Shown here piece after piece: positions 1-64,000 of a stretch of DNA of 64,000 bases. The DNA comes from Bryobacteraceae bacterium. GTDB taxonomy: Bacteria; Acidobacteriota; Terriglobia; Bryobacterales; Bryobacteraceae. The stretch spans positions 48,754 to 112,753 of the forward strand of contig JAWKHI010000018.1 of assembly GCA_041394885.1 (NCBI GenBank), written 5' to 3'. The position numbers were made by a program, and so were the translations under genes. The notes beneath the pieces are model-generated. The model ran no database searches and was not told where the DNA came from. It was given only the letters and a program-made list of their open reading frames with translations. Each line of letters starts with the position of its first letter. Within the stretch, counting starts at the first letter, position 1.

Positions 1-690
1 CTCCTGGTCATTCGCCTTTACGAGATTGCCCGCCTTCACGATCACCGATCCCGCCCGCCCGTGGATCGGCGACTTTAAATAGCAGTAAGACAAGTTGAGC
101 CGCGCGTTGGCGAGCGCCGCCTCATCGGCCAGGATCGCTGCCCGCACGCTCTCGATCCCAGCGCTCTGCGCGCGCACCGCCGTGCGCCTCGCTCGCGCTT
201 CCACCGCGGCCTGATCCGCCATTTCGCGCGAGAAGATTCCCTGTTCCGCCAGCTTGCCGTACCGTTCCGCCTGTTTTCCATAGTGGGCGTCCTGCGCCTC
301 CGCGCTCGCTAGCGTTGCCTCGTTTTGCTTCAGGAGCGCACGGTCCCGCGCGATATTTGCTTCCAGTTGCCGTATGGCTTCGAGGTAGGGCTTGTCCCAG
401 ACATCGAAAAGACGCTCGCCGGCCTTGACCATCTGGCCATCGGCGATATGGACTTTCATCAGGGTTCCGCTCACCAGCGCCTTCACCGCCACCGTCGTCG
501 AGGCCTCTACGTTGCCGACGGCCGCGATTTCCACCGGCACCGTCCGCGTCTCCGAGATCGCCACCCGAACCGGCGCCGGCGGCGGTGCTGTTGCCGCACC
601 CGCGGCCTGCGTCGAGGACCTCTGGCACGAGGCGAGACAAACGCAGACCGCTGCCGCGGCGAAAGCATGGCGATTGTTGAATCGGTGCAT
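1..690 (-). CDS. RND efflux periplasmic adaptor (HlyD/AcrA-type membrane fusion protein), N-terminal 230 codons; 3' end lies beyond the window start
   Basis: Hand translation from ATG 690..688 gives MHRFNNRHAFAAAAVCVCLASCQ (lipoprotein-like signal), then AVKALVSGTLMKVHIADGQMVKAGERLFDVWDKP and HGRAGSVIVKAGNLVKANDQE. The frame stays open to position 1, so it is absent from the ORF track. Confidence 0.75.
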   Translation of the reverse strand, partial: MHRFNNRHAFAAAAVCVCLASCQRSSTQAAGAATAPPPAPVRVAISETRTVPVEIAAVGNVEASTTVAVKALVSGTLMKVHIADGQMVKAGERLFDVWDKPYLEAIRQLEANIARDRALLKQNEATLASAEAQDAHYGKQAERYGKLAEQGIFSREMADQAAVEARARRTAVRAQSAGIESVRAAILADEAALANARLNLSYCYLKSPIHGRAGSVIVKAGNLVKANDQE

Positions 691-1047
691 TGGTTACATA
701 ACCAGGATACTTCCGCCCGGGGTAGTTTTTCCGTTCACGCGATCCGGAAAAGCCTATCCCCTCTGTTGCTGCGCCGGCGTCGCGCGGGCCCCGAGTCCCG
801 GCCTCCGGACTGCTACACTGCGTATGCGAAAGCCGGTCTCGGGTCTCGGAACGGCCCGCGATAGAAGTCAAGGATGCGGCGAAGTTAACGAAAATGACGG
901 AACAAAGCCAATTCGAATGGGTTTTAACTAATTGCAATGAAGATAGTTACCCCACTTTCGGCTTGCGCCGGACAAACCCGATTTTCACCTTTTTACAGGA
1001 TCGGGAAACCCAATCCCGGCGAGAGGCGTAGACTGAGGAGTGGAGGG

Positions 1048-1842
1048 ATGCGTATGTTGTACCTGATGTTTCTCGCCGCCGCCGGGCTCTACGCCCAGGC
1101 GGGCGATGCGCCCGATCCGGTTTCTCCGCCGGGAGGTCAAGTGTTTCAAGTGGATACCGGTACGCGTATTCCTCTCAGCCTCATCAATAGCATCTCCACC
1201 AAGCAGGCCGCCGAGGGCGACCGCGTCTACCTCGAGAGCGTCTTTCCCATCCTCGTCGACGGCCGCATCGTCATCCCGCCCGGCAGCTACGTGGCTGGCA
1301 CCGTCACCAGTGTCAAGCGCGCCGGCCGCCTCAAGGGCCGCGCCGAGTTGTTCGTCCGCTTTGACTCTCTCACCCTCCCCAACGGCGTCACCCGCGATTT
1401 TCGCGCTCGCATCGGCTCGCTCGACGGCCAGGCCGGCGAAGAACTCGACCGCACCGAGGGTAAGGTCAAAGGCGAGGGCAACCGCGGTGGCGACGCCCGT
1501 ACTGTCGGCGAGGCCGCGGCTGGAGGCACTACCATTGGCGCCATCGCTGGTTCCGCCGCCGGACGCTCCGGCATGGGCGCGGGTATCGGCGCCGCCGCCG
1601 GCGCCACCGCCGGCTTGGTCGGCGTCCTTCTCCAGCGCGGCCCGGACGCGGTTCTCGCCCGCGGCTCCACGATCGAAATGGTCCTTGATCGTTCGCTTGC
1701 CTTCTCGCCGGACGAACTCGACTTTGACAACGCCTCCGCCGGCCGGAGGTCCTTCAATGGGCCCTCGGGTCCTTCCCCTAGGAAGCAGCGTCAGCCTCTT
1801 CCCCTACCCGGGCGAGGTATTCCTGGGAACCGGATTCCGTAG
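1048..1842 (+). CDS. secreted TrbI/VirB10-like domain protein with a Gly/Ala-rich C-terminal half
   Basis: Lies in ORF 937..1842. The internal ATG at 1048 is preceded by GGAGGG and followed by the signal peptide MRMLYLMFLAAAGLYAQA. TGTRIPLSLINSISTKQAAEGDRVYLESVFPILVDGRIVIPPGSYVAGTV fits the TrbI/VirB10 core pattern. Confidence 0.6.
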   Translation: MRMLYLMFLAAAGLYAQAGDAPDPVSPPGGQVFQVDTGTRIPLSLINSISTKQAAEGDRVYLESVFPILVDGRIVIPPGSYVAGTVTSVKRAGRLKGRAELFVRFDSLTLPNGVTRDFRARIGSLDGQAGEELDRTEGKVKGEGNRGGDARTVGEAAAGGTTIGAIAGSAAGRSGMGAGIGAAAGATAGLVGVLLQRGPDAVLARGSTIEMVLDRSLAFSPDELDFDNASAGRRSFNGPSGPSPRKQRQPLPLPGRGIPGNRIP

Positions 1843-1925
1843 GGGCGCGGCCCCCTACGGGCATTTTCCCCATTGCACCCCTAATCCTCCTTACCGGATC
1901 CGACGATGAGAAGAGGGAACGGGCT

Positions 1926-4616
1926 ATGGTACTCGGGATTCAATTAATCATCTTTCTAAGCCTCGCGGTCGTGCTGGCGATCACCTTCGTTGCGCTCCTC
2001 TGCGATTTCTTGAAAGGCAACAACGAACAGTTGCAGCAGCGCAACATCGAATTGCGCGTGCGTCAGGACGAAAGGGACCGTCTGGGATTGTCTCAGCCCT
2101 TGGCGTGGCTCCAAGGCCTTGCTGCGCTGGCTCGCCAGCCGCAAGCCGCCGAGGCCTTCGCGTCCTCGTTCGGAACCGATGCGCCGGCGCAACCGGCCCC
2201 TCCGCGCCCGCAACCGGCTCCCGCGGCTCGCGCGGCCGAGCCTCCCGTCCAGGAATCTCCCGCCCCCACCGTAGAGACCGATATCGCCGTCCCGGCCGGC
2301 GAATCGGAAGTGCCAGCGTCTATGACCGCGCGCAAGCGGTACGACGACATGAAGGCCACCACCCGCGCCACCAGTTGGGCGAGCAAGGAAGAGCTCGAGC
2401 AACTGGCCGGCCGCGCCGCGCGTATCCGCGCCCGCCACGAAGCGTCCCAACAGGAAGCCCCCAAGCCTCCAGCCACACCGGAACCGGTCATCGCGGACCA
2501 ACCGCCCGTCCAGACTGTACCTGCCGGTGCGCTGCCTTTCCTCGCCACCAGTGCGTCCCGTCTGGCTGAGGTCAAGCCGATTCGCGAAACAGCTCCCCCC
2601 GCCGCCGCCCCGGAACCGGAACTCGAATCCGAGGAAATCGCCTTCTCCGAAGAGAGCGAATGGGAGTTCAGCGTCGAGGGCCACGAGGTTCCCGAATCAG
2701 CCGCCACCGAACCGCCTTCCTTTGACAGCGTCGACCTTCCGGAACCTTCCGGCCGCGATCTTCCGGAAATGGATGCGGCCGCTGACCTTGCCCCGGCGAT
2801 GCAGAGCGAGCCAGCCAAGGAACAAACAGCCGAGGACAACCCGGCTTGGCGGTTCACTCCGACCGATCCCCCAGACGCTGCTGGTGTAGCGGTCTCCCAG
2901 CCCCAATCGGAACCCGAGCCGCTCATCGCGGACCTGGCGCCAGTGCAGGGAGAAAGCGCCGGACTCGACGGGCAGGAAATCGGGCCAGACCCAATGGTGC
3001 AAAGCCCAGTGGTGCAAAGCGAACACGGGCCGAACCAAGAAGCCGGGCAACCGGCTTCGCTCGACGTTGAGGACCCCCACTTCGCTCCGGCCCTGTTCGA
3101 GGAAGAATCCCTCGAGGCGGAAGCGTTCGCGACGGAAGCACTCGAGCCGGAATCGATTGTCGAAATCGATGAGCCCGCCGATCTCGAACCCGAACCGGTC
3201 TCTCAGTCCATCGGAGAAGAATCGGCTCCGGCCCGCTCCTCTTTGCCCGATCTGGCCACCAGCCAAATTATTGCGCGCGGAACCGTCGACACCGACACGC
3301 TCAGCCCGGGTCTCGATTTCCGGAAGCGCCCCGAACCCGCGCGGCCGGAACAGCCGGAACTCGTCTCATTGATTTCCGATCTCGTCGACACCGAAACCCC
3401 AGTCTCCGCCGCGCCACCGGATCGGCACAAACTAGCCGGTACGGAGGCTTCTCCGGAATCGCGCCGCGACGCGACGGAGGAAGATGGCTCCTTCCAGGAC
3501 ATCGCCTCGGAAATCCTGTCTGCCTATCCCAGCCCGGCGCCCGCGGAGGCTCCCGCCGCCGGGCAAGCCGGAACGGACCCATCCGCCGCCCCGCCGCCCA
3601 TCCCTGACTTGGCGGGCGGCGGGGCCCGCGAGATTCCGGATGCCGGCGAGTTCCATTTTGACCTCGACGAGGAGCTCAATCGCGCCGCCGCCGAAGCTGC
3701 CGCCAGGGCCGATCAGGATTCCGGCAGCGAGTGGTCATGGTCGCCCTCCGAGCCGGACCCCGCCGCCACCGAACCCTCCTTCTTCGAAGCCGCGAATTTC
3801 GATCTCTCGTTCGACCGCGAATCCCGCGAGCCGTCCCGGGCGGCTGAGGGAGAACCCTCGGTCCTTCGCCGCGACGCTGCGCAAGATCAACGCGACGCAG
3901 CCAGCAACCAGATGGACGTGGCGGCTCTGTTGGCCTCGGCCGGTTCCGCCTCCTTCGATCGCGGCAACGTCCCGGTGCCACCGGATTTCGGAGCCTCGCA
4001 ACAATTCGAATCATCGCCGCAAGGCTGGCTCGATGAGGAAACACAACCTGCGGCGAGTTCCCGCGACCCACGCGATCGCCAGGATCTCGAGATGCGCGCG
4101 GTCGACATCGGCGAACCCGAACCGCCCGCCGTCCACGTACCCGCCGGTTTGCACCCGGCCGAGGCGCTCGGGCAGTTGATCGAGTCCCAGCACGAGTTCC
4201 GTGGCGTGGCCGTCGCGGTGGGCATCAACGACTACGACAACCTCAAGGACAAACTCGCCGCTTCGGCCAGCTCCGACTCCCTGGCCGCCCTCAACCGCAT
4301 GATCGCTTCCATGCTCGGACCGCAGGACTTCGCCGCGCGCTTCACCGACGACGAATTCATTCTCCTGTACCCCGGCGAAAGCGGTTCCGCGGCACAGCGC
4401 CGTCTGTTCCAGGTTTCCGAAAAGCTCTGGGACTTCCAGCTCCGTTCCCTCGGCAGCCTCTCGATCATGTTCAGCTGGGGCGGCCTCGAGGTCAACGGCG
4501 AGACCTTCGCCGACAGTGTTACCGCCGCGCGCGAGCGCATGTACCAGACACGGCGCAGCCGCAAGAACTCCCAGCTCGAACTCGGCATCACCCGGCGCAG
4601 AGTCGTCAACGGCTAA
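1926..4616 (+). CDS. membrane-anchored protein with about 700 aa of acidic Pro/Glu/Ala-rich low-complexity sequence and a degenerate C-terminal GGDEF domain
   Basis: 896-aa ORF. N-terminal TM helix LIIFLSLAVVLAITFVALLC. C-terminal VAVGINDYDNLKD...AARFTDDEFILLYPGES has GGDEF-domain architecture, with TDDEF in place of GGDEF. Confidence 0.7.
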   Translation: MVLGIQLIIFLSLAVVLAITFVALLCDFLKGNNEQLQQRNIELRVRQDERDRLGLSQPLAWLQGLAALARQPQAAEAFASSFGTDAPAQPAPPRPQPAPAARAAEPPVQESPAPTVETDIAVPAGESEVPASMTARKRYDDMKATTRATSWASKEELEQLAGRAARIRARHEASQQEAPKPPATPEPVIADQPPVQTVPAGALPFLATSASRLAEVKPIRETAPPAAAPEPELESEEIAFSEESEWEFSVEGHEVPESAATEPPSFDSVDLPEPSGRDLPEMDAAADLAPAMQSEPAKEQTAEDNPAWRFTPTDPPDAAGVAVSQPQSEPEPLIADLAPVQGESAGLDGQEIGPDPMVQSPVVQSEHGPNQEAGQPASLDVEDPHFAPALFEEESLEAEAFATEALEPESIVEIDEPADLEPEPVSQSIGEESAPARSSLPDLATSQIIARGTVDTDTLSPGLDFRKRPEPARPEQPELVSLISDLVDTETPVSAAPPDRHKLAGTEASPESRRDATEEDGSFQDIASEILSAYPSPAPAEAPAAGQAGTDPSAAPPPIPDLAGGGAREIPDAGEFHFDLDEELNRAAAEAAARADQDSGSEWSWSPSEPDPAATEPSFFEAANFDLSFDRESREPSRAAEGEPSVLRRDAAQDQRDAASNQMDVAALLASAGSASFDRGNVPVPPDFGASQQFESSPQGWLDEETQPAASSRDPRDRQDLEMRAVDIGEPEPPAVHVPAGLHPAEALGQLIESQHEFRGVAVAVGINDYDNLKDKLAASASSDSLAALNRMIASMLGPQDFAARFTDDEFILLYPGESGSAAQRRLFQVSEKLWDFQLRSLGSLSIMFSWGGLEVNGETFADSVTAARERMYQTRRSRKNSQLELGITRRRVVNG

Positions 4617-4771
4617 TCGCAGGGTCCCTCCCACGCGTTTTTCGGCCCAGGGGGCGAAAACGCCGAAAAGCGGGGCGAATCGAGCCCCCGGCGAGGCGCT
4701 CCGATGCAACTTTTGCGAACGGTTTTCTGCTGTGGTTCGTCTAACACAAGTCACCACGCAGTGAGCCAGCA

Positions 4772-5944
4772 ATGTTGGGGATCACCACTACAGCCAACCG
4801 GCCCGTCGACCGGTACCGCACCGCCGGCCTCATCGCCGCTTTCTGGACACTCGAGGCTTTGTACTCGGCGGCCCAAGTTGTGTACCGCACCTCATGGTCC
4901 GAGAAGCCATGGGCCTGGTCCGAGGCACTGCGTTCCGAGTTTTGTTACGCCTGGCTCGGCGCCTGCCTCACTCCCGCCATCCTGTGGCTAGCCCGCCGGT
5001 ACCCGATTGACCGCCGGCAAGGGCTTGGGCGGGTAGCGATCCATCTCGGCGCCGCGACAGTTTTTGCCACCGTCATGAAGCTCCAGTGGGATGTTACCAA
5101 CGGTAAGATCACCCCGTACTGGATCAGTAAAGGCGTATCGCTCGAACGGCTGATGCAGTCGGTGGTGCAAGCCTACGACCTCGGCTTCGTCCTCTACTGG
5201 GGTATCCTCCTCGCCATCCTCGCCGCCGTCTTCTACGGCCGCTATCAACAGTCCCGCCTCGAATCAGCGCAACTGCAAACCGAGCTCGTACAGGCGCAAT
5301 TGCAGGCGCTTCGGGCGCAGCTCGACCCTCATTTTCTGTTCAACACCCTCCACGGCGTGTCTGAGCTCGTCCACTCGGACCCGGTGGCCGCCGAGCGCAT
5401 GATCGCCGGCCTGAGCGAATTATTGCGCCGGTCCCTCGACACCGCCGCGTTGCCGGCGGTGCCCCTGCGAGAGGAGTTGGCATTCCTCGAGATCTTCCTC
5501 GATATCGAGCGAACCCGGTTTGAAGACCGGTTGGACGTTCGCTTCGACATCGCGCCGGAGACCGAAGACGCGCTGGTTCCCGGCATGATCCTGCAGCCGC
5601 TGGTCGAAAACGCCATCCGGCACGGTATCGGCGGAAGGATCGGCGGCGGCGCCGTCACGGTCCGGGCCCGGATGTCGGGCGCGCTCACGGAAGCCACCGC
5701 AACCGTGGTCCTCACTGTCCTCGACGATGGCGACGGACTCCCGGCGCGGGCGCCGCGTGAAGGCATCGGGCTCCGATCGGTGCGCGGCCGCCTCGAAAGG
5801 CTCCACGGTGCCGAGTCGCGCTTCACGCTGGAAGCCACGCCCCATGGCACCGAAGCCCGGATCGAGATCCCCTATCGGCAGTCTCCACCCGGCGCCTTCC
5901 GTCATCCCGAACCCGAAAGAGTGATCGCCCATGTCTCCGATTAA
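4772..5944 (+). CDS. LytS/YehU-type sensor histidine kinase
   Basis: Multi-TM N-terminus, then LRAQLDPHFLFNTLHGVSELV (His_kinase PF06580 motif) and an HATPase_c segment (LQPLVENAIRHGI...DDGDGL). Confidence 0.85.
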   Translation: MLGITTTANRPVDRYRTAGLIAAFWTLEALYSAAQVVYRTSWSEKPWAWSEALRSEFCYAWLGACLTPAILWLARRYPIDRRQGLGRVAIHLGAATVFATVMKLQWDVTNGKITPYWISKGVSLERLMQSVVQAYDLGFVLYWGILLAILAAVFYGRYQQSRLESAQLQTELVQAQLQALRAQLDPHFLFNTLHGVSELVHSDPVAAERMIAGLSELLRRSLDTAALPAVPLREELAFLEIFLDIERTRFEDRLDVRFDIAPETEDALVPGMILQPLVENAIRHGIGGRIGGGAVTVRARMSGALTEATATVVLTVLDDGDGLPARAPREGIGLRSVRGRLERLHGAESRFTLEATPHGTEARIEIPYRQSPPGAFRHPEPERVIAHVSD

Positions 5945-6704
5945 AGCCTTGATTGCCGACGATGAACGGCTGGCTCGCAACCGGATCCGGCGGCTGCTTT
6001 CGCTCGACGCCGACATCGAGATCGCCGGAGAGTGCGAAAGCGGCACGCAGACCGTGGAGGCCATGCGCGCCCAACAGCCGCACCTTCTTTTCCTCGATAT
6101 CCAGATGCCGGGGCTCGATGGCTTCGGAGTGCTCGAGGCCGTGGACCGGGAGAAGTTCCCGGTCGTCGTGTTCGTCACCGCCTACGATGCCTACGCGCTC
6201 AAGGCGTTCGAAGTGCACGCTTTCGACTATCTTCTCAAGCCTTTTGACCGGAAGCGCTTTCATGAAGTGCTCAAGCGAGCCAAGCAGCAGGTGACTCTCA
6301 TCCGGTCCGGGGAGACCAACAGCCGGCTGCTCGAACTGATCGAGAATCTCGATTCCCAGCGGCCCGGCGTGGGGCGCATCGCCATTCGATCGGGCGGGCA
6401 CGTGGCACTGGTGAAAACCGATTCGATCGACTGGGTGGAAGCCGCCGACAACTACGTGTGTCTCCACTGCGGCGCCGAGACGCATATCGTGCGGGAGACG
6501 ATGAATTCATTCGAGCAGCGGCTGGATCCACACCGCTTCCTCCGCATCCATCGCTCCACTATCGTCAACCTCGATCAAGTCAAGGAAATGCTTCCCTGGT
6601 TTCGCGGCGACTATCAAGTGATTCTGCACACGGGAGCAAAGCTTACCCTTTCCAGAAGCTATAGGGATAAATTGCGGGGCGTGTTGCTGAAAACGTCGTT
6701 GTGA
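5931..6704 (+). CDS. LytTR-family response regulator
   Basis: Receiver domain (ALIADDERLARNRI...LFLDIQMPGLDG) plus a LytTR DNA-binding domain (...FLRIHRSTIVNLDQV). Overlaps the kinase gene by 14 nt. Confidence 0.9.
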   Translation: MSPIKALIADDERLARNRIRRLLSLDADIEIAGECESGTQTVEAMRAQQPHLLFLDIQMPGLDGFGVLEAVDREKFPVVVFVTAYDAYALKAFEVHAFDYLLKPFDRKRFHEVLKRAKQQVTLIRSGETNSRLLELIENLDSQRPGVGRIAIRSGGHVALVKTDSIDWVEAADNYVCLHCGAETHIVRETMNSFEQRLDPHRFLRIHRSTIVNLDQVKEMLPWFRGDYQVILHTGAKLTLSRSYRDKLRGVLLKTSL

Positions 6705-6738
6705 AATCTGTAATATAATAGGGACTTCGTTTCCAGCA

Positions 6739-9039
6739 ATGAACCCCGACGGGTCCGTGCCGGGAACCTCCACTCACCCAGGTACGGGACGGCAGCCATA
6801 CCTGGTTTCACTGGCCGTCCTGCTAGTGTCGTTGGCGGTGACGGCGTCTTTATGGTGGCAAGCGTTTGACCGTTCGCGGCGGATGGAATCCGCGCGTCTG
6901 CAGCAGCGGTTCACCCAGATGGCCGCGCTCCTCGAAGACCGGCTGGAGCGGGTCTCCGCTCTGCACGGCGCCATGCGTTCGTTCGTGCGCGATGGGCCTC
7001 TGCCGTCCGGCGCGTGGCCCCGGTACGCCGCCGCCATCGAATCCAGAAACATCCCCGGCCTGGACGGATTCGGCGTCATTGACGGCGCGGGAGCCCAGGT
7101 CTATTGGTTCTCGTCCGCCGGATCCTCGGGCGGCGGATTCTCGATCGCCCCGCTGCCCCAGGACCGGTGGCTGGTCAGCACCACTCCGGCCGCGGACCGA
7201 TGGCGGGTCGCCACCGCCGTTCGGATCGAGGCGTTGATGGCGGGTCTCGATCCTGGATCTTCCGGATGCCGCCTACACCTTAACTGCGGGCAGGACACGG
7301 GAGGCCACGAGCCGGAAGGGAAGGCCGCGAACGGCCTTCCTTCGGGTCAGTTCGAGCGTTCCTTGCCGGCGCCGGCACAAGGTCAGTTCTGCCGCTTGGC
7401 CGCCAGTTTCCCCGGTCCGCCCTCCGCGGAGGGCTCCACGATTCTCGAAGGCGGTCTCGCCCTCAGCCTGACGCTCGCAATGCTGGTGTTTTGGCTGACC
7501 AGGGAACGGGATCTGGCCGCTCGCAGGGCGGTGCTCAACCACGCCGCTTTGCGAAAGAGTGAGACCGACGCGAGGAACCTGATCAGCATCGCCAATCGGA
7601 GCGACAACGGGTTCCTGATCCTCGACGGCGAAGGCCGCGTGCTGTGGGCCAACGATGTCGTGTGCCGGCGTTCGGGATACACGCGCGCGCAGTTGAGCGG
7701 GCGCGACCCGTTCTTCCTCCTGCAGGGCAAAGGCGCCGATATCGCGCACGCCGAAGAGGCGCGCCGAAGCGTGCTGGCCGGTCTACCCGTGCGCTTCGAG
7801 GCTAAGGCCTTCGATCAAGCCGGCGAGGGATATTGGCTCGAGGTGGACCTCCAGCCGATCCCCGCCGGGGCAGCCCGGCTTGAATGCGTGCTCGGCATCT
7901 CGCGTCCGCTGCGGGCAGACCGCGAAATGCGCGACGCCGCGCTTCGCACCCGCCGGGCCATCGAGAGCGTCAGCGAGGGCATCGCGATCTGGGACCGTCA
8001 AGGGCGATACGTCTACCACAATCCGGCCTTTGAGCAGCAGTTCGGCTACACGGTGGATGAGTGCCGTTCCCTAGGCGGACCCGAAGCCCTGTTTGTCGAC
8101 GCGGCTGCCCTCACCGCACTCGGGCACGGCGCCGCCGGCGCCTGCATCGAGGCGGCGATGCGGCGGCGCCAAGGCGGCGTGCGCGAGATGCGAATCACCA
8201 TCAGCACCATCCACAACGAAATGGACGCGCCTATCGGACGCGTGAGTGTGTTCACCGATATCAGCGATGCCAAGCGCGTGGAGCGCCAGTTGCGCGATGC
8301 CCGAGACTCCGCGCTCGCTGCGTCGGCCGCCAAGTCCGCCTTTCTCGCCAACGTGAGTCATGAGCTTCGAACGCCGCTGAATGGGGTCACGGGAATGGTG
8401 AACCTGCTGCTCACCACAGAGTTGGACGCCGAGCAGCGCGAATACGCCCGCCTGGCGCACCTGTCGGGTACCCTGCTGCTGCGCGTGATCAACGATATCC
8501 TCGACTTGTCGAAGCTCGAAGCGGGCCGGCTTCAGCTCGAGTGCGTCCCCTTCGACGCCCGGCTGTTGCTCGAGGAGTGCGGGGCCGTGGAGGCGGTGAC
8601 GGCGAGACACAAAGGCCTCGTTTTCGATGTTCGCGTCGACGCCGGCCTCACCGCGATGCGAAAAGGCGACCCCACGCGCGTGCGGCAGGTAGTCGCGAAT
8701 CTGCTCTCCAACGCGATCAAGTTCACCGAGCGCGGCTGCGTACGTCTGGATGCCCGCGAGCATGCAGGCCTCCTGCGCATCGAAGTGGCCGACTCCGGAA
8801 TCGGAATCCCCGCCGGGGCGATCGAGACGATCTTCGAGCCATTCACGCAAGCCGACTCGACCACCACGCGCCGGTTCGGAGGCACCGGTCTTGGACTCGC
8901 CATCTGCAAACAATTGGTTGGAATGATGAACGGGACCATCGGCGTATCGAGCCAGCCAGGGATGGGGTCCACCTTCACCGTGGACTTGCCGCTCGAGGCA
9001 GTGGAACAGGAAAAAGGATCCCTGCAACTGGTAAGCTGA
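6739..9039 (+). CDS. PAS-domain sensor histidine kinase
   Basis: 766-aa ORF with TM segments flanking an extracytoplasmic region and PAS-like segments. HisKA motif SHELRTPLNGV and HATPase_c motifs (NLLSNAIKFT, DSGIGI, GGTGLGLAI). Confidence 0.85.
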   Translation: MNPDGSVPGTSTHPGTGRQPYLVSLAVLLVSLAVTASLWWQAFDRSRRMESARLQQRFTQMAALLEDRLERVSALHGAMRSFVRDGPLPSGAWPRYAAAIESRNIPGLDGFGVIDGAGAQVYWFSSAGSSGGGFSIAPLPQDRWLVSTTPAADRWRVATAVRIEALMAGLDPGSSGCRLHLNCGQDTGGHEPEGKAANGLPSGQFERSLPAPAQGQFCRLAASFPGPPSAEGSTILEGGLALSLTLAMLVFWLTRERDLAARRAVLNHAALRKSETDARNLISIANRSDNGFLILDGEGRVLWANDVVCRRSGYTRAQLSGRDPFFLLQGKGADIAHAEEARRSVLAGLPVRFEAKAFDQAGEGYWLEVDLQPIPAGAARLECVLGISRPLRADREMRDAALRTRRAIESVSEGIAIWDRQGRYVYHNPAFEQQFGYTVDECRSLGGPEALFVDAAALTALGHGAAGACIEAAMRRRQGGVREMRITISTIHNEMDAPIGRVSVFTDISDAKRVERQLRDARDSALAASAAKSAFLANVSHELRTPLNGVTGMVNLLLTTELDAEQREYARLAHLSGTLLLRVINDILDLSKLEAGRLQLECVPFDARLLLEECGAVEAVTARHKGLVFDVRVDAGLTAMRKGDPTRVRQVVANLLSNAIKFTERGCVRLDAREHAGLLRIEVADSGIGIPAGAIETIFEPFTQADSTTTRRFGGTGLGLAICKQLVGMMNGTIGVSSQPGMGSTFTVDLPLEAVEQEKGSLQLVS

Positions 9040-9046
9040 TTGAGCA

Positions 9047-10204
9047 ATGAATGATCGCCAATCGTGGATGTGGACCCGCCGCAAGCTGCTGACCGCGGCC
9101 GCCTCGCTCGGCTCCCTTCGCGCCCAGACCGCACCGTCTTTCACCGTCGCCGGGAAACGCCCGATGATCCTCCACAACGAGTTTCCCGAGGATCTGGAAG
9201 CACTGCCCGAATATCTCGATACGTGGATCACTCCCTACGATTCGTTCTTCGTGCGGCAGCATCTGCCGCGTCCGAAGGTGGACCCAGGAACGTTCCAGTT
9301 GCAGCTGAGCGGGATGGTCAACCGTCCGGTTTCGATGTCGATCGCCGATCTCCGCAAGCTCCCGCAATACACCGTGCCCGCCACGCTCGAGTGCGCCGGC
9401 AACGGGCGCGGCAACGTCCGTCCCCGCGTACCCGGGCTCCAGTGGACCAAGGGCGCCATCGGCAACGCGGAATGGCGCGGGCCACGCGTGAAGGATGTTC
9501 TCGCCGCCGCTGGAGCCGCCGGGGGAGCCGCTTGGATCAACTGCAACGGCGCCGACAACGGCATGATGAAAACGCCGGACTTCATCCGCTCCATCCCCAT
9601 GCGCAAAGCCCTCCACGAGGCGAGCCTCATCGCGCTCGACATGAACGGGGCGCCGGCGCCGGAACTGCATGGCGGACCCGCGCGGCTCATCGTGCCCGGT
9701 TGGGACGGCGCCAGTTGGGTGAAGTGGGTTTCGAGCATCGAAGTAGCCGCCGAACCGAACAGCGGCTTCTATATGAATCCCGCCTACCGGCAGCCGAAGA
9801 CGCCCGTCGCGCCCGGCGCCGGCGCCAAGCCCGAGGACCTGATCGTGATCGAGGCGATGGCCGTGAAGGCGTTTTTCGCCCGGCCGGCGCAGGGAGCGAA
9901 ACTGCCGCGTGGGCCGGTGAAACTCACCGGCGCGGCCTGGGCAGGCGAAAACCGGGTCACGTCGGTGGAGGTGTCCGCCGATGGCGGGTCCACCTGGAAG
10001 CCCGCGTCCCTGTCGCGCCAGAACTTCCCGTTCGCGTGGCGCACCTGGACTTACGATTGGACGCCGCCGCGCACGGGCTACTTCACACTGTGCTGCCGCG
10101 CTTCCGATTCCGCCGGCCGCATGCAGCCGATCGAAGCTCCGTGGAATCCGTCCGGATACTTGAACAATTCGATCGAGCGGTTGGGCGTGACGGTGGAGGC
10201 CTAA
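9047..10204 (+). CDS. sulfite-oxidase-family molybdopterin oxidoreductase (SorA-like)
   Basis: Twin-arginine leader WTRRKLLTAAASLGSLRA and the Moco-binding Cys motif LECAGNGR. About 385 aa, typical for the family. Confidence 0.8.
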   Translation: MNDRQSWMWTRRKLLTAAASLGSLRAQTAPSFTVAGKRPMILHNEFPEDLEALPEYLDTWITPYDSFFVRQHLPRPKVDPGTFQLQLSGMVNRPVSMSIADLRKLPQYTVPATLECAGNGRGNVRPRVPGLQWTKGAIGNAEWRGPRVKDVLAAAGAAGGAAWINCNGADNGMMKTPDFIRSIPMRKALHEASLIALDMNGAPAPELHGGPARLIVPGWDGASWVKWVSSIEVAAEPNSGFYMNPAYRQPKTPVAPGAGAKPEDLIVIEAMAVKAFFARPAQGAKLPRGPVKLTGAAWAGENRVTSVEVSADGGSTWKPASLSRQNFPFAWRTWTYDWTPPRTGYFTLCCRASDSAGRMQPIEAPWNPSGYLNNSIERLGVTVEA

Positions 10205-10205
10205 G

Positions 10206-10517
10206 ATGACGAGCCTTATATTGAGGTCCGCGATCGCCGGCTTCGTGCTTGCCACGATCGGACTCGCCGCCGACGCGGCTTCGATCGAGAAGGGCCGGGC
10301 AGAAGAAAAACGGTCCTGTCTGGCTTGCCACGGGGCACGCCTGATTCACTCGCAGCGCCTTTCCCGCGCCGTGTGGGGACGCGAGTTGGACAAGATGGCC
10401 CGATGGGGACCCGCGGCCGCAGACCGCGAGGCCCTGCTCGACTATCTGGTGGCCAATTACGGGGACGATAAGCCGGTGCCGGAACCACCCCGCTCCGGCG
10501 ACGGCACAAAGCGCTAA
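10206..10517 (+). CDS. monoheme c-type cytochrome (SorB-like partner)
   Basis: 103-aa ORF with a signal/TM segment and the heme motif CLACHG. Starts 1 nt after the SorA-like stop. Confidence 0.75.
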   Translation: MTSLILRSAIAGFVLATIGLAADAASIEKGRAEEKRSCLACHGARLIHSQRLSRAVWGRELDKMARWGPAAADREALLDYLVANYGDDKPVPEPPRSGDGTKR

Positions 10518-10615
10518 TCACGGTTGAGCGGGGAGTTTTCACCGATCGTAACGAAAACGTCAGCTTTCTGACGTTGTGTCGAAACCTTGGTGTCATACAC
10601 TCCTTTCTTTCAACC

Positions 10616-12478
10616 ATGCGCAAAACCATTCTGTTTTTCTCGCTAGCATCGGTCTGCCTGCACGCGCAGGTCAAGGTGAATTTTCTGGGGGCCTATGCCG
10701 GCGGCGGCGCCGCGGCCTCTGAGATTTCCGCCTACGACCCTGGATCGCGCCGGACCTTCGTCACCAACGGCGCCACCAAGAAGATCGACATCCTCGATGT
10801 GTCCAATCCCACCGCGCCCACCAAGGCCGGTGAGATTACGATTCCGTCGCAGTTCGGCGACGCGCCCAACAGCGTGGCGGTGCGCAACGGCGTAGTCGCC
10901 GTGGCAATGGCCGCCTCGCCCACCCAGAACCCCGGCTACGCCGTTTTCTTCGATGCCCAAGGCCGGCTGCTCAGCGGCGTGCAAGTGGGCGCGCTACCGG
11001 ACATGATCACCTTCACCCCCGACGGCAAGTACGTCCTGGTGGCCAATGAAGGCGAACCGAACGATTCCTACTCGATCGACCCGGAAGGCTCGGTCAGCAT
11101 CATCGACCTCGCCAACGGCGCCGCAAACCTGACGAACGCCGATGTGGCCACCGCGGACTTCAAGGCTTTCACCAAGAACAACATCGACCCGCGCATCCGC
11201 ATCTTCGGACCCAACGCCACCGTCGCGCAGGACCTCGAGCCCGAGTACATCGCCGTGTCGCCGGACTCGAAAACCGCCTGGGTTTCGCTTCAGGAAAACA
11301 ACGCATTCGCCATTATCGACATCGCCGCGAAGAAGGTCACCCGCCTCGTCGCGCTCGGCTTCAAGGACCACAGCGCGGCCGGCAACGGCCTCGACCCGTC
11401 TGACCGTGACGGCGGCATCAAGATTGCCCGCTGGCCCGTGCTCGGCATGTACATGCCCGACGCTATCGGCACATTTACCACTCGCGGAGTCACCTATCTG
11501 ATCAGCGCCAACGAGGGAGATACGCGCGACTACGCCGGGTTCAGCGAAGAAGCTCGCGTATCGTCACTCAAGCTCAGCCCCCGCGTGTTCCCCAATGCGA
11601 AGGATCTGCAGGCCAACGGCGCGCTCGGACGCCTCACGGTCAGCAACGCTTCCGGCGACGACGCCGGCGACGGGGTCTACGAGAGCATCATGCTTCCTGG
11701 CGCCCGTTCGTTTTCGATCTGGAGCACCGATGGGCAGTTGGTGTTCGATAGCGGTGACCGGTTCGAGCAAGTGACCGCGCGCGCCGTGCCCAAGGCGTTC
11801 AACTCCAACGGCGCCGAGGACACCTTTGACACCCGCAGCGACAACAAGGGACCCGAGCCCGAGGGCGTGGTCACGGCGACCATCGGAGACCAGACGTTCG
11901 CCTTTATCTCGCTCGAACGCACCGGCGGCTTCTTCGTGTATGAAGTGACCGACCCGCGCCGCGCCGAATTCATCCGCTATGTCGCCCCCCGCGCCGGGGC
12001 CGACGGCAAACCGCTCGACGTCTCGCCGGAAGGCATCGCCTACGTGGCCGCGGCGGACAGCCCCAACGGAAAGCCGATGCTGATCCTGTCCCACGAAGTG
12101 AGCGGCACCACGTCGTTCTACGAGTTCGCCGTAACTCCCGAAGTAACTTCGCGTGTGGAAGTAACTAACTTCGGAGTGGTGACCGCTTCCGGCGCAGGCC
12201 CGTTCGGCCAGGTTCAGCGGACCTACAAAGCCGCGATGAACGTCCGGAACACCACGGCGGACACCATCGCGGGGCCGCTGCAACTCGTCTTCACCGGGCT
12301 TCCAGCGGGCGTGACCGTGGCGGGCTCCACCACCAGCATCGAAGCCGGGCAGGTGCTCGCGATTCCCGGCGTTTCGTCGCTCGGCGGCGGCGCTTCGCAG
12401 AACTTCACCGTGGAGTTCGACAATCCCGCCGGCGCGGCGATTACGTTCGGTGCGCGGGTCTATAGCGGGAGCTTCTAG
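10616..12478 (+). CDS. secreted choice-of-anchor-I-like beta-propeller protein
   Basis: Lies in ORF 10574..12478. ATG 10616 gives the signal peptide MRKTILFFSLASVCLHAQ. GALPDMITFTPDGKYVLVANEGEPNDSYSIDPEGSVSIIDL matches my recollection of that family. Confidence 0.6.
   Translation: MRKTILFFSLASVCLHAQVKVNFLGAYAGGGAAASEISAYDPGSRRTFVTNGATKKIDILDVSNPTAPTKAGEITIPSQFGDAPNSVAVRNGVVAVAMAASPTQNPGYAVFFDAQGRLLSGVQVGALPDMITFTPDGKYVLVANEGEPNDSYSIDPEGSVSIIDLANGAANLTNADVATADFKAFTKNNIDPRIRIFGPNATVAQDLEPEYIAVSPDSKTAWVSLQENNAFAIIDIAAKKVTRLVALGFKDHSAAGNGLDPSDRDGGIKIARWPVLGMYMPDAIGTFTTRGVTYLISANEGDTRDYAGFSEEARVSSLKLSPRVFPNAKDLQANGALGRLTVSNASGDDAGDGVYESIMLPGARSFSIWSTDGQLVFDSGDRFEQVTARAVPKAFNSNGAEDTFDTRSDNKGPEPEGVVTATIGDQTFAFISLERTGGFFVYEVTDPRRAEFIRYVAPRAGADGKPLDVSPEGIAYVAAADSPNGKPMLILSHEVSGTTSFYEFAVTPEVTSRVEVTNFGVVTASGAGPFGQVQRTYKAAMNVRNTTADTIAGPLQLVFTGLPAGVTVAGSTTSIEAGQVLAIPGVSSLGGGASQNFTVEFDNPAGAAITFGARVYSGSF
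12421..12478. repeat. direct repeat copy 1 (the last 19 codons of the 10616..12478 gene, including the TAG stop)
   Basis: 54 of 58 nt are identical to 13197..13254 by hand alignment. Confidence 0.9.
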
Positions 12479-12497
12479 ACAGAGGGTGCGAGGTCGG

Positions 12498-12908
12498 TCA
12501 GGCGGTGAGTGTCCGCGGGCTTACCGCGATGTCCGGAAAAGCACGCAGTACGCCCCCGTCGAAGGTGATGAGTGGGCAGCGTTCACGAACGGCGAGTTCG
12601 ACGAAGAGAGTGTCATAGACGGCCACACCGGACTGAACGGAGCGGATGAGGGCGCCTGGGCCGAGAGGAGAGATGCTGGCGGACTCGATGCCCAGGCGCC
12701 GCGCGAGCCGAAGGCGAACCTGACCTTCGTCATGGGAGAAAGCGCCAGTCCGGACGGCCATCCAAACGACGCTGGCCAATTCAGCCTCCCAATGGGCCGG
12801 CGCGATCGGGTTGGAGATGGCGCGCAAAGCCACGCTGGCTACGCCGGCGAACTGCTCGACTCCCAGCAGATGGTACGCCACTACGTTCGTGTCGACGATG
12901 GCTTTCAC
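12498..12908 (-). CDS. vapC: PIN-domain toxin VapC
   Basis: Lies in ORF 12498..12974. The GTG start at 12908 overlaps the antitoxin stop (GTGA). VKAIVDTNVVAYHLLG plus later acidic residues are typical of PIN domains. Confidence 0.8.
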   Translation of the reverse strand: MKAIVDTNVVAYHLLGVEQFAGVASVALRAISNPIAPAHWEAELASVVWMAVRTGAFSHDEGQVRLRLARRLGIESASISPLGPGALIRSVQSGVAVYDTLFVELAVRERCPLITFDGGVLRAFPDIAVSPRTLTA

Positions 12909-13132
12909 GACCGGCCGGCGTTGATCCAGGCGTCGACTTCGGCGGCGGTCGGGCGGCGGGCCTGCTTCGGCCACGAGGCTTCGATCCGATCCAGAATGGA
13001 CTCGCGTTCGGCGGTATGGTCGGCGAGGATGTCCCTCACTTCCTGTTCCATCGAACAGCCATGGCGGCGTGCCAACGCCTTGAGCCGGTTGACGACATCG
13101 GCGGGCACGCCTCTTATGGTCAAATTCGGCAT
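12905..13132 (-). CDS. vapB: ribbon-helix-helix (FitA/Arc-like) antitoxin VapB
   Basis: 75 aa. MPNLTIRGVPADVVNRLKALARRHGCSMEQEVRDIL is the classic RHH antitoxin N-terminus. Coupled by 4 nt to vapC. Confidence 0.8.
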   Translation of the reverse strand: MPNLTIRGVPADVVNRLKALARRHGCSMEQEVRDILADHTAERESILDRIEASWPKQARRPTAAEVDAWINAGRS

Positions 13133-13140
13133 GATTGCAG

Positions 13141-13178
13141 TGCTAGCAACATGCTAGCATGTGCTCGCCCGATGCCAA
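13141..13178 (-). promoter_or_regulatory. candidate vapBC promoter with two 8-bp palindromes (operator-like)
   Basis: TGCTAGCA occurs at 13141..13148 and 13152..13159, 11 bp apart. Read on the minus strand: TTGGCA (13178..13173), a 16-nt spacer, then TAGCAT (13156..13151). This lies 9-46 nt upstream of the vapB ATG. Confidence 0.45.
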
Positions 13179-13196
13179 CCGAGCGGTAGCGCTCGC

Positions 13197-13254
13197 CAAT
13201 CCCGGCGGCGCGGCGATTCCGTTCGGTGCGCGGGTCTACAGCGGGAGCTTCCAG
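13197..13254. repeat. direct repeat copy 2 (relic of the 3' end of the choice-of-anchor-like gene; the stop has changed TAG to CAG)
   Basis: Translates as NPGGAAIPFGARVYSGSFQ versus NPAGAAITFGARVYSGSF* in copy 1. Confidence 0.9.
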
Positions 13255-13272
13255 GGAACGCGCCCTCCGCGC

Positions 13273-13530
13273 CTAGGACTCGACGCGGGCTTCCGGCACG
13301 CCAGGGCGGGACTGAGCCAGCAGAGCGGCGCCCCGCGGCGTCACCCGGATCAGGGAGACGCCGCCCGCGTCCTCTTCCCGCACCAGTCCGCGTTCATTCG
13401 CCTCTTCCCAAACCGGCAGCTTCGGGCAGGACGTGCGCCAGGCATCCATGACTTCTTCGTAGGATCTGTCGCGCCGGGCCAGCCACTCGAGCAGGTCCAG
13501 GATCAGGGGTTCGACGATGTCGCCGGACAT
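13273..13530 (-). CDS. small hypothetical protein (85 aa)
   Basis: Internal ATG at 13530 of ORF 13273..13689, 14 nt downstream of the hydrolase stop. MSGDIVEPLILDLLEWLARRDRSYEEVMDAW has protein-like composition. The upstream part of the ORF is R-rich antisense-type sequence. Confidence 0.5.
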   Translation of the reverse strand: MSGDIVEPLILDLLEWLARRDRSYEEVMDAWRTSCPKLPVWEEANERGLVREEDAGGVSLIRVTPRGAALLAQSRPGVPEARVES

Positions 13531-13544
13531 CGGGATCCAGCCCT

Positions 13545-14345
13545 CTAGGGAAGCAGCCCGCCCCGCTTCATCCAATCGGCGAGCCGCGCTGTCCACTCGT
13601 CGCAGGACTTGCCCTTCTTGTTCATCCCGAACCCGTGCCCGCCGTCGACGAACACGTGCCCTTCGGCGGGGACTTTGGCCTTCTTCCAATCCATCACCAG
13701 TTGAGCGGCGCCGTTCACCATCATGTCGCGATCGTCGTAGGCGACGGCGGTGAACAATGGCGGGGCGTCCGCCGGCACCGTGTAGCCGGGCGGGGGCGCG
13801 GCGTAGATGGGAGCGGCGAAGTCTGGACGCGACGCCGCGTCATATTGCGTGGCTGCCCCGATGGCCACCCATCCGCCGGCCGAAAAGCCGACAATGCCGA
13901 TCCGCTCCGGATCGAGCTTCCAATCCTTGGCGCGCTCGCGGACCGTCTTCACCGCGAGCAGCCCGTCTTCGACGGCGGCTTTGCGGCCCGCCGCGCGATC
14001 GGGCATCGTGACACGATACCGCAGCACGAACGCGGTGACGCCCATCCCGTTCATCCACTTGGCCACGTCGCGCCCCTCGTGCTCGATTGCCAGGATGTTG
14101 AAGCCGCCGCCGGGCGCGATCACCACCGCCGTCCCGTTGGGCGACGCCGCCGGGTAGACTTCGAGCACGGGACGCTGCACCTTGCGCACCCAGCGCTCGC
14201 TGTCGCTCTTCACGTGCTGGTTGCCGGCCTCCGGTTTGTACCATTCCTCGCCGGCCGGCAGGTCTGGACGGAGTACGATTTCTTGAGCGGCGGGGGCAAG
14301 CATGGGGGCGAGCATGGGTATGAGGAGCAGGAACGCGAGTCTCAT
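13545..14345 (-). CDS. secreted alpha/beta hydrolase (esterase/lipase-type)
   Basis: Signal peptide MRLAFLLLIPMLAPMLAPAAQ, nucleophile elbow GFSAGG, and a late DGGHGF histidine motif. Confidence 0.8.
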   Translation of the reverse strand: MRLAFLLLIPMLAPMLAPAAQEIVLRPDLPAGEEWYKPEAGNQHVKSDSERWVRKVQRPVLEVYPAASPNGTAVVIAPGGGFNILAIEHEGRDVAKWMNGMGVTAFVLRYRVTMPDRAAGRKAAVEDGLLAVKTVRERAKDWKLDPERIGIVGFSAGGWVAIGAATQYDAASRPDFAAPIYAAPPPGYTVPADAPPLFTAVAYDDRDMMVNGAAQLVMDWKKAKVPAEGHVFVDGGHGFGMNKKGKSCDEWTARLADWMKRGGLLP

Positions 14346-14378
14346 GACAGCCTATATTCTACAGGTTCGAGTCCAGGA

Positions 14379-14783
14379 TCAACTGGCCGAAAGCACTTCG
14401 AATCCCCGCCCGCCGCGTAGAGCGCGGGCAAACGTCACAGTGGACGCCGCTCCGGCGCGCGCATTGGCTCGTCCGATATAGTAATCCGCAAAGTCACCGC
14501 GGCCGCCGGTCCAGTCCCCGAATGCTTGCCAGACCGTCTCCTTGTCCACGACTTCGAATTGCGCCGTTCGCAAGATACGTTCGATGACGGTGTTGATGTC
14601 GCCCTTGCGGAATCCATAGCAGTCTTCCAATACCCAGATCAGTTCGCAGATCACCACCGGCTGGATCACCAGGCGCACGCCCGACTCAGCCGCTTGCCCG
14701 ATCACCCGATTCGCCTGGGCAGCCTGCCGCGGGTCATCCTGCGTCAGGTACCGGACGAGGACGTTGGTGTCCAGGCCTTTCAC
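14379..14783 (-). CDS. vapC: PIN-domain toxin (VapC family)
   Basis: MKGLDTNVLVRYLTQDD has the canonical PIN N-terminus. 134 aa. Overlaps the upstream antitoxin by 4 nt. Confidence 0.85.
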   Translation of the reverse strand: MKGLDTNVLVRYLTQDDPRQAAQANRVIGQAAESGVRLVIQPVVICELIWVLEDCYGFRKGDINTVIERILRTAQFEVVDKETVWQAFGDWTGGRGDFADYYIGRANARAGAASTVTFARALRGGRGFEVLSAS

Positions 14784-15040
14784 CCCTTCCGTCCACGGGC
14801 CTTCGCGCCCGCCCGCCGCCGGACCGCCTCATGCATCGTCTCCACCGGCACCGCCGCCTGGCCCGAACGCGCAAGCGCTCCCTGCAAGCTACGGACATCC
14901 ACCTTCGCCGGGCGGATCTGCACGTCGCCGCTATCGAGCACCACGAAATCGAGTTGGTCCCCCGGGTGGAGTCCGAGGTGGTCGCGGATCGGCTTTGGGA
15001 TCACCAGTTGGCCCTTCACCGTCAGTGTTGCGGTATGCAT
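14780..15040 (-). CDS. AbrB/MazE/SpoVT-type antitoxin
   Basis: LTVKGQLVIPKPIRDHLGLHPGDQLDFVV is the swapped-hairpin AbrB-fold signature. Confidence 0.8.
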   Translation of the reverse strand: MHTATLTVKGQLVIPKPIRDHLGLHPGDQLDFVVLDSGDVQIRPAKVDVRSLQGALARSGQAAVPVETMHEAVRRRAGAKARGRKG

Positions 15041-15166
15041 CGTCTTACCAATTTTGTATTTTCTTACTTTATCGTATTACATTCGCCTGGCGTTCGGCGA
15101 TCCTCTTCGATCGCTGGCCACCGATCCGACGGCGAATCGCCAGAGAGCTGATAACATTGACTAACT

Positions 15167-17755
15167 ATGTCTTCGGAGCGCGACTCGGTCACGTTACTGC
15201 ACCTGTCCGACACTCAGTTCGGGCGTAACCACCGGTTCGGCAATCTTGGCGTAACTCCTCAGGATGGTGCGTTCGATACCTTGTTCAAGCGGCTGGAAAT
15301 CGATCTGGCGGGGCTGAAGAAAGAGCACGACGTCGTGCCGGAAGCCGTGGTGGTGACCGGCGATCTGGCGGAGTGGGGCCGGACGAGCGAGGTCCAGGAC
15401 GTTCTCGAGTTCCTGGCGCGGCTTTCGGATCCGCTGGGCGTTCCACGGTCGCACGTGGCGATCGTTCCGGGGAACCACGACATCAATCGCGCCAACTGCA
15501 CGGCGTACTTTGCAGAATGCGAGGGCAACGAGACCAAGCCCATGCCGCCCTATTGGCCGAAGTGGAAGCATTACGCGTGGATGTTCGAGGAGTTTTATCG
15601 CGGTGTCGACGGCGTGTCGTTCCGGGAAGGCGAGCCGTGGACGCTTTGGGAGATGCCGGAACTTCGGCTGGTGGTGGCCGGACTGAATTCGACGATGGTG
15701 GAGAGCCATGTTGACGGCACCCACTACGGATGGGCGGGCGAAGCCCAATTGCGGTGGTTCCATGAGCGCATGGACCGGTATGAACGCGCCGCATGGACGC
15801 GGCTGGGGTTGATCCATCACAACGTGCTGCGCAAGGCCGTGGACGACGATGAAAACCTGCACGATGCAGAGAAGCTCGAACAGATACTTGCCCCGTCGCT
15901 CGATCTTCTTCTGCACGGGCACACCCACAACGGCAAGATGGGACGGCTGGACAAGCTCCCGGTGCTGTCCACGGGAAGCACGGCGTTGCAGTCCGGCCAG
16001 CGGCCGGCGGAGGTGCCGAATCAATATCAGTGCCTGCGGCTGTCGGCGGATGGGATCGAGCGTTGGACGCGTGGGTACGATCCGCAGCGGGGCGACTGGA
16101 TCGGCGACAATCGGTCTTCGCGGCGCGGCGGCGAGTGGTTCACGAAAGAGAAGGTAGCGTTTCCGGCGTTTGGGAACTCCAGCGCGCCCGCGCCGCCCAA
16201 GCCGCTGCACGACCCTCGCCGGTACATCCAGGCGCTACTCGAGGAGACCTCCTACATCGACGTGCAGGGGCTGAAGTTCGGCGACAACCGGGCGTATCAA
16301 TTCGCCATCGAGGAGTTCTATATCCCGTTGACGACGTCCGCGGGCAGCGCGCAAACTGGCGACAAGCCGGAAGCATCGCGCGAACGCGAGGTCCCGTTAG
16401 TGGACGCGCTCCGGTCGCATCGCAAGCTGCTGGTGGTGGGCGACCCGGGTTCCGGCAAGAGCACGTTCCTGAAACGAGTGACGCACCAGATGTGCCGCGA
16501 ATATGGCGACGCCGCGCCGCTGCCGGTGGCGATGGGCGCGGCGGCGCTGGCCGGCCATATCGCGCTGCATCATGGGAAAGACGGTCCGGCTGAGCGGTGG
16601 TCCCCGGACTGGATTCCGCTGTACGCGGCAGCGCATTGCGCGGAGCGCAACCGGGGCCTGGACGCGGAATACTTTCGGGAGAGACTGAAGTCCGGCGGCT
16701 GTCACGTGCTGATCGACGGATTGGACGAGACTCCGGACGAAGCGTCGCGCGTGAACATGGCGCACCTGATTCGCGATGCGGCGGCGGCGTTCGACGGGTG
16801 CCGGTTCGTGGTGACGTCGCGCCCGGAGGGGAAGGTGGCGATACGCGGCTTCGAGGAAGCTCTGATCGGGGAGGTGCAGCCGGCGGAAATGCTGGCGTAC
16901 CTCGAGAAACTGGCAAGGCATCTGTACGCCAGCGATCCGGTGAAGGAGACGAGGTTTCGCCAGGATCTGGCGGCGGCCGTGAACGGGCGTCGCGAGATCC
17001 GGAAGATGACGCGGAATCCGGTGATGCTGACGGCGCTGGCGGTGCTGCAACACAACGAAGTGAAGCTGCCGGAGAATCGGGTGGATCTGTACGGGTCCAT
17101 TCTGGAGTGGCTGTCGAAGCAGCGAGCGAGGAAGGACCGTTTGCCGGCCACCGAGTGCCTGTTGCGGCTGCGGGAGTTGGCGCTGGCGATGCAGGATCAT
17201 GAGGACGGCCGCCAGAAGCAGGCGCCGGTGGCCTGGGCGGGCGAGACTCTGGCTCGGCACTTCGGGAATCGCGAAAGGGCGGAGCGGTTCCTGCGCGCCG
17301 AGCAGGCCGATAGCGGGATCGTGGTGAGCCGTGGAACCGACATCGCTTATTGGCACCTGACGTTTCAGGAGTATCTGGCGGCGCTCGAGATTGCGGGATG
17401 GGAGGACGGCGATCAGCACGCGCTCATCCTGGGCGGGGAGCCGGCGGCCAGGGCCGCGCTCCTTAACGCCCCAAAAAATTCCCGCCTGATCCAGCCCCCC
17501 GCATCGCGTCAAACGGCCGGCGTGATAGTCGCCGCACAACTTGCGAAGACGCCGGCGGAAGCGGACTACATTGGCGCGTGCCAGCCGGGCGTGCGTGGGG
17601 AACAGGCGGAATCCGAGGAACGGGAACCCGTCGCAGCAGCGGTAGACACGGCTCTTACCGGGGTGCAGCGTAAGGCGCAACCCGTAAAGGAATTCGCGAT
17701 CCGATCGTGCATGTCGTTGAGTTGCGGCTTGCTATCGGCGAACAGGAGAAGGTGA
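15167..17755 (+). CDS. metallophosphoesterase-NACHT (STAND NTPase) protein; recognisable sequence ends near 17440 and the last ~105 codons of the ORF read antisense through an RT fragment
   Basis: All five calcineurin-like motifs are present: LHLSDTQFG, VTGDLAEWG, VPGNHD, LIHHNVL, LHGHTHNG. Then Walker A VVGDPGSGKST, a Walker B-like HVLIDGLDE and a NACHT-type helical region. Confidence 0.75.
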   Translation: MSSERDSVTLLHLSDTQFGRNHRFGNLGVTPQDGAFDTLFKRLEIDLAGLKKEHDVVPEAVVVTGDLAEWGRTSEVQDVLEFLARLSDPLGVPRSHVAIVPGNHDINRANCTAYFAECEGNETKPMPPYWPKWKHYAWMFEEFYRGVDGVSFREGEPWTLWEMPELRLVVAGLNSTMVESHVDGTHYGWAGEAQLRWFHERMDRYERAAWTRLGLIHHNVLRKAVDDDENLHDAEKLEQILAPSLDLLLHGHTHNGKMGRLDKLPVLSTGSTALQSGQRPAEVPNQYQCLRLSADGIERWTRGYDPQRGDWIGDNRSSRRGGEWFTKEKVAFPAFGNSSAPAPPKPLHDPRRYIQALLEETSYIDVQGLKFGDNRAYQFAIEEFYIPLTTSAGSAQTGDKPEASREREVPLVDALRSHRKLLVVGDPGSGKSTFLKRVTHQMCREYGDAAPLPVAMGAAALAGHIALHHGKDGPAERWSPDWIPLYAAAHCAERNRGLDAEYFRERLKSGGCHVLIDGLDETPDEASRVNMAHLIRDAAAAFDGCRFVVTSRPEGKVAIRGFEEALIGEVQPAEMLAYLEKLARHLYASDPVKETRFRQDLAAAVNGRREIRKMTRNPVMLTALAVLQHNEVKLPENRVDLYGSILEWLSKQRARKDRLPATECLLRLRELALAMQDHEDGRQKQAPVAWAGETLARHFGNRERAERFLRAEQADSGIVVSRGTDIAYWHLTFQEYLAALEIAGWEDGDQHALILGGEPAARAALLNAPKNSRLIQPPASRQTAGVIVAAQLAKTPAEADYIGACQPGVRGEQAESEEREPVAAAVDTALTGVQRKAQPVKEFAIRSCMSLSCGLLSANRRR
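17470..17751 (-). pseudogene. C-terminal fragment of a DGR-type reverse transcriptase (starts just after the YxDD box; one frameshift near 17685)
   Basis: Two frames in the ORF track join as LLLFADSKPQLNDMHDRIANSFTG / LRLTLHPGKSRVYRCCDGFPFLGFRLFPTHARLARANVVRFRRRLRKL. The lower boundary is uncertain (17440-17505). Confidence 0.65.
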
Positions 17756-17790
17756 GTGGGCCCGGGGAATCTCACCCCGAGCCCCTCGCA

Positions 17791-17824
17791 GAACCGTACG
17801 TGAGCGTCTCCGCTCATACGGCTC
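17791..17824 (-). ncRNA. group II intron domain V
   Basis: The minus strand reads GAGCCGTATGAGCG-GAGA-CGCTCACGTACGGTTC. It has the AGC catalytic triad, a 2-nt AC bulge, a GNRA tetraloop and is 34 nt long. Confidence 0.85.
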
Positions 17825-18390
17825 CCATCACAGAACCGCGTCTTTCTCCCATATGCCAGTGCGCCCACAACTTCGGATCGCGTCTCGAGATCGTCGCGAT
17901 CCATTGCGCCGCCCTCCGCATTTGCCGCCTGAGGCTCTTGTACTTCCTTGAGGCCCAGCGCGCCAGCGTTCGGTCCAGTTACTTCATCGCCGGATACAGT
18001 GCCGAGCGGTAATACCGCCCGTAGTATTGGATCCACCCTCGAACCACCGGGTGAACATCCGGGACAGATCGTCCAGATCCTTGTCGCTGCGCAGATGCAG
18101 CTTCCAGCTCCGGATCTCTGCCCGAATCTTCCGGACCGCTTTATCCGACACGGCCGGACTGAAGTTGACGAAGTACTTCCCCTTCCAGTTCTTCGATCTC
18201 CGAGGCCGAAATGTGTACCCCAGAAAATCGAACTTCTCGTGCAGGTATGTCCTTCGCCGGTCATCATCCTTGCAATAGACGATCTTCGTCTTGTCCGGAT
18301 GTAGCTCCAGCCGGCAATCTCGCATCCGCGCTTCCAGTTCTCCCTGCGACGTGTTGGAGAATAACTCCGGCTGGCAGGCATTAGGTACAA
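17814..18390 (-). pseudogene. group II intron-encoded reverse transcriptase/maturase remnant (5'-truncated, one frameshift, one in-frame TAA)
   Basis: RLELHPDKTKIVYCKDDDRRRTYLHEKFDFLGYTFRPR...DLSRMF, then a frame change to NPVVRGWIQYYGRYYRSALYPAMK*LDRTLARWASRKYKSLR...DPKLWAHW. The TAA is at 17979..17981. Confidence 0.8.
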
Positions 18391-18413
18391 TCACGGTTCC
18401 ATAGGAGGCAAAT

Positions 18414-20924
18414 ATGCATCGCCCACACTTCCTGGGGGCCATCTGGCTGCTCTACGCCGGCGCTGCCGCAGCCCAGCCGCCGCTGAACTGCACGGCCCAG
18501 GCCGCGGGGACGCCTCAGATCCGCTCGGAAGGCGTTTCCGAACTCGTCGGCGACATCCTGATCATCTGCAGCAGCGGAAGCCCGGCAGGCCCAGTAGAAC
18601 AACTCCGGTTGCTTGACATCCTAGTGACAACCAGTTCATCGATCGACATCACGGGTCGCATCGGTCCGGATGGCCAACTGACCGAGGCATTGGCGTTCTT
18701 CGACGAGCCAATGCCCAGTCTTCAGCATCCCTGCGGGAGCCCATCCGCTCCCTACTCAATTCCGCCGGGCTCGGGTTCACTGCTACCTGGAGTGTGCGGT
18801 GCTCACGCGGGGTCGCCCTCCGGCAATGGAATCGGCGCCTATGATCCCAGTATCAATGCTCCTATTCTTACGGTTGGCGCCACAACCTATCAGACCCACC
18901 GTGCCAATGCATTTCAGGCTCGCCGTCTCACGAGTAACACGATCGTTTGGAAAAGCGTACCGTTCGACGATCCAGGCATCCTCAGCACCCGCATCATCCG
19001 GTTGACTAACTTGCGCGTCAACGCAAGTCAACTCGGTGTGCCGCTGGGGCAGCAGGCCGTTGTCCAGACGATCATTACCGCGATCCCCAGCACGGGTGGC
19101 CCTGTCCCTGTTACGAATAACGCCCCGACCGTCGCCATCGCCCAGCCGGGTGTGTCATTCGCGGTGGTTGACAAGCCTACCTGTTTGCAGTCAAACCCGG
19201 CCAACGCCGCCTTCGCTGCGTCAGCGGTGAATCCACTGACAGCGCTCGGCAGCCGGTGCGACGGAAGGGCCGCGTTGCTACGCTTCGAGGAATACTTCCC
19301 GTCGGCGTTCAAACGGCGCGCTTGGGACCCGAGCCAGGCCATCGATGTTCCAGGCCAGCCCACCTCACAGGATGTTCTCGGGTATCCCTTCTTCACCGAA
19401 TCCGGCATCTTCAAAGCCGCGACTTCCAGTTTCTGGCCGGCGACCCTGCAAAACGGCCAACCCGCGGCTGGCACGGCGCCCGGCACTCTCGGCTTGGCGG
19501 ATTCGGCAACGCGGCTAGTGGTGCGATTTCAGAACATCCAGAACGGGGTAGCGGTATGGCTGGGTACGAGCGTGCCCATCTACACATCGGCCAGCCCCGC
19601 CGTCCGCACCGGAACCGCGCGCCTCGTCCAGACCGATGCTAACGGCGCGGGCGAGTTCAACGTAATTAGTCCTGGCGCTTCACCGGCCAATTTCCGCACC
19701 GTCTCGAGTGTAACTCCGATCCCGCCAGGCTACGATAATGACGGGCTCCATCGCCTGACAGTCTCCGCCGGGGCAGGCTACGCGGTCTACGAACTGGTGC
19801 ACGCCGATACCACCCAACTGGAACGGGTGGACATCCCGGTGGTGTTTGCCTACGCCTCGAACCCCGGCGCGAACCTGCCCTCGTTCGGCACCGCCACCGT
19901 GAGCGGCGCCCTGGGCCCGGCCAGTGCGATCGCGTCTGCCAGCGCCACCGCTCCGCTGCCGCGCTTTGTCGACAGCGGCGCGGCGGCACCTGTGCTGACC
20001 ATCACCAGTGCGGGCATGCCGTCGCCGCGGCCTCCCTCGCCCACCTCCGGCGCGGGCCTCGCGCAGACGTTCACTTTCCAGTTCGACGATGCCGACGGCG
20101 CGGGCGATCTTTCCGTGCTCAACGTCCTGATCAACAACGCCATCGACGGCCGCCAGTCCTGTTACATCGCCTACGTGCCCTCAGGCCCCGGCACCGGGAC
20201 GATGTTCCTGGTGAATGACGCCGGCGACGCCGGGGGACCGTTCGCGGGCGCGCTCGCGATCCCGAGCACGGCCTCCATCGGCAATTCGCAATGCCAGATT
20301 CACGGCACGGGATCGTCCGCGTCCTTCTCAGGCGCGCGGCTCGCGCTCGCTTTGAACGTCACCTTCGCCGGAACCTACGCTGGCCGCCGAATCGTGTATC
20401 AAGCCGCGCGAGACCGGGCGGGCAACAACTCGGGATGGGTGGCCAAAGGAGTCTGGACGGTTCCCGGCGCAGCGCCCACTTCTCCGCGTGTCGACGCATC
20501 CACGCCGCCGCGCACCGAGGCGTCGACGTTCACGCTGACGACGACTTTCACCGACGACGATGGCTTCGCGGATTTGGGCGTGCTGAACATCCTAGTGAAC
20601 AATGCCGTCGATGGGCGACAGGCCTGCTACGCCGCGTTCGTGCGGTCTGCCAACACGCTCGTGCTGGTCAACGACGCCGGTGACGCCGGAGGACCGTTCG
20701 CGGGGTCGATCGCCATCCCGGGCGGATCGAACGCGTCCAACAGCCAATGCCGGATTGACGCGAGCGGGTCCGTGGTGGGGAGCGCCGGAAAATCCATTTT
20801 CCTGACGCTTCGCTTCACTTTCTTCGCGCCGTTCCGCGGCGACCGGATCGTTTACGCGGCGGCCCGGGATACGGTTGAGAACTCCTCCGGTTGGCAGGCC
20901 ATCGGGACGGTGACGGTTCCCTAG
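18414..20924 (+). CDS. large secreted hypothetical protein with two tandem ~133-aa C-terminal domains
   Basis: 836-aa ORF with GGAGG 7 nt upstream and the signal peptide FLGAIWLLYAGAAAAQ. Internal repeats at 20067..20465 and 20526..20921. Confidence 0.75.
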   Translation: MHRPHFLGAIWLLYAGAAAAQPPLNCTAQAAGTPQIRSEGVSELVGDILIICSSGSPAGPVEQLRLLDILVTTSSSIDITGRIGPDGQLTEALAFFDEPMPSLQHPCGSPSAPYSIPPGSGSLLPGVCGAHAGSPSGNGIGAYDPSINAPILTVGATTYQTHRANAFQARRLTSNTIVWKSVPFDDPGILSTRIIRLTNLRVNASQLGVPLGQQAVVQTIITAIPSTGGPVPVTNNAPTVAIAQPGVSFAVVDKPTCLQSNPANAAFAASAVNPLTALGSRCDGRAALLRFEEYFPSAFKRRAWDPSQAIDVPGQPTSQDVLGYPFFTESGIFKAATSSFWPATLQNGQPAAGTAPGTLGLADSATRLVVRFQNIQNGVAVWLGTSVPIYTSASPAVRTGTARLVQTDANGAGEFNVISPGASPANFRTVSSVTPIPPGYDNDGLHRLTVSAGAGYAVYELVHADTTQLERVDIPVVFAYASNPGANLPSFGTATVSGALGPASAIASASATAPLPRFVDSGAAAPVLTITSAGMPSPRPPSPTSGAGLAQTFTFQFDDADGAGDLSVLNVLINNAIDGRQSCYIAYVPSGPGTGTMFLVNDAGDAGGPFAGALAIPSTASIGNSQCQIHGTGSSASFSGARLALALNVTFAGTYAGRRIVYQAARDRAGNNSGWVAKGVWTVPGAAPTSPRVDASTPPRTEASTFTLTTTFTDDDGFADLGVLNILVNNAVDGRQACYAAFVRSANTLVLVNDAGDAGGPFAGSIAIPGGSNASNSQCRIDASGSVVGSAGKSIFLTLRFTFFAPFRGDRIVYAAARDTVENSSGWQAIGTVTVP

Positions 20925-20926
20925 CG

Positions 20927-22576
20927 CTACTCGCTCGACGGGGGTTCCGCCGGCCGGTCCGGAAGCGACTCGAGGTACGCCAGCAGCCGCTCCAGATCCT
21001 GGGGCGGAAACCGGTACGGCGGCATCGTCGTTCCCGGCGAGAGTTTCTTGGGCTCCAGAAAATGTTGCGTGATCCAGGCGCGATCGCGCCGGCGCCGTAG
21101 GCCGTTGAGCACAGGCCCGAGTTTCTTACCGACGCCATTGATCTGGTGACAGGCCGCGCATTGAAAACGCTGGTAAATGATGGAGCCTTCCACCTCCGCC
21201 GCCGGAGCGGACAACAGCACCGCGGCATTGGCCGGGCGCAACCGAAGCAGGAAGGCAGCCATACCGTTCAGTTGTGAGTCGCTCAACTGTGTGGGGGGCA
21301 TGGTCGTCCCCGGCATCACTTCACTGGGGTTCTTGAAATGCCTGATCATCCAGCCGGCGTCTCGCCGCGTGGAGACCTTCGAGAGGTCAGGGCCATCGAC
21401 GGATCCGCCGCCGCCGACCGCGTGGCAGGAGCGGCAGCTCTCTCGCCGGTAGTACCCGAGCCCGGCTAATTCTTCCGACGACAGCGTCTGCCATGCCTGC
21501 ACCGGTTCATCCGGCCGATCCTGATCGGCGGCCTCCTTCGGCGTGCTGCGCACCGCGGCGATCGTCAGCCCGGCCCACGCCGCCACGGCAAGTCCCGCCA
21601 ATCCGAAGGCAAAAGCGCGCTGCCGAAGGCGGGTGATCTTCTGCCGGTCCAGAAAGGGCGCCATGGCCAGCAGGGCGATCGCCAACCCGGGCAGAATGTG
21701 CGCTCCCACCACTTCGAGCGGACCCTCAAAAAACTTGAGCGTCTGAAACAGGAACAGAAAATACCATTCCGGCCGTGGAATGTAGGTGGTGTCGGTGGGG
21801 TCCGCCAGGCGGCCCAGCGGAGCTTCGATGGTTGCGGCGAGGGTGAACAGGACAGCGAAAGCGACGAACATGGCGACGGTGTCTTTGTACACCTGGCCCG
21901 GATAGAATTTCTTCTTCGGACCTTCGTCGCCGGGGGAAGGAGCGACGCCGTGCTTGCGAACCAGATAGACGTGTCCGGCGATGATGAGCGTGGTGGTAAG
22001 CGGCAGCAGCATCACGTGCAGCGCGTAGAAGCGGGCGAAAGTAATCACGCCGACGCCGTTCTCGCTGCCCATCAGCCGCTGCAGGTACTCGCCGGCTCCA
22101 GGCGCCTTGGCGGCGATTTGCGTCGTCACCACGGTGCCCCAGTAAGCCCGGTTATCCCACGGGAGCAGATAGCCCGTGAGCCCGAACGCGAGCGTCAACA
22201 GCAGCAGCACGATGCCCACCAGCCAGGTGGCTTCGCGGGGCTTCTTGTAAGCGCCCCACAAAAACACCTGGAGCATATGCAGCGCGACAACCACGATCAT
22301 CATGCTGGCGCCCCAGTGATGCAATCCGCGGATCAGCTTGCCGCCGGTGACATCGTTCATGAGGTACTGAATCGAGTTGTGCGCCTCGCCGGGCGAGGCC
22401 GCGTAGTTCAAAGACAGCATCAATCCGGTAAAGACCTGCGCCATGAAGCAGAACAGCGCGACGCTACCGAGCACCTGATGCCAGCCCGCGGAAGCCGGGA
22501 TTTCCTCACCGAGGAAATGGCGTACGGCTGATTCGAGCCCGGTGCGGGATTCAATCCAATCGACGATTGGCCGCAT
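20927..22576 (-). CDS. cytochrome b fused to a C-terminal diheme cytochrome c module
   Basis: The N-terminal 400 aa are cytochrome b-like (GLHHWGASMMIV, LPWDNRAYWG). The C-terminal part carries two CxxCH motifs (CRSCHAVGG, CAACHQING). Confidence 0.85.
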   Translation of the reverse strand: MRPIVDWIESRTGLESAVRHFLGEEIPASAGWHQVLGSVALFCFMAQVFTGLMLSLNYAASPGEAHNSIQYLMNDVTGGKLIRGLHHWGASMMIVVVALHMLQVFLWGAYKKPREATWLVGIVLLLLTLAFGLTGYLLPWDNRAYWGTVVTTQIAAKAPGAGEYLQRLMGSENGVGVITFARFYALHVMLLPLTTTLIIAGHVYLVRKHGVAPSPGDEGPKKKFYPGQVYKDTVAMFVAFAVLFTLAATIEAPLGRLADPTDTTYIPRPEWYFLFLFQTLKFFEGPLEVVGAHILPGLAIALLAMAPFLDRQKITRLRQRAFAFGLAGLAVAAWAGLTIAAVRSTPKEAADQDRPDEPVQAWQTLSSEELAGLGYYRRESCRSCHAVGGGGSVDGPDLSKVSTRRDAGWMIRHFKNPSEVMPGTTMPPTQLSDSQLNGMAAFLLRLRPANAAVLLSAPAAEVEGSIIYQRFQCAACHQINGVGKKLGPVLNGLRRRRDRAWITQHFLEPKKLSPGTTMPPYRFPPQDLERLLAYLESLPDRPAEPPSSE

Positions 22577-22580
22577 CGTC

Positions 22581-23099
22581 CTAGGCCTCCTTGCCCACCT
22601 GGATCACGGGTCCAACCTGGAGCTTGCCGTTTTCGACGCGCGTCTGGTAGCGATCGAGCGGGCGTGGCGCCGGCCCTTCGAGCACGCGGCCATCGGCGGC
22701 GAAGGTCGAGGTGTGGCAAGGGCACAGGAAATTCTTGTTGCGTTCGTCCCAGTGGTAGGCACAGCCGAGGTGTGTACAGCCGGGGGCGAACGCCACTACC
22801 TGACCTCCATCCAGACGCAATACCCAAGCGCTGGTTTTTTCGCTGATGCGTCTCCAGCCATCCTGGCGTGTACGCCGGAATACGATCTCCTCGGGCTGAT
22901 CGGTGCGCAGCTGCGCGACGTCGCCGATCTCGACGAATTGAGCGTTGTTCTGCCTCCGGGACGGCAGTATCAGGTAGAGCAGGGCCGGAATGCCAAATCC
23001 GGCGGAGATAAGCGATGTGAGTGCATAAATAACGGTGACATGGAACCGCCGTCGAGTCCCTTCCGCAGCCGTTCCCTCTTGTTGCGCCATGAATCTCAT
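22581..23099 (-). CDS. Rieske [2Fe-2S] subunit
   Basis: N-terminal TM helix plus CTHLGC...CPCHTS cluster-binding boxes. Lies 4 nt upstream of the cytochrome b gene. Confidence 0.85.
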   Translation of the reverse strand: MRFMAQQEGTAAEGTRRRFHVTVIYALTSLISAGFGIPALLYLILPSRRQNNAQFVEIGDVAQLRTDQPEEIVFRRTRQDGWRRISEKTSAWVLRLDGGQVVAFAPGCTHLGCAYHWDERNKNFLCPCHTSTFAADGRVLEGPAPRPLDRYQTRVENGKLQVGPVIQVGKEA

Positions 23100-23160
23100 T
23101 CTAAGAGAGTTGGCCGAGAACAGGTGTTAAACGTCGGGGAGCGAGTTGTAAAAAACGCCG

Positions 23161-24576
23161 CTACCGGAATCGGAACGAAAACAGATCCGAGTCCTTGAGC
23201 GCAAAACGCAAACGGACGGTTCTTCCGGCGAGCGCGGCGACGCCCGATCCGGATTTCCAGGAAGCAGTGCGCTCGATCTGATCGCCGATGATTTCGCGCG
23301 AATCCTCGAGCGCATATCCCGGAATGGGCGCGCCGTTTTCGTCCTGGATCTCGACACGAATGCCGCCGGCGGCCGAGGTGGAGTAGTTGAGCTCCAACTC
23401 GCTCCCGGAGAAGCGCAGTGGACGGGTAAGCATCTCGCCTCCGGAGAAGCCGGCGTGAAGGGCGGCGAAACCATCCAGGCGGAGGGCGTAGCGGGCGATG
23501 TAGGCGGTGGGCTGGCCGTAGTTACGATTGACGTAGAACGACATCTCGGCGGGACCGGTTTGCACCACGTTCAGCGCCGGGTAGTTGGTGCGGGAGGTCC
23601 AGTTCTCCATTCCGAGCCCGGGCCGCAGGAAGCTCTCGAGAAACGTACGGTCGTAGCGGGCGCCGCCGCGAGTGGTGAACAGGACGGCGTCGGAGGCGTC
23701 TTTGAAATAACCCGGGTCCACTTGGATGGCGCGGGCTTCGTCTTCGGTGAGGACCTGGCGTTTGGGAAGGAATCGCGCGGCGATGCTGACAGAGATGTGC
23801 GGGGCGCGGAAGTACGGGCTGGTCTGGTTGGTGTAGAGGTGCTCGGCGGGAGCGGCGGCGTCTCCATGATGGAACGACATTTCGACGGGCTCTTCCCACT
23901 CGAGGAAGTCCGGACTGGTGGTGCGGGCCACCCATCGCACGCGTCCCATACCCGGAATCTCCTTGAAGACGCGGAAGTAGGCGACATACCGGCCCTCCGC
24001 GGCGGACCAAAAGGCGAGGTTTTGGGAGTCGTACCGCGTCACCTTGGAAGGGGGAAGCACGGGCTCATCGCGCATCTTCTTCCACTGGAGCCCATCGGAG
24101 GATATGAAAGCGGCCAATCCACTGCGTGAGATACCGGCGAGCGCCTTCCAACGTTGGGCGGCCGGCACTCCGGGCCGGGTGTCGAGAAAGGGCGTAAAGT
24201 TATGCGAGTAAGGGACCGCGCCGCGCAGCACGACATTGCTGGCGGGCTTGGTCCAATGGACGCCGTCGGGCGATTCCGCGTAGCAGGTGATCTCTCCCGC
24301 GTCGCCGTCGGCCCCTCCCGATGGGCGGCCTCGGTAGTACATTCTGAATCCGCCTTGGTGCCGGATGACGGTGGCATATCCGCTGAAGGGGCCTTCCCAG
24401 GCGCGGTCGAGCTTCAGGGCGACGCCCATTGCGCGAGGCGTCTGGAGACGAAGTTCCGCGCCACGGAGCGCCGAGATCAGATGATGATCGACCATCAGCT
24501 CGCGGCGGGCGCCGATGTCGATCGCCTGCGCGTGAACAGCAATGCAGGCGGCGGAGACTGCGAACAGGAGTTTCAT
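23161..24576 (-). CDS. secreted hypothetical protein (possibly glycosidase-like beta-propeller; function not established)
   Basis: 471-aa ORF with the signal peptide MKLLFAVSAACIAVHAQA and globular composition. I recognise no diagnostic motif. Confidence 0.5.
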   Translation of the reverse strand: MKLLFAVSAACIAVHAQAIDIGARRELMVDHHLISALRGAELRLQTPRAMGVALKLDRAWEGPFSGYATVIRHQGGFRMYYRGRPSGGADGDAGEITCYAESPDGVHWTKPASNVVLRGAVPYSHNFTPFLDTRPGVPAAQRWKALAGISRSGLAAFISSDGLQWKKMRDEPVLPPSKVTRYDSQNLAFWSAAEGRYVAYFRVFKEIPGMGRVRWVARTTSPDFLEWEEPVEMSFHHGDAAAPAEHLYTNQTSPYFRAPHISVSIAARFLPKRQVLTEDEARAIQVDPGYFKDASDAVLFTTRGGARYDRTFLESFLRPGLGMENWTSRTNYPALNVVQTGPAEMSFYVNRNYGQPTAYIARYALRLDGFAALHAGFSGGEMLTRPLRFSGSELELNYSTSAAGGIRVEIQDENGAPIPGYALEDSREIIGDQIERTASWKSGSGVAALAGRTVRLRFALKDSDLFSFRFR

Positions 24577-26262
24577 CTACTTGGTGAGCGAGCGTTCCTT
24601 GGCTGTATCTTCGGCGGCTCCCTGTTCGTCGCCGATGCGGCGGCGGGCCGCGGAACGATTGCGATAGGCATTGGCGTAGGCAGGATTGATCCGGATGGCG
24701 GCGGTGAAATCCTCGATGGCGGCGAGAGGGTTTCGCATCATCATCTTCACATAACCGCGAGCGTTGGCGGCGAGTGCATGGTTGGGATTCAGCCGCAGCG
24801 ACTCGTTCAGATGCTGGAGCGCCTGTGGCCAGTCCTGGCGGGCGATGGCTTCGCGGCCCGCCTTGTGATGGCCCTCCGCATCGAGGGAACTGAGGGGAGC
24901 GGTTGGAGCAGGGGCCGGCGCAGGAGGCGGAGGAGCAGGAACGGCAGCCGCGGGCTCCGGGGCTGCCGGTTTCGGAGCCGGTGGAGTCTTCGCGACAGGC
25001 GGAGCTTTCTCGACTGCCGGGGTCTTCCCGGCGGGCGTTTCGATTTCCAGAAGGCTTCCGGCGGTGAGGGCGGACTTGGGTTCCTCGATCACCTGCTCCC
25101 GGCGCAGGGTGGCGATCTCGGTGGCGGCGATCGAATGCTCGAGGCGATCGATCAACTCGGCCGAGGCTTTGTCGGCGGGATTGAGCCGGACCGCTTCTTT
25201 GAGATCCGCCATGGCGGCATCGGTTCTGCCGAGGATGAAGTTTGCATTGCCGCGAGCCGCCCAGGCGAGGGAGAAGTTGGGATCGAGTTCAATGGCCTTG
25301 GTGCGGTCCGCGAGGCCGCGATCGTGTTCGCCGACCAGGTGATACGATCCGCCGCGGGCGACATAGGATTCGGCGGCATCGGGACGCAATTTTACGACGC
25401 GGTCGCGATCGGCCAGCGCTTCCCGGTATCGCTTGAGGCGGACGTAGGCGGAGGCGCGCGCCAACAGCAGTTTTGGGTCGTCTGGCGTAATATTCAGCGC
25501 CGCGGTGTAGTCGGCCGCGGCGGCGTCGAGATTTCCCAAGACGTCATTGGCGCCTCCGCGGAGTGTACGGACGCGGAGATCACCGGCGCCGTTGGCCACC
25601 ACTTTGTCGAGGTCCGCCAGGGCGAGATCGAAGCGGCCGGATGATCCGTAGAGTTGTGCGCGCTCCACGTAGGCCGGCCAAAAATCCGGCTTGTGAAGGA
25701 TGGCGGAGGTGCAGTCCTCAATGGCGTCCTGCTGTTGATTGAGTTGCGCCTTGGCCTTGGCGCGTTCGAGATAGGGCTCGGGGGCATCGAGCCGCAGGCG
25801 GATCCCCTGATCGTAGTCGGCGATGGCTTCGGCCCAGTGGCTGGCGGCCGCATGAGCCTTGGCGCGCCCGTTGTAGGAGGCCGCCTGACGGAGGCCGAGT
25901 TCGATGGCGCGAGTGAAGGCGGCGACGGCGTCGACGGAGCGGCCGGCGGCGATGAGGGCTTCGCCGCGGGTCAACTGCGCACCGGGGTCATTCGGCGCAA
26001 GTCGAATGGCTTCATCGAGATCGGCGACCGCGCCGGAGGCATCGGCGATAGCCATCCGGCACTCGGCGCGGTGGAGATAGGGCTCGCGCCAAGCGGGATT
26101 GGTCTCGATCAGATTGCCAAAGGCAGCGGCGGCCTTGGCGAAGTCGCCGGCCTGCTTCCACCGCAGGCCTTCTTCCAAGGTTGCCTTCGCCCGCCCATCC
26201 TGAGCGAAGGTCCCAGAACTGATCGCGGCGACGAGGACGGTAGTAATAACGCTTCGGCGCAT
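24577..26262 (-). CDS. secreted tetratricopeptide-repeat (TPR) protein
   Basis: 561-aa ORF with many TPR-like units (A..Y..A..L.P....A...) and a Pro/Ala-rich linker. Confidence 0.8.
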   Translation of the reverse strand: MRRSVITTVLVAAISSGTFAQDGRAKATLEEGLRWKQAGDFAKAAAAFGNLIETNPAWREPYLHRAECRMAIADASGAVADLDEAIRLAPNDPGAQLTRGEALIAAGRSVDAVAAFTRAIELGLRQAASYNGRAKAHAAASHWAEAIADYDQGIRLRLDAPEPYLERAKAKAQLNQQQDAIEDCTSAILHKPDFWPAYVERAQLYGSSGRFDLALADLDKVVANGAGDLRVRTLRGGANDVLGNLDAAAADYTAALNITPDDPKLLLARASAYVRLKRYREALADRDRVVKLRPDAAESYVARGGSYHLVGEHDRGLADRTKAIELDPNFSLAWAARGNANFILGRTDAAMADLKEAVRLNPADKASAELIDRLEHSIAATEIATLRREQVIEEPKSALTAGSLLEIETPAGKTPAVEKAPPVAKTPPAPKPAAPEPAAAVPAPPPPAPAPAPTAPLSSLDAEGHHKAGREAIARQDWPQALQHLNESLRLNPNHALAANARGYVKMMMRNPLAAIEDFTAAIRINPAYANAYRNRSAARRRIGDEQGAAEDTAKERSLTK

Positions 26263-26415
26263 ACGTCGATCTTCACCTATTGTACGCGCCGGCGGATGTT
26301 TAGGGGTCGGGATTGCGCCGCGTGGAGACGCTGGGGGTCAGGATTCGATTTGACGGTGGGACGGGTCCGGAGGGTCCGCGGAGCGACGCGGCCCGGCGTC
26401 GCAAGTGCCCGACAT

Positions 26416-26505
26416 TCAGGTAGGTACGCCCAAACGCGGCAGCACCCATCGCATGACGACGACGTAGCCCGCCAGCAGCAGAATCATGGTTAGCCATTCG
26501 GGCAT
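26416..26505 (-). CDS. small single-TM protein (29 codons to TGA; possible Sec read-through to 26338)
   Basis: Inside ORF 26416..26628. MPEWLTMILLLAGYVVVMRWVLPRLGVPT then TGA. See the finding on the downstream hairpin and in-frame extension. Confidence 0.4.
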   Translation of the reverse strand: MPEWLTMILLLAGYVVVMRWVLPRLGVPT

Positions 26506-26597
26506 CACCCAGACAGATGCAGGCTGCGGACCAAAGGTGACAGACATTGGCGCCGAGGCGCACAATAAGGTGCCCGGCGCACTATAATAGGTGACCG

Positions 26598-27813
26598 ATG
26601 CGCCCCTCCGCTGTGGTATTTCTGGCACCGGTACTCTGCCTTGGCGCGGACTGGTCCGTGGACATCGAGCAAGTCACGCACGGACCCGAGCATCACTTCT
26701 TCGGGTATATCGGCCACGCGAAGACCATCCCGTGGAACCAAAGCGGGCGTTATATGCTGACGCTGCGGACGCGATTTCAGGACCATATGCCGGCCGCGAA
26801 CGACGCCGCGGATGTGGCGGTGATCGATACGCGGGACAACAACCGGGTAGTGGTGCTCGATCGCACGCGCGCGTGGAACTTCCAGCAAGGGACGATGTTC
26901 TATTGGAACCCGGAGGCGCCCGAGACGCAGTTTTTCTTCAACGACCGGGATGTTGCGAGCAATCAGGTGTTCGCGGTGCTCTACGACGTGGCGGCGCGGA
27001 AGCGGATCCGCGAATTCCGGTACCGGGATACGCCGTTCGGCAATTCCGGCGTGTCCCCGGCGGGCGGATCTTTCCTGGGTCTGAACTACGGCCGCATGGC
27101 GCACTCTGCGGCCGGTGACCGGCTATCCAGTGCGCACGGCGGAGCAAGACACCGGCGCCAACGATGATGGCGTGTTCCTGGTGGACACCAAGAACGGACG
27201 CAAGCGCCTGCTGGTCTCGTTTGCCCGGTTGGCGGAAGCGATCCGGCCGCACCGCCCCGATGTGATGGGGCGCGAGCTTTTCATCAACCACACACTGTGG
27301 AATCGCGACGCTTCGCGCATCTACTTCTACGTGCGCGCGGACTTCGGCTCCCGCACCCGCATCGATGTTCCGGTGAGTATCCATCCCGACGGGAGCGGCC
27401 TTACGGTCCACACGCGGCATGTGGGGGGGCACCCGGAGTGGGAGTTTGGATCGAAGCTGTTCGGCATCGACGGCAAGCGGCTGATCCTTTATGACATCGA
27501 TAGCCAGACGATCGTGGGCCAAGTGGGGACGCCCGAGATCATCCCCGATCCCGGCGGCGATTCGGCGCTTTCGCCGGACGGGAAGTGGTTCGTGAACGGG
27601 TATCGGGACAAAGGCAGCAACCACTACGTGATTCTTCGGCGGGAAGACGGGAGTTTCCATCGAACACGGGGATTTCCGCATCCGGGATGGACGAGCGGAG
27701 ACCTGCGGCTGGATGCGGCTCCGGCGTGGAATCGGGATGGGACGAGGATTGCGTTTCCGGCCATCGCGGCGGACGGGACTCGCCAGACATTCGTGATGAC
27801 GATCCGGCGATAG
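26598..27813 (+). pseudogene. secreted beta-propeller-type protein split by one frameshift near 27095-27115
   Basis: ORFs 26598..27167 and 27115..27813 join as ...GLNYGRMA / RTLRPVTGYP.... Signal peptide MRPSAVVFLAPVLCLGA. PD40-like PDGKWF and DGTRIAF strands. Confidence 0.65.
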
Positions 27814-28289
27814 GCGGTGGCTCTGTTCCCGAAAATTCGATTTCGGGGGAAGGTCGGCACGGGGATGGGATGAGCGGTGGACGGTGGGTTCGTTTCTGCA
27901 AAATTCATTTTGTGAGATGCGCCGGGACTGTGGCGTGGGCCTGGACCGGTGCAGTCTGTACGGATTGCTGTGTTGCCGAGTGCGACGCGAATGTTTGGCT
28001 GGCGGCGTTGCATTTGCGGGGTACGGTGACGCATCTCGACTGCGAGGTAGCGCGGGTGCTGGGGGCGCGGGCAAACCCGATCCCGCCAAGTTGTTGGGGC
28101 AATTGAAAATAGATTTCGGTTGCGCTGGAACGTTCCTCTGCTGACCGTCCCGTCCGAGTCTACGGAACCAATATGACGTCACCTCCGACGGCAGGAGATT
28201 CCAGTTGATAGGCTCAGGGCTAGACTCAAGCGCGCCTCGAGGTTCAAGATCAGCGGGGGTAGCGCAATGTGACCGTGTGCAGAGGATAT

Positions 28290-28445
28290 TCAGGTTGATG
28301 TCGCGATTTCGATCTCCTTGATCAACGACAATGCGAGCATCCGGTCGTGATCCAGATCGCCGCGATCTCTTCCTTCCACGAAAGACCGTGCCTCTCTCGC
28401 GGCATCCAACATATGAGTGAGACGAATGCGGTCAGCCTCGCTCAT
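28290..28445 (-). pseudogene. HEPN (DUF86) toxin, N-terminal 51 codons only
   Basis: Hand translation gives MSEADRIRLTHMLDAAREARSFVEGRDRGDLDHDRMLALSLIKEIEIATST*. The sequence stops where IGEAA and the Rx4H motif normally follow. The ATG overlaps the MNT stop. Confidence 0.6.
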
Positions 28446-28726
28446 ACTGAACAAACACTTCGCTTACCACGCGATCTCGAAAGTAGCGGCTCAACTCAGC
28501 CGGCGTGCGAAGATCCACCTTTCGTCCCAGCATGGTGGAAAGCTCGTCTTCCATACGCGCCAGATCCAAGTAGGTGATGGCCGCGGTGGGCTCGAAATCC
28601 ACGAGCACGGCGGAAATGGCTGGTCAAGATCGAACCGAACAAGGAGAGCTTACGAATGTGGTTTTGCTGGCAGAATCTCTCCACCTGTGCGTGGGGGATC
28701 TCGAGGCCGTGGAGGGACACACTCAT
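28432..28726 (-). pseudogene. MNT-type nucleotidyltransferase antitoxin, disrupted (frameshift or deletion removing the catalytic Asp region)
   Basis: LEIPHAQVERFCQQNHIRKLSLFGSILTSHF, then a frame change to VLVDFEPTAAITYLDLARMEDELSTMLGRKVDLRTPAELS. Confidence 0.65.
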
Positions 28727-28774
28727 TTCGCCTCATTGTGGCTGTGCTCCTGGGCCAAAGGTGCCATAATCCTC

Positions 28775-29113
28775 ATGGACCTCTCCGTCGGCGACAAGCT
28801 CGGCCATACGAGATCACCGGCCTGCTCGGCAAGGGCGGGATGGGCGAGGTGTATCGCGCCACAGACACGCGGCTCCACCGCGACGTCGCGGTTAGAGTCT
28901 CCAGCGAACGGTTCAACGACCGGTTCGAGCGCGAGGCGCGGGCAGTAGCGGCGCTGAACCATCCGCACATTTGCGCCATTTACGGCATTCGGCCCCAACT
29001 ATCTCGTGATGGAGTTAGTGGAAGGCGAGACGCTCTCGGCGCGGATCAAACAAGGGGCAATCCCACTGGACGAGGCGCTGGGAATCGCACGGCAGATCGC
29101 CGAGGCGCTCGAG
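28775..29113 (+). pseudogene. Ser/Thr protein kinase, N-terminal fragment with two frameshifts; truncated before the catalytic loop
   Basis: MDLSVGDKLGH / YEITGLLGKGGMGEVYRATDTRLHRDVAVRV...ALNHPHICAIYG / LVMELVEGETLSARIKQGAIPLDEALGIARQIAEALE. The fragment ends at the shared CTCGAG (29108..29113). Confidence 0.7.
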
Positions 29114-29230
29114 GTTGGCGAGAAACGCGACGTCCACGCGGCGGCGCTTGGCCTTTGCGGCGGCGAGGGCGGCGTCCAGCAGGTTCTGCCAGGCGATAAC
29201 CTCCGGCCACAGATTGCCGACCCGCTTCAT
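29108..29230 (-). pseudogene. DGR-type reverse transcriptase, N-terminal 41 codons only
   Basis: MKRVGNLWPEVIAWQNLLDAALAAAKAKRRRVDVAFLANLE, preceded by GGAGAGG. It lies inside composite ORF 29015..29608. Confidence 0.65.
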
Positions 29231-29566
29231 TTCCTCTCCCGCGCGGCCTTGCGCCAGCCACCGGTGTGCAGCCATTCGTCGGGTGCTGGCCGCGAATTCG
29301 TAGGCGTCGGCGCCGATCAATTTCAGGTCCTTGGAGAGCCGGACCAGAAAGCGGATACGGTTGACGTTGCGGACGGCATGCGTGAGCGGTTCCGCGTTGC
29401 GCGATTCATAGCTGGCGTCGACGAGGTTGGTGAGCAGATCGAGCGAGTGCTGGACGAGGTTCTGGCCTACTGAGAAACGGTGCGATTTTGGGAATTTTTC
29501 GACTTTGGGCAGGATCCATACCGTCCAGTCCTGGGCTCGTTGGACCACCAGCGTTGGTTCGGCCAT
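29231..29566 (-). CDS. avd: Avd-like four-helix-bundle protein (DGR accessory variability determinant)
   Basis: MAEPTLVVQRAQDWTVWILPKVEKFPKSHRFSVGQNLVQHSLDLLTNLVDASY...IRFLVRLSKDLKLIGADAYEF. 112 codons with the characteristic FPK..R(F/Y) pattern. No stop codon before the RT ATG. Confidence 0.7.
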
Positions 29567-29595
29567 GGCTCTGTATGGTACTCGCAAATTTTCCG

Positions 29596-29620
29596 GCAAA
29601 GGGGGCAAGCCCCTATTTGC
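29596..29620 (-). other. GC-rich hairpin between the VR-bearing gene and avd
   Basis: The minus strand reads GCAAA-TA-GGGG-CTTG-CCCC-C-TTTGC: a 5-bp and a 4-bp stem with a tetraloop, 74 nt past the target stop. Confidence 0.5.
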
Positions 29621-29693
29621 AATCCCCGCCGGTTTCTCCGATCCCCAGCAGGCGTGTCTTCAGGGGTAGAGGGTAAAGAAAAAGAATAAAAAC

Positions 29694-31330
29694 TCAACGG
29701 AATTCCCCGGCGCATCGGAACCCAGGGATTGAAACTCGGTTCTCCGGTAGATTCTCGTTCGGGACGACGCGCGGACGTACAGGATTGGTGACCCAGGAGC
29801 CCCCGCGCAACACACGCCTCTTCCCGCTTTCTGGGGGCCCTTCCGGATCTGTTTGTTTCCCTGAGGAATATGGTCCGTGCCAATCCCATACCCATTCCCA
29901 GACGTTCCCCAACGTGTCATACGGCCCCATTGATTCGGCTCTTTCTGCTTCACAGGGTGCGTTGTGTTCCCGATTTTCTCTAGAGTCGCAACGTACTCAC
30001 CGGATTTCTCCCGCCACAACTTCTCCTGTATCCAGCCGCTCACGTCCACTGTTGTTCCCATACCACGCGATCTCGTCTAGCGCCCCATAGCGAGCCCCGT
30101 CGTCCCAGCCCGCGCCGCATACTCCCACTCCGCTTCCGTCGGCAGCCGACCGCCTACCTTCTTGCAATACTGCGCAGCCTCCTCCCAACTCACCCGCTCC
30201 ACGGGATTCGCCCCTACCTTTGAAATGGCTCGGATTCTGCCCCATCACCCGCTCCGCCTCCTGCGTCACAGGCGTTTCCCCGATCAAAAGCCACGGCTGA
30301 TCGTCACCTCTTGGCGAGGCTTTTCGTTATCCCACCGCTTCCTTGTCGCCCTCAGGCGCCCATCAGGAACGTTCCCGGCGGAATCCAGATGTACACTGGG
30401 CCGTCCAACGGGTTCATCCACTTGTCCCCAGCGAGGCGTACTGTACCTGACTTGCGCACTTCCAACGCGGCGCGCAAAGGTTCACCGTGGTCCGCAGCGT
30501 GTTGTTTCCGGGCTGATCGCTTACGGCAAGCCAGGGAGGTCTTGCATTCTGTCCACGCGCCGGGCCCAAACCACCAGACCACCTTCCGCTGGTTAGCCTG
30601 TTGGGAAGTAATCGAGGCGAGGCTCTCGCCCAGTTCGAGCAGCACCATCTGTTCGAGATCCCCATAGTTGGGATAGGCGGCCAACAGCGCTGCTATCAGT
30701 TGCTTCAACTCCTTGCCATCGCGCATTCCCGCTCGCGTCGCGAGCCGTGGAGCAGCCCCTCCGGCCTCATCGCCTCCCAGGACCGCAGCGGTGTCTTCTG
30801 GTGGAGGGGCCGGCGTAGGGGCGGGCGGAGTGTGGACGCGGCGAATCGCGGCCTTCACGTCACGGGCGAGGCTCTCGATGCGCTTCTTGCCTTCGACGGG
30901 ATAGGACTCGTAGTGACGGTAGTCCTCCCAACTGGTGTATTGGCGCTCGCGCAGAAACGCGCCGAGTTGATCGCTCTCGCCGGTAATTTCGTCGGGGGTG
31001 ATCCAGATGACGGCGAGAATCAAGTCGCTGCGTCCCATCCGGAGTTCTCTTTCCCGGAATCGTTCCAATTCGCGGACGCATTCGCGACTCTGGAAGAAGC
31101 TGGGAGAAAGGATCGCGATGAGGAAGGTGACCGAGTCCAGAGACTGGTCTATGCGCTGTTTCCAATTTTCGCCCCACTTCAGTTCGGCCCGGTCCTGAAA
31201 AACCTCGAATACGCTTGCCGATCTGCTGGCGGATTTCCCGTTGGAGGCGTTCGACAAAGCGCGTGACTTCGCCTTCGGCGTCGTCGGCGTGGGCGTAGCT
31301 GAGGAAGGCTCCGGCGTCAGATGGCGGCAT
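29694..31330 (-). pseudogene. TIR - EAD1 - FGE-sulfatase(C-type lectin fold) protein, putative DGR target, with about ten frame changes
   Basis: Pieces appear in six ORF-track entries. TIR: FLSYAHADDAEGE...FQDRAELKWGENW...FLIAILSPSFFQSRECVRELE. EAD1: LKQLIAALLAAYPNYGDLEQMVLLELGESL...PGNNTLR. FGE: [56 protein letters not shown]...GFRCA. Confidence 0.75.
29709..29816 (-). repeat. candidate DGR variable region (VR)
   Basis: The last ~36 codons read RVLRGGSW-VTNPVRPRVVPNENLPENRVSIP-GFRCA. This is the position where FGE-type DGR targets carry their Asn-codon-templated variable scaffold. No TR partner was located. Confidence 0.45.
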
Positions 31331-31495
31331 GAGCAGAAAGTAGCCAAGCGTGTGGCTGGGCAGATCGGGATTCGCGAGATTCAGGTTACGACACAGACAT
31401 ATGTTGAAAATGTTATCGTAACCCCGGTTTGCGCAGCGTTCTCAGGCCGCTACTGTGCCAACCGCTTGCACGGGCTCGCGGCTCGGCTGGGTGAA

Positions 31496-32911
31496 CTACT
31501 TCTTCTTCTGGCGCATCAACTCGTCGATATTCACGAGTTCGGTGGGGTAATCTCCGGTGTAACACGCATAGCAGTAATCGAGCTTCTCGGCGTCGCCCAC
31601 GGCTTCCCGCAACTTCGGTAACGGGAGAAAGCCCAGCGAGTCGGCCTCGACGAAGCGCCGGATCTCATCCACGGTGTTGTTGGCCGCGATCAACTCGCCC
31701 TTGGTGGGCGTATCCACGCCATAGAAGCAAGGAGACAATGTCGGCGGGCAGGAGATGCGCATATGGACCTCCCGCGCACCGGCGCTACGCACCATGCGGA
31801 CGATCTTGCGCGACGTGGTTCCGCGCACGATCGAGTCATCGACGAGCACCACGCTCTTGCCCTGCAGGAGGCTTTTGACCGGATTGAGCTTGAGCTTGAC
31901 GCCGAAGTCGCGGATGGCTTGCGAGGGTTCGATGAACGTCCGGCCGACGTAGTGATTGCGTATAAGGCCCTGGCGGAAGGGGATGTTCGCCTCGGCGGCG
32001 AATCCGATGGCGGCGGCGACGCCGGAGTCCGGCACGGGGACCACGACGTCGGCGGTGGGCGCGGGGCAGGACTGAGCGAGCAAGCGACCCATGTTCTCGC
32101 GCGAAACCTGGACGCTGCGGCCGAACACGAGCGAATCGGGTCTGGAAAAATAGACGTGCTCGAAGACGCAGTGGGCCTGATTGCGCGGCATGGCGAACCG
32201 TTCGCGCGTGATGCCGGCGGCGTCGATGATGACCATCTCGCCGGGCTCGACGTCACCCAGGTAGACGGCGCCGACGAGGTCAAACGCGCAGGTTTCCGAG
32301 GCCACCATGTAGCTGGTGCGTCCGCCGGAGAGCTCGAGCTGGCCGATGGCGAGCGGACGAAACCCGTGGGGGTCACGCGCGACAATCACGCGGTCCTGCG
32401 CCAGCAGCACGAGAGAGTAAGCGCCTTCGATGGCGAGCAGGGCTTCGCGCAAGGCTTCCGAAAGGCTACGCTCGCGGCTGCGGGCGACCAAGTGGAGGAT
32501 GACTTCGGTGTCGCTCGAGGCCTGAAAGATCGAACCTTCCTGTTCGAGCATCCGGCGCAGTTCGAGCGCGTTGGTGATGTTGCCGTTGTGCGCCACGGCG
32601 ATCTGACCCTTGTTGCAGTTGACCGAGAACGGCTGGGCGTTCAGGATGGCGGTGTCGCCCGCGGTGGAGTAGCGGGTGTGGCCGATGGCCGCGTGGCCGT
32701 GGAGGCGTCCCAAAACCTCGGGCGTGAACACGTCGGCGACGTGGCCCATGGACTTGTGGCACTGGGTGGCCACACCGTCGGTGACCGCCAGTCCGCAGCT
32801 TTCCTGCCCGCGATGCTGCATCTGGTAAAGCGCCAGATAGGCCAGGTTCGCCGCTTCCGGATGCGCGTAGATCGCCACCACCGCGCATTCCTCATGGAAC
32901 TTGTCGAACAT
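31496..32911 (-). CDS. purF: amidophosphoribosyltransferase
   Basis: 471 aa, with CAVVAIYAH...LQHRGQES and the PRTase motif VVLVDDSIVRGTT. The frame is intact. Confidence 0.95.
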   Translation of the reverse strand: MFDKFHEECAVVAIYAHPEAANLAYLALYQMQHRGQESCGLAVTDGVATQCHKSMGHVADVFTPEVLGRLHGHAAIGHTRYSTAGDTAILNAQPFSVNCNKGQIAVAHNGNITNALELRRMLEQEGSIFQASSDTEVILHLVARSRERSLSEALREALLAIEGAYSLVLLAQDRVIVARDPHGFRPLAIGQLELSGGRTSYMVASETCAFDLVGAVYLGDVEPGEMVIIDAAGITRERFAMPRNQAHCVFEHVYFSRPDSLVFGRSVQVSRENMGRLLAQSCPAPTADVVVPVPDSGVAAAIGFAAEANIPFRQGLIRNHYVGRTFIEPSQAIRDFGVKLKLNPVKSLLQGKSVVLVDDSIVRGTTSRKIVRMVRSAGAREVHMRISCPPTLSPCFYGVDTPTKGELIAANNTVDEIRRFVEADSLGFLPLPKLREAVGDAEKLDYCYACYTGDYPTELVNIDELMRQKKK

Positions 32912-32914
32912 GGT

Positions 32915-35150
<2,236 letters not shown>

Positions 35151-35154
<4 letters not shown>

Positions 35155-35838
35155 CGGTTGGGAGGAACTGTCGAATTCGTGAAGGCGGACACCATGAACC
35201 GGAATACGCCGAGTCCGTCCACGGACCCCATCAACGGATCCGCGGCGCGTTCGGGATGCGGCATCATGCCCATCACGTTGCGATCGCAATTGAGTACGCC
35301 GGCGATGTTGATGCAGGAACCGTTGGGGTTTGGGTGTAACGGAACGCGACGCGGTCTTCGGCTTGCAGCTCATCGAGGGGTCCGCTGATCGGCGAAGTAG
35401 CAGCCGTCGCCGTGGGCGATGGGCACGCGGATGACCTGTCCTTTTTCGTAGCCGCTGGTGAACGGGGAATTTGCGGTGCTGACCGAGAGGCCGACTTCGC
35501 GGCAGATGAACTTGAGATTCCGGTTGCGGACCAGCGCACCGGGCAACAGGCCGGATTCCCACGAGGATCTGAAAGCCGTTGCAGATGCCGATGACGAGGC
35601 CACCGGCGGCGGCGAATTTCTTCACGGCGCCTAAAACAGGTGAGAATTTCGCAATGGCCCCGCAGCGCAGGTAATCGCCGTAGGAGAAGCCGCCTGGCAG
35701 GATGACGGCGTCCACCGAGCCGACCGACGCGTGGTCATGCCAAAGAAACTCGGCTTGTTGGCCGAGGTTGTTCGTCACTGCGTACCAAGCGTCGTGGTCG
35801 CAGTTGCTGCCAGGAAAGACAACGACCCCGAATTTCAT
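35151..35838 (-). pseudogene. purQ: phosphoribosylformylglycinamidine synthase glutaminase subunit PurQ, read in four frames (three indels at homopolymers)
   Basis: [16 protein letters not shown]...[10 protein letters not shown] / [22 protein letters not shown]...HGDGCYFAD / [17 protein letters not shown] / [29 protein letters not shown]. The stop overlaps the purL ATG (ATGA). Confidence 0.85.
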
Positions 35839-35872
35839 CGTGGAGAGCCTTCAGTGTAGCATCATTGACACA

Positions 35873-36223
35873 ATGGGCTTCTGGAAAAATGAAGTAGTGA
35901 ACCCGTCTCTTGACGAGGACACGGCTCGCAAGATCGGCGAGCAAAAGAGCTGGATTGCCGCCGAACCCGCCAACCCCAGGCCCTACTATCACCTGGCGCA
36001 ACTGTATCGCCTGCAAGGGCGGCAGGATGAGGCCCTCGGGCTGATCCTCGAAGCCGTCCGGCTCGACCCTGATTTTGGCGCGGCGCACATTGCGCTGTCG
36101 GAAATCTACTGTGTGCGCGCCGACTACCCAGCCGCGTGGCGTCACGCGCGGTCGGCGGAGCGGAACGGGCTCCCGGCCGCCGTCGACCTGCTGACCCGGT
36201 ACGGAATCGCGGAAGGCGGCTGA
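35873..36223 (+). CDS. small TPR-like protein (116 aa)
   Basis: Internal ATG at 35873 of ORF 35702..36223. PYYHLAQLYRLQGRQDEALGLILEAVRLDPDFGAAHIALSEIY is TPR-like. The upstream part of the ORF is antisense of purQ. Confidence 0.6.
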   Translation: MGFWKNEVVNPSLDEDTARKIGEQKSWIAAEPANPRPYYHLAQLYRLQGRQDEALGLILEAVRLDPDFGAAHIALSEIYCVRADYPAAWRHARSAERNGLPAAVDLLTRYGIAEGG

Positions 36224-36321
36224 GGCTTTTGACGAACGCCCGGTTGCAGGCTGGCCGGTTATGTTAACAACTGCCGGATGTGAAGGAAGTGGCGCTGGCA
36301 GGCACCGGGAAGGAACTACAC

Positions 36322-37161
36322 ATGAGGATGAAGACCGATCATTTTACCTGGATTTGTCCGCAGTGCGGGTCTGAAGTGCCCCCCCACCTGAACGAATGCC
36401 CGCAGTGCGCGGAAAGAGCTGCCCAAACGGGTGGAGCCCCTCCGGCCCAGACTGCCGCGCCTCAGCCTCCTGCTCCGCAATATCCGCAGCAGGGCCGCCG
36501 GCTCCTGCCTGGCAGGGTTATCCACCGCAGCAGGCATACGCGCCTCCGCCTCCTCCTCCGCAGGGTCCGCCGCCGCAGTACGCGCAGCAGCCCCAATATG
36601 CGCCGCCGCCGCATCCGCAGTATGCCCCGCAGCAGCATCCGCAGCAACCCTATGGCCAGCCTCCGCCGCAGCAATATGGACGGCCGCAGTACGCCCCATA
36701 GGCCGGACCGCCGGCGTGGCTGGTGACCATCGGCGTCGCGGCGCTGGCGGGCATCCTGGTAGCGGGATTTTACTATTACGTCTCCAACCGCAGTGCTTCG
36801 GCTTCGGTGAAGACAACCGACACGACGGAAGAGACCAAGGGGGGCGGCGGCGAGGCGGCCTCCAATCAATCAAGCATCTGGAAGTGGCCGGCGTCAGGAT
36901 TTTCGAAGAGGGTAAGAAGCCGCGGCTGCGCCTGCTGCTGAGTACGAATCACGCATTGGCGGATCTGGCGGACCTGAAAAGCTCGATCATTGGGTGGTGC
37001 TGAAGGATGGCGGCAAGGAAGTGGGCGAAATGCCCTTTGCCCTGGCGCAACTTCGATCGTTCGACGCCCAGGAGATCGAGGGTCCGCTCAAGACCAGCCT
37101 ACGCGCGTACGAACTCCCCGACTGGCAGTTTGTCCGCGCCGAGCTGCGGCTCAAAGAGTAA
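36322..37161 (+). pseudogene. zinc-ribbon / PQ-rich / single-TM / C-terminal domain protein with three frameshifts and one in-frame TAG
   Basis: MRMKTDHFTWICPQCGSEVPPHLNECPQCA... / ...QGYPPQQAYAPPPPPPQGPPPQYAQQ...QYAP* / AGPPAWLVTIGVAALAGILVAGFYYYV... / KHLEVAGVRIFEEGKKPRLRLLL... / LDHWVVLKDGGKEVGEMPFALAQLRSFDAQEIEGPL...LRLKE*. Confidence 0.6.
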
Positions 37162-37183
37162 GTGGTTTCGCCGGCAGTGGGCG

Positions 37184-38077
37184 TTAGTGCCCTCCAGACA
37201 TCTTCTTGTACACCGCCCGGATGGAGACGAGATTGCGTTCCTTGTCGGTGGCGATCGGGTGGGCGCTGAAGTCCATTGCCGCGATCTGCTCCGGGGTTTT
37301 GCCAGCTTCGATCCCAGCGGTCACGGCGTCCATCACAGCCTTGAGATAGGCCGCCTGGGCGCGCAACTCGGGCATGGCTCCAAGCGCCCCGTGGCCGGGC
37401 ACGAGGGTGCGCACATCCCACAGTGACATACGATCCAGGGCCCGCAGCCAGTTGGCATGGTCGGCATCGGCGTCCGCGAAGTTGTTGCCGAAGTTCCAGT
37501 TCACGGCGAGATCTCCGGTAAACAGGATCTTTTCCTTGGGAAGGTAGGCCACCGAGTCTCCGCGGCTGTGCCCCGGCCCCACCAGCGACAACTCGATGCG
37601 ATGCGTGCCGTCGTCAAATGCCATGGACTGTCCGAAGGTGATTGCCGGATGCGCCAACTTGTAGGGTTTGAGACTGAACTCGCCGCTGGCGGTGTTGGCG
37701 TCCCAGGCCTTCTGGCCTTTGGTGCGCGATTCCTCGCCACAGGCCTGGGAACACACGATGGCCGCGCCCTGGTCCGTGAAGACGCTGCTGCCGTAGGCAT
37801 GGTCGCCATGATAGTGGGTGTTGAAGACGTATCGGATGGGCTTATTGGTGGTCTTCTTGATCTCAGCGAGAATCTCGCGCGCGCCCCAGGGGAAATTGGC
37901 GTCGATGACGACCACGTAGTCCTGGAACACGACCCAACCGCAGTTGGCCGGCTGGTTGCGGGTACGATCGCCCATGCGGACGTAGACGCCCGGGGCCAAT
38001 TCGCGAACCGCGCCGCGGGTGTCGGCGGCTGCGTAAATCAGCACGGCGAACAAGGTGGCAAGAATGACTCGTTTCAT
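37184..38077 (-). CDS. secreted MBL-fold metallo-hydrolase
   Basis: ATG 38077 is preceded by GGGGAG. Signal peptide MKRVILATLFAVLIYAAA. HxHxDH motif NTHYHGDHAYG, with later GHSRGD and PGHG. Confidence 0.85.
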   Translation of the reverse strand: MKRVILATLFAVLIYAAADTRGAVRELAPGVYVRMGDRTRNQPANCGWVVFQDYVVVIDANFPWGAREILAEIKKTTNKPIRYVFNTHYHGDHAYGSSVFTDQGAAIVCSQACGEESRTKGQKAWDANTASGEFSLKPYKLAHPAITFGQSMAFDDGTHRIELSLVGPGHSRGDSVAYLPKEKILFTGDLAVNWNFGNNFADADADHANWLRALDRMSLWDVRTLVPGHGALGAMPELRAQAAYLKAVMDAVTAGIEAGKTPEQIAAMDFSAHPIATDKERNLVSIRAVYKKMSGGH

Positions 38078-38223
38078 GGTGGCTCCCCTTTCCAATGACC
38101 GAGTGTATCGCAGGTGCGGCGGGCGGGCGCCGGGCAGTCATCCGGGCCGGGCCCGCCGCGTTCCGAGGATCAGAGATCGATCGAGGAAGAGGTTATCGCA
38201 TCGTTACTGCGAGCGGGGCGAAG

Positions 38224-41200
38224 TTAGAACATAAATTTGAGCGCCAGCACCATGCGACGAGCGTCCAAAGTGTTGGTGTACTGGCCCATGCGTCCATTGA
38301 CCTGGTTTCCCTGGGCATCGAACCGCGCGGTTGTGTCCACGGCGTTGAACTGGGCGTGGTTGAACGTGTTGTAGGTCTCCCACCGGAATTGCAGCCGCTT
38401 GTTTTCGCGGATCTGGAAGTTCTTGAACAGGGACAGATCCCAGTTGTTGATGCCCGGTCCGCGAATCGGATCCTTTGACGCGTTACCGAGCCCGAAATCC
38501 GACGCCACGGGAGGCCGCACGACGGAAGTGTCGAAGTGGCGGAGGCGGGTCCGTTCGCCCTTGGGCAGATTCGGATTGCCGGTGAGAATGACACGGCTGT
38601 CGATGCCGGCGCCGGACGCTCCGGTGAGGTCGACCGCCTGCACGAGACTGTATCCGAGCCCGAGCGGCTGCCCGCTGACCATGGTGGCGATACCGGTGAT
38701 CTCCCATCCGTCCAAGGCCCATCGCGAGAACGCGTTGTTCCACCGCTTGCTTACATTCGGAGCCTGGTAGCTCCAGCTCCCGGCGAAGTTATGCGTCCGG
38801 TCAAAACCGGCCTTGCCGTAGTTACGCATGCGGAAGTCGACGTAAGGATTCACCGCGTTGTTGTTGCCGTCAACGAGATCCATCGCCTTGGACCATGTCC
38901 AGGTGGCGCCGAATGTCAACCCGCGGCCGAAGCGCTTGTTGATCTGGGTCTGCAGGGAATGATAGTTGGAACTCGACGCGAACTCGGCGTACTGAATGTC
39001 GCCGAACCCGCGGATAGGCCGGAGGAAGTTCACCGGCAGCGGGCGGTTCGTGGTGGTGTCGATCGAGGATGGGAGGAAGTTGGTTCCGTAGGGAGTGGCA
39101 TTGAGCGAACGGCGCTGCAGCAGGTGCCGGCCGACGTTACCCACATAGGCCACATCCACCACGGTGCCGAAGCCGATGTCGCGCTGGACGCCGAGCGACC
39201 AGTTGTAGACGGTGGGCGGATCGTAGCTACGCTGGATGGAGTTGCTATTAGTGGGACCCTGATTGAGCGTGGCGCCCTGCAAATCGCGGATTGTGGAATT
39301 GAACACGGTGGAGGTGATGACGTTGGGCGGCTGTTCCACGAAGATGATCACTTGATCGTCGTTGAAGCGGTCAAAGAACATGCCGAAGCCCCCGCGCACC
39401 GCCATCTTGCCGTTTCCGAATACGTCGTAGGCGAAGCCGAACCGGGGCGCCACCTTCATCGAAGGCGTGTTGAGCACCCGCTCCCGGAACACGTTCATGC
39501 CCTGATAGAACTGCCCGCTACCGGGCGCGAATGTCCCGATGAAGACCTCCGGAACGATCTCGCCGGTGGCCGGATTGCGGCCCATGCGCGCCGCGTTGGA
39601 TGCCGCGCGGTAGGGCTCGATCAACCGCGGCGCCTTTGCCGGGTCGTAGACGCCGAGGTCAAACACCGACAGATCATCGCCGGAGGAAAACGTCGGTTCA
39701 ATGATATAGAACCGGGCGCCGAAGTCGAGAGTGAACTTGCGGTTCACCTTGAAGTTGTCCTGCGCATAGAACTCGTAGTTCTTGTATCGGGCATGGCCGT
39801 GCGGATGAAGGTTGCTCTCGGTGTAGCTATTGAACGATCCGAGAATGGTGTTTGAGAATGCGTAGTTGGAGTCCAGTGGGTTGTTGACGTTGCGTCCGAA
39901 GTCAAACGTGCCGTTGAAGGCAGTGGCGCGGGCCGCATTGCGCGAGGTCCGTTCGATGTAGGCGCCGAACTTGAGGTTATGCGATCCGTTCACCCAGGAA
40001 AGGTTGTCGGACCAGTTCCAGATGTTATTGGTGCCGAAGAAGGGAAACCGCTGCTCGATGTTGAGCTGCGGGGCGTTCTGAACGCCGCCGAAGGTCGCGT
40101 TGGGAACGAGGTTCAGCGGATTGGACTGGGGGAAGAACTGCGGCAGGTTCAGATTGAGCTTGTTGCGGTCATTCCGGTCCAGCCCGGCCTGATTCAGCGG
40201 ACTCACCAACTGTAGAGCGCGGTTGATGCCGAATGTGAACTCGTTGACCACCGACGGGCTGAAGGTGTGGATGAGGGTGCTGACGAGGCCGGCGCTCTGA
40301 ATCGAGTACTCGATCGGGAATTGCGGCCAGATGCCCGAGGCGAGGACGAAGTTGAAGTCGCCCTTGAAGGCCTCGTAGTTGCGGATAGCCCTGGAGTAGA
40401 AGATTGTCTTGGGGCCGATGTTCCAATCGATGCGGAGGATGTCCTCGTCGCGCGGTTGGTTCACTTGGCTCTGGAAGACGGTGTTGAAGGTGTTGGCCGG
40501 GTCAACGGTGTTCGGCTGCGGGAAGATGTTCAGCAACTTCTGGCCTACGGGATCGATGCGGTTTTGGGGGATGACGTTTCCGGGAAACGGAGTCCGGTTA
40601 TTGAGCGGATCGTTCACGGGGATCAAGCGGCGATTGGTGTCGAGGGTTTGTGAGAAGTTGCCATTGCGTTCGAGCGCCGTCGGGAAGGTCCGCCGCCCCA
40701 CGGCAGTTGGGTACTTGCGCGGGAGAAACTCCTGCGCCCAGAAGAAGAATAACTTGTCTTTGTTGGAATTGAACTTTCCAGGGATATAAAGTGGTCCGCC
40801 GATGTTATAGCCCGGATAGTCGAACCGGTAACGCGGTTTGGGGAGTCCATCGCGATTGCGGAAGTACTCGTTGGCGTTGAACGCCTCGTTCCGTTTGAAG
40901 TAGTAGGCGGTGCCGTGAAAGTCCTTGGTGCCGCTCTTGATCACGGCGTTGATGGTTCCGCCAGAGGACCGGCCGTATTCGGCCTGGTAATTGGTGAGGA
41001 GCACCTTCACCTCGCCGATGGCATCGACGTTGGGCGCCAGGTACGGTCCGCCCATGGAGCCGGTATCGAGGGAGGATACGCCATCGAGGGTAAGGTTGAT
41101 TGTGCCGGACCGGTTCCCGTTGATATTGATGCCGCCCAGGTTGTTCCAGCCCGGAGCTTCGCGGTTGCGTGTATCGATCACGCCCGGTAGAAGTTTCAGC

Positions 41201-41691
41201 AATCCGAGATAGTCGCGCCCTTTGAGGGAAAGCTTTTGGTACTGGACGCTCGAGATCAGGCCCGACCGTTCGGCCGATTGGGTCTGGAGGCGGGCGGCCT
41301 CGGCTTCCACTGAAATCGTCTGCGTCACCTCGCCGAGTTCGAGCGCAATTCGCCGCAGAACTACGCGTTCGGTCGCCGTCAGCACGATGTCTTTTTGTTC
41401 GTAGGTGCGAAATCCGGCATGAATGACGTTGAGTTGGTAGGTGCCGGGCAGCAACTGCGTGAAGATGACGTCGCCAGCCGGACCTGTTTGAGCCTCCCGC
41501 CCCTGGTTAGTACCGGTGTTGAGCAGGACTACCTTGGCTCCGGCGATCACGTTACCGGAGGGGTCAGTGACCGAAGCAGAAATCTGTCCCGTGAGGCCCT
41601 GGGCTTGGAGCACGGCCGATCCGGCCAGTGCGGCAGCAACGAGGGTGCAGGCGCGCAAAGATCCATGACGAAAGGAGACCTTCTGAAGCAT
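38224..41691 (-). CDS. TonB-dependent outer-membrane receptor with an N-terminal carboxypeptidase-regulatory-like domain
   Basis: MLQKVSFRHGSLRACTLVAAALAGSAVLQAQGLTGQISASVTDPSGNVIAGAKVVL..., about 1150 aa, ending in the terminal ALKFMF beta-barrel signature. Confidence 0.85.
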   Translation of the reverse strand: MLQKVSFRHGSLRACTLVAAALAGSAVLQAQGLTGQISASVTDPSGNVIAGAKVVLLNTGTNQGREAQTGPAGDVIFTQLLPGTYQLNVIHAGFRTYEQKDIVLTATERVVLRRIALELGEVTQTISVEAEAARLQTQSAERSGLISSVQYQKLSLKGRDYLGLLKLLPGVIDTRNREAPGWNNLGGININGNRSGTINLTLDGVSSLDTGSMGGPYLAPNVDAIGEVKVLLTNYQAEYGRSSGGTINAVIKSGTKDFHGTAYYFKRNEAFNANEYFRNRDGLPKPRYRFDYPGYNIGGPLYIPGKFNSNKDKLFFFWAQEFLPRKYPTAVGRRTFPTALERNGNFSQTLDTNRRLIPVNDPLNNRTPFPGNVIPQNRIDPVGQKLLNIFPQPNTVDPANTFNTVFQSQVNQPRDEDILRIDWNIGPKTIFYSRAIRNYEAFKGDFNFVLASGIWPQFPIEYSIQSAGLVSTLIHTFSPSVVNEFTFGINRALQLVSPLNQAGLDRNDRNKLNLNLPQFFPQSNPLNLVPNATFGGVQNAPQLNIEQRFPFFGTNNIWNWSDNLSWVNGSHNLKFGAYIERTSRNAARATAFNGTFDFGRNVNNPLDSNYAFSNTILGSFNSYTESNLHPHGHARYKNYEFYAQDNFKVNRKFTLDFGARFYIIEPTFSSGDDLSVFDLGVYDPAKAPRLIEPYRAASNAARMGRNPATGEIVPEVFIGTFAPGSGQFYQGMNVFRERVLNTPSMKVAPRFGFAYDVFGNGKMAVRGGFGMFFDRFNDDQVIIFVEQPPNVITSTVFNSTIRDLQGATLNQGPTNSNSIQRSYDPPTVYNWSLGVQRDIGFGTVVDVAYVGNVGRHLLQRRSLNATPYGTNFLPSSIDTTTNRPLPVNFLRPIRGFGDIQYAEFASSSNYHSLQTQINKRFGRGLTFGATWTWSKAMDLVDGNNNAVNPYVDFRMRNYGKAGFDRTHNFAGSWSYQAPNVSKRWNNAFSRWALDGWEITGIATMVSGQPLGLGYSLVQAVDLTGASGAGIDSRVILTGNPNLPKGERTRLRHFDTSVVRPPVASDFGLGNASKDPIRGPGINNWDLSLFKNFQIRENKRLQFRWETYNTFNHAQFNAVDTTARFDAQGNQVNGRMGQYTNTLDARRMVLALKFMF

Positions 41692-41857
41692 GTGGAAGAG
41701 TATATAGCACGAGTATTCCAAGATCAACCGTCCGCTTGCGCTGCCCGCGTCGTCATCGGGAGCCGCGATTCGGGGCAGGCCTTCACCGGCGGCAGCGGGG
41801 GCCGGCAGCGCTGCCAGCGGTCACGCGGGATATACTGAAGTGGACCTCCCCCCAGTT

Positions 41858-43963
41858 ATGAGTGAAGCAGCCCGGCCCGTCTGGCAAACGAAACCTGTCG
41901 CTATCGACGACCCGAGCCTCTATGTAAATCGCGAGCTCAGTTTGTTGGCGTTTCAATCGCGCGTACTCGAAGAGGCGATGGATCCGTCCAACCCGCTGCT
42001 CGAGCGGGTCAAGTTCCTGTCGATTCTCGGCTCCAATCTCGACGAGTTTTTCATGGTTCGGGTTGCGGGCCTGAAGAATCAGGTCGACGCGGGCGTGTAC
42101 GATCCGGGCCCGGACGGCAATTCCCCTCTGCAGACGCTGAAAGCGATCCGTCAGCTCTTCCTCGATATCGCCGGCGCGGCCGAACGGTGCCGCCGCGGAT
42201 TGCTCCGGGAACTGGCCGAGCATGGCGTCCGGATCCTCAACTATAAGGATCTGTCGGCGGCCCAGCGCGAAATGGTGGACCGTTATTTCGCCGCCACGAT
42301 CTACCCTGCGTTGACTCCCCTGGCGGTGGACCCGAGCCGTCCGTTTCCGCACATTTCGAATCTCAGCCTGAACCTCTCGATCCTGATTCGGGATCCGCGC
42401 GGCAAACAGCACTTTGCCCGCCTGAAGGTCCCCGATACGCTTCCGCAACTGGTGCCGCTGATGGCGGTGACGCGCAACGGTGGCCAGCCGCTAGCCTCGG
42501 TGTGGATCGAACAGGTGATCCAGGCCAACCTCGCTTCGCTGTTTCCGGGCATGACCATCGTCGAGTCCCACATGTTCCGCGTGACACGGGACGCGGACCT
42601 CGACATTCAGGAACTCGAGTCCGGCGATCTGCTCGAGACCGTCGAGGAGAGCGTCCGGCTCCGCCGGTTCGGCGACGTGGTGCGTCTTCAGGTGACCAAC
42701 GAAATGCCGGCGCCGCTGCTCGACATTCTGAAAGAGCATCTAGGGATTGCCGACGGCGACATTTATCATATGGAAGATCCGCTGGCCCTCAGCCGGCTTC
42801 GATATGTGTCGTCGGCTCCACGGCCCGATTTGAAGGAGGCTCCGTTCCTGCCGGCGCCGCTGCACGGCATGGGCAGCGACGACGATTTTTTTTCGGTGAT
42901 CCGCCGGGGTGACGTGCTGTTGCATCATCCGTTCGATTCCTTTCAGCCGGTGGTCGATTTTCTACGCGCGGCGGCCCGCGACCCTCATGTGGTCGCGATC
43001 AAAATGACGCTATACCGGGTAGGAGCGAACTCGCCGGTGGTGGACGCGCTCCTCGAGGCGCAGGCGCACGGAAAGCAGGTGGCGGTGCTGGTGGAGTTGA
43101 AGGCCCGGTTCGACGAGGAGTCCAACATCGAGTGGGCGCGCGCTCTGGAAAAGCAGGGCGTCCACGTCGTCTATGGGCTTGTAGGCTTGAAGATTCACGG
43201 CAAGGTGGCCCTTGTGGTGCGCCGGGAAGGCGATGTGATGCGGCGCTACCTGCATCTTTCCACCGGGAACTACAACGCCGTCACGGCGCATCTTTACACC
43301 GATCTCGGCCTATTCACGTGCGATCCGGATTTCGGGGCCGATGCTTCCGACCTGTTCAACTACCTGACCGGGTACTCGGCGAAGTCCGATTACAGGAAGC
43401 TGCTTGTCGCGCCCGTGACGCTCCGCTCCAGCGTGGAATCGATGATCCGCCGCGAAATCGATCATGCCTTGGCCGGCCGCGATGCCAGGCTGATCTTCAA
43501 GGTGAATGCGCTCGTCGACGCCCGGATCATCCGGCTGCTTTACGAAGCCTCCCAATCGGGCGTCAACGTGGATTTGCTGGTGCGCGGCATCTGCTGTTTG
43601 CGTCCAGGCATACCCGGCATCAGCGAACGCATCCGGGTGCGCAGTATCGTGGGGCGGTTCCTCGAGCACAGCCGCATTTTTTACTTCCGCAATGGCGGGG
43701 AGGGAGAAGAAGAGCTGTATCTCGGCTCGGCCGATCTGATGCCCCGGAACATCGATCGCCGTGTGGAGGTTCTGTTTCCGGTGCAGAGCGCGGCTTTGCG
43801 GGCCCGGATTCGCGACGAGATTCTCGCCGTGTATCTGGCTGACAACGTCAAGGCGCGACTCATGGCGTGGGACGGCAGCTATGTACGCGCGCAGGGTGTG
43901 GAAGGCGAGGAGCCGTTGGCTGCTCAGACCGAACTGCTTCGCCGCAAGCCGGCCGTCGCGTAG
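41858..43963 (+). CDS. ppk1: polyphosphate kinase 1
   Basis: YVNRELSLLAFQSRVLEEA, two PLD-like HKD regions (KIHGKVALVVR, RFLEHSRIFYF), about 700 aa. The start could also be GTG 41840. Confidence 0.9.
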   Translation: MSEAARPVWQTKPVAIDDPSLYVNRELSLLAFQSRVLEEAMDPSNPLLERVKFLSILGSNLDEFFMVRVAGLKNQVDAGVYDPGPDGNSPLQTLKAIRQLFLDIAGAAERCRRGLLRELAEHGVRILNYKDLSAAQREMVDRYFAATIYPALTPLAVDPSRPFPHISNLSLNLSILIRDPRGKQHFARLKVPDTLPQLVPLMAVTRNGGQPLASVWIEQVIQANLASLFPGMTIVESHMFRVTRDADLDIQELESGDLLETVEESVRLRRFGDVVRLQVTNEMPAPLLDILKEHLGIADGDIYHMEDPLALSRLRYVSSAPRPDLKEAPFLPAPLHGMGSDDDFFSVIRRGDVLLHHPFDSFQPVVDFLRAAARDPHVVAIKMTLYRVGANSPVVDALLEAQAHGKQVAVLVELKARFDEESNIEWARALEKQGVHVVYGLVGLKIHGKVALVVRREGDVMRRYLHLSTGNYNAVTAHLYTDLGLFTCDPDFGADASDLFNYLTGYSAKSDYRKLLVAPVTLRSSVESMIRREIDHALAGRDARLIFKVNALVDARIIRLLYEASQSGVNVDLLVRGICCLRPGIPGISERIRVRSIVGRFLEHSRIFYFRNGGEGEEELYLGSADLMPRNIDRRVEVLFPVQSAALRARIRDEILAVYLADNVKARLMAWDGSYVRAQGVEGEEPLAAQTELLRRKPAVA

Positions 43964-43990
43964 CGGGACGCCGGGGTTTCAGGCACGATC

Positions 43991-44818
43991 ATGCTCGAGA
44001 ACGTCAATCTCAACCGGTCACTTTCCCGGGAGCAATACAAGCGGGAGATGCCCGCCCTGCAGAGACGTCTGTACGACTTGGAAAAGGCTTGCTGGGATCA
44101 GGAGGTTGCGTCCATCCTTTTGTTTGAAGGATGGGATGCGGCCGGCAAGGGCGGGGCCATCTCCACCATCACGCAGCGGCTCGATCCGCGCGGCTTCAAG
44201 CTCTATTCGATCGAGCCCCCGCGGACGTTCGAACAGAATCGTCCCTGGCTGTACAGGTTCTGGCTGAAGATTCCCAACCGAGGGGAGATGGTAATCCTCG
44301 ATCATTCCTGGTACCGCCGGGTACTGGGAGACCGGGTCGACAAACGCATCGCCCTTCACGAGTGGCGGGAGGCCTACCAGGACATCAACGAGTATGAGCG
44401 GATGCTCGCCGACGATGGTGTGGCGATCGTCAAGTTTTTCTTCCATGTTTCGCGCAAAGAGCAGCGCCGCCGCTTCCGTAAGCTGAGCAAGAACCCACTC
44501 CAATCCTGGCGGATCGATCGCGCGGCGTGGCGGCAAAACGAACGGTACGCCGACTATCTCGAAGCCGCCGAGGAGATGCTCGAGGTGACCGAGTCCGACG
44601 TGGCGCCGTGGACCATCATTGAAGCGACTTCCCGCTGGCACGCACGCCGGCGTGTCTTCGAGACCGTGATCGACGCATTAGAGCGGCGTTTGGGCGAACA
44701 TGCCCCGCCGCCAACGGTCTCCGGACAATCCGCCGAGAATGACGATGACGTCCGGAACGCTCTCGATCTCCTCGATCAGTTGGAGGAAGCCGCCGGTGAG
44801 CGGGAGGTGGAAAACTGA
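43991..44818 (+). CDS. ppk2: polyphosphate kinase 2 family protein
   Basis: LLFEGWDAAGKGGAISTITQRLDPRGFKLYSI...WLYRFWLKIPNRGEMVILDHSWYRRV. Confidence 0.85.
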   Translation: MLENVNLNRSLSREQYKREMPALQRRLYDLEKACWDQEVASILLFEGWDAAGKGGAISTITQRLDPRGFKLYSIEPPRTFEQNRPWLYRFWLKIPNRGEMVILDHSWYRRVLGDRVDKRIALHEWREAYQDINEYERMLADDGVAIVKFFFHVSRKEQRRRFRKLSKNPLQSWRIDRAAWRQNERYADYLEAAEEMLEVTESDVAPWTIIEATSRWHARRRVFETVIDALERRLGEHAPPPTVSGQSAENDDDVRNALDLLDQLEEAAGEREVEN

Positions 44819-45570
44819 TGCTCGAAACGCTCGACCTCACCCGATCGCTCGAACGTAAAGAGTACGCCACCGAACTGGCCCGCCGTCAGATCCAACTGCG
44901 CGAACTCGGCTTGCAGGTGTATCTGAAAAAGCGCCCAGTGGTGATCGTATTCGAGGGATGGGACGCCGCCGGCAAGGGCGGCACTATCAAGCGGATCACG
45001 GAGAAGCTGGACCCTCGCGGGTACACCGTTTATCCAATCAGCGCCCCACATGGGGAAGACCGCACGCGTCACTATCTGTACCGCTTCTGGCGCCGGGTCC
45101 CCGAGCGGGGGCAGATCGCGATCTTCGACCGATCCTGGTACGGTCGCGTGCTGGTGGAGCGCGTCGAGGGATTCGCCACGGAAGGTGAGTGGAAGCGGGC
45201 CTTCAAGGAGATCAATTCGTTCGAGCGGCAATTGGCGGAGTTCGGCGCCATTGTGGTGAAGTTCTGGATGCAGATTTCGCGCGAGGAACAGTTGCGGCGA
45301 TTCGAGGAACGCCAGCGCGTGGGCTACAAAGCGTGGAAACTGACGGCCGAGGATTGGCGAAATCGCGACAAGTGGCATCTCTATGAAGACGCCGTGGAGG
45401 AGATGCTGTTGCGCACTTCCACACGCACCGCCGGCTGGCATCTTGTGGAAGCGAACAACAAATACTGGGCCCGCGTGAAGACTCTTTCGATCCTCGTCGA
45501 CGCACTGTCGCAGGGATTGGGGCACACGCCGGAAGATCCGCTGCTGAAGAGCAAACGCAAGCGGGGCTGA
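44818..45570 (+). CDS. ppk2: polyphosphate kinase 2 family protein (second tandem copy)
   Basis: VIVFEGWDAAGKGGTIKRITEKLDPRGYTVYPI...YLYRFWRRVPERGQIAIFDRSWYGRV. The ATG overlaps the preceding TGA (TGATG). Confidence 0.85.
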   Translation: MLETLDLTRSLERKEYATELARRQIQLRELGLQVYLKKRPVVIVFEGWDAAGKGGTIKRITEKLDPRGYTVYPISAPHGEDRTRHYLYRFWRRVPERGQIAIFDRSWYGRVLVERVEGFATEGEWKRAFKEINSFERQLAEFGAIVVKFWMQISREEQLRRFEERQRVGYKAWKLTAEDWRNRDKWHLYEDAVEEMLLRTSTRTAGWHLVEANNKYWARVKTLSILVDALSQGLGHTPEDPLLKSKRKRG

Positions 45571-45609
45571 CGGCCCTCAGCGTGCAGCCACAAGAGGTGG
45601 AGGTGCGAT

Positions 45610-46203
45610 ATGAACAAGCAAGACCGGTCTGAACTCCTACCCGAGTTTGAAGGATCGGAGTTCCTTCCCACAACCGAAACACGAACGGAATCAACATGGA
45701 TGACCGCGGCGTGCCTGGCCAGCGGTGTCGCCGCGGCGGCGGGCGCAGGGGCCATGCTGATGTATTACTTTGACCCGGACCGGGGCAAAGCGCGCAGGAC
45801 GGTGGTGCGAGACAAGACCACCAGTACCGTCCGCCATGGCGGGAAAGTGGTGGAGGGTTTCTACGCCGATCTCTCCAACCGCGCTCACGGCCTGAAGGCC
45901 GAACTCGACAACCGGCTGCACCCGAAGCCTGTCGACGACAGCAAACTGGTGGCGCGGTTGCGGTCCAAGCTGGGCCGCGTGAGCACACATCCTCACGCCA
46001 TCGGCGTGGCCTGCACGGACGGCAAGGTCATACTCAACGGCCACGTGCTGGTGGACGAAGTGGACCGCATTCTCTTCTCGGTACGGCTGGTGCCGGGCGT
46101 GAAAGCGATCGAGAACCGAATGGCGATGCACGAATCCGCGGTGGGCGTTCCCGAACTCGGTGGTTCCATTCCAAAGCCGGCCGAAGACTTCGTGATGGCG
46201 TAG
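45610..46203 (+). CDS. BON-domain membrane protein
   Basis: TM helix AACLASGVAAAAGAGAMLMYYF, then SKLVARLRSKLGRV...IGVACTDGKVILNGHVLVDEVDRILFSVRLVPGVKAIENRM (BON pattern). Confidence 0.7.
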   Translation: MNKQDRSELLPEFEGSEFLPTTETRTESTWMTAACLASGVAAAAGAGAMLMYYFDPDRGKARRTVVRDKTTSTVRHGGKVVEGFYADLSNRAHGLKAELDNRLHPKPVDDSKLVARLRSKLGRVSTHPHAIGVACTDGKVILNGHVLVDEVDRILFSVRLVPGVKAIENRMAMHESAVGVPELGGSIPKPAEDFVMA

Positions 46204-46226
46204 ACAGCCGGAGGTGTCCGGACCAT

Positions 46227-46970
46227 TCAAAGGCCGCGCATGTGGAATCCGCCGTCCACGTTCAGCACCTGTCCGGCCGCATAGTCGAGTAGCCCGTCGG
46301 CGATAGCGCGGACCGCGCGCGCCACGTCACGGGCTTCGCCCATCCGGCGCTGCGGGAGAAGCCCGCCCGCGATCCGCTCGTCGTACAGGCTCTCGACGCT
46401 CGAAATCATATCTGTACGGATGATGCCCGGGCGGATCTCGAACACTGGAATTCCTTCCGGCGCCAGCCGTTGCGCGTAGAGCAGGGCGCTCATGCTCAGC
46501 CCCGCCTTCGACACGCAGTACTCGGCGCGATTCACACTCGCCGCGTACGAAGAGATGGAGGTGATGAACACAATCCGTCCGCCGCCTTGTTCGCGCATCC
46601 AGCGGGCGGCGAGCTGGGTGAGAAAGTGTGGGCCTTTGAGGTTAGTGCCGATGATTTCGTCGAAGCTCTCCTCGGTGGCGTCCAGGACATCGGCGCGTGT
46701 CCGCTGGGTAATGCCCGCGTTGTTCACCAGTAGATCGAGACGGCCCGTTTTCTCCCGGGCAAACTCGATCAGGCGGGCACGGTCCGCGGCCGAGCCGATG
46801 TCGCACTGCACGATTTCGCATCCGGTGGCGGCCTGTAGGGATTCGGCTGCGTCGCGGCGTCCCTTATAGGTGGCCACGACGCGATGCGTCGATGCCAGTT
46901 CCTCGGCGATTCCCCGGCCGATGCCGCGGCTGGCGCCGGTGACGATGACGACCGGTTTTTCCGGGCTCAA
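46227..46970 (-). CDS. SDR-family oxidoreductase
   Basis: VIVTGASRGIGRGIA (TGxxxGIG), NNAG, and the S...YxxxK triad (YCVSKAG). Confidence 0.85.
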   Translation of the reverse strand: MSPEKPVVIVTGASRGIGRGIAEELASTHRVVATYKGRRDAAESLQAATGCEIVQCDIGSAADRARLIEFAREKTGRLDLLVNNAGITQRTRADVLDATEESFDEIIGTNLKGPHFLTQLAARWMREQGGGRIVFITSISSYAASVNRAEYCVSKAGLSMSALLYAQRLAPEGIPVFEIRPGIIRTDMISSVESLYDERIAGGLLPQRRMGEARDVARAVRAIADGLLDYAAGQVLNVDGGFHMRGL

Positions 46971-47533
46971 CGCCGCGCCTCTTCGATCGCGAACTCGATC
47001 GCCTGTGAAATCGCCTCGGGGTCGAACCGTTCGATGAACGGCTGATCCATCACGAACACCGTGGGGGTGCGCTTCACGCCGCGCATCACGCCTTCCTGGT
47101 AGCTGGCCTCCACGCAGGCTTTGTACCGGGCGTCACTGAGCGCCGCCGCGGCCCGCATCGGGTCCACCTGGTTTTCGCTGGCGAAATCGGCCAGAAAATC
47201 GGCAAATGTTCCTCCGTTGACGTCGTCGATTTGCGCCATTGCTGCTCGCCGGAACCGAAGCCCCATTCCCGGCGTCTGCTCATCGAAAAAACACGCTGCA
47301 ATCGCGGCGTCGCGGGCCCAGGAGTGTTTGGGGAGGGGGAAATCGCGATGCTCGAACGCGGCTACGAAGCCGTATCGAGGCAACAGGTGCTCATCCAGCA
47401 TTTCGGCGAACGCGAGACAGTCGGCGCACTGGAGGTCTTCATAAATCAGCACGCGGACGGGGCTGGACGCGTTGCCTTCGACAGGGCGCGCACTAGCAGC
47501 GAAATTCGTTGCCATCGTGTCTATTTTTACCAC
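46967..47533 (-). CDS. DsbA-like thioredoxin-fold protein
   Basis: VLIYEDLQCADCLAF has a CxxC in DsbA-like context. 188-aa ORF with a 4-nt overlap with the SDR gene. Confidence 0.65.
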   Translation of the reverse strand: MVKIDTMATNFAASARPVEGNASSPVRVLIYEDLQCADCLAFAEMLDEHLLPRYGFVAAFEHRDFPLPKHSWARDAAIAACFFDEQTPGMGLRFRRAAMAQIDDVNGGTFADFLADFASENQVDPMRAAAALSDARYKACVEASYQEGVMRGVKRTPTVFVMDQPFIERFDPEAISQAIEFAIEEARR

Positions 47534-47563
47534 TTGCCGAAGAGCGGCCGCATCTTCCGCCGC

Positions 47564-48985
47564 TCAGGCGTAGTCGCGGCCGTCGTCGGACCGCTTGCAG
47601 GATTCGGCCCATTCGCGGAGCTGGGCCTTCATGGAGCGGGCGATGGCTGGTTGGCTGGCGGCGAGATCGAAGCGCTCGCCTGGATCCACGGCGATGTCGA
47701 ACAGGAGGTCCTCACCGGCGCCGTCGTCGAGGTAGGAAAGGAGCTTGTAGCGGTTGCCGATGAGGGCATGATCGGGGGAGCCGAGGCGTGACGCTTTGGC
47801 GGCGGCGTCGCCGCGCGGTGTGCGGAAACCGATGGGCCGCGGGCGTTCGTGCGCGGTGCCGTCGAGGATGGGGCGGAGGTCCACGCCGTCGATGGGGCGG
47901 GGCGCGGGGAGGGGGACACCCAGCGTGGAGAGGATGGTCGGCAGATAGTCAAGCGTGGAGCAGGGAACGCCGGTCCGGCGCGTTGCTTTGACACGATCGG
48001 GCCATTCGAGCAATCCAGGCACGCGGACTCCGCCCTCGAACAGGCTCCGCTTGCGCCCGCGCAACGCGCCGGCCGATCCCCGATGAACGCCCTGCCCGGC
48101 CACTCGGCCCTCCGGGCCGTTGTCGCTGCAGAACCAGAGCATTGTGTTGGCCGCGGCGCCGATGCGGCGCAACTCCCCGCGCAAACGGCCGATCTGTTCA
48201 TCCAGAGCGGTGATCGCGCCGTAGTAGTGCTGCTCGTCGTCGCTGAACTCCCGATAGAGGGCGCGATGACCGGGGCCGGCCTTCACCGGGAGGTGCGGGG
48301 CGTGGAACCAGATCACGCTGAAGAAGGGCTGGCCCGCCGCGGCCGCTTTTGCGATGAACGGCAAGGCGCGATCCATGATCACGCGTGAATCGTCGCCGTC
48401 CAGATTCGCCGTAGCGTACTGTCCGGGGCCGGTCCAGTACTTCGACGGGAAGGCTTGGTTTTGCATCGGATTCCACGTCGGCATCTGGACTTCGGTGGAA
48501 AAGCACTGGTCAAATCCGTGCTCCCACGGAGGAGCGTAATGCTGCTTCTCGCGCCCGCCTCGCCGCCCGTCCGCCATGTCGTTGGTCAGGGTGCCGAGAT
48601 GCCATTTTCCGAAATGGCCCGTCGTGTATCCCTTATCCTTCAGGATCTCAGCGAGTGTGGCTTCTTCCGGACGCATGTGCCCGGCGTTGGCGGTGTAGAT
48701 GCCATAGCGGTAGGGATGCCTGCCTGTGAGCACGCTGCCCCGGGTGGGCGAGCACACGGGAGCGCCGGCGTAGAACCGATCGAACCGCAGGCCGCGGGAC
48801 GCCATGTCGTCCAGGTGCGGAGTACGCAGGTGCGGATGTCCGTTGTAGCCGGTGTCGCCCCAACCGAGGTCATCGGCCATGCACAGGACGATATTGGGGC
48901 GGGGGGTAGACTGGGCGCGCACGGCCCGGTTTGCCAACGCGGTGAGAGCGAGCGCTTGGCGGCGTGTCATGTTCGTGCCCGCCAT
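47564..48985 (-). CDS. sulfatase (arylsulfatase family)
   Basis: ATG 48985 follows GGAGAAG. RRQALALTAL leader. PNIVLCMADDLGWGD and the FGly motif CSPTRGSVLTGR. Confidence 0.85.
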   Translation of the reverse strand: MAGTNMTRRQALALTALANRAVRAQSTPRPNIVLCMADDLGWGDTGYNGHPHLRTPHLDDMASRGLRFDRFYAGAPVCSPTRGSVLTGRHPYRYGIYTANAGHMRPEEATLAEILKDKGYTTGHFGKWHLGTLTNDMADGRRGGREKQHYAPPWEHGFDQCFSTEVQMPTWNPMQNQAFPSKYWTGPGQYATANLDGDDSRVIMDRALPFIAKAAAAGQPFFSVIWFHAPHLPVKAGPGHRALYREFSDDEQHYYGAITALDEQIGRLRGELRRIGAAANTMLWFCSDNGPEGRVAGQGVHRGSAGALRGRKRSLFEGGVRVPGLLEWPDRVKATRRTGVPCSTLDYLPTILSTLGVPLPAPRPIDGVDLRPILDGTAHERPRPIGFRTPRGDAAAKASRLGSPDHALIGNRYKLLSYLDDGAGEDLLFDIAVDPGERFDLAASQPAIARSMKAQLREWAESCKRSDDGRDYA

Positions 48986-49026
48986 CTTAACAACTTCTCC
49001 GCAGGAAGTTATCGGCAACCGGCTGT

Positions 49027-49605
49027 CTATTTGTGCTGGATCTCCCAATCGTAGGCGATGTCCGGGCTGTTATAGGCGATGCGGCCCTCGTCGGACGGGT
49101 CATACAGCCGGTCCGTGACATAGACCAGAAGCGCCGGCTCTGTTCCGATCACCTTGTACCCATGCGCCACGCCGGGCGGGATGATGATCTGCCACGGCCG
49201 GAGTCCGCCGACATAGAACGTGTTTTTCTCGCCGAAACTGGGCGAATCCGGACGCAAATCCGCCAGCGCCACCTGCAGCATCCCGGTAACGGGCACCCAG
49301 CAATCGGTCTGGTTTCTATGGTAGTGGAACGCCTTGATCGTTCCCGGATAGCTGAGGGCCGCCGATACTTGCGTCGATTCGGGTGGAAACTCCGCTACAA
49401 GCCCCTGGCCCAGCCGCGCTACTTCGAGGAAATAGCCACGATCATCGGGCCATATCTTGCCCGGATGAATACGCACTCCGGCAATGAGATCCGGCGATTC
49501 CGGGGACTGGATCAGCGCTCCCAGGCCCGGCGTGGAACAACGGAAAGAAGGTATCGAAGAGGCCAACTCAACATGATACAATAGCGGCTCCCGATGCCGA
49601 TACAT
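49027..49605 (-). CDS. RmlC-like cupin (dTDP-4-dehydrorhamnose 3,5-epimerase family); start uncertain
   Basis: The C-terminal 150 aa of ORF 49027..49845 read DDRGYFLEVAR...AFHYHRNQTDCWVPVTGMLQVAL...PPGVAHGYKVIG. The upstream part of the ORF is antisense of the next gene. Confidence 0.65.
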   Translation of the reverse strand: MYRHREPLLYHVELASSIPSFRCSTPGLGALIQSPESPDLIAGVRIHPGKIWPDDRGYFLEVARLGQGLVAEFPPESTQVSAALSYPGTIKAFHYHRNQTDCWVPVTGMLQVALADLRPDSPSFGEKNTFYVGGLRPWQIIIPPGVAHGYKVIGTEPALLVYVTDRLYDPSDEGRIAYNSPDIAYDWEIQHK

Positions 49606-49941
49606 CACTGGGATGAAATCCCGCTCGAACAGATGAATCCGAACTTCGCGCGCAAAGTGATCCACACCGAACGGATGACTATCGCCCGCGTGATGCTGGC
49701 CAAGGGGTCTGTCGTGCCGCGGCACAGTCACGAGAACGAACAGGTTACGGTGCTTGAAGCGGGCCGTCTGCGATTCCAATTCGACGATGGCGAAGCGGAG
49801 ATCGCGGCCGGCGAGGTGATGCAGATTCCGCCCAACGCGCCGCATCTGGTGGAGGCGCTCGAAGACAGCGTCGCCTATGACTTATTCGCTCCTGTGCGGG
49901 CCGATTGGATCCGGGGCGACGACGGGTATCTTCGGAAGTAA
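49594..49941 (+). CDS. small cupin-domain protein
   Basis: 115 aa with GSVVPRHSHENEQVTVLEAGRLRF...GEVMQIPPNAPHLVEA (cupin motifs 1 and 2). Confidence 0.7.
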   Translation: MPIHHWDEIPLEQMNPNFARKVIHTERMTIARVMLAKGSVVPRHSHENEQVTVLEAGRLRFQFDDGEAEIAAGEVMQIPPNAPHLVEALEDSVAYDLFAPVRADWIRGDDGYLRK

Positions 49942-50018
49942 GCGCGGGCGGCAGTCAGTAACATCGGGCGCGGCGCGGTGCGCTTCCGGCTCCCGATGCG
50001 CGTCGGTGTCTCAGGGGG

Positions 50019-52364
50019 TTAGTCTTGCGGGTGGCGTGCGATGGCGCCCAGCAGATGCATGGCGACTTCTTTGCCGCGCTCGCCGATTTCGCCCATGGGG
50101 CCGACGCAACTGGGGCAACCGGACTCGCAGGGGCAGCGGGCGATCAATTCCTCGCCCATGGCGACCAGGCGGCGGCGCACGGCAAAGAGGGGCTCGCTCA
50201 ATCCGATGCCGCCGGGGTAGGAGTCGTAAAGGAACAGGTCCGGCTCCCAAACCTGGAGGCTGGTGGCGATGTCTTCGGTGAGGGCGACACCGAGATCGCG
50301 GGGGTCGCACATGAGCAGCAACGCGGCGACGGCCCGGAGGGCATTGCCGATGCCGATCAGGCCGGCTTGCTTTTCGGCGGGTCCGTAGGCGGGAAAGCGG
50401 TCCAGAAACGAGGCGGGGAAATGCAGCCAGAAGGCGGTGGTGTGCATTTCCTGTTCGGGCAGCGAGAGGTTGCCGGCGCCGACGTTTTCGTTGGTGTAGA
50501 ACTTCACTTTCTTGAATCCGACGATTTGGCGATTGACGCGGACTTCCCCGTGGCGGGCGAAGGCTGGATCCATGGGCTCGCTAGCGAACTGATCGAGCTC
50601 CTTGACCTGCGTGTAGTCGATGGCGTCGGTAAAGTAGTCGCATTCGACGCGGCGGACATAGGCCTTGCGATTTTCGAAATCGAGGCGCTCCACTTGATAC
50701 TGGCGGGCTTCGTGGAGATAGATCGCCTTTTCGTGGAGTTCGGAAGGCGCGGCGGTGTAGGCGACTTCGGCGATGACCTTGGGCTCGCCGGTCTCGTCGA
50801 TGACGACGAAGTTATCGCTCGACACGCTGCGGAGGCTGATGGCGTCGGCGGGATAGGTGTCGGAAGTCCAGTGCCAGGCGTCGCCGGAGCGATGGAGCAA
50901 GTGTAGTTCCTCGAGCACGGGGGCGAGACTGGCGACGGGGTAACGGCCGAAGGATTCGCCGTCGCGCAGGGGCAGTTCGAACGCGGCGCACTTGAGGTGG
51001 CTCAAGAGTATCTCGGCGTTATCGGGATTGATTTGCGCCTGTTCGGGAGGGCGTTCGAAGAAGTAATCGGGATGCTCGACGATGAATTGATCGAGTGGTG
51101 CGCTGGAGGCGACCATGACGGCGAGCGAAGTGGTCTGACGGCGTCCGGCGCGTCCGGCACGCTGCCAGGTGGAGGCGACGGTGCCGGGATAGCCGGCCAT
51201 GACGACGGCGTCGAGCGAACCGATGTCGATGCCGAGCTCCAATGCGTTGGTGGCGACGATGGCGCGGATATCACCATCGCGCATCTTGCGTTCAATCTCG
51301 CGGCGCTCCCGCGGGAGGTAGCCGCCCCGATATCCGCGAACGCCTTCGGGACCCATCGGCATCTTCTGGGCGGCGTCTTTGAGATAGGTGAGCAGGATTT
51401 CGGTGGCGAGCCGGTTGTTGGCGAACACGAGCGTCTGCTGGCCGCGCTCCATCAGTTCCACGGCGATGCGGCGGGTCTCGTGCAAATAGCTGCGGCGGAT
51501 GCCCAACTGGCGGTTGACGACGGGCGGATTATGAAAGACGAAATATTTCTCTCCGGAAGGGGCGCCGTTGTTGTCGACGAGGGAGAACTTTTCGCCGGTG
51601 AGCGCTTCGGCGAGTTCCCTGGGATTGGCAATTGTGGCCGAACTGCAGATGAATTGGGGGTTGGATCCGTAGAACTCGCAGATGCGCCGCAGACGGCGCA
51701 GGATGTTGGCGAAGTGGCTGCCGTAGACGCCGCGGTAGTAGTGCAACTCGTCGATGACGATATAGCGGAGCTTTTCGAAGGCCTTGGCCCATTTGGTGTG
51801 ATGGGGCAAGATGCCACTGTGGAGCATGTCGGGATTGGTGAGGACGACGTTGGCGCGTTCGCGGATGGCCTTGCGCGCGTCCTGTGGGGTGTCGCCGTCG
51901 TAGGTGAAGGCGCGAATGGCTGAGCCCATCTGCTCCACCGAGGCGTTGAATTCGGCGAGTTGATCTTCGGCGAGGGCCTTGGTGGGGAAGACGTAGAAGG
52001 CGCGGCCCTGAGGGTCGGCGAGGAGGCGATTCCAGACGGGCAGGTTGTAGCAGAGCGTCTTGCCGCTGGCGGTGGGAGTGACGACGACGACATTGGCGCC
52101 GCCATTTACCAGCGAGAGGGATTCGGCCTGATGGGAATAGAGGCTGGCAATGCCGCGTCGCGCGAGGGCGCCGGAGAGGGTGGGGTGGACCGAATCCGGG
52201 ATGGGGATCCATTGGGGCTGGCGGGCGGGTTGATGGCGTATGTGGCGGATGGGGGAATCGGGCCGAAGGGCTTGTTCGCGGAAGCGGGCGACGGCGGCTT
52301 CGACGTCAGCTTGGCGGGAAGGAAAGAGGTCAGGCGGGTGATCGTCAAACAAACTAGGGGTCAT
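50019..52364 (-). CDS. DEAD/DEAH-box helicase with a C-terminal DUF1998 zinc-binding domain (MrfA/YprA-like)
   Basis: Motif I TPTASGKT, motif II VIDELH, and motif VI QRAGRAGRR, with C-terminal CPCESGCPSCV. Confidence 0.85.
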   Translation of the reverse strand: MTPSLFDDHPPDLFPSRQADVEAAVARFREQALRPDSPIRHIRHQPARQPQWIPIPDSVHPTLSGALARRGIASLYSHQAESLSLVNGGANVVVVTPTASGKTLCYNLPVWNRLLADPQGRAFYVFPTKALAEDQLAEFNASVEQMGSAIRAFTYDGDTPQDARKAIRERANVVLTNPDMLHSGILPHHTKWAKAFEKLRYIVIDELHYYRGVYGSHFANILRRLRRICEFYGSNPQFICSSATIANPRELAEALTGEKFSLVDNNGAPSGEKYFVFHNPPVVNRQLGIRRSYLHETRRIAVELMERGQQTLVFANNRLATEILLTYLKDAAQKMPMGPEGVRGYRGGYLPRERREIERKMRDGDIRAIVATNALELGIDIGSLDAVVMAGYPGTVASTWQRAGRAGRRQTTSLAVMVASSAPLDQFIVEHPDYFFERPPEQAQINPDNAEILLSHLKCAAFELPLRDGESFGRYPVASLAPVLEELHLLHRSGDAWHWTSDTYPADAISLRSVSSDNFVVIDETGEPKVIAEVAYTAAPSELHEKAIYLHEARQYQVERLDFENRKAYVRRVECDYFTDAIDYTQVKELDQFASEPMDPAFARHGEVRVNRQIVGFKKVKFYTNENVGAGNLSLPEQEMHTTAFWLHFPASFLDRFPAYGPAEKQAGLIGIGNALRAVAALLLMCDPRDLGVALTEDIATSLQVWEPDLFLYDSYPGGIGLSEPLFAVRRRLVAMGEELIARCPCESGCPSCVGPMGEIGERGKEVAMHLLGAIARHPQD

Positions 52365-52928
52365 ATGTTTTTTGCCTTTTCTTCGCCTGGGCTGGCATGA
52401 GCAGGACCAGCATACGGGCGCTTGGGAGGGTGGCGAAAACGGGCCTCTATCCGGTTTTCAGAAGAGGAACTTCACGTGGTATTCAGTGATCCACTCGCGC
52501 ATGAAGCGGATGGAGAGGATCGTCCAGTAGAGAACAACTCGAGGTTGTCGATGGACTTCAGATAAAGCGCGAAGAGTAGGATTCGGCATCCCAGATGGAC
52601 TGCCGTTCAGCGGCGTTGGCGACGTTGACGGCGACTTGGTCGATCGTGCTGATCCGTGATGTAGTGGTGGCAGAGCTCGACATGAGGGTTGAGGATCCAG
52701 CTCACCGGTCTTGCCGGAACTGCGCATGGATGCGATGCCAGCAGTGGCGCCGTCGGTGCGCGGACAGGCGAGACGGGCCGCACGCACCAGCTGGACATAT
52801 CACATGGTGGTAACAAGGCTGTCAGCGGCGACGACGGCGAAGGCAGGTCGCGCGCCTGGTCCGGCCCGATGGGAGGCATGGGAGGTGGCAGTTGTTTCAT
52901 TGCTCGCCTTCAGAATACACTTCCCAGG

Positions 52929-53546
52929 ATGCGATTGTTGATCCTGTTCACTCTGGTGTTGGCGTTTATCCTTGTGCCGTTTTTGCTGTGGGAGGAGCCC
53001 ATCCGCGCGGCGGTGGAGGAGTTCCTGGCGCTGCCTCACGCGCGAGCGTGGACAGCGGTGGTGCTGGCTGCGGTATTGGCGCTGGACATCGTGCTGCCGG
53101 TGCCATCGAGCATAGTGAGTACGGCGGCGGGAACGCTGCTCGGGTTTCCGCTGGGCGCGGCCGCGTCGCTGGCGGGCATGACGGCAGGTTGCGCCCTGGG
53201 CTACGGATTGGGATTGCGCGCGCCCGCGCACAGGTTGGTTTCCATGGCGGAGTTGGAGCGCCTGCGGGCGGCGCAGCATCGATGGGGGGACTGGATGCTG
53301 GCGATCTTCCGCCCGGTGCCGGTGTTAGCGGAGGCGTCCGTGCTGTTTGCCGGGATGACACGGGCGCCGTTTGCGCGATTCCTGCTGCTTACGGCGTTGG
53401 CCAACCTGGGGATATCGGTCATCTATGCCGCGGCGGGCGCGTGGGCGCCGGGGGCGGGATCTTTTGTTTACGCGCTGGCGGCCGCGCTGGTGCTGCCCGG
53501 AGTGGCGATGTGGGCGCTGCGAAGGATCGGCGGAAGCCGCGTCTAA
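52929..53546 (+). CDS. DedA/VTT-domain membrane protein
   Basis: Internal ATG at 52929 of ORF 52689..53546. MRLLILFTLVLAFILVPFLLW with multi-TM, SNARE-associated-type composition. Confidence 0.6.
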   Translation: MRLLILFTLVLAFILVPFLLWEEPIRAAVEEFLALPHARAWTAVVLAAVLALDIVLPVPSSIVSTAAGTLLGFPLGAAASLAGMTAGCALGYGLGLRAPAHRLVSMAELERLRAAQHRWGDWMLAIFRPVPVLAEASVLFAGMTRAPFARFLLLTALANLGISVIYAAAGAWAPGAGSFVYALAAALVLPGVAMWALRRIGGSRV

Positions 53547-53621
53547 GCACTCGCCGGCACAACGGAGCTGGGGCAGCGAATTCTTGCGTGCCTTTAGGGC
53601 GCCCCGCCCTGTGCCGGCTAA

Positions 53622-54821
53622 TCAGCCGGCGGATTTTCTGACACGCGCCGGTGGAGCGTCAATGGCGTCGAGCAGGACATGCACGTCGAAAGCTTCCACG
53701 CCCGGGGCGAGCGCCCGCGTGGGCGGCGCCGAGGGTGATTTGCGGTGGATGACGGCAGCACGCACCTCGACCTGGCCTCCGATTGAGCGCCGCAGGGATT
53801 CGATCGGCCTAGCCATGGCGGGGTGGACGGTCTTGGAGGCCTTGCACTCCACTATCCACAGGCGTCCGCGTTTGTCGGGGAACAGGAAGTCGACTTCGAG
53901 GCCCTGCTGATCGCGGAAATGATACAGCTCTTTTCTACGGCCCTGATTGACCTGGTGCTTCAGGATCTCGGCGGCGACGAAGCCTTCAAAGAGGGAGCCG
54001 AGGAACGGGGACCGGTCGAGTTCGGCGGGGGTGGTGATGCCAAGGAGGTGGCAGGCCATGCCGGAGTCTGTGATGTAAACCTTCGGAGATTTGATGAGGC
54101 GCTTGCCGAAGTTCTCGAAGTAGGGCGGAACGAGCATAATCTGGCCCGTGATCTCGAGCACGTGGAGCCAGTCGCCCACGGTAGGGACGGTGACTCCGAG
54201 GGGAGAGGCGATATCGGTTTTGTTGAGAATCTTGCCGTGCCGGCTGGCCAGGAGCGCGAGGAAGCGGCGGAAGGTGGCGAGGTCCCGGACGTTGACGATG
54301 GAGCGAACATCGCGCTCGAGATAGGTTTGGATGTAGGAGTCAAACCAAAGGGCGCGGCTCTTGGGGCGGGCGGCTACTTCCGGAAAACCGCCGTGAAGAA
54401 GGGTGACGCGGCTGGATTCGGCGACGCTGAGCGGGAGGAGTTGGAGGATGGCGGCGCGTCCCGCCATTGACTCCGCGACGCCCTGCATGAGAGGGGCCTC
54501 TTGCGAGCCAGTGAAGAGCCACTGGCCGGTTTTCCGGGGATGCCGGTCAATGCGGGTGCGGATATAGCCGAACAACTCGGGGACGTTCTGGATTTCGTCG
54601 AATAGGACTGGAGGGCGGAGTTCGTCGATGAGGGTGCGGGGGTCGGAGCGGGCGCGGGTCTGGATGTCGGAATCTTCGAGGAGGATGTATTGGGCGCGAG
54701 GGAAATAGCGCCGCAGGAGGGTTGTTTTGCCGGTGCGTCGAGGGCCTGTTACGACGACGGCGGGGAAGGCCCGGACGGCGTCGAGGAGGACGGCGTCGAT
54801 GGATCGGGAGAGGAACCGCAT
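53622..54821 (-). CDS. AAA-family ATPase with a DUF4143-type C-terminal domain
   Basis: VVVTGPRRTGKTTLL Walker A, LFDEIQNVPELF Walker B. About 400 aa with the architecture typical of the AAA_14/DUF4143 family. Confidence 0.8.
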   Translation of the reverse strand: MRFLSRSIDAVLLDAVRAFPAVVVTGPRRTGKTTLLRRYFPRAQYILLEDSDIQTRARSDPRTLIDELRPPVLFDEIQNVPELFGYIRTRIDRHPRKTGQWLFTGSQEAPLMQGVAESMAGRAAILQLLPLSVAESSRVTLLHGGFPEVAARPKSRALWFDSYIQTYLERDVRSIVNVRDLATFRRFLALLASRHGKILNKTDIASPLGVTVPTVGDWLHVLEITGQIMLVPPYFENFGKRLIKSPKVYITDSGMACHLLGITTPAELDRSPFLGSLFEGFVAAEILKHQVNQGRRKELYHFRDQQGLEVDFLFPDKRGRLWIVECKASKTVHPAMARPIESLRRSIGGQVEVRAAVIHRKSPSAPPTRALAPGVEAFDVHVLLDAIDAPPARVRKSAG

Positions 54822-54823
54822 AT

Positions 54824-54854
54824 GAGAATTCTAAACTAGAACTTTAGAATTCTC
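54824..54854. promoter_or_regulatory. perfect 12-bp inverted repeat 2 nt upstream of the ATPase ATG
   Basis: GAGAATTCTAAA (54824..54835), a 7-nt spacer, then TTTAGAATTCTC (54843..54854), in a locally AT-rich tract. Confidence 0.5.
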
Positions 54855-54922
54855 AAGGGTGTTGAAGGGGTGGGCGGCGGGGAATGGACAGGCGATGGGT
54901 TTTGAGAAATTTAAAGTAGCAG

Positions 54923-54940
54923 TTTAGAATTCTCAAGGGT
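54923..54940. repeat. second copy of an 18-bp motif TTTAGAATTCTCAAGGGT
   Basis: Identical to 54843..54860, 80 bp apart. Confidence 0.8.
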
Positions 54941-55049
54941 TGAGCGTTGGGGTAGCGGCGGTTGGCGAGGCGTGCCGCGGCCACTTTTGCATGCAAGGGT
55001 GTCGTGGGTTGTTTGGGGGGAGCCGATATTGCGCGGCCGCGGCGCTAAC

Positions 55050-56492
55050 ATGGAAACCATGCCAAATCGAATGCAGCGCCGCCTTTTTTGCTCTGGGGGA
55101 GGTGCTTGGATCGCCGCTGCGGCGGCGGGCGCTTCGCCGCTGCAAGGGGGTGGGAAGCCGAATATTGTGCTGGTGCTGATGGACAATCTGGGATGGGGGG
55201 AATTGGGATGTTATGGGGGAGGGATCCTTCGCGGGGCGCCGACGCCGCGGCTCGACAAGCTGGCGGGTGAAGGGTTGCGGTTGTTGAACTTCAACGTGGA
55301 GGCGCAGTGTGTGCCGAGCCGTGCGGCGCTGCTCACCGGACGCTATGCGATCCGCGGCGGCAATGGTTCGGTGCCGCTCGAGACGCCGGTGTACGGACTC
55401 ACCCAGTGGGAGCATACGCTTGCGGAAATGCTTTCCGACGCGGGCTATGCGACGGCGATGTATGGGAAGTGGCATCTCGGGCAGACGAAGGGGCGGTTTC
55501 CCACCGACCACGGGTTCGACGAATGGTATGGGATTCCAAATTCGTCGAATGATTCGTTCTGGCCGACCAACTCGCGGTTCCGGCCGGGCGCGCATCCGTT
55601 TGTGAAGTATGCCGAGGTGATGCAGTCGCGGCGCGGCGAGGATCCGCAGCGGGTGAAGACGTACGACTTGGAGGCGCGGGCGTCGATAGACGGGGAGATC
55701 ACCACGCGCGGAATCGATTTCATGCGCCGGCAGTCGGCGCAGCGCAAGCCGTTCTTTCTGTATTTGCCGTATACGATGCCACATATGCCGCTGACGGCGG
55801 CGCCGGAGTTCGCCGGCAAGACGCGGAACGGGGAATTCGCCGATGTGCTCACGCAGATCGATACCTACACAGGGCGACTGCTCGACGAAGTGGACCGGCT
55901 CGGCATCCGCGACGACACAGTATTCATCTTCGCCTCCGACAACGGCGGAGAGGCGACGCCGCCGTATCACGGCTTCAACGGCCCATGGCGCGGCACATAC
56001 TTCACGGGCTTCGAGGGCTCACTGCGCGCACCGCTTCTGATACGGTGGCCGGGCCGGGTGCCGGCGGGAGCGGTGAGCAACGAGATTGTGCATGAGATGG
56101 ACCTGTACCCGACGCTGGCGCGGGTGGCGGGCGGGCGTGTGCCGACCGATCGGATTGTGGATGGTGTGGATCAACTGGATTTTCTGACGGGGAAGAAGAA
56201 GGAGTCCAATCGCGAGTCTCTGGTGATTTACCTTTCGAACGAAATCTGCGGCGTGAAATGGCGGAACTGGAAGATGATCACAAGGGAAGTGGATCGCGGT
56301 TTCGGCGAGCCGGTGAAGCAGTACAGTTTTCCGCTCTGGTACGATCTGCACACCGATCCGAAGGAGGAGAATCCGCTGGATCCGCGGTGGGTGGAGAATC
56401 TGTGGGTGCGGTGGCCGGCGGGGCAGGTGCTGGTGGATCACAGGGCGTCGCTAAAGAAGGAACCTGCGATCGCACCGGGCACGCCCGATTGA
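55050..56492 (+). CDS. sulfatase (arylsulfatase family)
   Basis: ATG 55050 gives METMPNRMQRRLFCSGGGAWIAAAAAGA. PNIVLVLMDNLGWGE and the FGly motif CVPSRAALLTGR. Confidence 0.85.
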   Translation: METMPNRMQRRLFCSGGGAWIAAAAAGASPLQGGGKPNIVLVLMDNLGWGELGCYGGGILRGAPTPRLDKLAGEGLRLLNFNVEAQCVPSRAALLTGRYAIRGGNGSVPLETPVYGLTQWEHTLAEMLSDAGYATAMYGKWHLGQTKGRFPTDHGFDEWYGIPNSSNDSFWPTNSRFRPGAHPFVKYAEVMQSRRGEDPQRVKTYDLEARASIDGEITTRGIDFMRRQSAQRKPFFLYLPYTMPHMPLTAAPEFAGKTRNGEFADVLTQIDTYTGRLLDEVDRLGIRDDTVFIFASDNGGEATPPYHGFNGPWRGTYFTGFEGSLRAPLLIRWPGRVPAGAVSNEIVHEMDLYPTLARVAGGRVPTDRIVDGVDQLDFLTGKKKESNRESLVIYLSNEICGVKWRNWKMITREVDRGFGEPVKQYSFPLWYDLHTDPKEENPLDPRWVENLWVRWPAGQVLVDHRASLKKEPAIAPGTPD

Positions 56493-56541
56493 GGGAACAG
56501 GAAATCGCATCCGCCGCCACAACAGCGGCATCATAGAATAT

Positions 56542-57087
56542 GTGAGCAAACTTCTGTTATTGGCGGCGATTCCCTGCGCGGGGGCACTCATGGCGGCTAC
56601 CTCGATTCACGAATTCACGCCCAAGTCGATCGAAGGCAAACCGGCGCCCTTGTCGGCCTACAAGGGGAAGGTGGCGCTCGTGGTGAATGTGGCGAGCAAG
56701 TGCGGCTTTACGCCTCAGTACGAGGGATTGGAAGCGCTCTATCGGAAGTACAAGGATCGGGGGTTTGTGGTGCTTGGGTTTCCATCGAATGATTTCATGT
56801 GGCAGGAACCGGGAACCAACGGAGAGATCGCGGCGTTTTGCAAGCGCAAGTACGGGGTAAGCTTTCCGATGTTCGCCAAGGTAAGCGTGCGGGGATCGGG
56901 GAGCGAACCGCTGTATCGCTTCCTCACCGACAAGAAGGCGAATCCGTCGACGGGTGGCATGATTATGTGGAACTTCACCAAGTTCCTGGTGGACGGTGAG
57001 GGGAAGGTGATCGCGCGATTCGGGCCGCGGACGGAACCGGATTCTCAAGAAGTGATCGACGCGGTAGAGCGGGCCTTGCGAAAATGA
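56542..57087 (+). CDS. glutathione peroxidase (Cys type)
   Basis: VVNVASKCGFTPQYEGLEALY and LGFPSNDFMWQEPG, with WNFTKFLV. GTG start. Confidence 0.9.
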   Translation: MSKLLLLAAIPCAGALMAATSIHEFTPKSIEGKPAPLSAYKGKVALVVNVASKCGFTPQYEGLEALYRKYKDRGFVVLGFPSNDFMWQEPGTNGEIAAFCKRKYGVSFPMFAKVSVRGSGSEPLYRFLTDKKANPSTGGMIMWNFTKFLVDGEGKVIARFGPRTEPDSQEVIDAVERALRK

Positions 57088-57091
57088 GCGG

Positions 57092-57625
57092 ATGCACCCG
57101 CTGCTCGCCGCTTTGCTGATCCTGCTCTGTATGGTGGCGGCGATATGGGATTGGCGGCTTCGGATCATTCCCAATTGGATTACGGTTCCGGTGGCGGCTG
57201 CCGGGCTAGCGGCGCAGGTCTGGCTCGGGGGAACGGCCGGCTTGCAGCAGGCGGCGGCGGGTATGGGGGTGGCGTTTCTGATCACGGTTCCGCTCTTCGT
57301 ACTGCGGGCGCTCGGCGGGGGCGATGTGAAGTTGATGGCGGCGAGCGGGGTTCTGCTTGGGCCTTCGCAGTTCGGCGTGCTGTTCATCGTCAATGCGATT
57401 GCAGGTGGTGTGATCGCAATCGTGTATGCACTGGCGAAGGGACGGCTCGGCGGCACGCTGCGCAATGTGGGTACGATCCTGCAGTCAATAGGGCGTGGGC
57501 AGGCGCCGGTTGATGCGAAGCCGGAACTGGACATCGCGCATCCGGAGGCGCTGACGATGCCGCGGGGGACCATTTACGCGGTGTGCGCGCTTATTCTGTG
57601 GGCATCCGGGCAATTTCGAGTGTGA
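57092..57625 (+). CDS. A24-family prepilin peptidase (CpaA/TadV-like)
   Basis: Multi-TM protein of 177 aa with AIWDWRLRIIPN and the second catalytic Asp in GGGDVKLM. Confidence 0.8.
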   Translation: MHPLLAALLILLCMVAAIWDWRLRIIPNWITVPVAAAGLAAQVWLGGTAGLQQAAAGMGVAFLITVPLFVLRALGGGDVKLMAASGVLLGPSQFGVLFIVNAIAGGVIAIVYALAKGRLGGTLRNVGTILQSIGRGQAPVDAKPELDIAHPEALTMPRGTIYAVCALILWASGQFRV

Positions 57626-59036
57626 GCGCGATTTCCTCGTCGACGCGCGCGTCGTCCCAGTCAAGCAGCGCGCCCATCTCGCGGGCGAGCGGGCGGAGGT
57701 CCTCCGCGGTCCAGAGTCGCTCGTGACCCCAATAGGTGGACACGAACATCAGGTCCGGGAGCCGGCGGGCCATCTCGTGCTTGACCGCATAGGCCAGGGG
57801 TCCACCGGCTTGGGCGATCGCGGCGGCCGGATCGGGTAGTTTCTCTGACGCGGTTCGCGACTTTCCTTGCCACCGCGGCGTGATCAGGTCCACGGCTTCC
57901 TCGGCCATCGAACGGTAGGTGGTGTACTTACCGCCGGCGATCTTGAGGACGCCTTCTTCCATCCAGATGCGGTGTGAGCGGGAGGCCGCGGTTGCGGAAG
58001 CGCCTTTGGTGACGATTAAAGGACGGAGCGAACTGTATGCGGCGACGGGTTCGGAGGACTTGCCGGGAAAGAGCCGTTCCACGACGTCGCGCAAATAGCG
58101 GGTCTCGGCGGCAGAGATACGGACGTCATCGGCGGTGCCGCCGTGGTCAACATCGGTGGTCCCCACGAGTGACAGGGTCTTTTCCGGGCCCCAGGGAATG
58201 ACGAAAATGATTCTGCCATCAGGGCCGAAATACGCGATCGCGCTGTCGCTTGCATTCAAGCGCGGGACGATGATGTGCGACCCGCGGACGAGGCGGACGT
58301 TGCCACCGGTCTCCCAGGGGCCCCTCGCGTCGACGATCTGACGTGTGCGCAGCAAACGCGTGGCGCCTGTGAATGTGTCGGCGACTTCGCAGGTGAATCC
58401 ATCGGCGGCGCGCTGCCAGGGCCGAGCCTCGGCGTAGTTGGCGATGAGCGCGCCGTGGCGCGCGGCGTCCTGCAGATTCTCGAGGACGAGGCGTGCCGAG
58501 CCCACGGCGCAATCGTAATAGATCGCCGCCGAGTGCAGCCCGCCGGTGGCAAGCGCCGGTTCCATCCGGGCCACTTCGGCGCGACTCAAGTATCGCCGTT
58601 CGCCGATGTTGAAGCTGCCGGCGAGCTGATCGTAGAGCCAGAGCCCGGCGCCGTAGAAGTAGCGGTCGAACGCGCGATAGAACGGCAGCAGCAGCGGCAG
58701 GGGATGGACCAGATGCGGCGCTATTTCGAGCAAAGTTCTACGTTCATGGAGGGCTTCCCTGACCGGCGAAAACTCGAAGTACTTCAAATACCGCAAGCCG
58801 CCGTGGATGAGCTGTGAGTTCCGGCCACTGGTGCCGGAAGAAAAATGCCTTTGTTCGACGAGACCGATCCGCAAGGGTTCAGAGGCTGCTTCCGAGCGCA
58901 AGGCGAGGTCGCGGGCGATGCCGGCGCCGTTGATGCCGCCGCCGACGATGAGCACGTCGAGAGGCGCACGCGCCATTTCCTCGAGATGCTGTTCGCGTGC
59001 GCCGATTTGGATGGACGGGGCCAAGGCCGTGCTCAA
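57591..59036 (-). CDS. glpD: FAD-dependent glycerol-3-phosphate dehydrogenase
   Basis: DVLIVGGGINGAGIARDLALR dinucleotide fold. Length and C-terminal domain are typical of GlpD. Confidence 0.8.
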   Translation of the reverse strand: MSTALAPSIQIGAREQHLEEMARAPLDVLIVGGGINGAGIARDLALRSEAASEPLRIGLVEQRHFSSGTSGRNSQLIHGGLRYLKYFEFSPVREALHERRTLLEIAPHLVHPLPLLLPFYRAFDRYFYGAGLWLYDQLAGSFNIGERRYLSRAEVARMEPALATGGLHSAAIYYDCAVGSARLVLENLQDAARHGALIANYAEARPWQRAADGFTCEVADTFTGATRLLRTRQIVDARGPWETGGNVRLVRGSHIIVPRLNASDSAIAYFGPDGRIIFVIPWGPEKTLSLVGTTDVDHGGTADDVRISAAETRYLRDVVERLFPGKSSEPVAAYSSLRPLIVTKGASATAASRSHRIWMEEGVLKIAGGKYTTYRSMAEEAVDLITPRWQGKSRTASEKLPDPAAAIAQAGGPLAYAVKHEMARRLPDLMFVSTYWGHERLWTAEDLRPLAREMGALLDWDDARVDEEIALTLEIARMPTE

Positions 59037-59776
59037 TCCGCCACGCCGACCGGCTGGCGGTCCATGGACTCGAGGAGGTCGACAACGCGCGCGCGCATGA
59101 GCGCGGTCAATCTCTCGCGATCCTTGAGCGTCATACCGGTGGTGGAGATGGGCTCACCGAGGACGAAGTCGACGGGAAGTCCGCGCAAGCAGAGACCCCC
59201 GATGGGCAGTACTTCACGGGTGCCGCGGAGGGCAAACGGGATGACGGGTGCTTGCGACTTGATGGCGATGTAGGCGGCGCCTTCCTTGAACTCCTGCATT
59301 TCGCCACGGGCGCGCGCGCCTTCGGGAAACAAGAGGACGGAGAGCCCGCGTTCCTCAATGCGCCGGGCGGCTTCCGTAAGAATCTTGAGGCTGCCGCGTG
59401 TGTCGGAATTGTCAACCGGGAAGTGGCCGGAGCGCCGCAGGTGAGTACCGAGAAATGGAAGGGCGACGTATTTCGCGTTGACGAGAAAAAGAAACTGTTG
59501 CGGGATATTGCCGAGCACGACGGGGGTGTCGAACAGGGAGAGGTGATTGCCGACGAAGACATAGTTGCGGGTCAGATCGACATTCTCCATGCCGCGGATA
59601 CGAACCTCGACGCCGCCGATGGAGAGAAGCATGCGTGCCCAGCGGCGGGAGATGGCGTGCTGGCGGCGGCCGGTGGGGTCAAAAAACGAGACGGCCACCG
59701 AGACAGTGCCCATGAAGATGGTGGCGCTGAAGATCAGCGGCGCTTTGACGGCCAACGACAGCAGTAGCTTGCTCAT
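59033..59776 (-). CDS. plsC: 1-acyl-sn-glycerol-3-phosphate acyltransferase
   Basis: The HX4D box in FVGNHLSLFDTPVV and the PEGARA block. Overlaps glpD by 4 nt. Confidence 0.8.
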   Translation of the reverse strand: MSKLLLSLAVKAPLIFSATIFMGTVSVAVSFFDPTGRRQHAISRRWARMLLSIGGVEVRIRGMENVDLTRNYVFVGNHLSLFDTPVVLGNIPQQFLFLVNAKYVALPFLGTHLRRSGHFPVDNSDTRGSLKILTEAARRIEERGLSVLLFPEGARARGEMQEFKEGAAYIAIKSQAPVIPFALRGTREVLPIGGLCLRGLPVDFVLGEPISTTGMTLKDRERLTALMRARVVDLLESMDRQPVGVAD

Positions 59777-59785
59777 GGTGGTTCG

Positions 59786-60277
59786 CTAGGCGCTGGCCGC
59801 TAGTGCACGAACGGTGCGGAAGAAAACGCTGGCCAGCGCGGTGGCGAGCAATTGGACGGTTGGAGCCAACTCGGGTTGGCCCTCGAACATCACCATCACC
59901 ATCGCGGGCCGGTTGTCGCCCGGATTGGCCAATTCGGGGGCTCCAGTGATGGGTTCGACGATGGATACGCGCAACGCCTCGGCCATGCTGGCGTCAGAGG
60001 AGGGGTCCTCGCCGCTCAAGAGCACTCCGGCCGCCAGCGTCTGGTTGCCTTGGAAGAAAGCGACGAATGCCGCGCCGTGTTCGGCAGCCGCCCACTGCAT
60101 CTCGATTTCGTTCTTGTTCAGAAAAGGGATCGGCTGCCGGAATTCGGCCGGCTGGCCGGCCAAAAACTCGGCGAACAGGTTACACACGGTGACGCCCTGT
60201 TCCAGCGTGGGAATCAGATCGTAGGTCGCGGATTCCACGCGGCGCTGTTCCGGATGGATCGTCCGCACGGAGAACAT
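59786..60277 (-). CDS. hypothetical protein (163 aa)
   Basis: Unbroken ORF with protein-like composition. No motif recognised. Confidence 0.5.
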   Translation of the reverse strand: MFSVRTIHPEQRRVESATYDLIPTLEQGVTVCNLFAEFLAGQPAEFRQPIPFLNKNEIEMQWAAAEHGAAFVAFFQGNQTLAAGVLLSGEDPSSDASMAEALRVSIVEPITGAPELANPGDNRPAMVMVMFEGQPELAPTVQLLATALASVFFRTVRALAASA

Positions 60278-60298
60278 AAGGACAAGCGTAGCAGACCC

Positions 60299-60973
60299 TT
60301 ACGCTTCGGGAAGAATCGCGTAGGCGCGAACGGGAAACGAGGCGCCGCCGCGCCATGCAATGGGAACGGCGTGAAGGATGGCCCCTTCGTCGGGCAGGGC
60401 GGCCAGATTGGTCATGTGCTCGCAAATGGGCGTGCCGGCGCCCAGAAGAATCGTGTGGGCGGGGCGGGCGCTTTCCTCGATGTTGTCGACGTTGAGAGAA
60501 TCAATGCCGACGAAGAATGCGCCGCGGCTCACCAGGTACCGGCAGGCGTCGGCGGTGAGATACGGGTTGGGCTCGAAGTAGCGTTCCGAGCCCCAGTGGC
60601 GGGACCAATCGGTGCGCACGAGCACGGCTTTGCCCTCGACCTCGCGTCCGGCGAACAACTCGGGGCCGACGGCGCGGCCGGTGGCGGGGACGGCGTGAAA
60701 AAGTGCGATGGGCAGGTGGGCGAGGCGGTAAAGCGGCAGCGCGGCGAGATCGAGGCCATCGCGGAAGCGGTGGATGGGTGCGTCGACGTAGGTGCCGGTG
60801 TTGCCGCACAGATGGAGAGACGCGATGTAGAACTCGGCCTGATTCTGGTAGCGCTCGCGCGAGGTATCATAATCGAGCACCACTTCTACCTCTGGCACGG
60901 GGAGCCCGGGATAGGTCCGCATGCCGGGTTCGATGGGATGACTCACTTCCACGAATCGAGGCGGAGTGGGCAT
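60299..60973 (-). CDS. cyclase-family protein (kynurenine-formamidase-like fold)
   Basis: 224 aa with HPIEPGMRTYPG, GTYVDAPIH and FVGIDSLNVD. Confidence 0.7.
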   Translation of the reverse strand: MPTPPRFVEVSHPIEPGMRTYPGLPVPEVEVVLDYDTSRERYQNQAEFYIASLHLCGNTGTYVDAPIHRFRDGLDLAALPLYRLAHLPIALFHAVPATGRAVGPELFAGREVEGKAVLVRTDWSRHWGSERYFEPNPYLTADACRYLVSRGAFFVGIDSLNVDNIEESARPAHTILLGAGTPICEHMTNLAALPDEGAILHAVPIAWRGGASFPVRAYAILPEA

Positions 60974-60993
60974 GAATCAGATTGTAACGCTGA

Positions 60994-62301
60994 ATGCTAG
61001 AGCGTATAGAACGGTATTTCGAATTCGCGCGATTGCGCACGGACTGGCGGACCGAGATTTTGGCCGGCTGTACGACGTTCGCGACGATGGCTTATATCAT
61101 TTTCGTGAATCCGTCGATCCTGGCCGACGCGGGAATGCCGGTTGAGTCGGTGACGGCGGCAACCTGCCTGACGGCTGGCCTCGCCAGTATTCTCATGGGC
61201 GCCGCCGGCCGCTATCCGCTGGCGCTGGCACCGGGAATGGGTTTGAATGCCTACTTTGCGTACGTGGTGGTGCAGAAGATGCAGGTACCGTGGCAGACGG
61301 CTTTGGGAGCGGTGTTTCTCTCCGGCGCGGCCTTCCTCGCGCTAACGCTTTGCGGCTTCCGGCAGAAGCTGTTGCGCGCCCTGCCGCGGGAACTGACAGC
61401 ATCGGTGGCGGCGGGGATCGGGCTCTTTATCGCGTTCGTCGGCCTCCGCAACGCGGGAATCATCGTCGCGGACCCGGCTACCATGGTCACCCTCGGCGAT
61501 CTCACCGCGCCCAATGCGACGCTGGCGATGGCAGGCATTGTCGCGATGGCGGCCCTGGCGGCGCGCCGGTTCCAGGGAGCGATCCTGGCGGGCATCGGCC
61601 TCACCTTCGCGGCGGGGCTGGCGACAGGCGCCTTCACTTGGGCGCCGAAACCGTACCAATGGCCGAGCGTTGCGGGAACGGCTCTGCAACTGGACGTAAG
61701 CGGTGCTCTACGGTTGGGGCTGGCCGAGATTGTGTTCGTGTTTCTGTTCGTGGACTTGTTCGACAATCTCGGCACGACGGTGGCGGTGACGCGGCACGCG
61801 GGCCTGATGGAGCCGGATGGCAGGATTCCCCGTGTGGGAAGCATCCTCGCCATCGACGCGGCGGCGACGATGGCGGGGGCGTTGGTGGGCACCTCGACGG
61901 TGGTGAGCTACATCGAGTCGGCGGCGGGAATCGCGGCAGGGGGGAGGTCTGGAGTGACGGCGGTCGTTACGGGCGTACTGTTTCTGGCGGCGATGATTCT
62001 GGCGCCGTTGGCGGGGACGATTCCTGGCGCGGCGACAGCGCCTGCTCTGGTGTTGGTGGGCGCGGCGATGCTGGGGCACATCGCGGCCATCGATTGGAAC
62101 CAGCCGCGAGTGGCGATACCGGCGTTTCTCACTATCGCCGCCATCCCGCTAACCTTCAGCATCGCCAACGGACTGGCGCTGGGATTTACGGCCTACTGCC
62201 TGATCCAACTGCTGAGCGGGCATGGGCGGGAGGTTTCGGCGCTGATGTACGGTTTATGCGCGCTGTTCCTAGTGCGTTTCCTGTACCTCGGGGCGGGGTA
62301 G
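60994..62301 (+). CDS. NCS2-family purine permease (AzgA/PbuG-like)
   Basis: YFEFARLRTDWRTEILAGCTTFATMAYIIFVNPSIL. 435 aa, multi-TM. Confidence 0.85.
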   Translation: MLERIERYFEFARLRTDWRTEILAGCTTFATMAYIIFVNPSILADAGMPVESVTAATCLTAGLASILMGAAGRYPLALAPGMGLNAYFAYVVVQKMQVPWQTALGAVFLSGAAFLALTLCGFRQKLLRALPRELTASVAAGIGLFIAFVGLRNAGIIVADPATMVTLGDLTAPNATLAMAGIVAMAALAARRFQGAILAGIGLTFAAGLATGAFTWAPKPYQWPSVAGTALQLDVSGALRLGLAEIVFVFLFVDLFDNLGTTVAVTRHAGLMEPDGRIPRVGSILAIDAAATMAGALVGTSTVVSYIESAAGIAAGGRSGVTAVVTGVLFLAAMILAPLAGTIPGAATAPALVLVGAAMLGHIAAIDWNQPRVAIPAFLTIAAIPLTFSIANGLALGFTAYCLIQLLSGHGREVSALMYGLCALFLVRFLYLGAG

Positions 62302-62419
62302 AATCGCCGCGAAAAAGGGGCTCGGGCGAACACTACAACGGGGTTAGGGTTTTTCGCGCGAATCTTGAGTGGCTTCGCTGGTTCTTCCATCATTCCGGAA
62401 GACCGATAAAGGGATAGAC

Positions 62420-63091
62420 ATGGAAACCTCGCTCGTTGCTCTCTCGCTCAAACCGGTAACCATCCTGTCCTTTCTGCTTTGCGTGGTCGCTGTGCTGTGG
62501 TGCGCGGTGATGATGCCGAAGCTGCGTTTCGGAAAGGACCGGTTCGTGGTGGGTTTGGTGGGGATGCTGTCGGTGCATCATGGATTCACGATGCTTGGGC
62601 AGGCGGGGGTGTGGCTGGGCGCGGCGCCAACGGCGACCGGCCAATGGGTGACGCTGGGGGCGACGGCGCTCTACCTGGTGACAGTGATCATTCTGGAGCG
62701 GGCCACCACAGAGAATCGGCGGAACCAGTTCCGTTTGCGTCTGGCCGAAGGCAACCAGGCTCCGCCGCCCAAGCCCGTGATGCGCGGGCGGTCCGGGGAG
62801 AACTCGCCGGGGGTTTCGCCTCACATGACCGACGCCGTGATCGAATCCTCGCCGCTGGCGATGTTCGCCGTGGACGCCAACGGGGCGATTTGCTGCTGGA
62901 ACACGGCCGCGGAAAAGGAATTCGGCTGGAGCAAGAGTGAAGTGATCGGGCGCGAGACGCCTTTCGGAGGGGCCGAACAACTGCGGCGGAAGGACGGATC
63001 GGAGGTACAAGCCTCTATCTGGACTGCGCCGGTGGATCTGCACGGCGCGCTCGGGCAGGGACGTCTCACCATCGTCGCCAACCACGGGTAA
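62420..63091 (+). CDS. membrane protein with a C-terminal PAS-like domain
   Basis: ATG 62420, TM helices, then SSPLAMFAVDANGAICCWNTAAEKEFGWSKSEVIG. Confidence 0.6.
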   Translation: METSLVALSLKPVTILSFLLCVVAVLWCAVMMPKLRFGKDRFVVGLVGMLSVHHGFTMLGQAGVWLGAAPTATGQWVTLGATALYLVTVIILERATTENRRNQFRLRLAEGNQAPPPKPVMRGRSGENSPGVSPHMTDAVIESSPLAMFAVDANGAICCWNTAAEKEFGWSKSEVIGRETPFGGAEQLRRKDGSEVQASIWTAPVDLHGALGQGRLTIVANHG

Positions 63092-63717
63092 CCAAGGTCT
63101 GTCGTCGAGACCTACCGGGCGTCAGTCTGCTGCTTGGAGTCCGGCTGCGGTGTTGGAAATATCCGTACGTTTGCAAGGTCTCCTGCCATCATCGCGGTTT
63201 ATGCGCGCCGAGTCGGCGCCCCCCCAGAATCGATCCATTCATCCTTCAGAGCAGCGGAATTGGCGAGACCACTGACGAAACAACCGGGTCGGGCCAGACG
63301 CGACCGCGGAGTGGCACGTCCGCGGCGAGGCTCGTGGATGCTACGCCGGGGACGCGTGAAATTGTCGAGATTCGCCAGACTGCTGAGGGTGCGGATAAAC
63401 CACCGGCGCCGGAGCGACAGGGAAAACGCGACCGGAATCACCACCGGCGAGGACGACAGCCGCGGTCGTGCTCCGGCAACCGACCGAGAATCGCTCTGCA
63501 GCGCCCTGGAGTAGACGCGTGGTGGGAATCCAGACCGCAAGGCCGGCGCCTGAAGAATGAATGCGCTGGCTTCCACGGAGCCCGCGGGGAGCGGGTTCCC
63601 CCTGCCGAGCGTGGCCCAAACAGTTCGGGCGTCCCGGCCGCAACTCGTTGCCGAGGGGGGTGGGGACGCCCAGGGAGCGGGGGAGGAGTTCCCGCCTTGC
63701 CGTTGCGTCGAGCCTTT

Positions 63718-64000
63718 TTACTGCGGCGTCGCTTCGAAGTACCCTGCCGCCAGTTCCGGTTTGGAGGCGAGGGCCTGGCTCCAATAGAGGCGCGCTTCTT
63801 CGGAGTGGCCAAGAGCCTTGAGGGCGTGGCCGAGATTCAGCAGCGCCTCGGGGAAGTCCGGACGTTCGGTGATCGCCTCGCGGTAGAGCCGGATGGCGTC
63901 GTCGAGTTGCCCGCTCTTCTGGAGGATGAGGCCGGTGTTGTAGAACAATTCCGGACTCCGCTCGCCTTTGTCGATGAGCTTGGCCTGGCACTCGAGGGCG
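63718..64000 (-). CDS. TPR-repeat protein, C-terminal part (5' end lies beyond the window)
   Basis: ORF 63718..63948 and the open frame upstream read FYNTGLILQKSGQLDDAIRLYREAITERPDFPEALLNLGHALKALGHSEEA. Confidence 0.7.
   Translation of the reverse strand, partial: ALECQAKLIDKGERSPELFYNTGLILQKSGQLDDAIRLYREAITERPDFPEALLNLGHALKALGHSEEARLYWSQALASKPELAAGYFEATPQ

Follow-up and report, generated by a model that had tools for sequence, protein, structure and literature searches.

A decayed group II intron fragment in the active-site codons of a DGR-type reverse transcriptase gene of a Bryobacteraceae bacterium

Homing of group II introns to RYADD codons was described in 2008 for B.th.I3, M.a.I5 and P.l.I2, whose sequences are given there as 58-67% identical (PMC2504315). 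According to the same paper and to PMC4424553, both citing Dai & Zimmerly (2003), M.a.I5 and UA.I3 (Methanosarcina and an uncultured archaeon) and P.l.I2 (Photorhabdus) form twintrons by homing into the catalytic motif of the reverse transcriptase (RT) ORFs of other introns. Here, we analysed a 64-kb stretch of a Bryobacteraceae contig (hereafter the window), in which the 3' part of a group II intron abuts a fragment of a different RT gene. Judged by insertion site, a length of ~1.8 kb and the lack of an endonuclease domain, the lineage of this intron most likely belongs to the RYADD-homing, endonuclease-less, B-like introns (B.th.I3, M.a.I5 and P.l.I2).

The intron remnant occupies positions 17751..18346 of the minus strand and represents the 3' 596 nt of an intron of ~1862 nt. 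A blastn comparison with a full-length intron from a Bryobacteraceae MAG (L009, 975..2836) gave 93.5% identity over 598 nt with 1 gap. In this alignment homology begins at ~18346, corresponding to position ~1267 of the complete intron, and the window copy lacks the preceding ~1266 nt, which span D1-D3 and, with the ORF, the 5' part of D4. No Rfam match to D1-D4 was obtained in the window, while L009 scores RF01999 at 115 bits; the 5' GUGYG end and domains I-IV are missing from the window copy, and full-length relatives possess both the RF01999 match and GTGYG. Because homology starts only at ~1267 and D1-D4 are unmatched, the window copy is a fragment that is unable to splice. A 5'-truncated intron had been proposed in the original prediction; the truncation is real, and the breakpoint, placed there at 18375-18395, lies 30-50 nt away at ~18346.

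The ribozyme domains retained at the 3' end are well preserved. RF00029, the Rfam group II intron model, matches 17826..17751 of the minus strand over its full length with 60 bits (gathering score, 40; E = 2.8e-9), and this covariance-model match to D5/D6 is the sole Rfam match in the window. Both the RF00029 alignment and the predicted fold delimit a domain V of 34 nt at 17791..17824 (minus strand), with an AGC triad, a 2-nt bulge and a GAGA tetraloop, in agreement with the canonical domain V proposed beforehand; its sequence is identical in L001, L009 and L010. Domain VI (17751..17787, minus strand) consists of a 13-bp helix (17754..17787) with a bulged branch-point A at 17757, as had also been anticipated, and a tail, ACC, at 17753..17751. 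The 76-nt D5/D6 segment folds at -49.6 kcal/mol (z = -6.6), and none of 200 shuffled sequences folded as well. The end of the Rfam model and the reading frames of 20 complete copies that begin with GTGYG together indicate that the 3' splice site most likely lies between 17751 and 17750, 1 nt from the ...CAC end at 17752 that had been assigned earlier. An end at 17751 yields a non-canonical ...CC terminus instead of AY, and relatives end in ACTCGAC, which conforms to AY. The alternative of an end at 17752, in which case the 5' end of the intron would have one more C ahead of GTGCG, is less probable but admissible by sequence.

The intron-encoded protein (IEP) is likewise a remnant (17814..18346, minus strand), comprising RT motifs 6-7 and the X/maturase domain. 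It matches GIIM (PF08388) at 1.6e-17 and positions 233-352 of the 353 of TIGR04416 at 3.6e-25; the latter score of 88.8 bits falls under the whole-protein cut-off of 300 bits because the protein is truncated. The natural stop codon, TGA at 17814..17816, falls within D5 directly after the X domain, leaving no D/En (endonuclease) domain. The frame is broken by one frameshift near 18055 and by one in-frame TAA at 17981..17979 (minus strand), which stands in place of CAA in intact relatives. These findings bear out the decayed maturase, with one frameshift and this TAA, recognized in the original prediction.

On the other side of the splice site, an exon 2 fragment of a DGR RT was found at 17517..17750 (minus strand). 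It covers approximately residues 232-314 of a 355-aa RT, with at least one frameshift near 17695, and is cut at residue ~314 so that ~78 RT codons remain in the window. The fragment opens at the second nucleotide of the codon after YVDD and thus splits a Phe codon (T/TT); it reads FLLFADSK, where LLLFADSK had been proposed, so that the stretch following YxDD was correctly identified with its first codon misread. It is 76% identical to residues 232-314 of the Bryobacteraceae DGR RT of L128, 86% identical in nucleotides to L001 by blastn, and matches phrog_1423 at 2.1e-14; all 23 homologues of the exon fragment are 92-179 aa in length. The L128 locus is a complete DGR containing Avd, RT and a TR/VR pair with mismatches at TR adenines only. 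In L001, TR and VR differ almost only at TR adenines, with one exception, and bAvd adjoins the RT in L002, L005 and L208; L078 is a further DGR-type host. On this sequence evidence, the host gene is a DGR-clade RT, as the original prediction had it.

We also considered non-DGR origins for the fragment, namely a retron RT, a UG/DRT defence RT or the RT of another group II intron, which would make the locus an ordinary twintron. Most members of the intron lineage do occupy group II intron RTs, some occupy UG4 RTs, and the sole NCBIfam match of the fragment is a weak one to a group II RT model (6e-6). However, an origin of this kind is highly unlikely given that the closest full-length relative (the 76% match) lies beside Avd and a TR/VR pair mutated at adenines, that the fragment carries no GIIM domain, that the motifs LGNQTSQFFANVYL and SWIGHAMHGDTW are found in relatives, and that the convergent neighbour is an orthologue of a NACHT and FGE-sulfatase DGR target.

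Next, we compared junctions among relatives of this DGR RT. As the window copy is without D1-D4 and exon 1, its 5' junction and EBS/IBS pairing are inferred from relatives. The identical D6/exon 3' junction is present in L001, an independent metagenome contig, and in protein P0002. The matching 5' junction occurs in the DGR RT of L208 (cgc tac gtg gat gac t/GTGCGCCACGAGG; TAC GTG GAT GAC T/GTGCG), where the 5' end of the intron is near-identical to that of L009; L208 was the sole locus returned by one metagenome scan for YVDD/intron junctions. In L005, another DGR RT is interrupted at this very position by a diverged intron, and the uninterrupted relatives in L002 and L128 run straight through YVDD-FLLF. 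A deletion scar, in which the intron was once located elsewhere and a deletion brought its 3' end beside the LLFADSK codons, was the outcome named beforehand as fatal to the insertion reading. Deletions are evident on both sides of the locus, and in L006 the N-terminus of Avd has become fused to the RT by a deletion that ends 3-4 nt from the corresponding point. A scar would nevertheless have to coincide with the 3' junction of L001 and P0002, the complementary 5' junction of L208, the diverged intron of L005 and the EBS1/EBS2 of the lineage, and we regard it as extremely unlikely. By these sequence comparisons, the window junction is a true insertion site within the catalytic-site codons of a second retroelement gene, as originally envisaged. 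The intron was found in none of the 80 closest DGR RT loci of species-representative genomes, and ~60 of these loci visibly read through the site, so invasion of DGRs appears rare.

The Avd-RT fusion is shared by L006-L008 and resembles a microhomology-type deletion ending 3-4 nt upstream of the intron site. It was examined as a second event at that site and set aside: its end is 3-4 nt off, and the proximity is probably coincidental.

We then examined target recognition in the lineage. Complete relatives comprise 20 distinct introns of 1838-1895 nt (~1.87 kb), which have no endonuclease domain. Their insertion point is 1 nt past the Y-A/V-D-D codons of RT genes, for the most part RTs of other introns: GAY GAY N precedes all 20 distinct complete introns, with TAY/TTY GCN before that in most, and RT motif 6 is in frame in at least 59 of 100 distinct 3' exons. 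GIIM is carried by 18 of 24 representative hosts, and some lineage members sit in UG4 RTs. The relatives nested in group II intron RT genes include copies inside their own family. They are distributed among Acidobacteriota, Gammaproteobacteria, Desulfobacterota, Actinomycetota, Nitrospirota and rhizobial plasmids. In a phage collection, one IEP match above 50% identity (53.5%) corresponds to a related intron in a non-RT context, and the other 25 records are more distant RTs.

An alignment of relatives yielded both exon-binding sequences. EBS1 (5'-AGUCGU) pairs with exon positions -6..-1 (A-Y-G-A-Y-U), and EBS2 (5'-GCGUA) pairs with positions -13..-9 (U-A-Y-G-C/U), which supplies the predicted pairing with the flanking exon. 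Pairing between EBS1 and IBS1 holds in 18/18 introns at -6..-3, 17/18 at -2 and 15/18 at -1, and that between EBS2 and IBS2 in 20/20 at four of the five positions, with compensatory EBS2 changes in L083, L033 and L076. The DGR sites, TACGT/ATGACT, pair fully when G-U is allowed. The G residues of EBS1 and EBS2 lie opposite synonymous third-codon positions, and the free third position of the Ala/Val codon falls in the unpaired gap; any sequence coding for Y-A/V-D-D is therefore a target. Two other candidates for these elements were discarded. A search of D1 for the simple reverse complement of GAYGAY (RTCRTC) as EBS1 gave nothing consistent, AGUCGU having emerged from the alignment, and a GGGAYGAY directly 3' of EBS2, taken from a two-intron comparison as a same-sense copy of IBS1, does not track the exon across the 20 introns. 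A broader and rather doubtful proposition is that RYADD-homing introns might be generalists able to invade RTs of every family, be they those of other introns, of their own family, of DGRs or of the UG4 type, with repeated invasion of DGR RTs possibly being a natural route to DGR silencing and subsequent decay.

Deletions bound the retroelement remnants on both sides. Downstream of the exon fragment, blastn and blastn-short delimit an 85-nt scar or filler at 17432..17516 that replaces ~1.57 kb of L001, comprising the 3' end of the RT gene, TR, a spacer and that half of the target gene which carries FGE-sulfatase and VR. A 17-nt island within the scar (17444..17460) exactly matches what immediately follows the RT stop codon of relatives. 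A search for the conserved 3' end of TR/VR, with up to 3 mismatches allowed, gave no match in the window, the window contains no suitable repeat, and TR, VR, Avd and RT exon 1 are all missing from it. The convergent ORF at 15167..17755 (plus strand) contains Pfam Metallophos and NACHT domains and is the orthologue of the L001 DGR target gene. Window positions 17431..16220 align with L001 1922-3123 at 74% by blastn, and homology ends at 17431. The L001 target has both NACHT and FGE-sulfatase domains, but Pfam found no FGE-sulfatase domain in the window ORF, whose C-terminal variable domain is lost; its last ~108 codons are antisense to the RT fragment and its stop codon lies inside D6. On the other side, an RBS and start of an unrelated 836-aa gene are found at 18403..18416 (plus strand; AGGAGG, 18403-18408; ATG, 18414). 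This start, 68 nt past the breakpoint of the intron, delimits the 5' deletion on its far side. The gene has no Pfam domain. The promoter and RBS for it that had been proposed at the breakpoint are borne out as regards the RBS only, no sigma-70-like promoter having been found upstream.

What is demonstrated here, namely which elements are present, where the intron inserted, the pattern of pairing and what was deleted, can be assembled into one account. In a Bryobacterales-like acidobacterium, an endonuclease-less mobile group II intron of the RYADD lineage would have selected the RT gene of a chromosomal DGR by RNA-DNA pairing via EBS1 and EBS2 and retrohomed into it 1 nt past the YVDD codons. 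By analogy with endonuclease-less introns, retrohoming was presumably primed at the replication fork. One deletion would then have taken out the first ~1266 nt of the intron along with RT exon 1 and the sequence upstream of it, where relatives have Avd. Another would have eliminated TR, the 3' end of the RT gene and, from the convergent NACHT gene targeted by the DGR, the C-terminal domain with VR; frameshifts and a stop codon would have accumulated in the leftovers afterwards. We infer this order of insertion, deletions and decay, and consider the account as a whole very probable. That the remnant still works, for instance by restoring a functional DGR RT through trans-splicing, as the 3' half of a split intron, or as a regulatory leader for the 836-aa gene, is barely credible, even though D5/D6 are structurally perfect and the remnant adjoins the region upstream of the gene starting at 18414. 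The maturase carries a frameshift and a stop, exon 2 carries a frameshift and is cut at residue ~314, the window is without TR, VR, Avd and RT exon 1, and D5/D6 lie on the strand opposite the 836-aa gene, for which no promoter-like site was found. The locus is non-functional, a fossil of one retroelement parasitising another.

As far as could be found, a DGR host for a RYADD-homing intron is new: we found no earlier report, and neither the Wu 2018 DGR survey nor the Trichodesmium paper mentions intron-interrupted DGR RTs. DGR RTs join the prey of introns homing into RT active-site codons, for which the 2008 paper (PMC2504315) gave a retron-like host. Intron insertion explains many short "hypothetical" RT fragments in metagenome catalogues that begin with translated intron domain V/VI, and finders of DGRs or RTs that are built around a single ORF will overlook intron-interrupted RT genes or break them up. 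The wobble-facing G pairing offers a testable account of how a single intron can find the same protein motif in different gene families. In practical terms, these findings are of modest value.

Several known systems resemble the locus in part. As described in PMC2882425 (2010), the inner introns of T. elongatus resemble the window lineage in using a conserved sequence of another mobile element as a perpetual homing site, but they belong to a different class (CL/IIB1) and insert between two start codons in domain IV instead of YADD codons. The host fragment is in the same RT family as DGRs of the Bordetella phage BPP-1 type (RT, Avd, TR, and VR in a target of C-type-lectin/FGE-sulfatase fold). 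In close relatives the DGR set is complete, TR and VR differ specifically at adenines, and the targets are of the NACHT or FGE-sulfatase type, whereas the window, with ~78 RT codons and a target gene without the variable domain, is no longer a DGR. Tourasse & Kolsto (2008; PMC2504315) describe B.th.I3 of Bacillus thuringiensis sv. israelensis in terms that make it similar to the window intron in occupying the RT active-site codons of a non-group-II retroelement (site AGGTATGCTGATGACT = RYADD), and to the window lineage in having the active-site codons as IBS1 and IBS2, a length of ~1.8 kb and no endonuclease domain. Its host RT is described there as retron-like, whereas that of the window is a DGR RT with YVDD, and the full-length B.th.I3 contrasts with the pseudogenised 596-nt 3' fragment of the window; an exact-pattern scan for the B.th.I3 target junction returned three unrelated MAGs and no Bacillus. 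M.a.I5, UA.I3 and P.l.I2 share target specificity and general build with the window lineage but reside in the RT of another intron rather than in a DGR, and the relatives found here are spread far more widely than the four published cases.

On the minus strand, 17826..17751 matched the Rfam model RF00029 (group II intron D5/D6) from end to end, scoring 60 bits where the gathering cut-off is 40 (E = 2.8e-9), the sole Rfam match in the 64 kb window. Folding of these 76 nt (-49.6 kcal/mol, z = -6.6) yielded the predicted 34-nt D5, with a 2-nt bulge and a GAGA loop, and the predicted 13-bp D6 helix with a single bulged A at 17757. Maturase residues upstream, pieced together from three reading frames (...ELEARMRDCRLELHPDKTKIVYCKDDD...FDFLGYTFRPR...NPVVRGWIQYYGRYYRSALYPAMK*LDRTLARW...LWAHWHMGERRGSV), matched GIIM at 1.6e-17 and, at 3.6e-25, the final third of TIGR04416, the model for group II RT/maturases. 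Given these Rfam, folding and protein matches, the features are real and well above chance. The intron-encoded protein (IEP) extends no further than the X domain: its stop codon falls within D5, and an endonuclease domain is absent.

A search of species-representative genomes with the exact D5 sequence returned two loci. One of them, L009 from a Bryobacteraceae MAG, holds an entire intron (975..2836, 1862 nt) with D1-D4 recognised by Rfam RF01999 (115 bits). The window is 93.5% identical to L009 positions 2241-2838 with one gap, and similarity begins at ~18346. Only the last ~596 nt of the intron are therefore left and ~1266 nt of 5' sequence are missing, consistent with the original prediction of a 5' truncation, although its breakpoint (18375-18395) lay too far upstream. 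The two maturase lesions also agree with that prediction: the frameshift is the one alignment gap, and a TAA at 17981..17979 (-) replaces the CAA of relatives.

The host RT fragment directly 3' of the intron (exon 2; 17750..17517, minus strand) carries a frameshift. A protein database search gave 23 homologues, every one of them short (92-179 aa). Homologous proteins P0002, P0004 and P0011 begin with translated intron D5/D6. Uninterrupted relatives also exist: P0001 reads through the site (...YVRYVDDLLLFADSK) and the RT of L128, another Bryobacteraceae MAG, is intact. In L128, a close relative, the RT of 355 aa is accompanied by Avd and by a 125-nt TR/VR pair with all mismatches at TR adenines. 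The window fragment shares 76% identity with L128 RT residues 232-314 and matches phage RT family phrog_1423. The interrupted host is therefore a diversity-generating retroelement (DGR) RT, as had been proposed from the 3' flank. bAvd genes adjoin these RTs on contigs L002, L005 and L208.

The proposed location within catalytic-site codons of a second retroelement gene could alternatively reflect a deletion scar, but the site recurs elsewhere. In an independent metagenome contig (L001), identical D5/D6 again adjoin this exon, beyond which lie TR and a convergent NACHT + FGE-sulfatase target; the VR of that target differs from TR almost exclusively at adenines. The 5' side of the junction is found in L208, where Avd and an RT come with a target gene that bears an FGE-type VR. 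The RT reads ...YVRYVDD, with cgc tac gtg gat gac t|GTGCGCCACGAGGCGCGAAGGGCC at the junction, and the intron 5' end is almost identical to that of L009. In L005, a clearly diverged intron (both D5 and D6 sequences differ; 482-aa IEP frame intact) occupies the same site of a more distant DGR RT, and bAvd then follows. Cumulatively, these cases show the junction in the window to be a genuine, recurrent insertion site.

In 20 distinct complete introns, GAY GAY N closes the 5' exon and GTGYG opens the intron. Only by counting the final C of ...ACTCACC or ...ACTCGAC as intron does the host frame resume, and ACTCGAC variants then have a canonical AY terminus. In agreement, the Rfam alignment ends at 17751 and the branch A is at -7; we infer the 3' splice site to lie between 17751 and 17750. 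Exon 2 would begin TT CTC CTG..., and splicing would yield YVDD-FLLFADSK, the sequence found in L128. The original prediction thus holds in observation and interpretation, with small errors in coordinates: D6 and the exon junction stand with an intron end one nucleotide beyond 17752, and the exon encodes the residues after YxDD starting with FLLF rather than LLLF.

Target choice was examined by reading EBS/IBS pairings from sequence. In the D1 alignment, AGUCGUU forms a hairpin loop and GCGUA is single-stranded. Predicted EBS1 (AGUCGU) pairs with exon -6..-1 (A-Y-G-A-Y-U) in 18/18 at -6..-3, 17/18 at -2 and 15/18 at -1; predicted EBS2 (GCGUA) pairs with exon -13..-9 (U-A-Y-G-C), in 20/20 at four of five positions. 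G stands opposite the wobble position of the Tyr codon and of each Asp codon, the free third position of the Ala/Val codon falls in the unpaired gap, and Val (GUN) would be tolerated via G-U. At the DGR sites (TACGT/ATGACT) all positions pair. Three compensatory changes support the putative EBS2: AUGUA with FMDD (TTT ATG) in L083, GCGUU with AACGC in L033 and GCAUA with TATGC in L076.

The locus in the window is a fossil. Relative to L001, about 1.57 kb has gone: the 3' end of the RT, TR, a spacer and the target's FGE-sulfatase/VR half. In its place stand 85 nt, including a 17-nt island from just past the RT stop codon. The metallophosphoesterase + NACHT ORF (15167..17755, plus strand), orthologous to the L001 DGR target, lacks the variable domain and now continues into the RT fragment in antisense. 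On the opposite flank, the 5' two-thirds of the intron and RT exon 1 are lost, Avd, which lies upstream of RT in relatives, is absent, and an unrelated gene begins 68 nt past the intron breakpoint. No TR/VR remnant was found in the window. Directly upstream of the NACHT ORF, a PIN-domain toxin (PF01850) and a MazE/AbrB-type antitoxin (PF04014) occupy 14379..15040 (-); the surroundings resemble a small island of the defence or mobile kind. A 69-nt direct repeat (12410-12478 and 13186-13254, 88% identity) is a partial duplication, since a choice-of-anchor-I gene (10574..12478) has its 3' end in the first copy and the second is a non-coding leftover 776 nt downstream.

The intron was present in 0 of the 80 closest DGR RT loci, ~60 of them visibly uninterrupted at a suitable site; DGR invasion therefore appears occasional. 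Decay seems to affect many members of this DGR family. Damaged RT genes occur both with and without the intron, with internal deletions, frameshifts or TGA for TGG in L002 (~1330-1365 and 1810) and L208 (~2565). In three independent assemblies (L006-L008; L006 52-130) the Avd N-terminus is joined in frame to RT (gct tat g|ac ttt ctc), the deletion ending 3-4 nt upstream of the intron insertion site. A TR-containing ~300-nt cassette downstream of the RT is inverted in L001 (505-800) versus L002 (1903-2190), L006 and L128.

A degenerate D5 pattern scan retrieved more than 119 loci, a lower bound, in many phyla. One cultured instance of the lineage is on Sinorhizobium meliloti pSymA. Among the matches listed, RT motif 6 directly follows the junction in frame in at least 59 of 100 distinct 3' exons. 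A group II maturase domain was found in 18 of 24 representative hosts; these are twintrons, some within the intron's own family. DGR-type hosts are those of the window, L001, L005 and L078. Self-invasion is seen in L061, L075 and L084, where the host RT is a same-lineage IEP (...HCRTKREAEE...LFAHW). In L041, L083, L094, L122 (Paraglaciecola sp.) and L017, the intron follows FMDD/YMDD of a UG4-type RT (PADLOC RT_UG4, 4.6e-32), and EBS2 is changed from GCGUA to AUGUA, fitting ATG instead of GCN. Ectopic copies reside in non-RT genes: a sulfatase with FADD (L050) and AACGCCGACGACT with compensating EBS2 GCGUU (L033), both GCN GAY GAY N sites, and three Solirubrobacterales genomes (L047/L053/L085) with a 3' exon alike every time (...DLGRSTTHRYA...). 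ORF-less mini-derivatives also occur (L070 6124-7751, L103, L061 1098-1771; L042, L075, L084, L114), some with a 5' junction just 566 nt upstream of D5, others in head-to-tail arrays with a D5 each 796 nt or 638 nt, where the 3' end ACTCGAC is directly followed by GTGTGCCACGA.

RYADD-homing introns are already known: Tourasse & Kolsto 2008 (PMC2504315) described this specificity, and reviews repeat it. B.th.I3 is placed there in the active site (AGGTATGCTGATGACT, RYADD) of an RT, and the same specificity with twintron formation is stated for M.a.I5, UA.I3 and P.l.I2. In a search thin on subscription literature, no paper was found to describe an intron in a DGR RT, the 2018 DGR survey included. 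The window copy is probably a decayed representative of this known intron lineage, and its host is of a new type: M.a.I5, UA.I3 and P.l.I2, like most relatives of the window intron, are nested in other introns, and B.th.I3 interrupts a retron-like, non-intron RT, whereas the host in the window is a DGR RT.

Follow-up and report, generated by a model that had tools for sequence, protein, structure and literature searches.

The window, by which we mean the whole analysed stretch of 64,000 nucleotides from a Bryobacteraceae bacterium, contains at 15167-17755 an open reading frame (ORF) for a calcineurin-like metallophosphoesterase domain followed by a NACHT P-loop NTPase domain. The ORF is accompanied on one side by toxin-antitoxin genes, with the following arrangement.

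12498-12974, minus strand: PIN toxin of a second VapBC-type module (Pfam PIN, 6.7e-6)
12905-13132, minus strand: FitA-like RHH antitoxin of the second VapBC-type module (Pfam FitA-like_RHH, 1.8e-16)
14379-14783, minus strand: PIN toxin, paired with the MazE/AbrB-type antitoxin (Pfam PIN, 4e-7)
14780-15040, minus strand: MazE/AbrB-type antitoxin, divergent from the NLR-like gene (Pfam MazE_antitoxin, 2.1e-9)
15041-15166, no strand: divergent spacer of 126 bp, 47.6% GC compared with 63.4% for the window
15167-17755, plus strand: truncated metallophosphoesterase-NACHT ORF, 862 aa
15167-17446, plus strand: conserved part of the gene, aa 1-760, with the metallophosphoesterase effector, a linker and the NACHT module (NBD, helical domain, winged helix)
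15191-15931, plus strand: calcineurin-like metallophosphoesterase domain, aa 9-255 (Pfam PF00149 Metallophos, 46.2 bits, cut-off 21.5)
16427-16876, plus strand: NACHT P-loop NTPase domain, aa 421-570 (Pfam PF05729, 31.2 bits, cut-off 26.7)
17447-17755, plus strand: non-family tail of 102 codons and stop, an antisense read-through of a reverse-transcriptase (RT) remnant (pLDDT <50)

The initial annotation had described a divergent AbrB/PIN pair across an AT-rich spacer and, further away, a second VapBC module. The Pfam matches and the low GC content agree with this description. The 126-bp spacer presumably holds promoters.

The metallophosphoesterase-NACHT protein

The proposed layout of a metallophosphoesterase joined to a NACHT module is borne out by Pfam, by invariant motifs and by fold matches. 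The phosphoesterase residues D15/Q17, G65-D66, G102-N103-H104, H217-H218 and G251-H252/H254 are invariant among 17 family members, and motif I reads D-x-Q, not D-x-H, family-wide. The Walker A motif GDPGSGKST (aa 425-433) and the Walker B motif LIDGLDE (aa 515-521) are also invariant in the 17 members. Both NACHT signatures, GxxxxGK[ST] for Walker A and hhhhDGhDE for Walker B, are found in the ORF.

A sequence search against solved structures with the whole protein gave no match at E <= 0.01, and a fold search was used instead. Confidence in the structure model is high over aa 1-744, with pLDDT falling below 50 at residues 745-822 and 825-862. According to Foldseek, the NTPase module (aa 350-744, modelled confidently) folds most like NOD2 (5irm, E 1.9e-11), NLRP3 and NLRC4; among the matches is 4kxf, the NLRC4 autoinhibition structure. 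The N-terminal domain was matched to Rv0805 (TM 0.70, target-normalised), GpdQ, Lmo2642 and SMPDL3B. This enzyme most resembles cyclic-nucleotide phosphodiesterases and glycerophosphodiesterases, and is predicted to be a phosphodiesterase.

With the Pfam NACHT score above its cut-off and with NOD2, NLRP3 and NLRC4 as the nearest folds, the P-loop region belongs to the NACHT clade, as had been proposed. The protein had further been described as NLR-related or Avs-type, and the first of these terms stands. The second is unsupported, because no Avs model of PADLOC matched; the PADLOC search gave neither an Avs nor a bNACHT model for the ORF, just weak partial hits. The ORF encodes an effector plus NACHT layout for which 'NLR-related/NACHT' is the proper label.

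The missing sensor end and the DGR cassette of the relatives

In a BLASTP alignment with the nearest full-length homologue, P0004, aa 1-760 of the ORF are aligned at 68% identity with nothing beyond, and the family members show no homology past aa 760 (nt ~17446). DNA homology to the homologue locus L001 begins at 15148 and ends at 17440, the point near which recognisable sequence had been noted to stop. The tail overlaps the RT remnant and terminates in a stop codon (17753-17755) located in the final bases of a group II intron remnant, consistent with the earlier statement that the ORF runs antisense through an RT fragment to a stop at 17755.

The ten closest homologues are 1057-1119 aa long, with 57-62% identity in full alignment and up to 68% in local BLASTP. 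None of the ten ends at the same point as the ORF, which supports the view of the initial annotation that a C-terminal sensor is missing by truncation. All ten have an FGE-sulfatase/C-type-lectin domain at the C-terminal end, and the ORF is without this ligand-sensing domain and its variable-repeat-bearing fold. When the missing 3' third was sought by tblastn with P0004 in the 7.4-Mb assembly, just unrelated FGE domains with <=42% aa identity were returned, and a search of the whole assembly found no template-like repeat. On the sequence evidence, the ORF is the surviving 5' two-thirds of a bacterial NLR-like sensor gene that has lost its sensor end.

In all five homologue loci examined, the FGE/lectin domain carries a variable repeat and a template repeat follows shortly downstream, and the variable/template mismatches in these loci fall at template adenines in 65 of 70 cases. 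The two repeats are located ~240-280 bp apart at the very end of the target gene. In L001, L017 and L018, a convergent RT lies directly downstream of the target, at the position of the RT remnant in the window. A bAvd is annotated beside the RT in L001 and L018, with 81% identity between the two Avd proteins; at L019, nothing but an RT stub remains. The earlier speculation that an FGE-type diversified sensor formed the lost end is upheld by the FGE domain of the ten homologues and by the variable/template pairs of the five loci.

The ancestral cassette would have consisted of a target gene encoding, in order, the metallophosphoesterase, NACHT, a helical spacer and an FGE/C-type-lectin domain with the variable repeat, followed by the template repeat and, in convergent orientation, by the RT and Avd genes. 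In the intact system, the RT makes a copy of the template-repeat RNA that is error-prone at adenines, and this copy is written into the variable repeat. Sequence signatures in the relatives show that the ligand-binding face of the lectin domain is rewritten in this way. Ligand binding may then lead the NACHT NTPase to oligomerise, and the N-terminal phosphodiesterase would be switched on. We consider it probable (about 0.85) that the ORF is the 5' part of a target gene of a diversity-generating retroelement (DGR), belonging to the NLR-like 'diversified sensor' class, and that its cassette has decayed in this genome. Loci with metallophosphoesterase-NACHT-lectin target, template repeat, RT and Avd form a coherent clade, acidobacterial by the source names of the homologues. 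The copies worth testing are the intact members of this clade, such as those at L017 and L018.

Deletion junction, RT remnant and group II intron

The features at and beyond the end of family homology are listed below.

17441-17516, no strand: deletion junction interval, where ~1.57 kb present in L001 is absent from the window
17504-17751, minus strand: remnant of the cognate DGR RT, with aa 232-249, one frameshift, and aa 250-314 of a 356-aa RT
17752-18345, minus strand: 3' part of a group II intron, with the C-terminal (maturase) region of the intron RT, frame breaks, and domains V-VI
18349-18404, plus strand: last 18 codons and stop of a lost paralogue of a secreted-protein gene, aligning locally to 20871-20924

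Window positions 15148-17440 correspond to L001 6982-9280, and positions 17517-17748 to L001 10853-11085, so that the deletion maps to L001 9280-10853. In L001, the sequence at this point comprises the 3'-terminal third of the target gene, in which the variable repeat lies, along with the template repeat and the 3' end of the RT. Alignment across 17448-17503 is weak, and the exact breakpoint is therefore uncertain. Recombination between the variable and template repeats was considered as the cause of the deletion and rejected, as the deletion starts ~1 kb before the stop and ends inside the RT.

The RT remnant begins at the codon directly after YVDD. It shows 80% aa identity to P0123 over 65 aa (tblastn, E 9e-29), and its DNA is 79% identical to L001 and 78% to contig C479 of the congener G001. 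Since three of the homologue loci have their convergent DGR RT in the same position, the 'retroelement debris' of the initial annotation is the gene's own DGR. The debris that had been described as replacing the sensor is not foreign; the gene was fused by deletion to the 3' part of its own convergent RT.

The adjoining intron part is matched by Rfam RF00029 at 17751-17826 on the minus strand (60 bits) and has 93% DNA identity to a full-length intron on contig C976 of G001. The short coding fragment at 18349-18404 marks a second breakpoint. Its intact relative downstream is the secreted-protein gene at 18414-20924, of a family with many paralogues in the genome. Neither G001 nor another congener, G002, has a close orthologue of the ORF or synteny across the locus, the flanks of which are found on different G002 contigs. 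It is noted that G001 has a remnant of the same cassette, clearly frameshifted.

On contig C39 of the same genome, a bAvd is followed by RT aa 1-231 ending in YVDD (68% identity to P0123), with the 5' part of an intron, carrying RF01999, directly after. The intron pieces of C39 and of the window are each 93% identical to one full-length congener intron. A whole-genome PF00078 search gave no RT above the cut-off, which is a false negative given the C39 piece; the RT N-terminal piece there scores 35.4 bits (cut-off 29.6) when scanned directly. The cognate RT and Avd survive as pieces, with RT aa 232-314 beside the gene and Avd plus RT aa 1-231 on C39, and the C39 piece is the true other half of the RT remnant in the window.

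Three events probably account for the present arrangement: (1) insertion of a group II intron, in sense orientation, into the RT right after the YVDD codons; (2) a rearrangement within the intron, by which its 5' part would have ended up on the present contig C39 together with Avd and RT aa 1-231; and (3) a deletion of ~1.5 kb, in which the target would have lost its sensor third and the cassette its template repeat and RT 3' end, with codon ~760 fused to antisense RT sequence. The numbering of the intron insertion, rearrangement and deletion sets no temporal order. The locus would then show the stepwise death of a bacterial targeted-hypermutation immune-sensor cassette, with an intron at the RT active-site codons, the RT split, and sensor and template deleted.

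Other explanations of the fragments have been weighed. The C-terminal RT fragment lies at 17.5 kb and an Avd/RT N-terminus at ~29.1-29.5 kb, on the same strand and in the correct order, and the two might be taken as ends of a single RT gene with 11 kb of ordinary genes inserted. However, the Avd at 29 kb shares just 32-36% identity with its counterparts in L001 and L018, whereas the RTs of those loci match the 17.5-kb RT fragment at 78-80% identity. C39 holds the matching half, where RT aa 1-231 ends at YVDD and is followed directly by the 5' part of the intron found in the window. A split gene of this kind has hardly any likelihood; the Avd/RT N-terminus at ~29.1-29.5 kb was rejected as the half of this RT and belongs to a different DGR. 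The junctions could also be assembly artefacts, by mis-join or collapse, with the gene, template repeat and RT intact in the real genome. Hypervariable repeats assemble poorly, and the variable repeat of the nearest homologue has a 1-nt indel. A variable-template collapse, however, would lose ~250 bp and not ~1.5 kb from mid-gene into the RT. Furthermore, both ends of the intron break abut other truncated genes within long contigs, not contig ends, and the missing pieces leave no trace in an assembly scored 100% complete. We regard an artefact as very improbable.

It is also conceivable, but in our estimate unlikely, that the sensor-less protein is expressed and has been kept by selection after loss of the DGR, and is no dead relic. 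It might work as a nucleotide phosphodiesterase that is constitutive or under other regulation, or help the other NACHT-FGE proteins of the genome by co-oligomerising with them, and would then be a natural case of an NLR re-used after sensor deletion. The retained 760 codons are without frameshift or stop, in contrast to the cassette remnant in G001, and all catalytic and Walker residues are there. Private changes at conserved sites within aa 1-760 amount to 20 of 303, with 20-21 of 303-304 in intact homologues on equally long branches, and so are not in excess; at the sites invariant in all 16 other members, the ORF is changed at two, both conservatively (L202M and F578Y). A recent deletion would nevertheless look identical, and the tail is made up of 102 antisense-derived residues of low model confidence. 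In eukaryotic NLRs, the NTPase is gated by C-terminal domains, the loss of which usually leaves the protein inert or unregulated, an analogy that also argues against retention. The truncated ORF is most likely a recent relic. Because the 760 codons show no excess change, frameshift or stop, the term relic is based on the missing parts and not on decay that can be seen. In the protein that remains, the catalytic and NTPase motifs are intact but the sensor is gone, and diversification and ligand gating would no longer be possible.

Comparison with known systems

The N-terminal domain shares the same dimetal motif set with Rv0805, a class III cyclic-nucleotide phosphodiesterase, and GpdQ, a glycerophosphodiesterase, at target-normalised TM values of 0.64-0.70. 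It differs from them in the D-x-Q form of motif I, seen in the whole family, and in being fused to an NTPase switch. The family logic of effector, NTPase and sensor is that of the eukaryotic NLRs (NOD2, NLRP3, NLRC4) and of bacterial NACHT/Avs proteins. Unlike in those proteins, the sensor of the family is a DGR-written lectin fold instead of LRR/TPR repeats, and it is missing in the window copy.

Dore et al. (2024, PNAS, PMC10907252) describe DGR targets that combine NACHT with a C-type-lectin domain, including one that bears PF00149 as well, and Kaur et al. (2020, eLife, PMC7159879) had already predicted DGR-diversified NACHT/STAND-lectin 'putative antigen sensors'. The present family resembles the sensors of PMC10907252 in its N-terminal effector, central NACHT, C-terminal FGE/lectin domain with variable repeat, and adjacent Avd-RT, and the adenine-specific variable/template signature is seen in the relatives. 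In contrast to those sensors, the window copy no longer has a lectin domain, variable repeat or template repeat and is left with a broken RT. The clade also differs in being acidobacterial by source names, in the convergent orientation of target and RT, in having a single target, and in showing no linkage to a vWA-MoxR ternary system in the loci examined. The locus belongs, in decayed form, to the known class of DGR-diversified NACHT-lectin sensors, to which the window copy adds no new mechanism.

A second comparison is with DS-8, a single-protein metallophosphatase-NACHT system shown by experiment to be anti-phage, with both domains required (DefensePredictor, Science 2026, PMC13092281). DS-8 likewise has an N-terminal calcineurin-like metallophosphatase followed by NACHT. 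However, the ORF scores 38.7 bits on the NCBIfam DS-8 equivalog (cut-off 790), with a match confined to aa 60-110, and DS-8, unlike the family of the ORF, is not reported as a DGR target in PMC13092281. The model of the anti-phage phosphoesterase DS-9A (NCBIfam DS9_1) is nearer, with a partial match of 101.9 bits (E 3.8e-29) that is still far below membership at a cut-off of 420. Two recent themes come together in the clade: NACHT sensors written by DGRs, and anti-phage proteins of the metallophosphatase-NACHT type, of which DS-8 is one.

Domain organisation and truncation

The gene under study and its recognisable domains are as follows.

15167-17755, + strand: ORF, 862 aa
aa 9-255, + strand: calcineurin-like metallophosphoesterase (Pfam, 46.2 bits; cut-off 21.5)
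aa 421-570, + strand: NACHT domain (Pfam, 31.2 bits; cut-off 26.7)

The AlphaFold2 model of the ORF product, with 17 homologues as input, is confident over aa 1-744 and disordered (pLDDT < 50) at aa 745-822 and 825-862. In a Foldseek search of the predicted model against the PDB, the NTPase module matched NOD2, NLRP3 and NLRC4, and the N-terminal domain matched the cyclic-nucleotide phosphodiesterase Rv0805 (TM 0.70 on target), GpdQ, Lmo2642 and SMPDL3B. The Walker A, Walker B and dimetal-site residues show no variation across the family, whose motif I is D-x-Q throughout. These fold matches and invariant residues, with both Pfam scores above cut-off, bear out the metallophosphoesterase and NACHT P-loop module of the initial annotation. 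Its Avs-type label was not supported, as the ORF product matched no Avs or bNACHT model in PADLOC and gave weak partial hits only. Of the NCBIfam anti-phage phosphoesterase models, DS-9A matched partially at aa 7-268 (E 3.8e-29), far under its cut-off, and DS-8 gave a short, weak match.

The ten closest homologues are all longer (1057-1119 aa). They cover the query region essentially whole, at 57-62% identity in the full alignment and up to 68% in local BLASTP, and each contains Metallophos, NACHT and FGE-sulfatase domains. For the nearest of them, P0004 of locus L001, the BLASTP alignment (68% identity) spans aa 1-760 of the ORF product and aa 1-762 of the homologue, and goes no further. Beyond this point P0004 has 352 extra residues, a helical spacer and then FGE-sulfatase at aa 896-1053.

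The diversity-generating retroelement and its remnant

In all five homologue loci examined, the FGE domain's final ~116 nt are repeated directly 241-278 bp downstream. Between the copies there are 70 mismatches, and in 65 the downstream copy has an adenine; this adenine bias is the diagnostic signature of the variable and template repeats of a diversity-generating retroelement (DGR). The variable-repeat stretch is the least conserved section of the homologue proteins. A DGR reverse transcriptase (RT) lies on the opposite strand directly after the template repeat in three loci (L001, L017 and L018), two of which, L001 and L018, also have an annotated bAvd next to it; among the five, L019 has an RT reduced to a 24-residue stub and L003 has none. 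The repeat pair is kept in both (L003 10125-10485; L019 9167-9534), and in L003 3 of 15 mismatches are not at adenines, the expectation for drift once the RT was lost. When the comparison was widened to 80 NACHT relatives that are more remote, an FGE domain was present downstream in 64, and in 12 a DGR-type RT lay no more than 5 kb away. It should be mentioned that the P0004 variable repeat (L001 10150-10345) has one base more than the template repeat, so that the annotated C-terminus is out of frame and lacks the family's LGFRLA ending; either the frameshift is genuine or the extra base arose as a consensus artefact when the hypervariable region was assembled. The ORF is thus a truncated gene that has lost its DGR-written lectin domain, much as the initial annotation had guessed in proposing an FGE-type diversified sensor.

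Two pieces of RT remain at the 3' end of the ORF.

17751..17699, - strand: RT aa 232-249, remnant adjoining the ORF
17698..17504, - strand: RT aa 250-314, after one frameshift

In the DNA alignment, window 15148-17440 corresponds to L001 6982-9280 and window 17517-17748 to L001 10853-11085, so ~1.57 kb of L001 is reduced to 76 bp. The breakpoint can be placed only within 17441-17516, because the alignment of 17448-17503 with the 3' end of the RT is weak. The deletion removed the target's sensor third, the template repeat and the final RT codons; neither a copy of the missing coding part nor a template-like repeat was found elsewhere in the 7.4-Mb assembly. The sensor end had been described as replaced by retroelement debris. 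It is indeed gone and an antisense RT remnant is found there, but with 80% protein and 79% DNA identity to the L001 RT this debris is the gene's own DGR. Sequence errors may account for the one frameshift of the RT remnant and for the broken reading frames of the intron ORF, but not for the large structural changes.

Two VapBC-type modules lie within 2.7 kb upstream, in agreement with the toxin-antitoxin island noted initially, and several homologue loci also adjoin toxin-antitoxin-like or defence-like genes. The ORF segment lies at a synteny break relative to congeners, and the remaining neighbours are housekeeping genes (e.g. cytochrome b/c, hydrolase, choice-of-anchor protein). A further DGR is present in the window.

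29100-31347, - strand: second decayed DGR, with bAvd, RT N-terminus (about 29.1-29.5 kb) and a frame-broken TIR-EAD1-FGE target

Its Avd and RT N-terminus were rejected as part of the ORF's DGR, since this Avd is 32-36% identical to those of L001 and L018, which share 81% with each other. Two unrelated DGR cassettes, whose targets have different effectors, have thus left remnants in the window.

The split RT and the state of the cassette

The RT had also received a group II intron and was afterwards split; a tblastn search with the L001 RT located its other half on contig C39 of the source genome.

Window 17752-18345, - strand: group II intron copy
L015 (G001:C976, a congener) ~1028-2838: copy of the same intron lineage
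L100 (G000:C39) 6945-7797, - strand: copy of the same intron lineage
G000:C39:10944-12890 (L100 6945-8890): other half of the cognate DGR (bAvd, RT aa 1-231, intron 5' part)

Rfam places group II domains V-VI at 17751-17826 (-) with 60 bits, and window 17749-18345 is 93% identical to the full-length G001:C976 intron. The intron 3' end (...CAC) is at 17752, and the RT picks up at the codon after YVDD. On C39, bAvd comes first and RT aa 1-231 (68% identity) second; the RT stops at ...YARYVDD and is followed directly by the 5' ~850 nt of the intron (93% identity to the G001 intron; RF01999, 104.8 bits). Compared with the L001 RT, the C39 RT piece contains an insertion of ~25 aa.

Neither contig has ~418 nt of the intron middle, and each break end adjoins a truncated unrelated gene: on C39 a receptor-like gene of which the N-terminal part (CarboxypepD_reg/Plug) is left, and in the window the last 18 codons (18349-18404, +) of a lost paralogue of the secreted protein at 18414-20924 (+). 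The latter protein (836 aa) has no Pfam match, and the tandem domain that makes up ~300 aa at its C-terminus is shared with many paralogues throughout the genome, several of which form arrays on contigs C3 and C8. In the congener G002, the counterparts of the two outer flanks lie ~190 kb apart on a single contig and those of the inner neighbours on two others, which is compatible with a rearrangement but no proof of its form. A PF00078 search of the whole source genome returned no RT above cut-off; scanned directly, the C39 piece scored 35.4 bits, above cut-off. Full-length RTs, of whatever type, were not found in this assembly. In the source genome no diversifying part is functional, and the sensor is lost.

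Of 303 sites in aa 1-760 that do not vary among the ten other close homologues, the ORF product has private changes at 20, the same rate as intact homologues on branches of equal length (20-21 of 303-304). Where all 16 other sequences agree, it differs at 2 sites, both conservative changes; the corresponding number is 0-2 for each of the ten closest homologues. The equal rate is what either a recent deletion or continued constraint on the stump would give, and the data do not separate the two. We consider it rather unlikely that the stump keeps some activity, and favour, at a probability of roughly 0.85, the reading that a DGR-diversified NLR-like sensor left this ORF as a recent relic. In G001:C479 (L014 806-1972) the cassette has also left a remnant, which has decayed independently and further: the phosphoesterase N-terminus is frameshifted, a 62-bp piece is inverted, and the C-terminal half of the RT has YVDD intact and no intron. 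Decay of the cassette is thus recurrent.

In the relatives, sequence signatures show that Avd-RT rewrites the lectin-domain variable repeat at adenines from the template repeat. From what is known of the family, the diversified lectin domain would bind a non-self ligand, the NACHT module would then oligomerise and the N-terminal phosphodiesterase would be turned on (PMC10907252, PMC7159879, PMC13092281). Its substrate is probably a nucleotide-type phosphodiester.

Possible intron target site

Two unrelated RT genes have an intron of one group II lineage directly behind their YxDD codons: after YVDD of the DGR RT in the window, and after YADD of another group-II-type RT ORF in G001, forming a twintron. 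The 3' exons at both sites start with CTT. The shared position and exon start suggest that the intron homes to conserved RT active-site coding sequence. We found no report in the literature of a DGR RT as target for such an insertion; twintrons at conserved mobile-element sites are already known (PMC2882425).

Follow-up and report, generated by a model that had tools for sequence, protein, structure and literature searches.

Whether a row of broken genes in a draft genome is a diversity-generating retroelement (DGR) and, if so, what state it is in, is the question raised by positions 29108 to 31330 of the 64,000-nt stretch of Bryobacteraceae DNA analysed here (the window). The host assembly is that of a soil Acidobacterium (Bryobacteraceae). 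Read on the minus strand from 31330 to 29108, the locus begins with a TIR_2-EAD1-FGE/C-type-lectin gene whose C-terminal part contains a variable repeat (VR); then come a conserved GC hairpin, the avd gene and codons 1-41 of a reverse transcriptase (RT) gene. The original prediction had read this order of target, VR, spacer hairpin, avd and RT start as that of a DGR, and each of these features was found in its place. With a probability of about 0.7, the locus is a truncated copy of a DGR of the type avd-RT-template repeat (TR), that is architecture B2, from a Bryobacterales lineage. Its features are as follows.

29694 to 31330, minus strand: DGR target, TIR_2-EAD1-FGE-sulfatase (C-type lectin fold), from Pfam and frameshift-aware alignment to six intact homologues
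31306 to 30930, 30717 to 30470 and 30390 to 29706, minus strand: approximate spans of the TIR, EAD1 and FGE domains, respectively (Pfam)
29704 to 29818, minus strand: VR at the 3' end of the target, from alignment to the TR of the intact relative L028; variable core at about 29727 to 29792
29596 to 29620, minus strand: GC hairpin GCAAATAGGGGC-TT-GCCCCCTTTGC in the 127-nt spacer between target and avd
29227 to 29566, minus strand: avd (accessory variability determinant), 114 codons, 98% identity to P0121, profile matches below cut-off
29108 to 29230, minus strand: what is left of the RT gene, codons 1-41, which precede every catalytic motif (tblastn, L028 RT as query)
29108 to 29113, no strand: junction, a palindromic CTCGAG of 6 bp, read from the sequence
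28801 to 29113, plus strand: 5' part of a gene for a Ser/Thr protein kinase, matching the first 112 of the 263 Pkinase profile positions, in convergent orientation to the RT remnant

Frameshift-aware alignment of the target gene to the six intact homologues gave a length of about 553 codons once frames were corrected, with 11-13 frame changes as assembled. All three predicted domains were matched in Pfam both before and after correction. The pieces as sequenced had hits to TIR_2 (E = 3e-10), EAD1 (E = 2e-5) and, in two pieces, FGE-sulfatase (E = 5e-14 and 9e-14); the corrected protein scored 51.8 bits against TIR_2, 37.0 bits against EAD1 (PF19955, profile positions 4-86 of 90) and 161.7 bits against FGE-sulfatase (profile positions 6-254 of 255). 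A glutamate-bearing stretch (...SRECVRELE...) is visible in the sequence; the TIR domain is a putative NADase effector.

In an intact DGR the TR is transcribed, and RT and Avd copy it into cDNA with misincorporation opposite adenines; the cDNA then replaces the VR, the part of the target gene that specifies the face by which the C-terminal FGE/C-type-lectin domain binds its ligand. The VR of the window covers roughly the last 36 codons of the target. Compared with the L028 TR, which comes from a relative and is the closest TR available, it is identical in both flanks (26/26 and 20/20), lacks three bases, and differs at 12 of the 28 TR-adenine sites against 9 of the 87 other sites (Fisher p = 3.4e-4). 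The C-terminal codons do occupy the position proposed for the variable scaffold, and the VR retains the imprint of earlier adenine mutagenesis. The number of non-adenine differences, nine against this borrowed TR, exceeds the 0-4 of intact pairs and, with the three missing bases, counts against the main reading. At its 3' boundary, with GGGTTCCGATGCGCCGGGGA up to the boundary and ATTCC beyond it, the VR is identical to the end of the L028 VR and departs from the TR end exactly where the L028 VR end does.

The GC hairpin lies in the same place in L028 and L009, which have the same element (TTGCAAAGGGGGC...GCCCCCTTTGC, followed by A/T runs), and L006, L010, L011 and L013 have a G/C hairpin comparable to it. 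It stands about 80 nt downstream of the VR end rather than adjoining the VR, and hence may be a terminator; no terminator or promoter consensus was matched at the hairpin. The spacer was also considered as a structured RNA, a candidate that was rejected as the fold of the whole spacer was no more stable than that of shuffled sequences (z = 0.71).

The region from 29108 to 29566 had been predicted to encode an Avd-like protein running into an RT without an intervening stop. Profile searches of this region supported the first half of the prediction, with matches to bAvd in Pfam (36.7 bits, E = 6e-9, cut-off 40) and to DivGenRetAVD in NCBIfam (59.7 bits, E = 2.7e-16, cut-off 80), and returned no RVT_1 match for the second. 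Both Avd scores fall below the cut-off because ~33 nt close to the 3' end of the gene (codons ~94-102) are garbled, with a net loss of 5 nt in a hand alignment to the P0121 protein; the remaining 279 nt are free of indels, and the bAvd score rises to 59.6 bits once the garbled stretch is replaced with P0121 residues. Over 93 residues the protein is 98% identical to P0121, named a DGR Avd by NCBI, and its C-terminus, in another frame, is identical to that of P0121 at 12 of 12 positions. Judged from this identity, the assignment as an Avd holds despite the sub-cut-off profiles. The true end of the protein reads ...GGWRKAARERK, and its stop codon (29229-29227) overlaps the ATG of the RT gene in the sequence ATGA. 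The overlap is present in relatives and is restored in the window by frame correction, so that the apparent absence of a stop was an artefact of frameshifts. Near-identical intact orthologous loci were absent from GTDB representative genomes and JGI metagenomes, where the best Avd identity was 73-78%.

The RT remnant is 71% identical to residues 1-42 of the intact DGR RT of L028 (tblastn E = 2.4e-13), and DNA homology to the L028 cassette ends at position 29107, as expected from the predicted cut after 41 codons. The lack of RVT_1 or NCBIfam matches to the remnant is expected at this length; residues 1-41 are all that is present at the locus, and DGR RT motifs 1-7 are missing from it. The CTCGAG at the junction is common to the last RT codons on the minus strand and the last kinase codons on the plus strand. 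When stitched across a frameshift near 29005, the kinase fragment matched Pfam Pkinase (E = 3.7e-12), and it shares 41-49% identity with a kinase-TPR protein of L015. The fragment was considered as the head of a second DGR target; this was rejected, its best match being an ordinary kinase-TPR protein and its C-terminal part being absent elsewhere in the window.

What lies beyond RT codon 41 in intact cassettes is known from the Bryobacterales clade. Of 34 related loci, 30 have the order target-avd-RT-TR, which is thus the usual one here; in these loci, which have adenine-specific TR/VR pairs, the VR is followed after 84-140 nt by avd, RT and TR, and the TR begins 1069-1113 nt after the avd end. 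In the scheme of Wu et al. (2018, PMC5758913), avd-RT-TR is architecture B2. The window agrees with the intact cassettes L028 and L111 and with 30/34 clade loci as far as RT codon 41, both in the spacing (about 85-145 nt from VR to avd) and in the ATGA overlap. The lack of an avd-TR-RT spacing, which had been called unusual, is therefore the norm of the clade. As the original prediction had reported from inspection by eye, no TR was found in the 64-kb window: when the VR and its sub-windows were run without gaps along both strands, with scores for matches and for 'TR-adenine tolerated' matches, the best non-self VR match was 58/151 bases, which is chance level. The TR is absent because the RT gene is truncated and the clade TR sits 3' of it; it is lost together with the 3' part of the RT gene. 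In the form in which it is assembled, the cassette is thus unable to diversify the target that it contains.

In the intact ancestor, general knowledge of DGRs suggests that a TR at the 3' end of the RT gene would have diversified the VR of the target. The diversified protein would have joined an N-terminal TIR, a putative NAD-consuming effector, to an EAD1 adaptor and an FGE sensor, the sensor-adaptor-effector arrangement suggested for conflict systems. The simplest history of the RT truncation would be a single deletion between the two convergent genes (RT and kinase), which would have taken the TR too. The target itself may be intact in the cell, with its specificity either frozen or served in trans.

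A second set of retroelement remains lies some kilobases away:

17430 to 17748, minus strand: second DGR-type RT fragment, residues ~233 to ~340, starting just past the YVDDF box (tblastn)
17749 to 18442, minus strand: group II intron without its 5' half, with domains V-VI and the C-terminal part of the RT/maturase (Rfam RF00029, translation)
15167 to 17400, plus strand: ORF of a Metallophos-NACHT STAND NTPase (Pfam Metallophos E = 1e-11, NACHT E = 2.4e-7)

The second RT fragment contains at least two frameshifts, lacks its last codons and has no TR. In tblastn it is 82-86% identical to P0257 and P0280 and 48% identical to the L028 RT, and its nearest relatives differ from those of the fragment at 29230 (r = -0.40, 120 RTs); by sequence comparison it belongs to a separate lineage. 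A single inversion reuniting the two RT fragments was rejected, since no breakpoint pair restores a gene and their nearest relatives differ. The intron is also a fragment, its 5' half and upstream exon being absent. It matched RF00029 at 17826..17751 with 60 bits (gathering score 40), and the C-terminal half of its protein is recognisable by eye, with a faint RVT_1 match (16.3 bits, cut-off 29.6). At most about 3 nt separate the 3' end of the intron from the start of the second RT fragment, and the intron interrupts that RT. Homology of the STAND ORF, which is convergent with the second RT fragment, is lost just past the winged helix, and its tail is the antisense of this fragment. No repeats or MITE-like sequences were found at the junctions at 17400, 18442 and 29108.

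The original prediction had pointed to about ten frame changes in the target and had raised consensus error as an alternative to decay. Its count was of the right order; as a sign of decay, the frame changes are weak evidence because purQ (three frame changes) and the N-terminus of purL (one or two), together within ~500 nt and 4 kb from the locus, are likewise damaged, as is a neighbouring zinc-ribbon gene. They are weak also because, after correction, the domains of the target are complete, its ~550 codons are free of in-frame stops and its divergence is normal (58-65% identity to the intact homologues, which share only 38-55% with each other). Consensus error was rightly raised, and local errors of assembly or consensus are a likelier source of the frameshifts than evolutionary decay. 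The flanking purF gene and most of purL are clean. Frameshifts are dense at 17.4-18.4 kb (retroelement debris) and at 27.1-31.2 kb (the DGR island), and indels also occur at 35.0-36.9 kb. The dense zones mostly overlap non-essential or mobile DNA, where real decay would look alike. A simple model of homopolymer deletion does not fit, because +1 and -1 frame changes are in balance in the target and homopolymers are not depleted; long runs were retained in the frameshift-dense zones, which made the homopolymer test for nanopore-type errors uninformative.

Three other accounts of the locus have to be weighed. The first, which we consider somewhat unlikely, takes all the damage as biological and the locus as an old, pseudogenised and functionless DGR. 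It counts as damage the truncated RT, the lost TR, some 12 target frameshifts, the garbled Avd end and the broken kinase and NTase genes. Damage is indeed concentrated in accessory and mobile DNA while long housekeeping ORFs are intact; the second broken RT and the half intron give the window the look of a retroelement graveyard, the VR has non-adenine differences and indels, and degenerate DGR loci are documented in other genomes (PMC10907252). However, frameshift density is equal in purQ and the purL N-terminus, some 12 indels have left the target without a nonsense codon or excess divergence, and the loss of five bases within 33 nt of an avd gene that is otherwise 98% identical to its relative would be an odd pattern of mutation.

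The second account, which is unlikely, holds that the TIR-EAD1-FGE protein is intact in vivo and that a complete sibling DGR, encoded at another place in the genome, still rewrites its VR in trans. An ORF of the window is identical to MEZ5354270.1 of a Bryobacteraceae MAG at NCBI, and what is apparently the same MAG encodes an intact, 98% identical Avd (MEZ5357127.1) on a separate contig of 4,354 nt, which could belong to such a sibling. The target domains are complete after frame correction, the VR boundaries (the 3' end being that of the L028 VR) and the downstream hairpin are conserved, and there is a precedent in Thiohalocapsa, where one complete locus per class serves degenerate loci (PMC10907252). 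Against this, the VR lacks three bases and has its nine non-adenine differences from the nearest known TR, no EAD1 partner gene is present in the window, and the search for a supporting TR or full RT, which reached as far as the 64-kb window, found neither. If true, this account would mean that one polypeptide, retained at a locus without its own RT or TR, combines a TIR suicide effector with a death-fold-like adaptor and with a sensor that is hypermutable.

The third account, a mis-join at the RT/kinase junction within a low-quality stretch of a chromosome that really carries a complete target-avd-RT-TR cassette, is quite improbable, for although the junction lies inside the error-dense zone at 27.1-31.2 kb and the 4,354-nt contig could be the correct or an alternative version of the locus, composition is similar on both sides of the junction, the contig runs on for kilobases each way, no RT from the 4,354-nt contig is among the best 120 RT relatives in the protein collection, and a second junction with convergent truncation occurs at ~17400.

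Read as a truncated B2-type copy, the locus adds a Bryobacteraceae (Acidobacteriota) case in which a C-type-lectin sensor of the DGR-diversified kind is joined to immune-type modules, and an example of how such cassettes degenerate. Were the target both intact and variable, it would extend published models modestly, by a compact fusion of TIR, EAD1 and sensor that is served in trans. The value of the locus is mainly cautionary: in this clade the TR lies after the RT, so that searching the avd-RT interval for it fails by design, and frameshift clusters in draft MAGs can imitate pseudogenisation.

The cassette is an ordinary degenerate representative of a DGR system that has already been described; earlier papers cover FGE targets with TIR, kinase, metallophosphatase and NTPase modules, as well as EAD adaptors and DGR loci that are 'degenerate' (PMC5758913, PMC7159879, PMC10907252). 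In DGRs of architecture B2, FGE-sulfatase/C-type-lectin targets carry TIR, NTPase, metallophosphatase or kinase modules (PMC5758913). Among these B2 DGRs, L111 (GCA_902826685.1), with a TIR_2-FGE target and all 19 of its TR/VR mismatches at TR adenines, resembles the window in the target end ...GFRCAGEFR, the spacer of ~100-140 nt, the Avd and the overlapping RT. The FGE domain of the window is 62-65% identical to that of the L111 target P0078, and both proteins have an N-terminal TIR. In contrast to L111, the window has just 41 RT codons and no TR, its target has an EAD1 between TIR and FGE that L111 lacks, and its TIR is from a different TIR lineage than that of P0078, where it has no tblastn match.

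Thiohalocapsa PB-PSB1 (Dore et al., 2024, PMC10907252) likewise has chromosomal DGR loci in which the RT, TR or accessory gene is missing or pseudogenised. There the degenerate loci stand beside complete sibling loci, and TIR, Pkinase, Metallophos, NACHT and EAD are the modules to which the C-type-lectin sensors are joined (PMC10907252). The losses in Thiohalocapsa are tied to transposons and MITE-like arrays, and trans-diversification there is backed by read data (PMC10907252). The junctions of the window, in contrast, are without repeats.

The combination of EAD1 with a DGR-diversified FGE ('FGS') is shared with the EAD1-linked NTP-dependent conflict systems (Kaur, Burroughs, Iyer and Aravind, 2020, PMC7159879). 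In the L028 row these functions are spread over an EAD1-trypsin protein, an EAD1 protein, an AAA ATPase, the FGE target, Avd and RT. Unlike L028 and the systems of Kaur and colleagues, the window unites effector (TIR), adaptor and sensor in one polypeptide, and it lacks an adjacent second EAD1 protein or NTPase core. When all six frames of the window were searched with a profile built from four EAD1 sequences, the sole match was the EAD1 of the target itself, and no STAND, MoxR-type AAA or GTPase core was found beside the target, whose neighbours are purF and the Avd/RT remnant. The sole STAND gene of the window is the truncated Metallophos-NACHT gene 12 kb away. P0031, with EAD1 followed by a TIR-like region and then FGE, has an EAD1-trypsin neighbour and no DGR nearby.

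The prototype, that of Bordetella phage BPP-1, shares with these cassettes Avd, RT and the adenine-specific transfer from TR to VR into a C-type-lectin fold (PMC7159879). It is phage-borne, with the order avd-TR-RT and a tail-fibre target, whereas the cassettes of the Bryobacterales clade are chromosomal, with the order avd-RT-TR and intracellular-type TIR/EAD targets.

The minus strand, read from position 31330, opens with a gene split over many frames, whose as-sequenced pieces matched the Pfam families TIR_2 (E 3e-10), EAD1 (2e-5) and FGE-sulfatase (5e-14 and 9e-14). The frames were joined by eye and checked by frameshift-aware alignment to 6 intact homologues, and the stitched product of 553 residues scored 161.7 bits for FGE-sulfatase (profile positions 6–254 of 255), 51.8 bits for TIR_2 and 37.0 bits for EAD1 (positions 4–86 of 90), in agreement with the original prediction of TIR, EAD1 and FGE pieces in a single minus-strand gene. 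The C-terminus reads ...RVLRGGSW-VTNPVRPRVVPNENLPENRVSIP-GFRCAGEFR followed by a stop, and endings of the GFRCAGEFR-stop type are common to Avd-adjacent targets in related genomes. Neither an EAD1 partner nor an NTPase core for the target was found in the window.

The avd gene starts at 29566 after a 127-nt spacer, in which the position of a GC hairpin (29620–29596) is conserved in relatives; a fold of the entire spacer was no better than shuffles. The first 93 Avd residues are 98% identical to P0121, a protein of a Bryobacteraceae MAG named 'diversity-generating retroelement protein Avd' by NCBI (MEZ5357127.1), and the last 12 match it 12/12 in another frame, with a garbled stretch in between that lacks about 5 bases in 33 nt by hand alignment to the P0121 protein. 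Because of this stretch the profile scores fell under cut-off (Pfam 36.7 against 40, NCBIfam 59.7 against 80) and the original prediction, although correct in placing an RT (reverse transcriptase) start after Avd, saw no stop between the two; the true avd stop (29229–29227) overlaps the RT ATG (29230–29228) as ATGA, likewise in relatives. With 71% identity, the RT start (MKRVGNLWPEV...FLANLE) matches residues 1–42 of the intact RT of L028, a complete related diversity-generating retroelement (DGR) cassette (E 2.4e-13), and DNA homology to that cassette ends at 29107, in line with the predicted truncation after 41 codons. The window ORF 29015–29566 equals MEZ5354270.1 residue for residue, a protein that an NCBI Bryobacteraceae MAG carries on a contig of 125,639 nt. 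The intact Avd P0121 is encoded on a contig of 4,354 nt whose accession number is close by, presumably of the same assembly; a live TIR–EAD1–sensor fusion served in trans by a sibling DGR is a possible but unlikely reading.

Neighbouring features of the window (positions, strand, description)
15167–17400, plus: Metallophos-NACHT STAND NTPase ORF, a clean 2.2 kb, homology lost just after the winged helix
17430–17748, minus: second DGR RT fragment, starting at 17748 with LLFADSK..., right past the YVDDF box position
17826–17751, minus: group II intron domains V–VI (Rfam RF00029, 60 bits), directly upstream of the second RT fragment
17430–18442, minus: group II intron 3' half plus DGR RT fragment, the intron ending within about 3 nt of the fragment start
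26598–27813, plus: gene without Pfam match, two overlapping ORFs with a frameshift near 27110–27165
28801–29113, plus: start of a Ser/Thr kinase domain, ~110 residues (Pkinase positions 1–112 of 263, E 3.7e-12), one frameshift
35075–36941, minus and plus: purQ, purL N-terminus and a gene for a zinc-ribbon, PQ-rich membrane protein

The kinase and RT fragments meet in the palindrome CTCGAG (29108–29113), common to the last kinase codons (..ALE) and the last RT codons (..NLE), and therefore both of these convergent genes are missing their 3' portion. The simplest history of this junction, at which no repeats were found, would be one deletion with 6-bp microhomology. The kinase fragment is similar to ordinary kinase-TPR proteins, and the remainder of the kinase was not found elsewhere in the window. 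Between it and the next gene lies a broken toxin-antitoxin-like pair (28290–28726, minus strand), consisting of nucleotidyltransferase gene fragments with a frameshift (NTP_transf_2 E 9.5e-5) and then a short ORF without Pfam match that by eye resembles a truncated DUF86/HEPN partner.

As originally reported, the window holds no template repeat (TR), the best non-self match to the variable repeat (VR, 29704–29818) being only 58 of 151 bases. The comparison covered 26 Avd-related loci from GTDB genomes and 80 from metagenomes, with L028 and a second intact cassette, L111 (GCA_902826685.1), added via their proteins. An adenine-type TR/VR pair, with at least 75% of mismatches at TR adenines, was present in 34 Avd-related loci, 30 of which share one geometry: VR, 84–140 nt, avd, RT, and a TR that starts 1069–1113 nt past the avd end and so shares sequence with the RT gene's 3' end. 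This is architecture B2 (avd-RT-TR) of Wu et al. (PMC5758913), and the absence of avd-TR-RT spacing, first considered unusual, is the rule in these relatives. L111 has the same geometry (TR ~1063 nt past the avd end), with an intact TIR_2–FGE target followed by Avd, RT and TR and with 19/19 mismatches at TR adenines. For the window cassette, the expected TR position is about 1.1 kb past 29230, within the stretch that was lost along with the RT. By eye, conserved blocks were also seen ~60–250 nt downstream of each TR in L001, L006, L009, L010, L011 and L013 (for example ...CCACGGAG.TTCCGGG..., ...GTTTCCGGGCCGT..., ...TCCCGACGCC..., ...CAAA.AGCAA...CCCGGG.TT.C.GGTAGC), which may be a structured 3' part of this clade's DGR RNA.

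The window VR was aligned to the TR of L028, whose Avd (P0185) belongs to the second-closest family to the window Avd (representative P0122, 83% identical). The flanks were identical at 26/26 and 20/20 positions; between them, 12 of the 28 sites with a TR adenine differed, compared with 9 of the 87 remaining sites (Fisher p 3.4e-4; p 0.034 for the adenine bias inside the variable core alone). The VR lacks 3 bases relative to this TR, and its 3' boundary is identical to the VR end of L028. Since intact TR/VR pairs have 0–4 non-adenine differences, the alignment points to a VR that bears the imprint of a related TR, biased to adenines, together with additional damage; alternatively, the cassette's own TR differed from that of L028.

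The roughly ten frame changes first counted in the target came to 11–13 (TIR 1, EAD1 3, FGE 7, VR possibly 2), with +1 and −1 shifts in balance. Between the two causes originally proposed, a dead element and consensus error, we consider error the likelier, with a probability of about 0.6. Real decay would fit the observation that, of the three dirty zones, two coincide exactly with mobile or accessory DNA and that homopolymers are not depleted in them, but the target has no in-frame stop in ~550 codons, its three domains are all full length, and the corrected FGE domain is 58–65% identical to intact homologues that are 38–55% identical to each other. Moreover, ordinary genes nearby are damaged alike, with 3 frame changes in purQ and 1–2 in the purL N-terminus within ~500 nt, two in the adjacent zinc-ribbon protein gene and one at 26598–27813, while purF, the bulk of purL and numerous ORFs of 2–3.5 kb are clean. 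The shifts at 35075–36941 are the main reason for suspecting local assembly error.

A tblastn search with an intact DGR RT gave a further match at 17695–17405. This second RT fragment is 82–86% identical to other DGR RTs, contains at least 2 frameshifts, ends ~20 codons early and is without a TR. The intron directly abuts it, and therefore a group II intron had inserted into the DGR RT gene; the intron 5' half and the upstream exon are gone, the intron and RT fragments both carry frameshifts, and a translated stretch reads as the C-terminal half of an intron RT/maturase, with only a faint Pfam RVT_1 match. The second RT fragment and the 41-codon fragment have different nearest relatives (r = −0.40, 120 RTs), and the two are treated as probable remnants of two different DGRs, 41 residues being a short sample. 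The Metallophos-NACHT ORF meets this fragment head-on where its homology ends, the rest of its 862 codons being antisense of the fragment. Elsewhere, 53622–54821 (minus strand) encodes an ATPase-like protein, intact at 399 residues, with a very strong match to the PADLOC candidate defence family PDC-S01 (E 8e-102), and 14379–15025 (minus strand) contains an apparently intact 134-codon ORF (14379–14783) that by eye resembles a PIN-domain toxin; a small ORF upstream of it may be the antitoxin.

As assembled, the cassette lacks two defining features of a working DGR, namely a full-length RT and a TR/VR pair, and is therefore filed as a degenerate member of a described kind. The parts list, the truncation, the absence of a TR from the window and the clade architecture are all observed. 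The element is a B2-type DGR cassette of ordinary kind, truncated and located in a draft MAG, and its frameshifts are of doubtful reality; the original observation is confirmed and its interpretation upheld in part, without the spacing claim and with decay in doubt. Judging from DGR biology (PMC7159879, PMC10907252), the intact ancestor would have rewritten the C-terminal lectin-fold surface of the target, the N-terminus acting as a TIR effector and the middle, an EAD1 adaptor, serving homotypic recruitment.

Wu et al. (PMC5758913) catalogued FGE targets fused to TIR, kinase, metallophosphatase and NTPase modules, EAD adaptors were linked to DGR-diversified FGE ('FGS') domains by Kaur et al. 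(PMC7159879), and degenerate loci beside complete ones were described by Dore et al. (PMC10907252). L028 represents a multi-gene version, with EAD1-trypsin, EAD1 protein, AAA ATPase, FGE target, Avd and RT, and the protein P0031 has the three domains of the window target in another order, beside an EAD1-trypsin gene and without a DGR. Two close target homologues (L109 5142–7591 and L027 8001–9173), one with EAD1, a TIR-like region and FGE beside EAD1-trypsin and the other TIR-FGE alone, have no DGR within the fetched 6–8 kb flanks, and sensors of this type therefore often lie far from a cassette or do without one.
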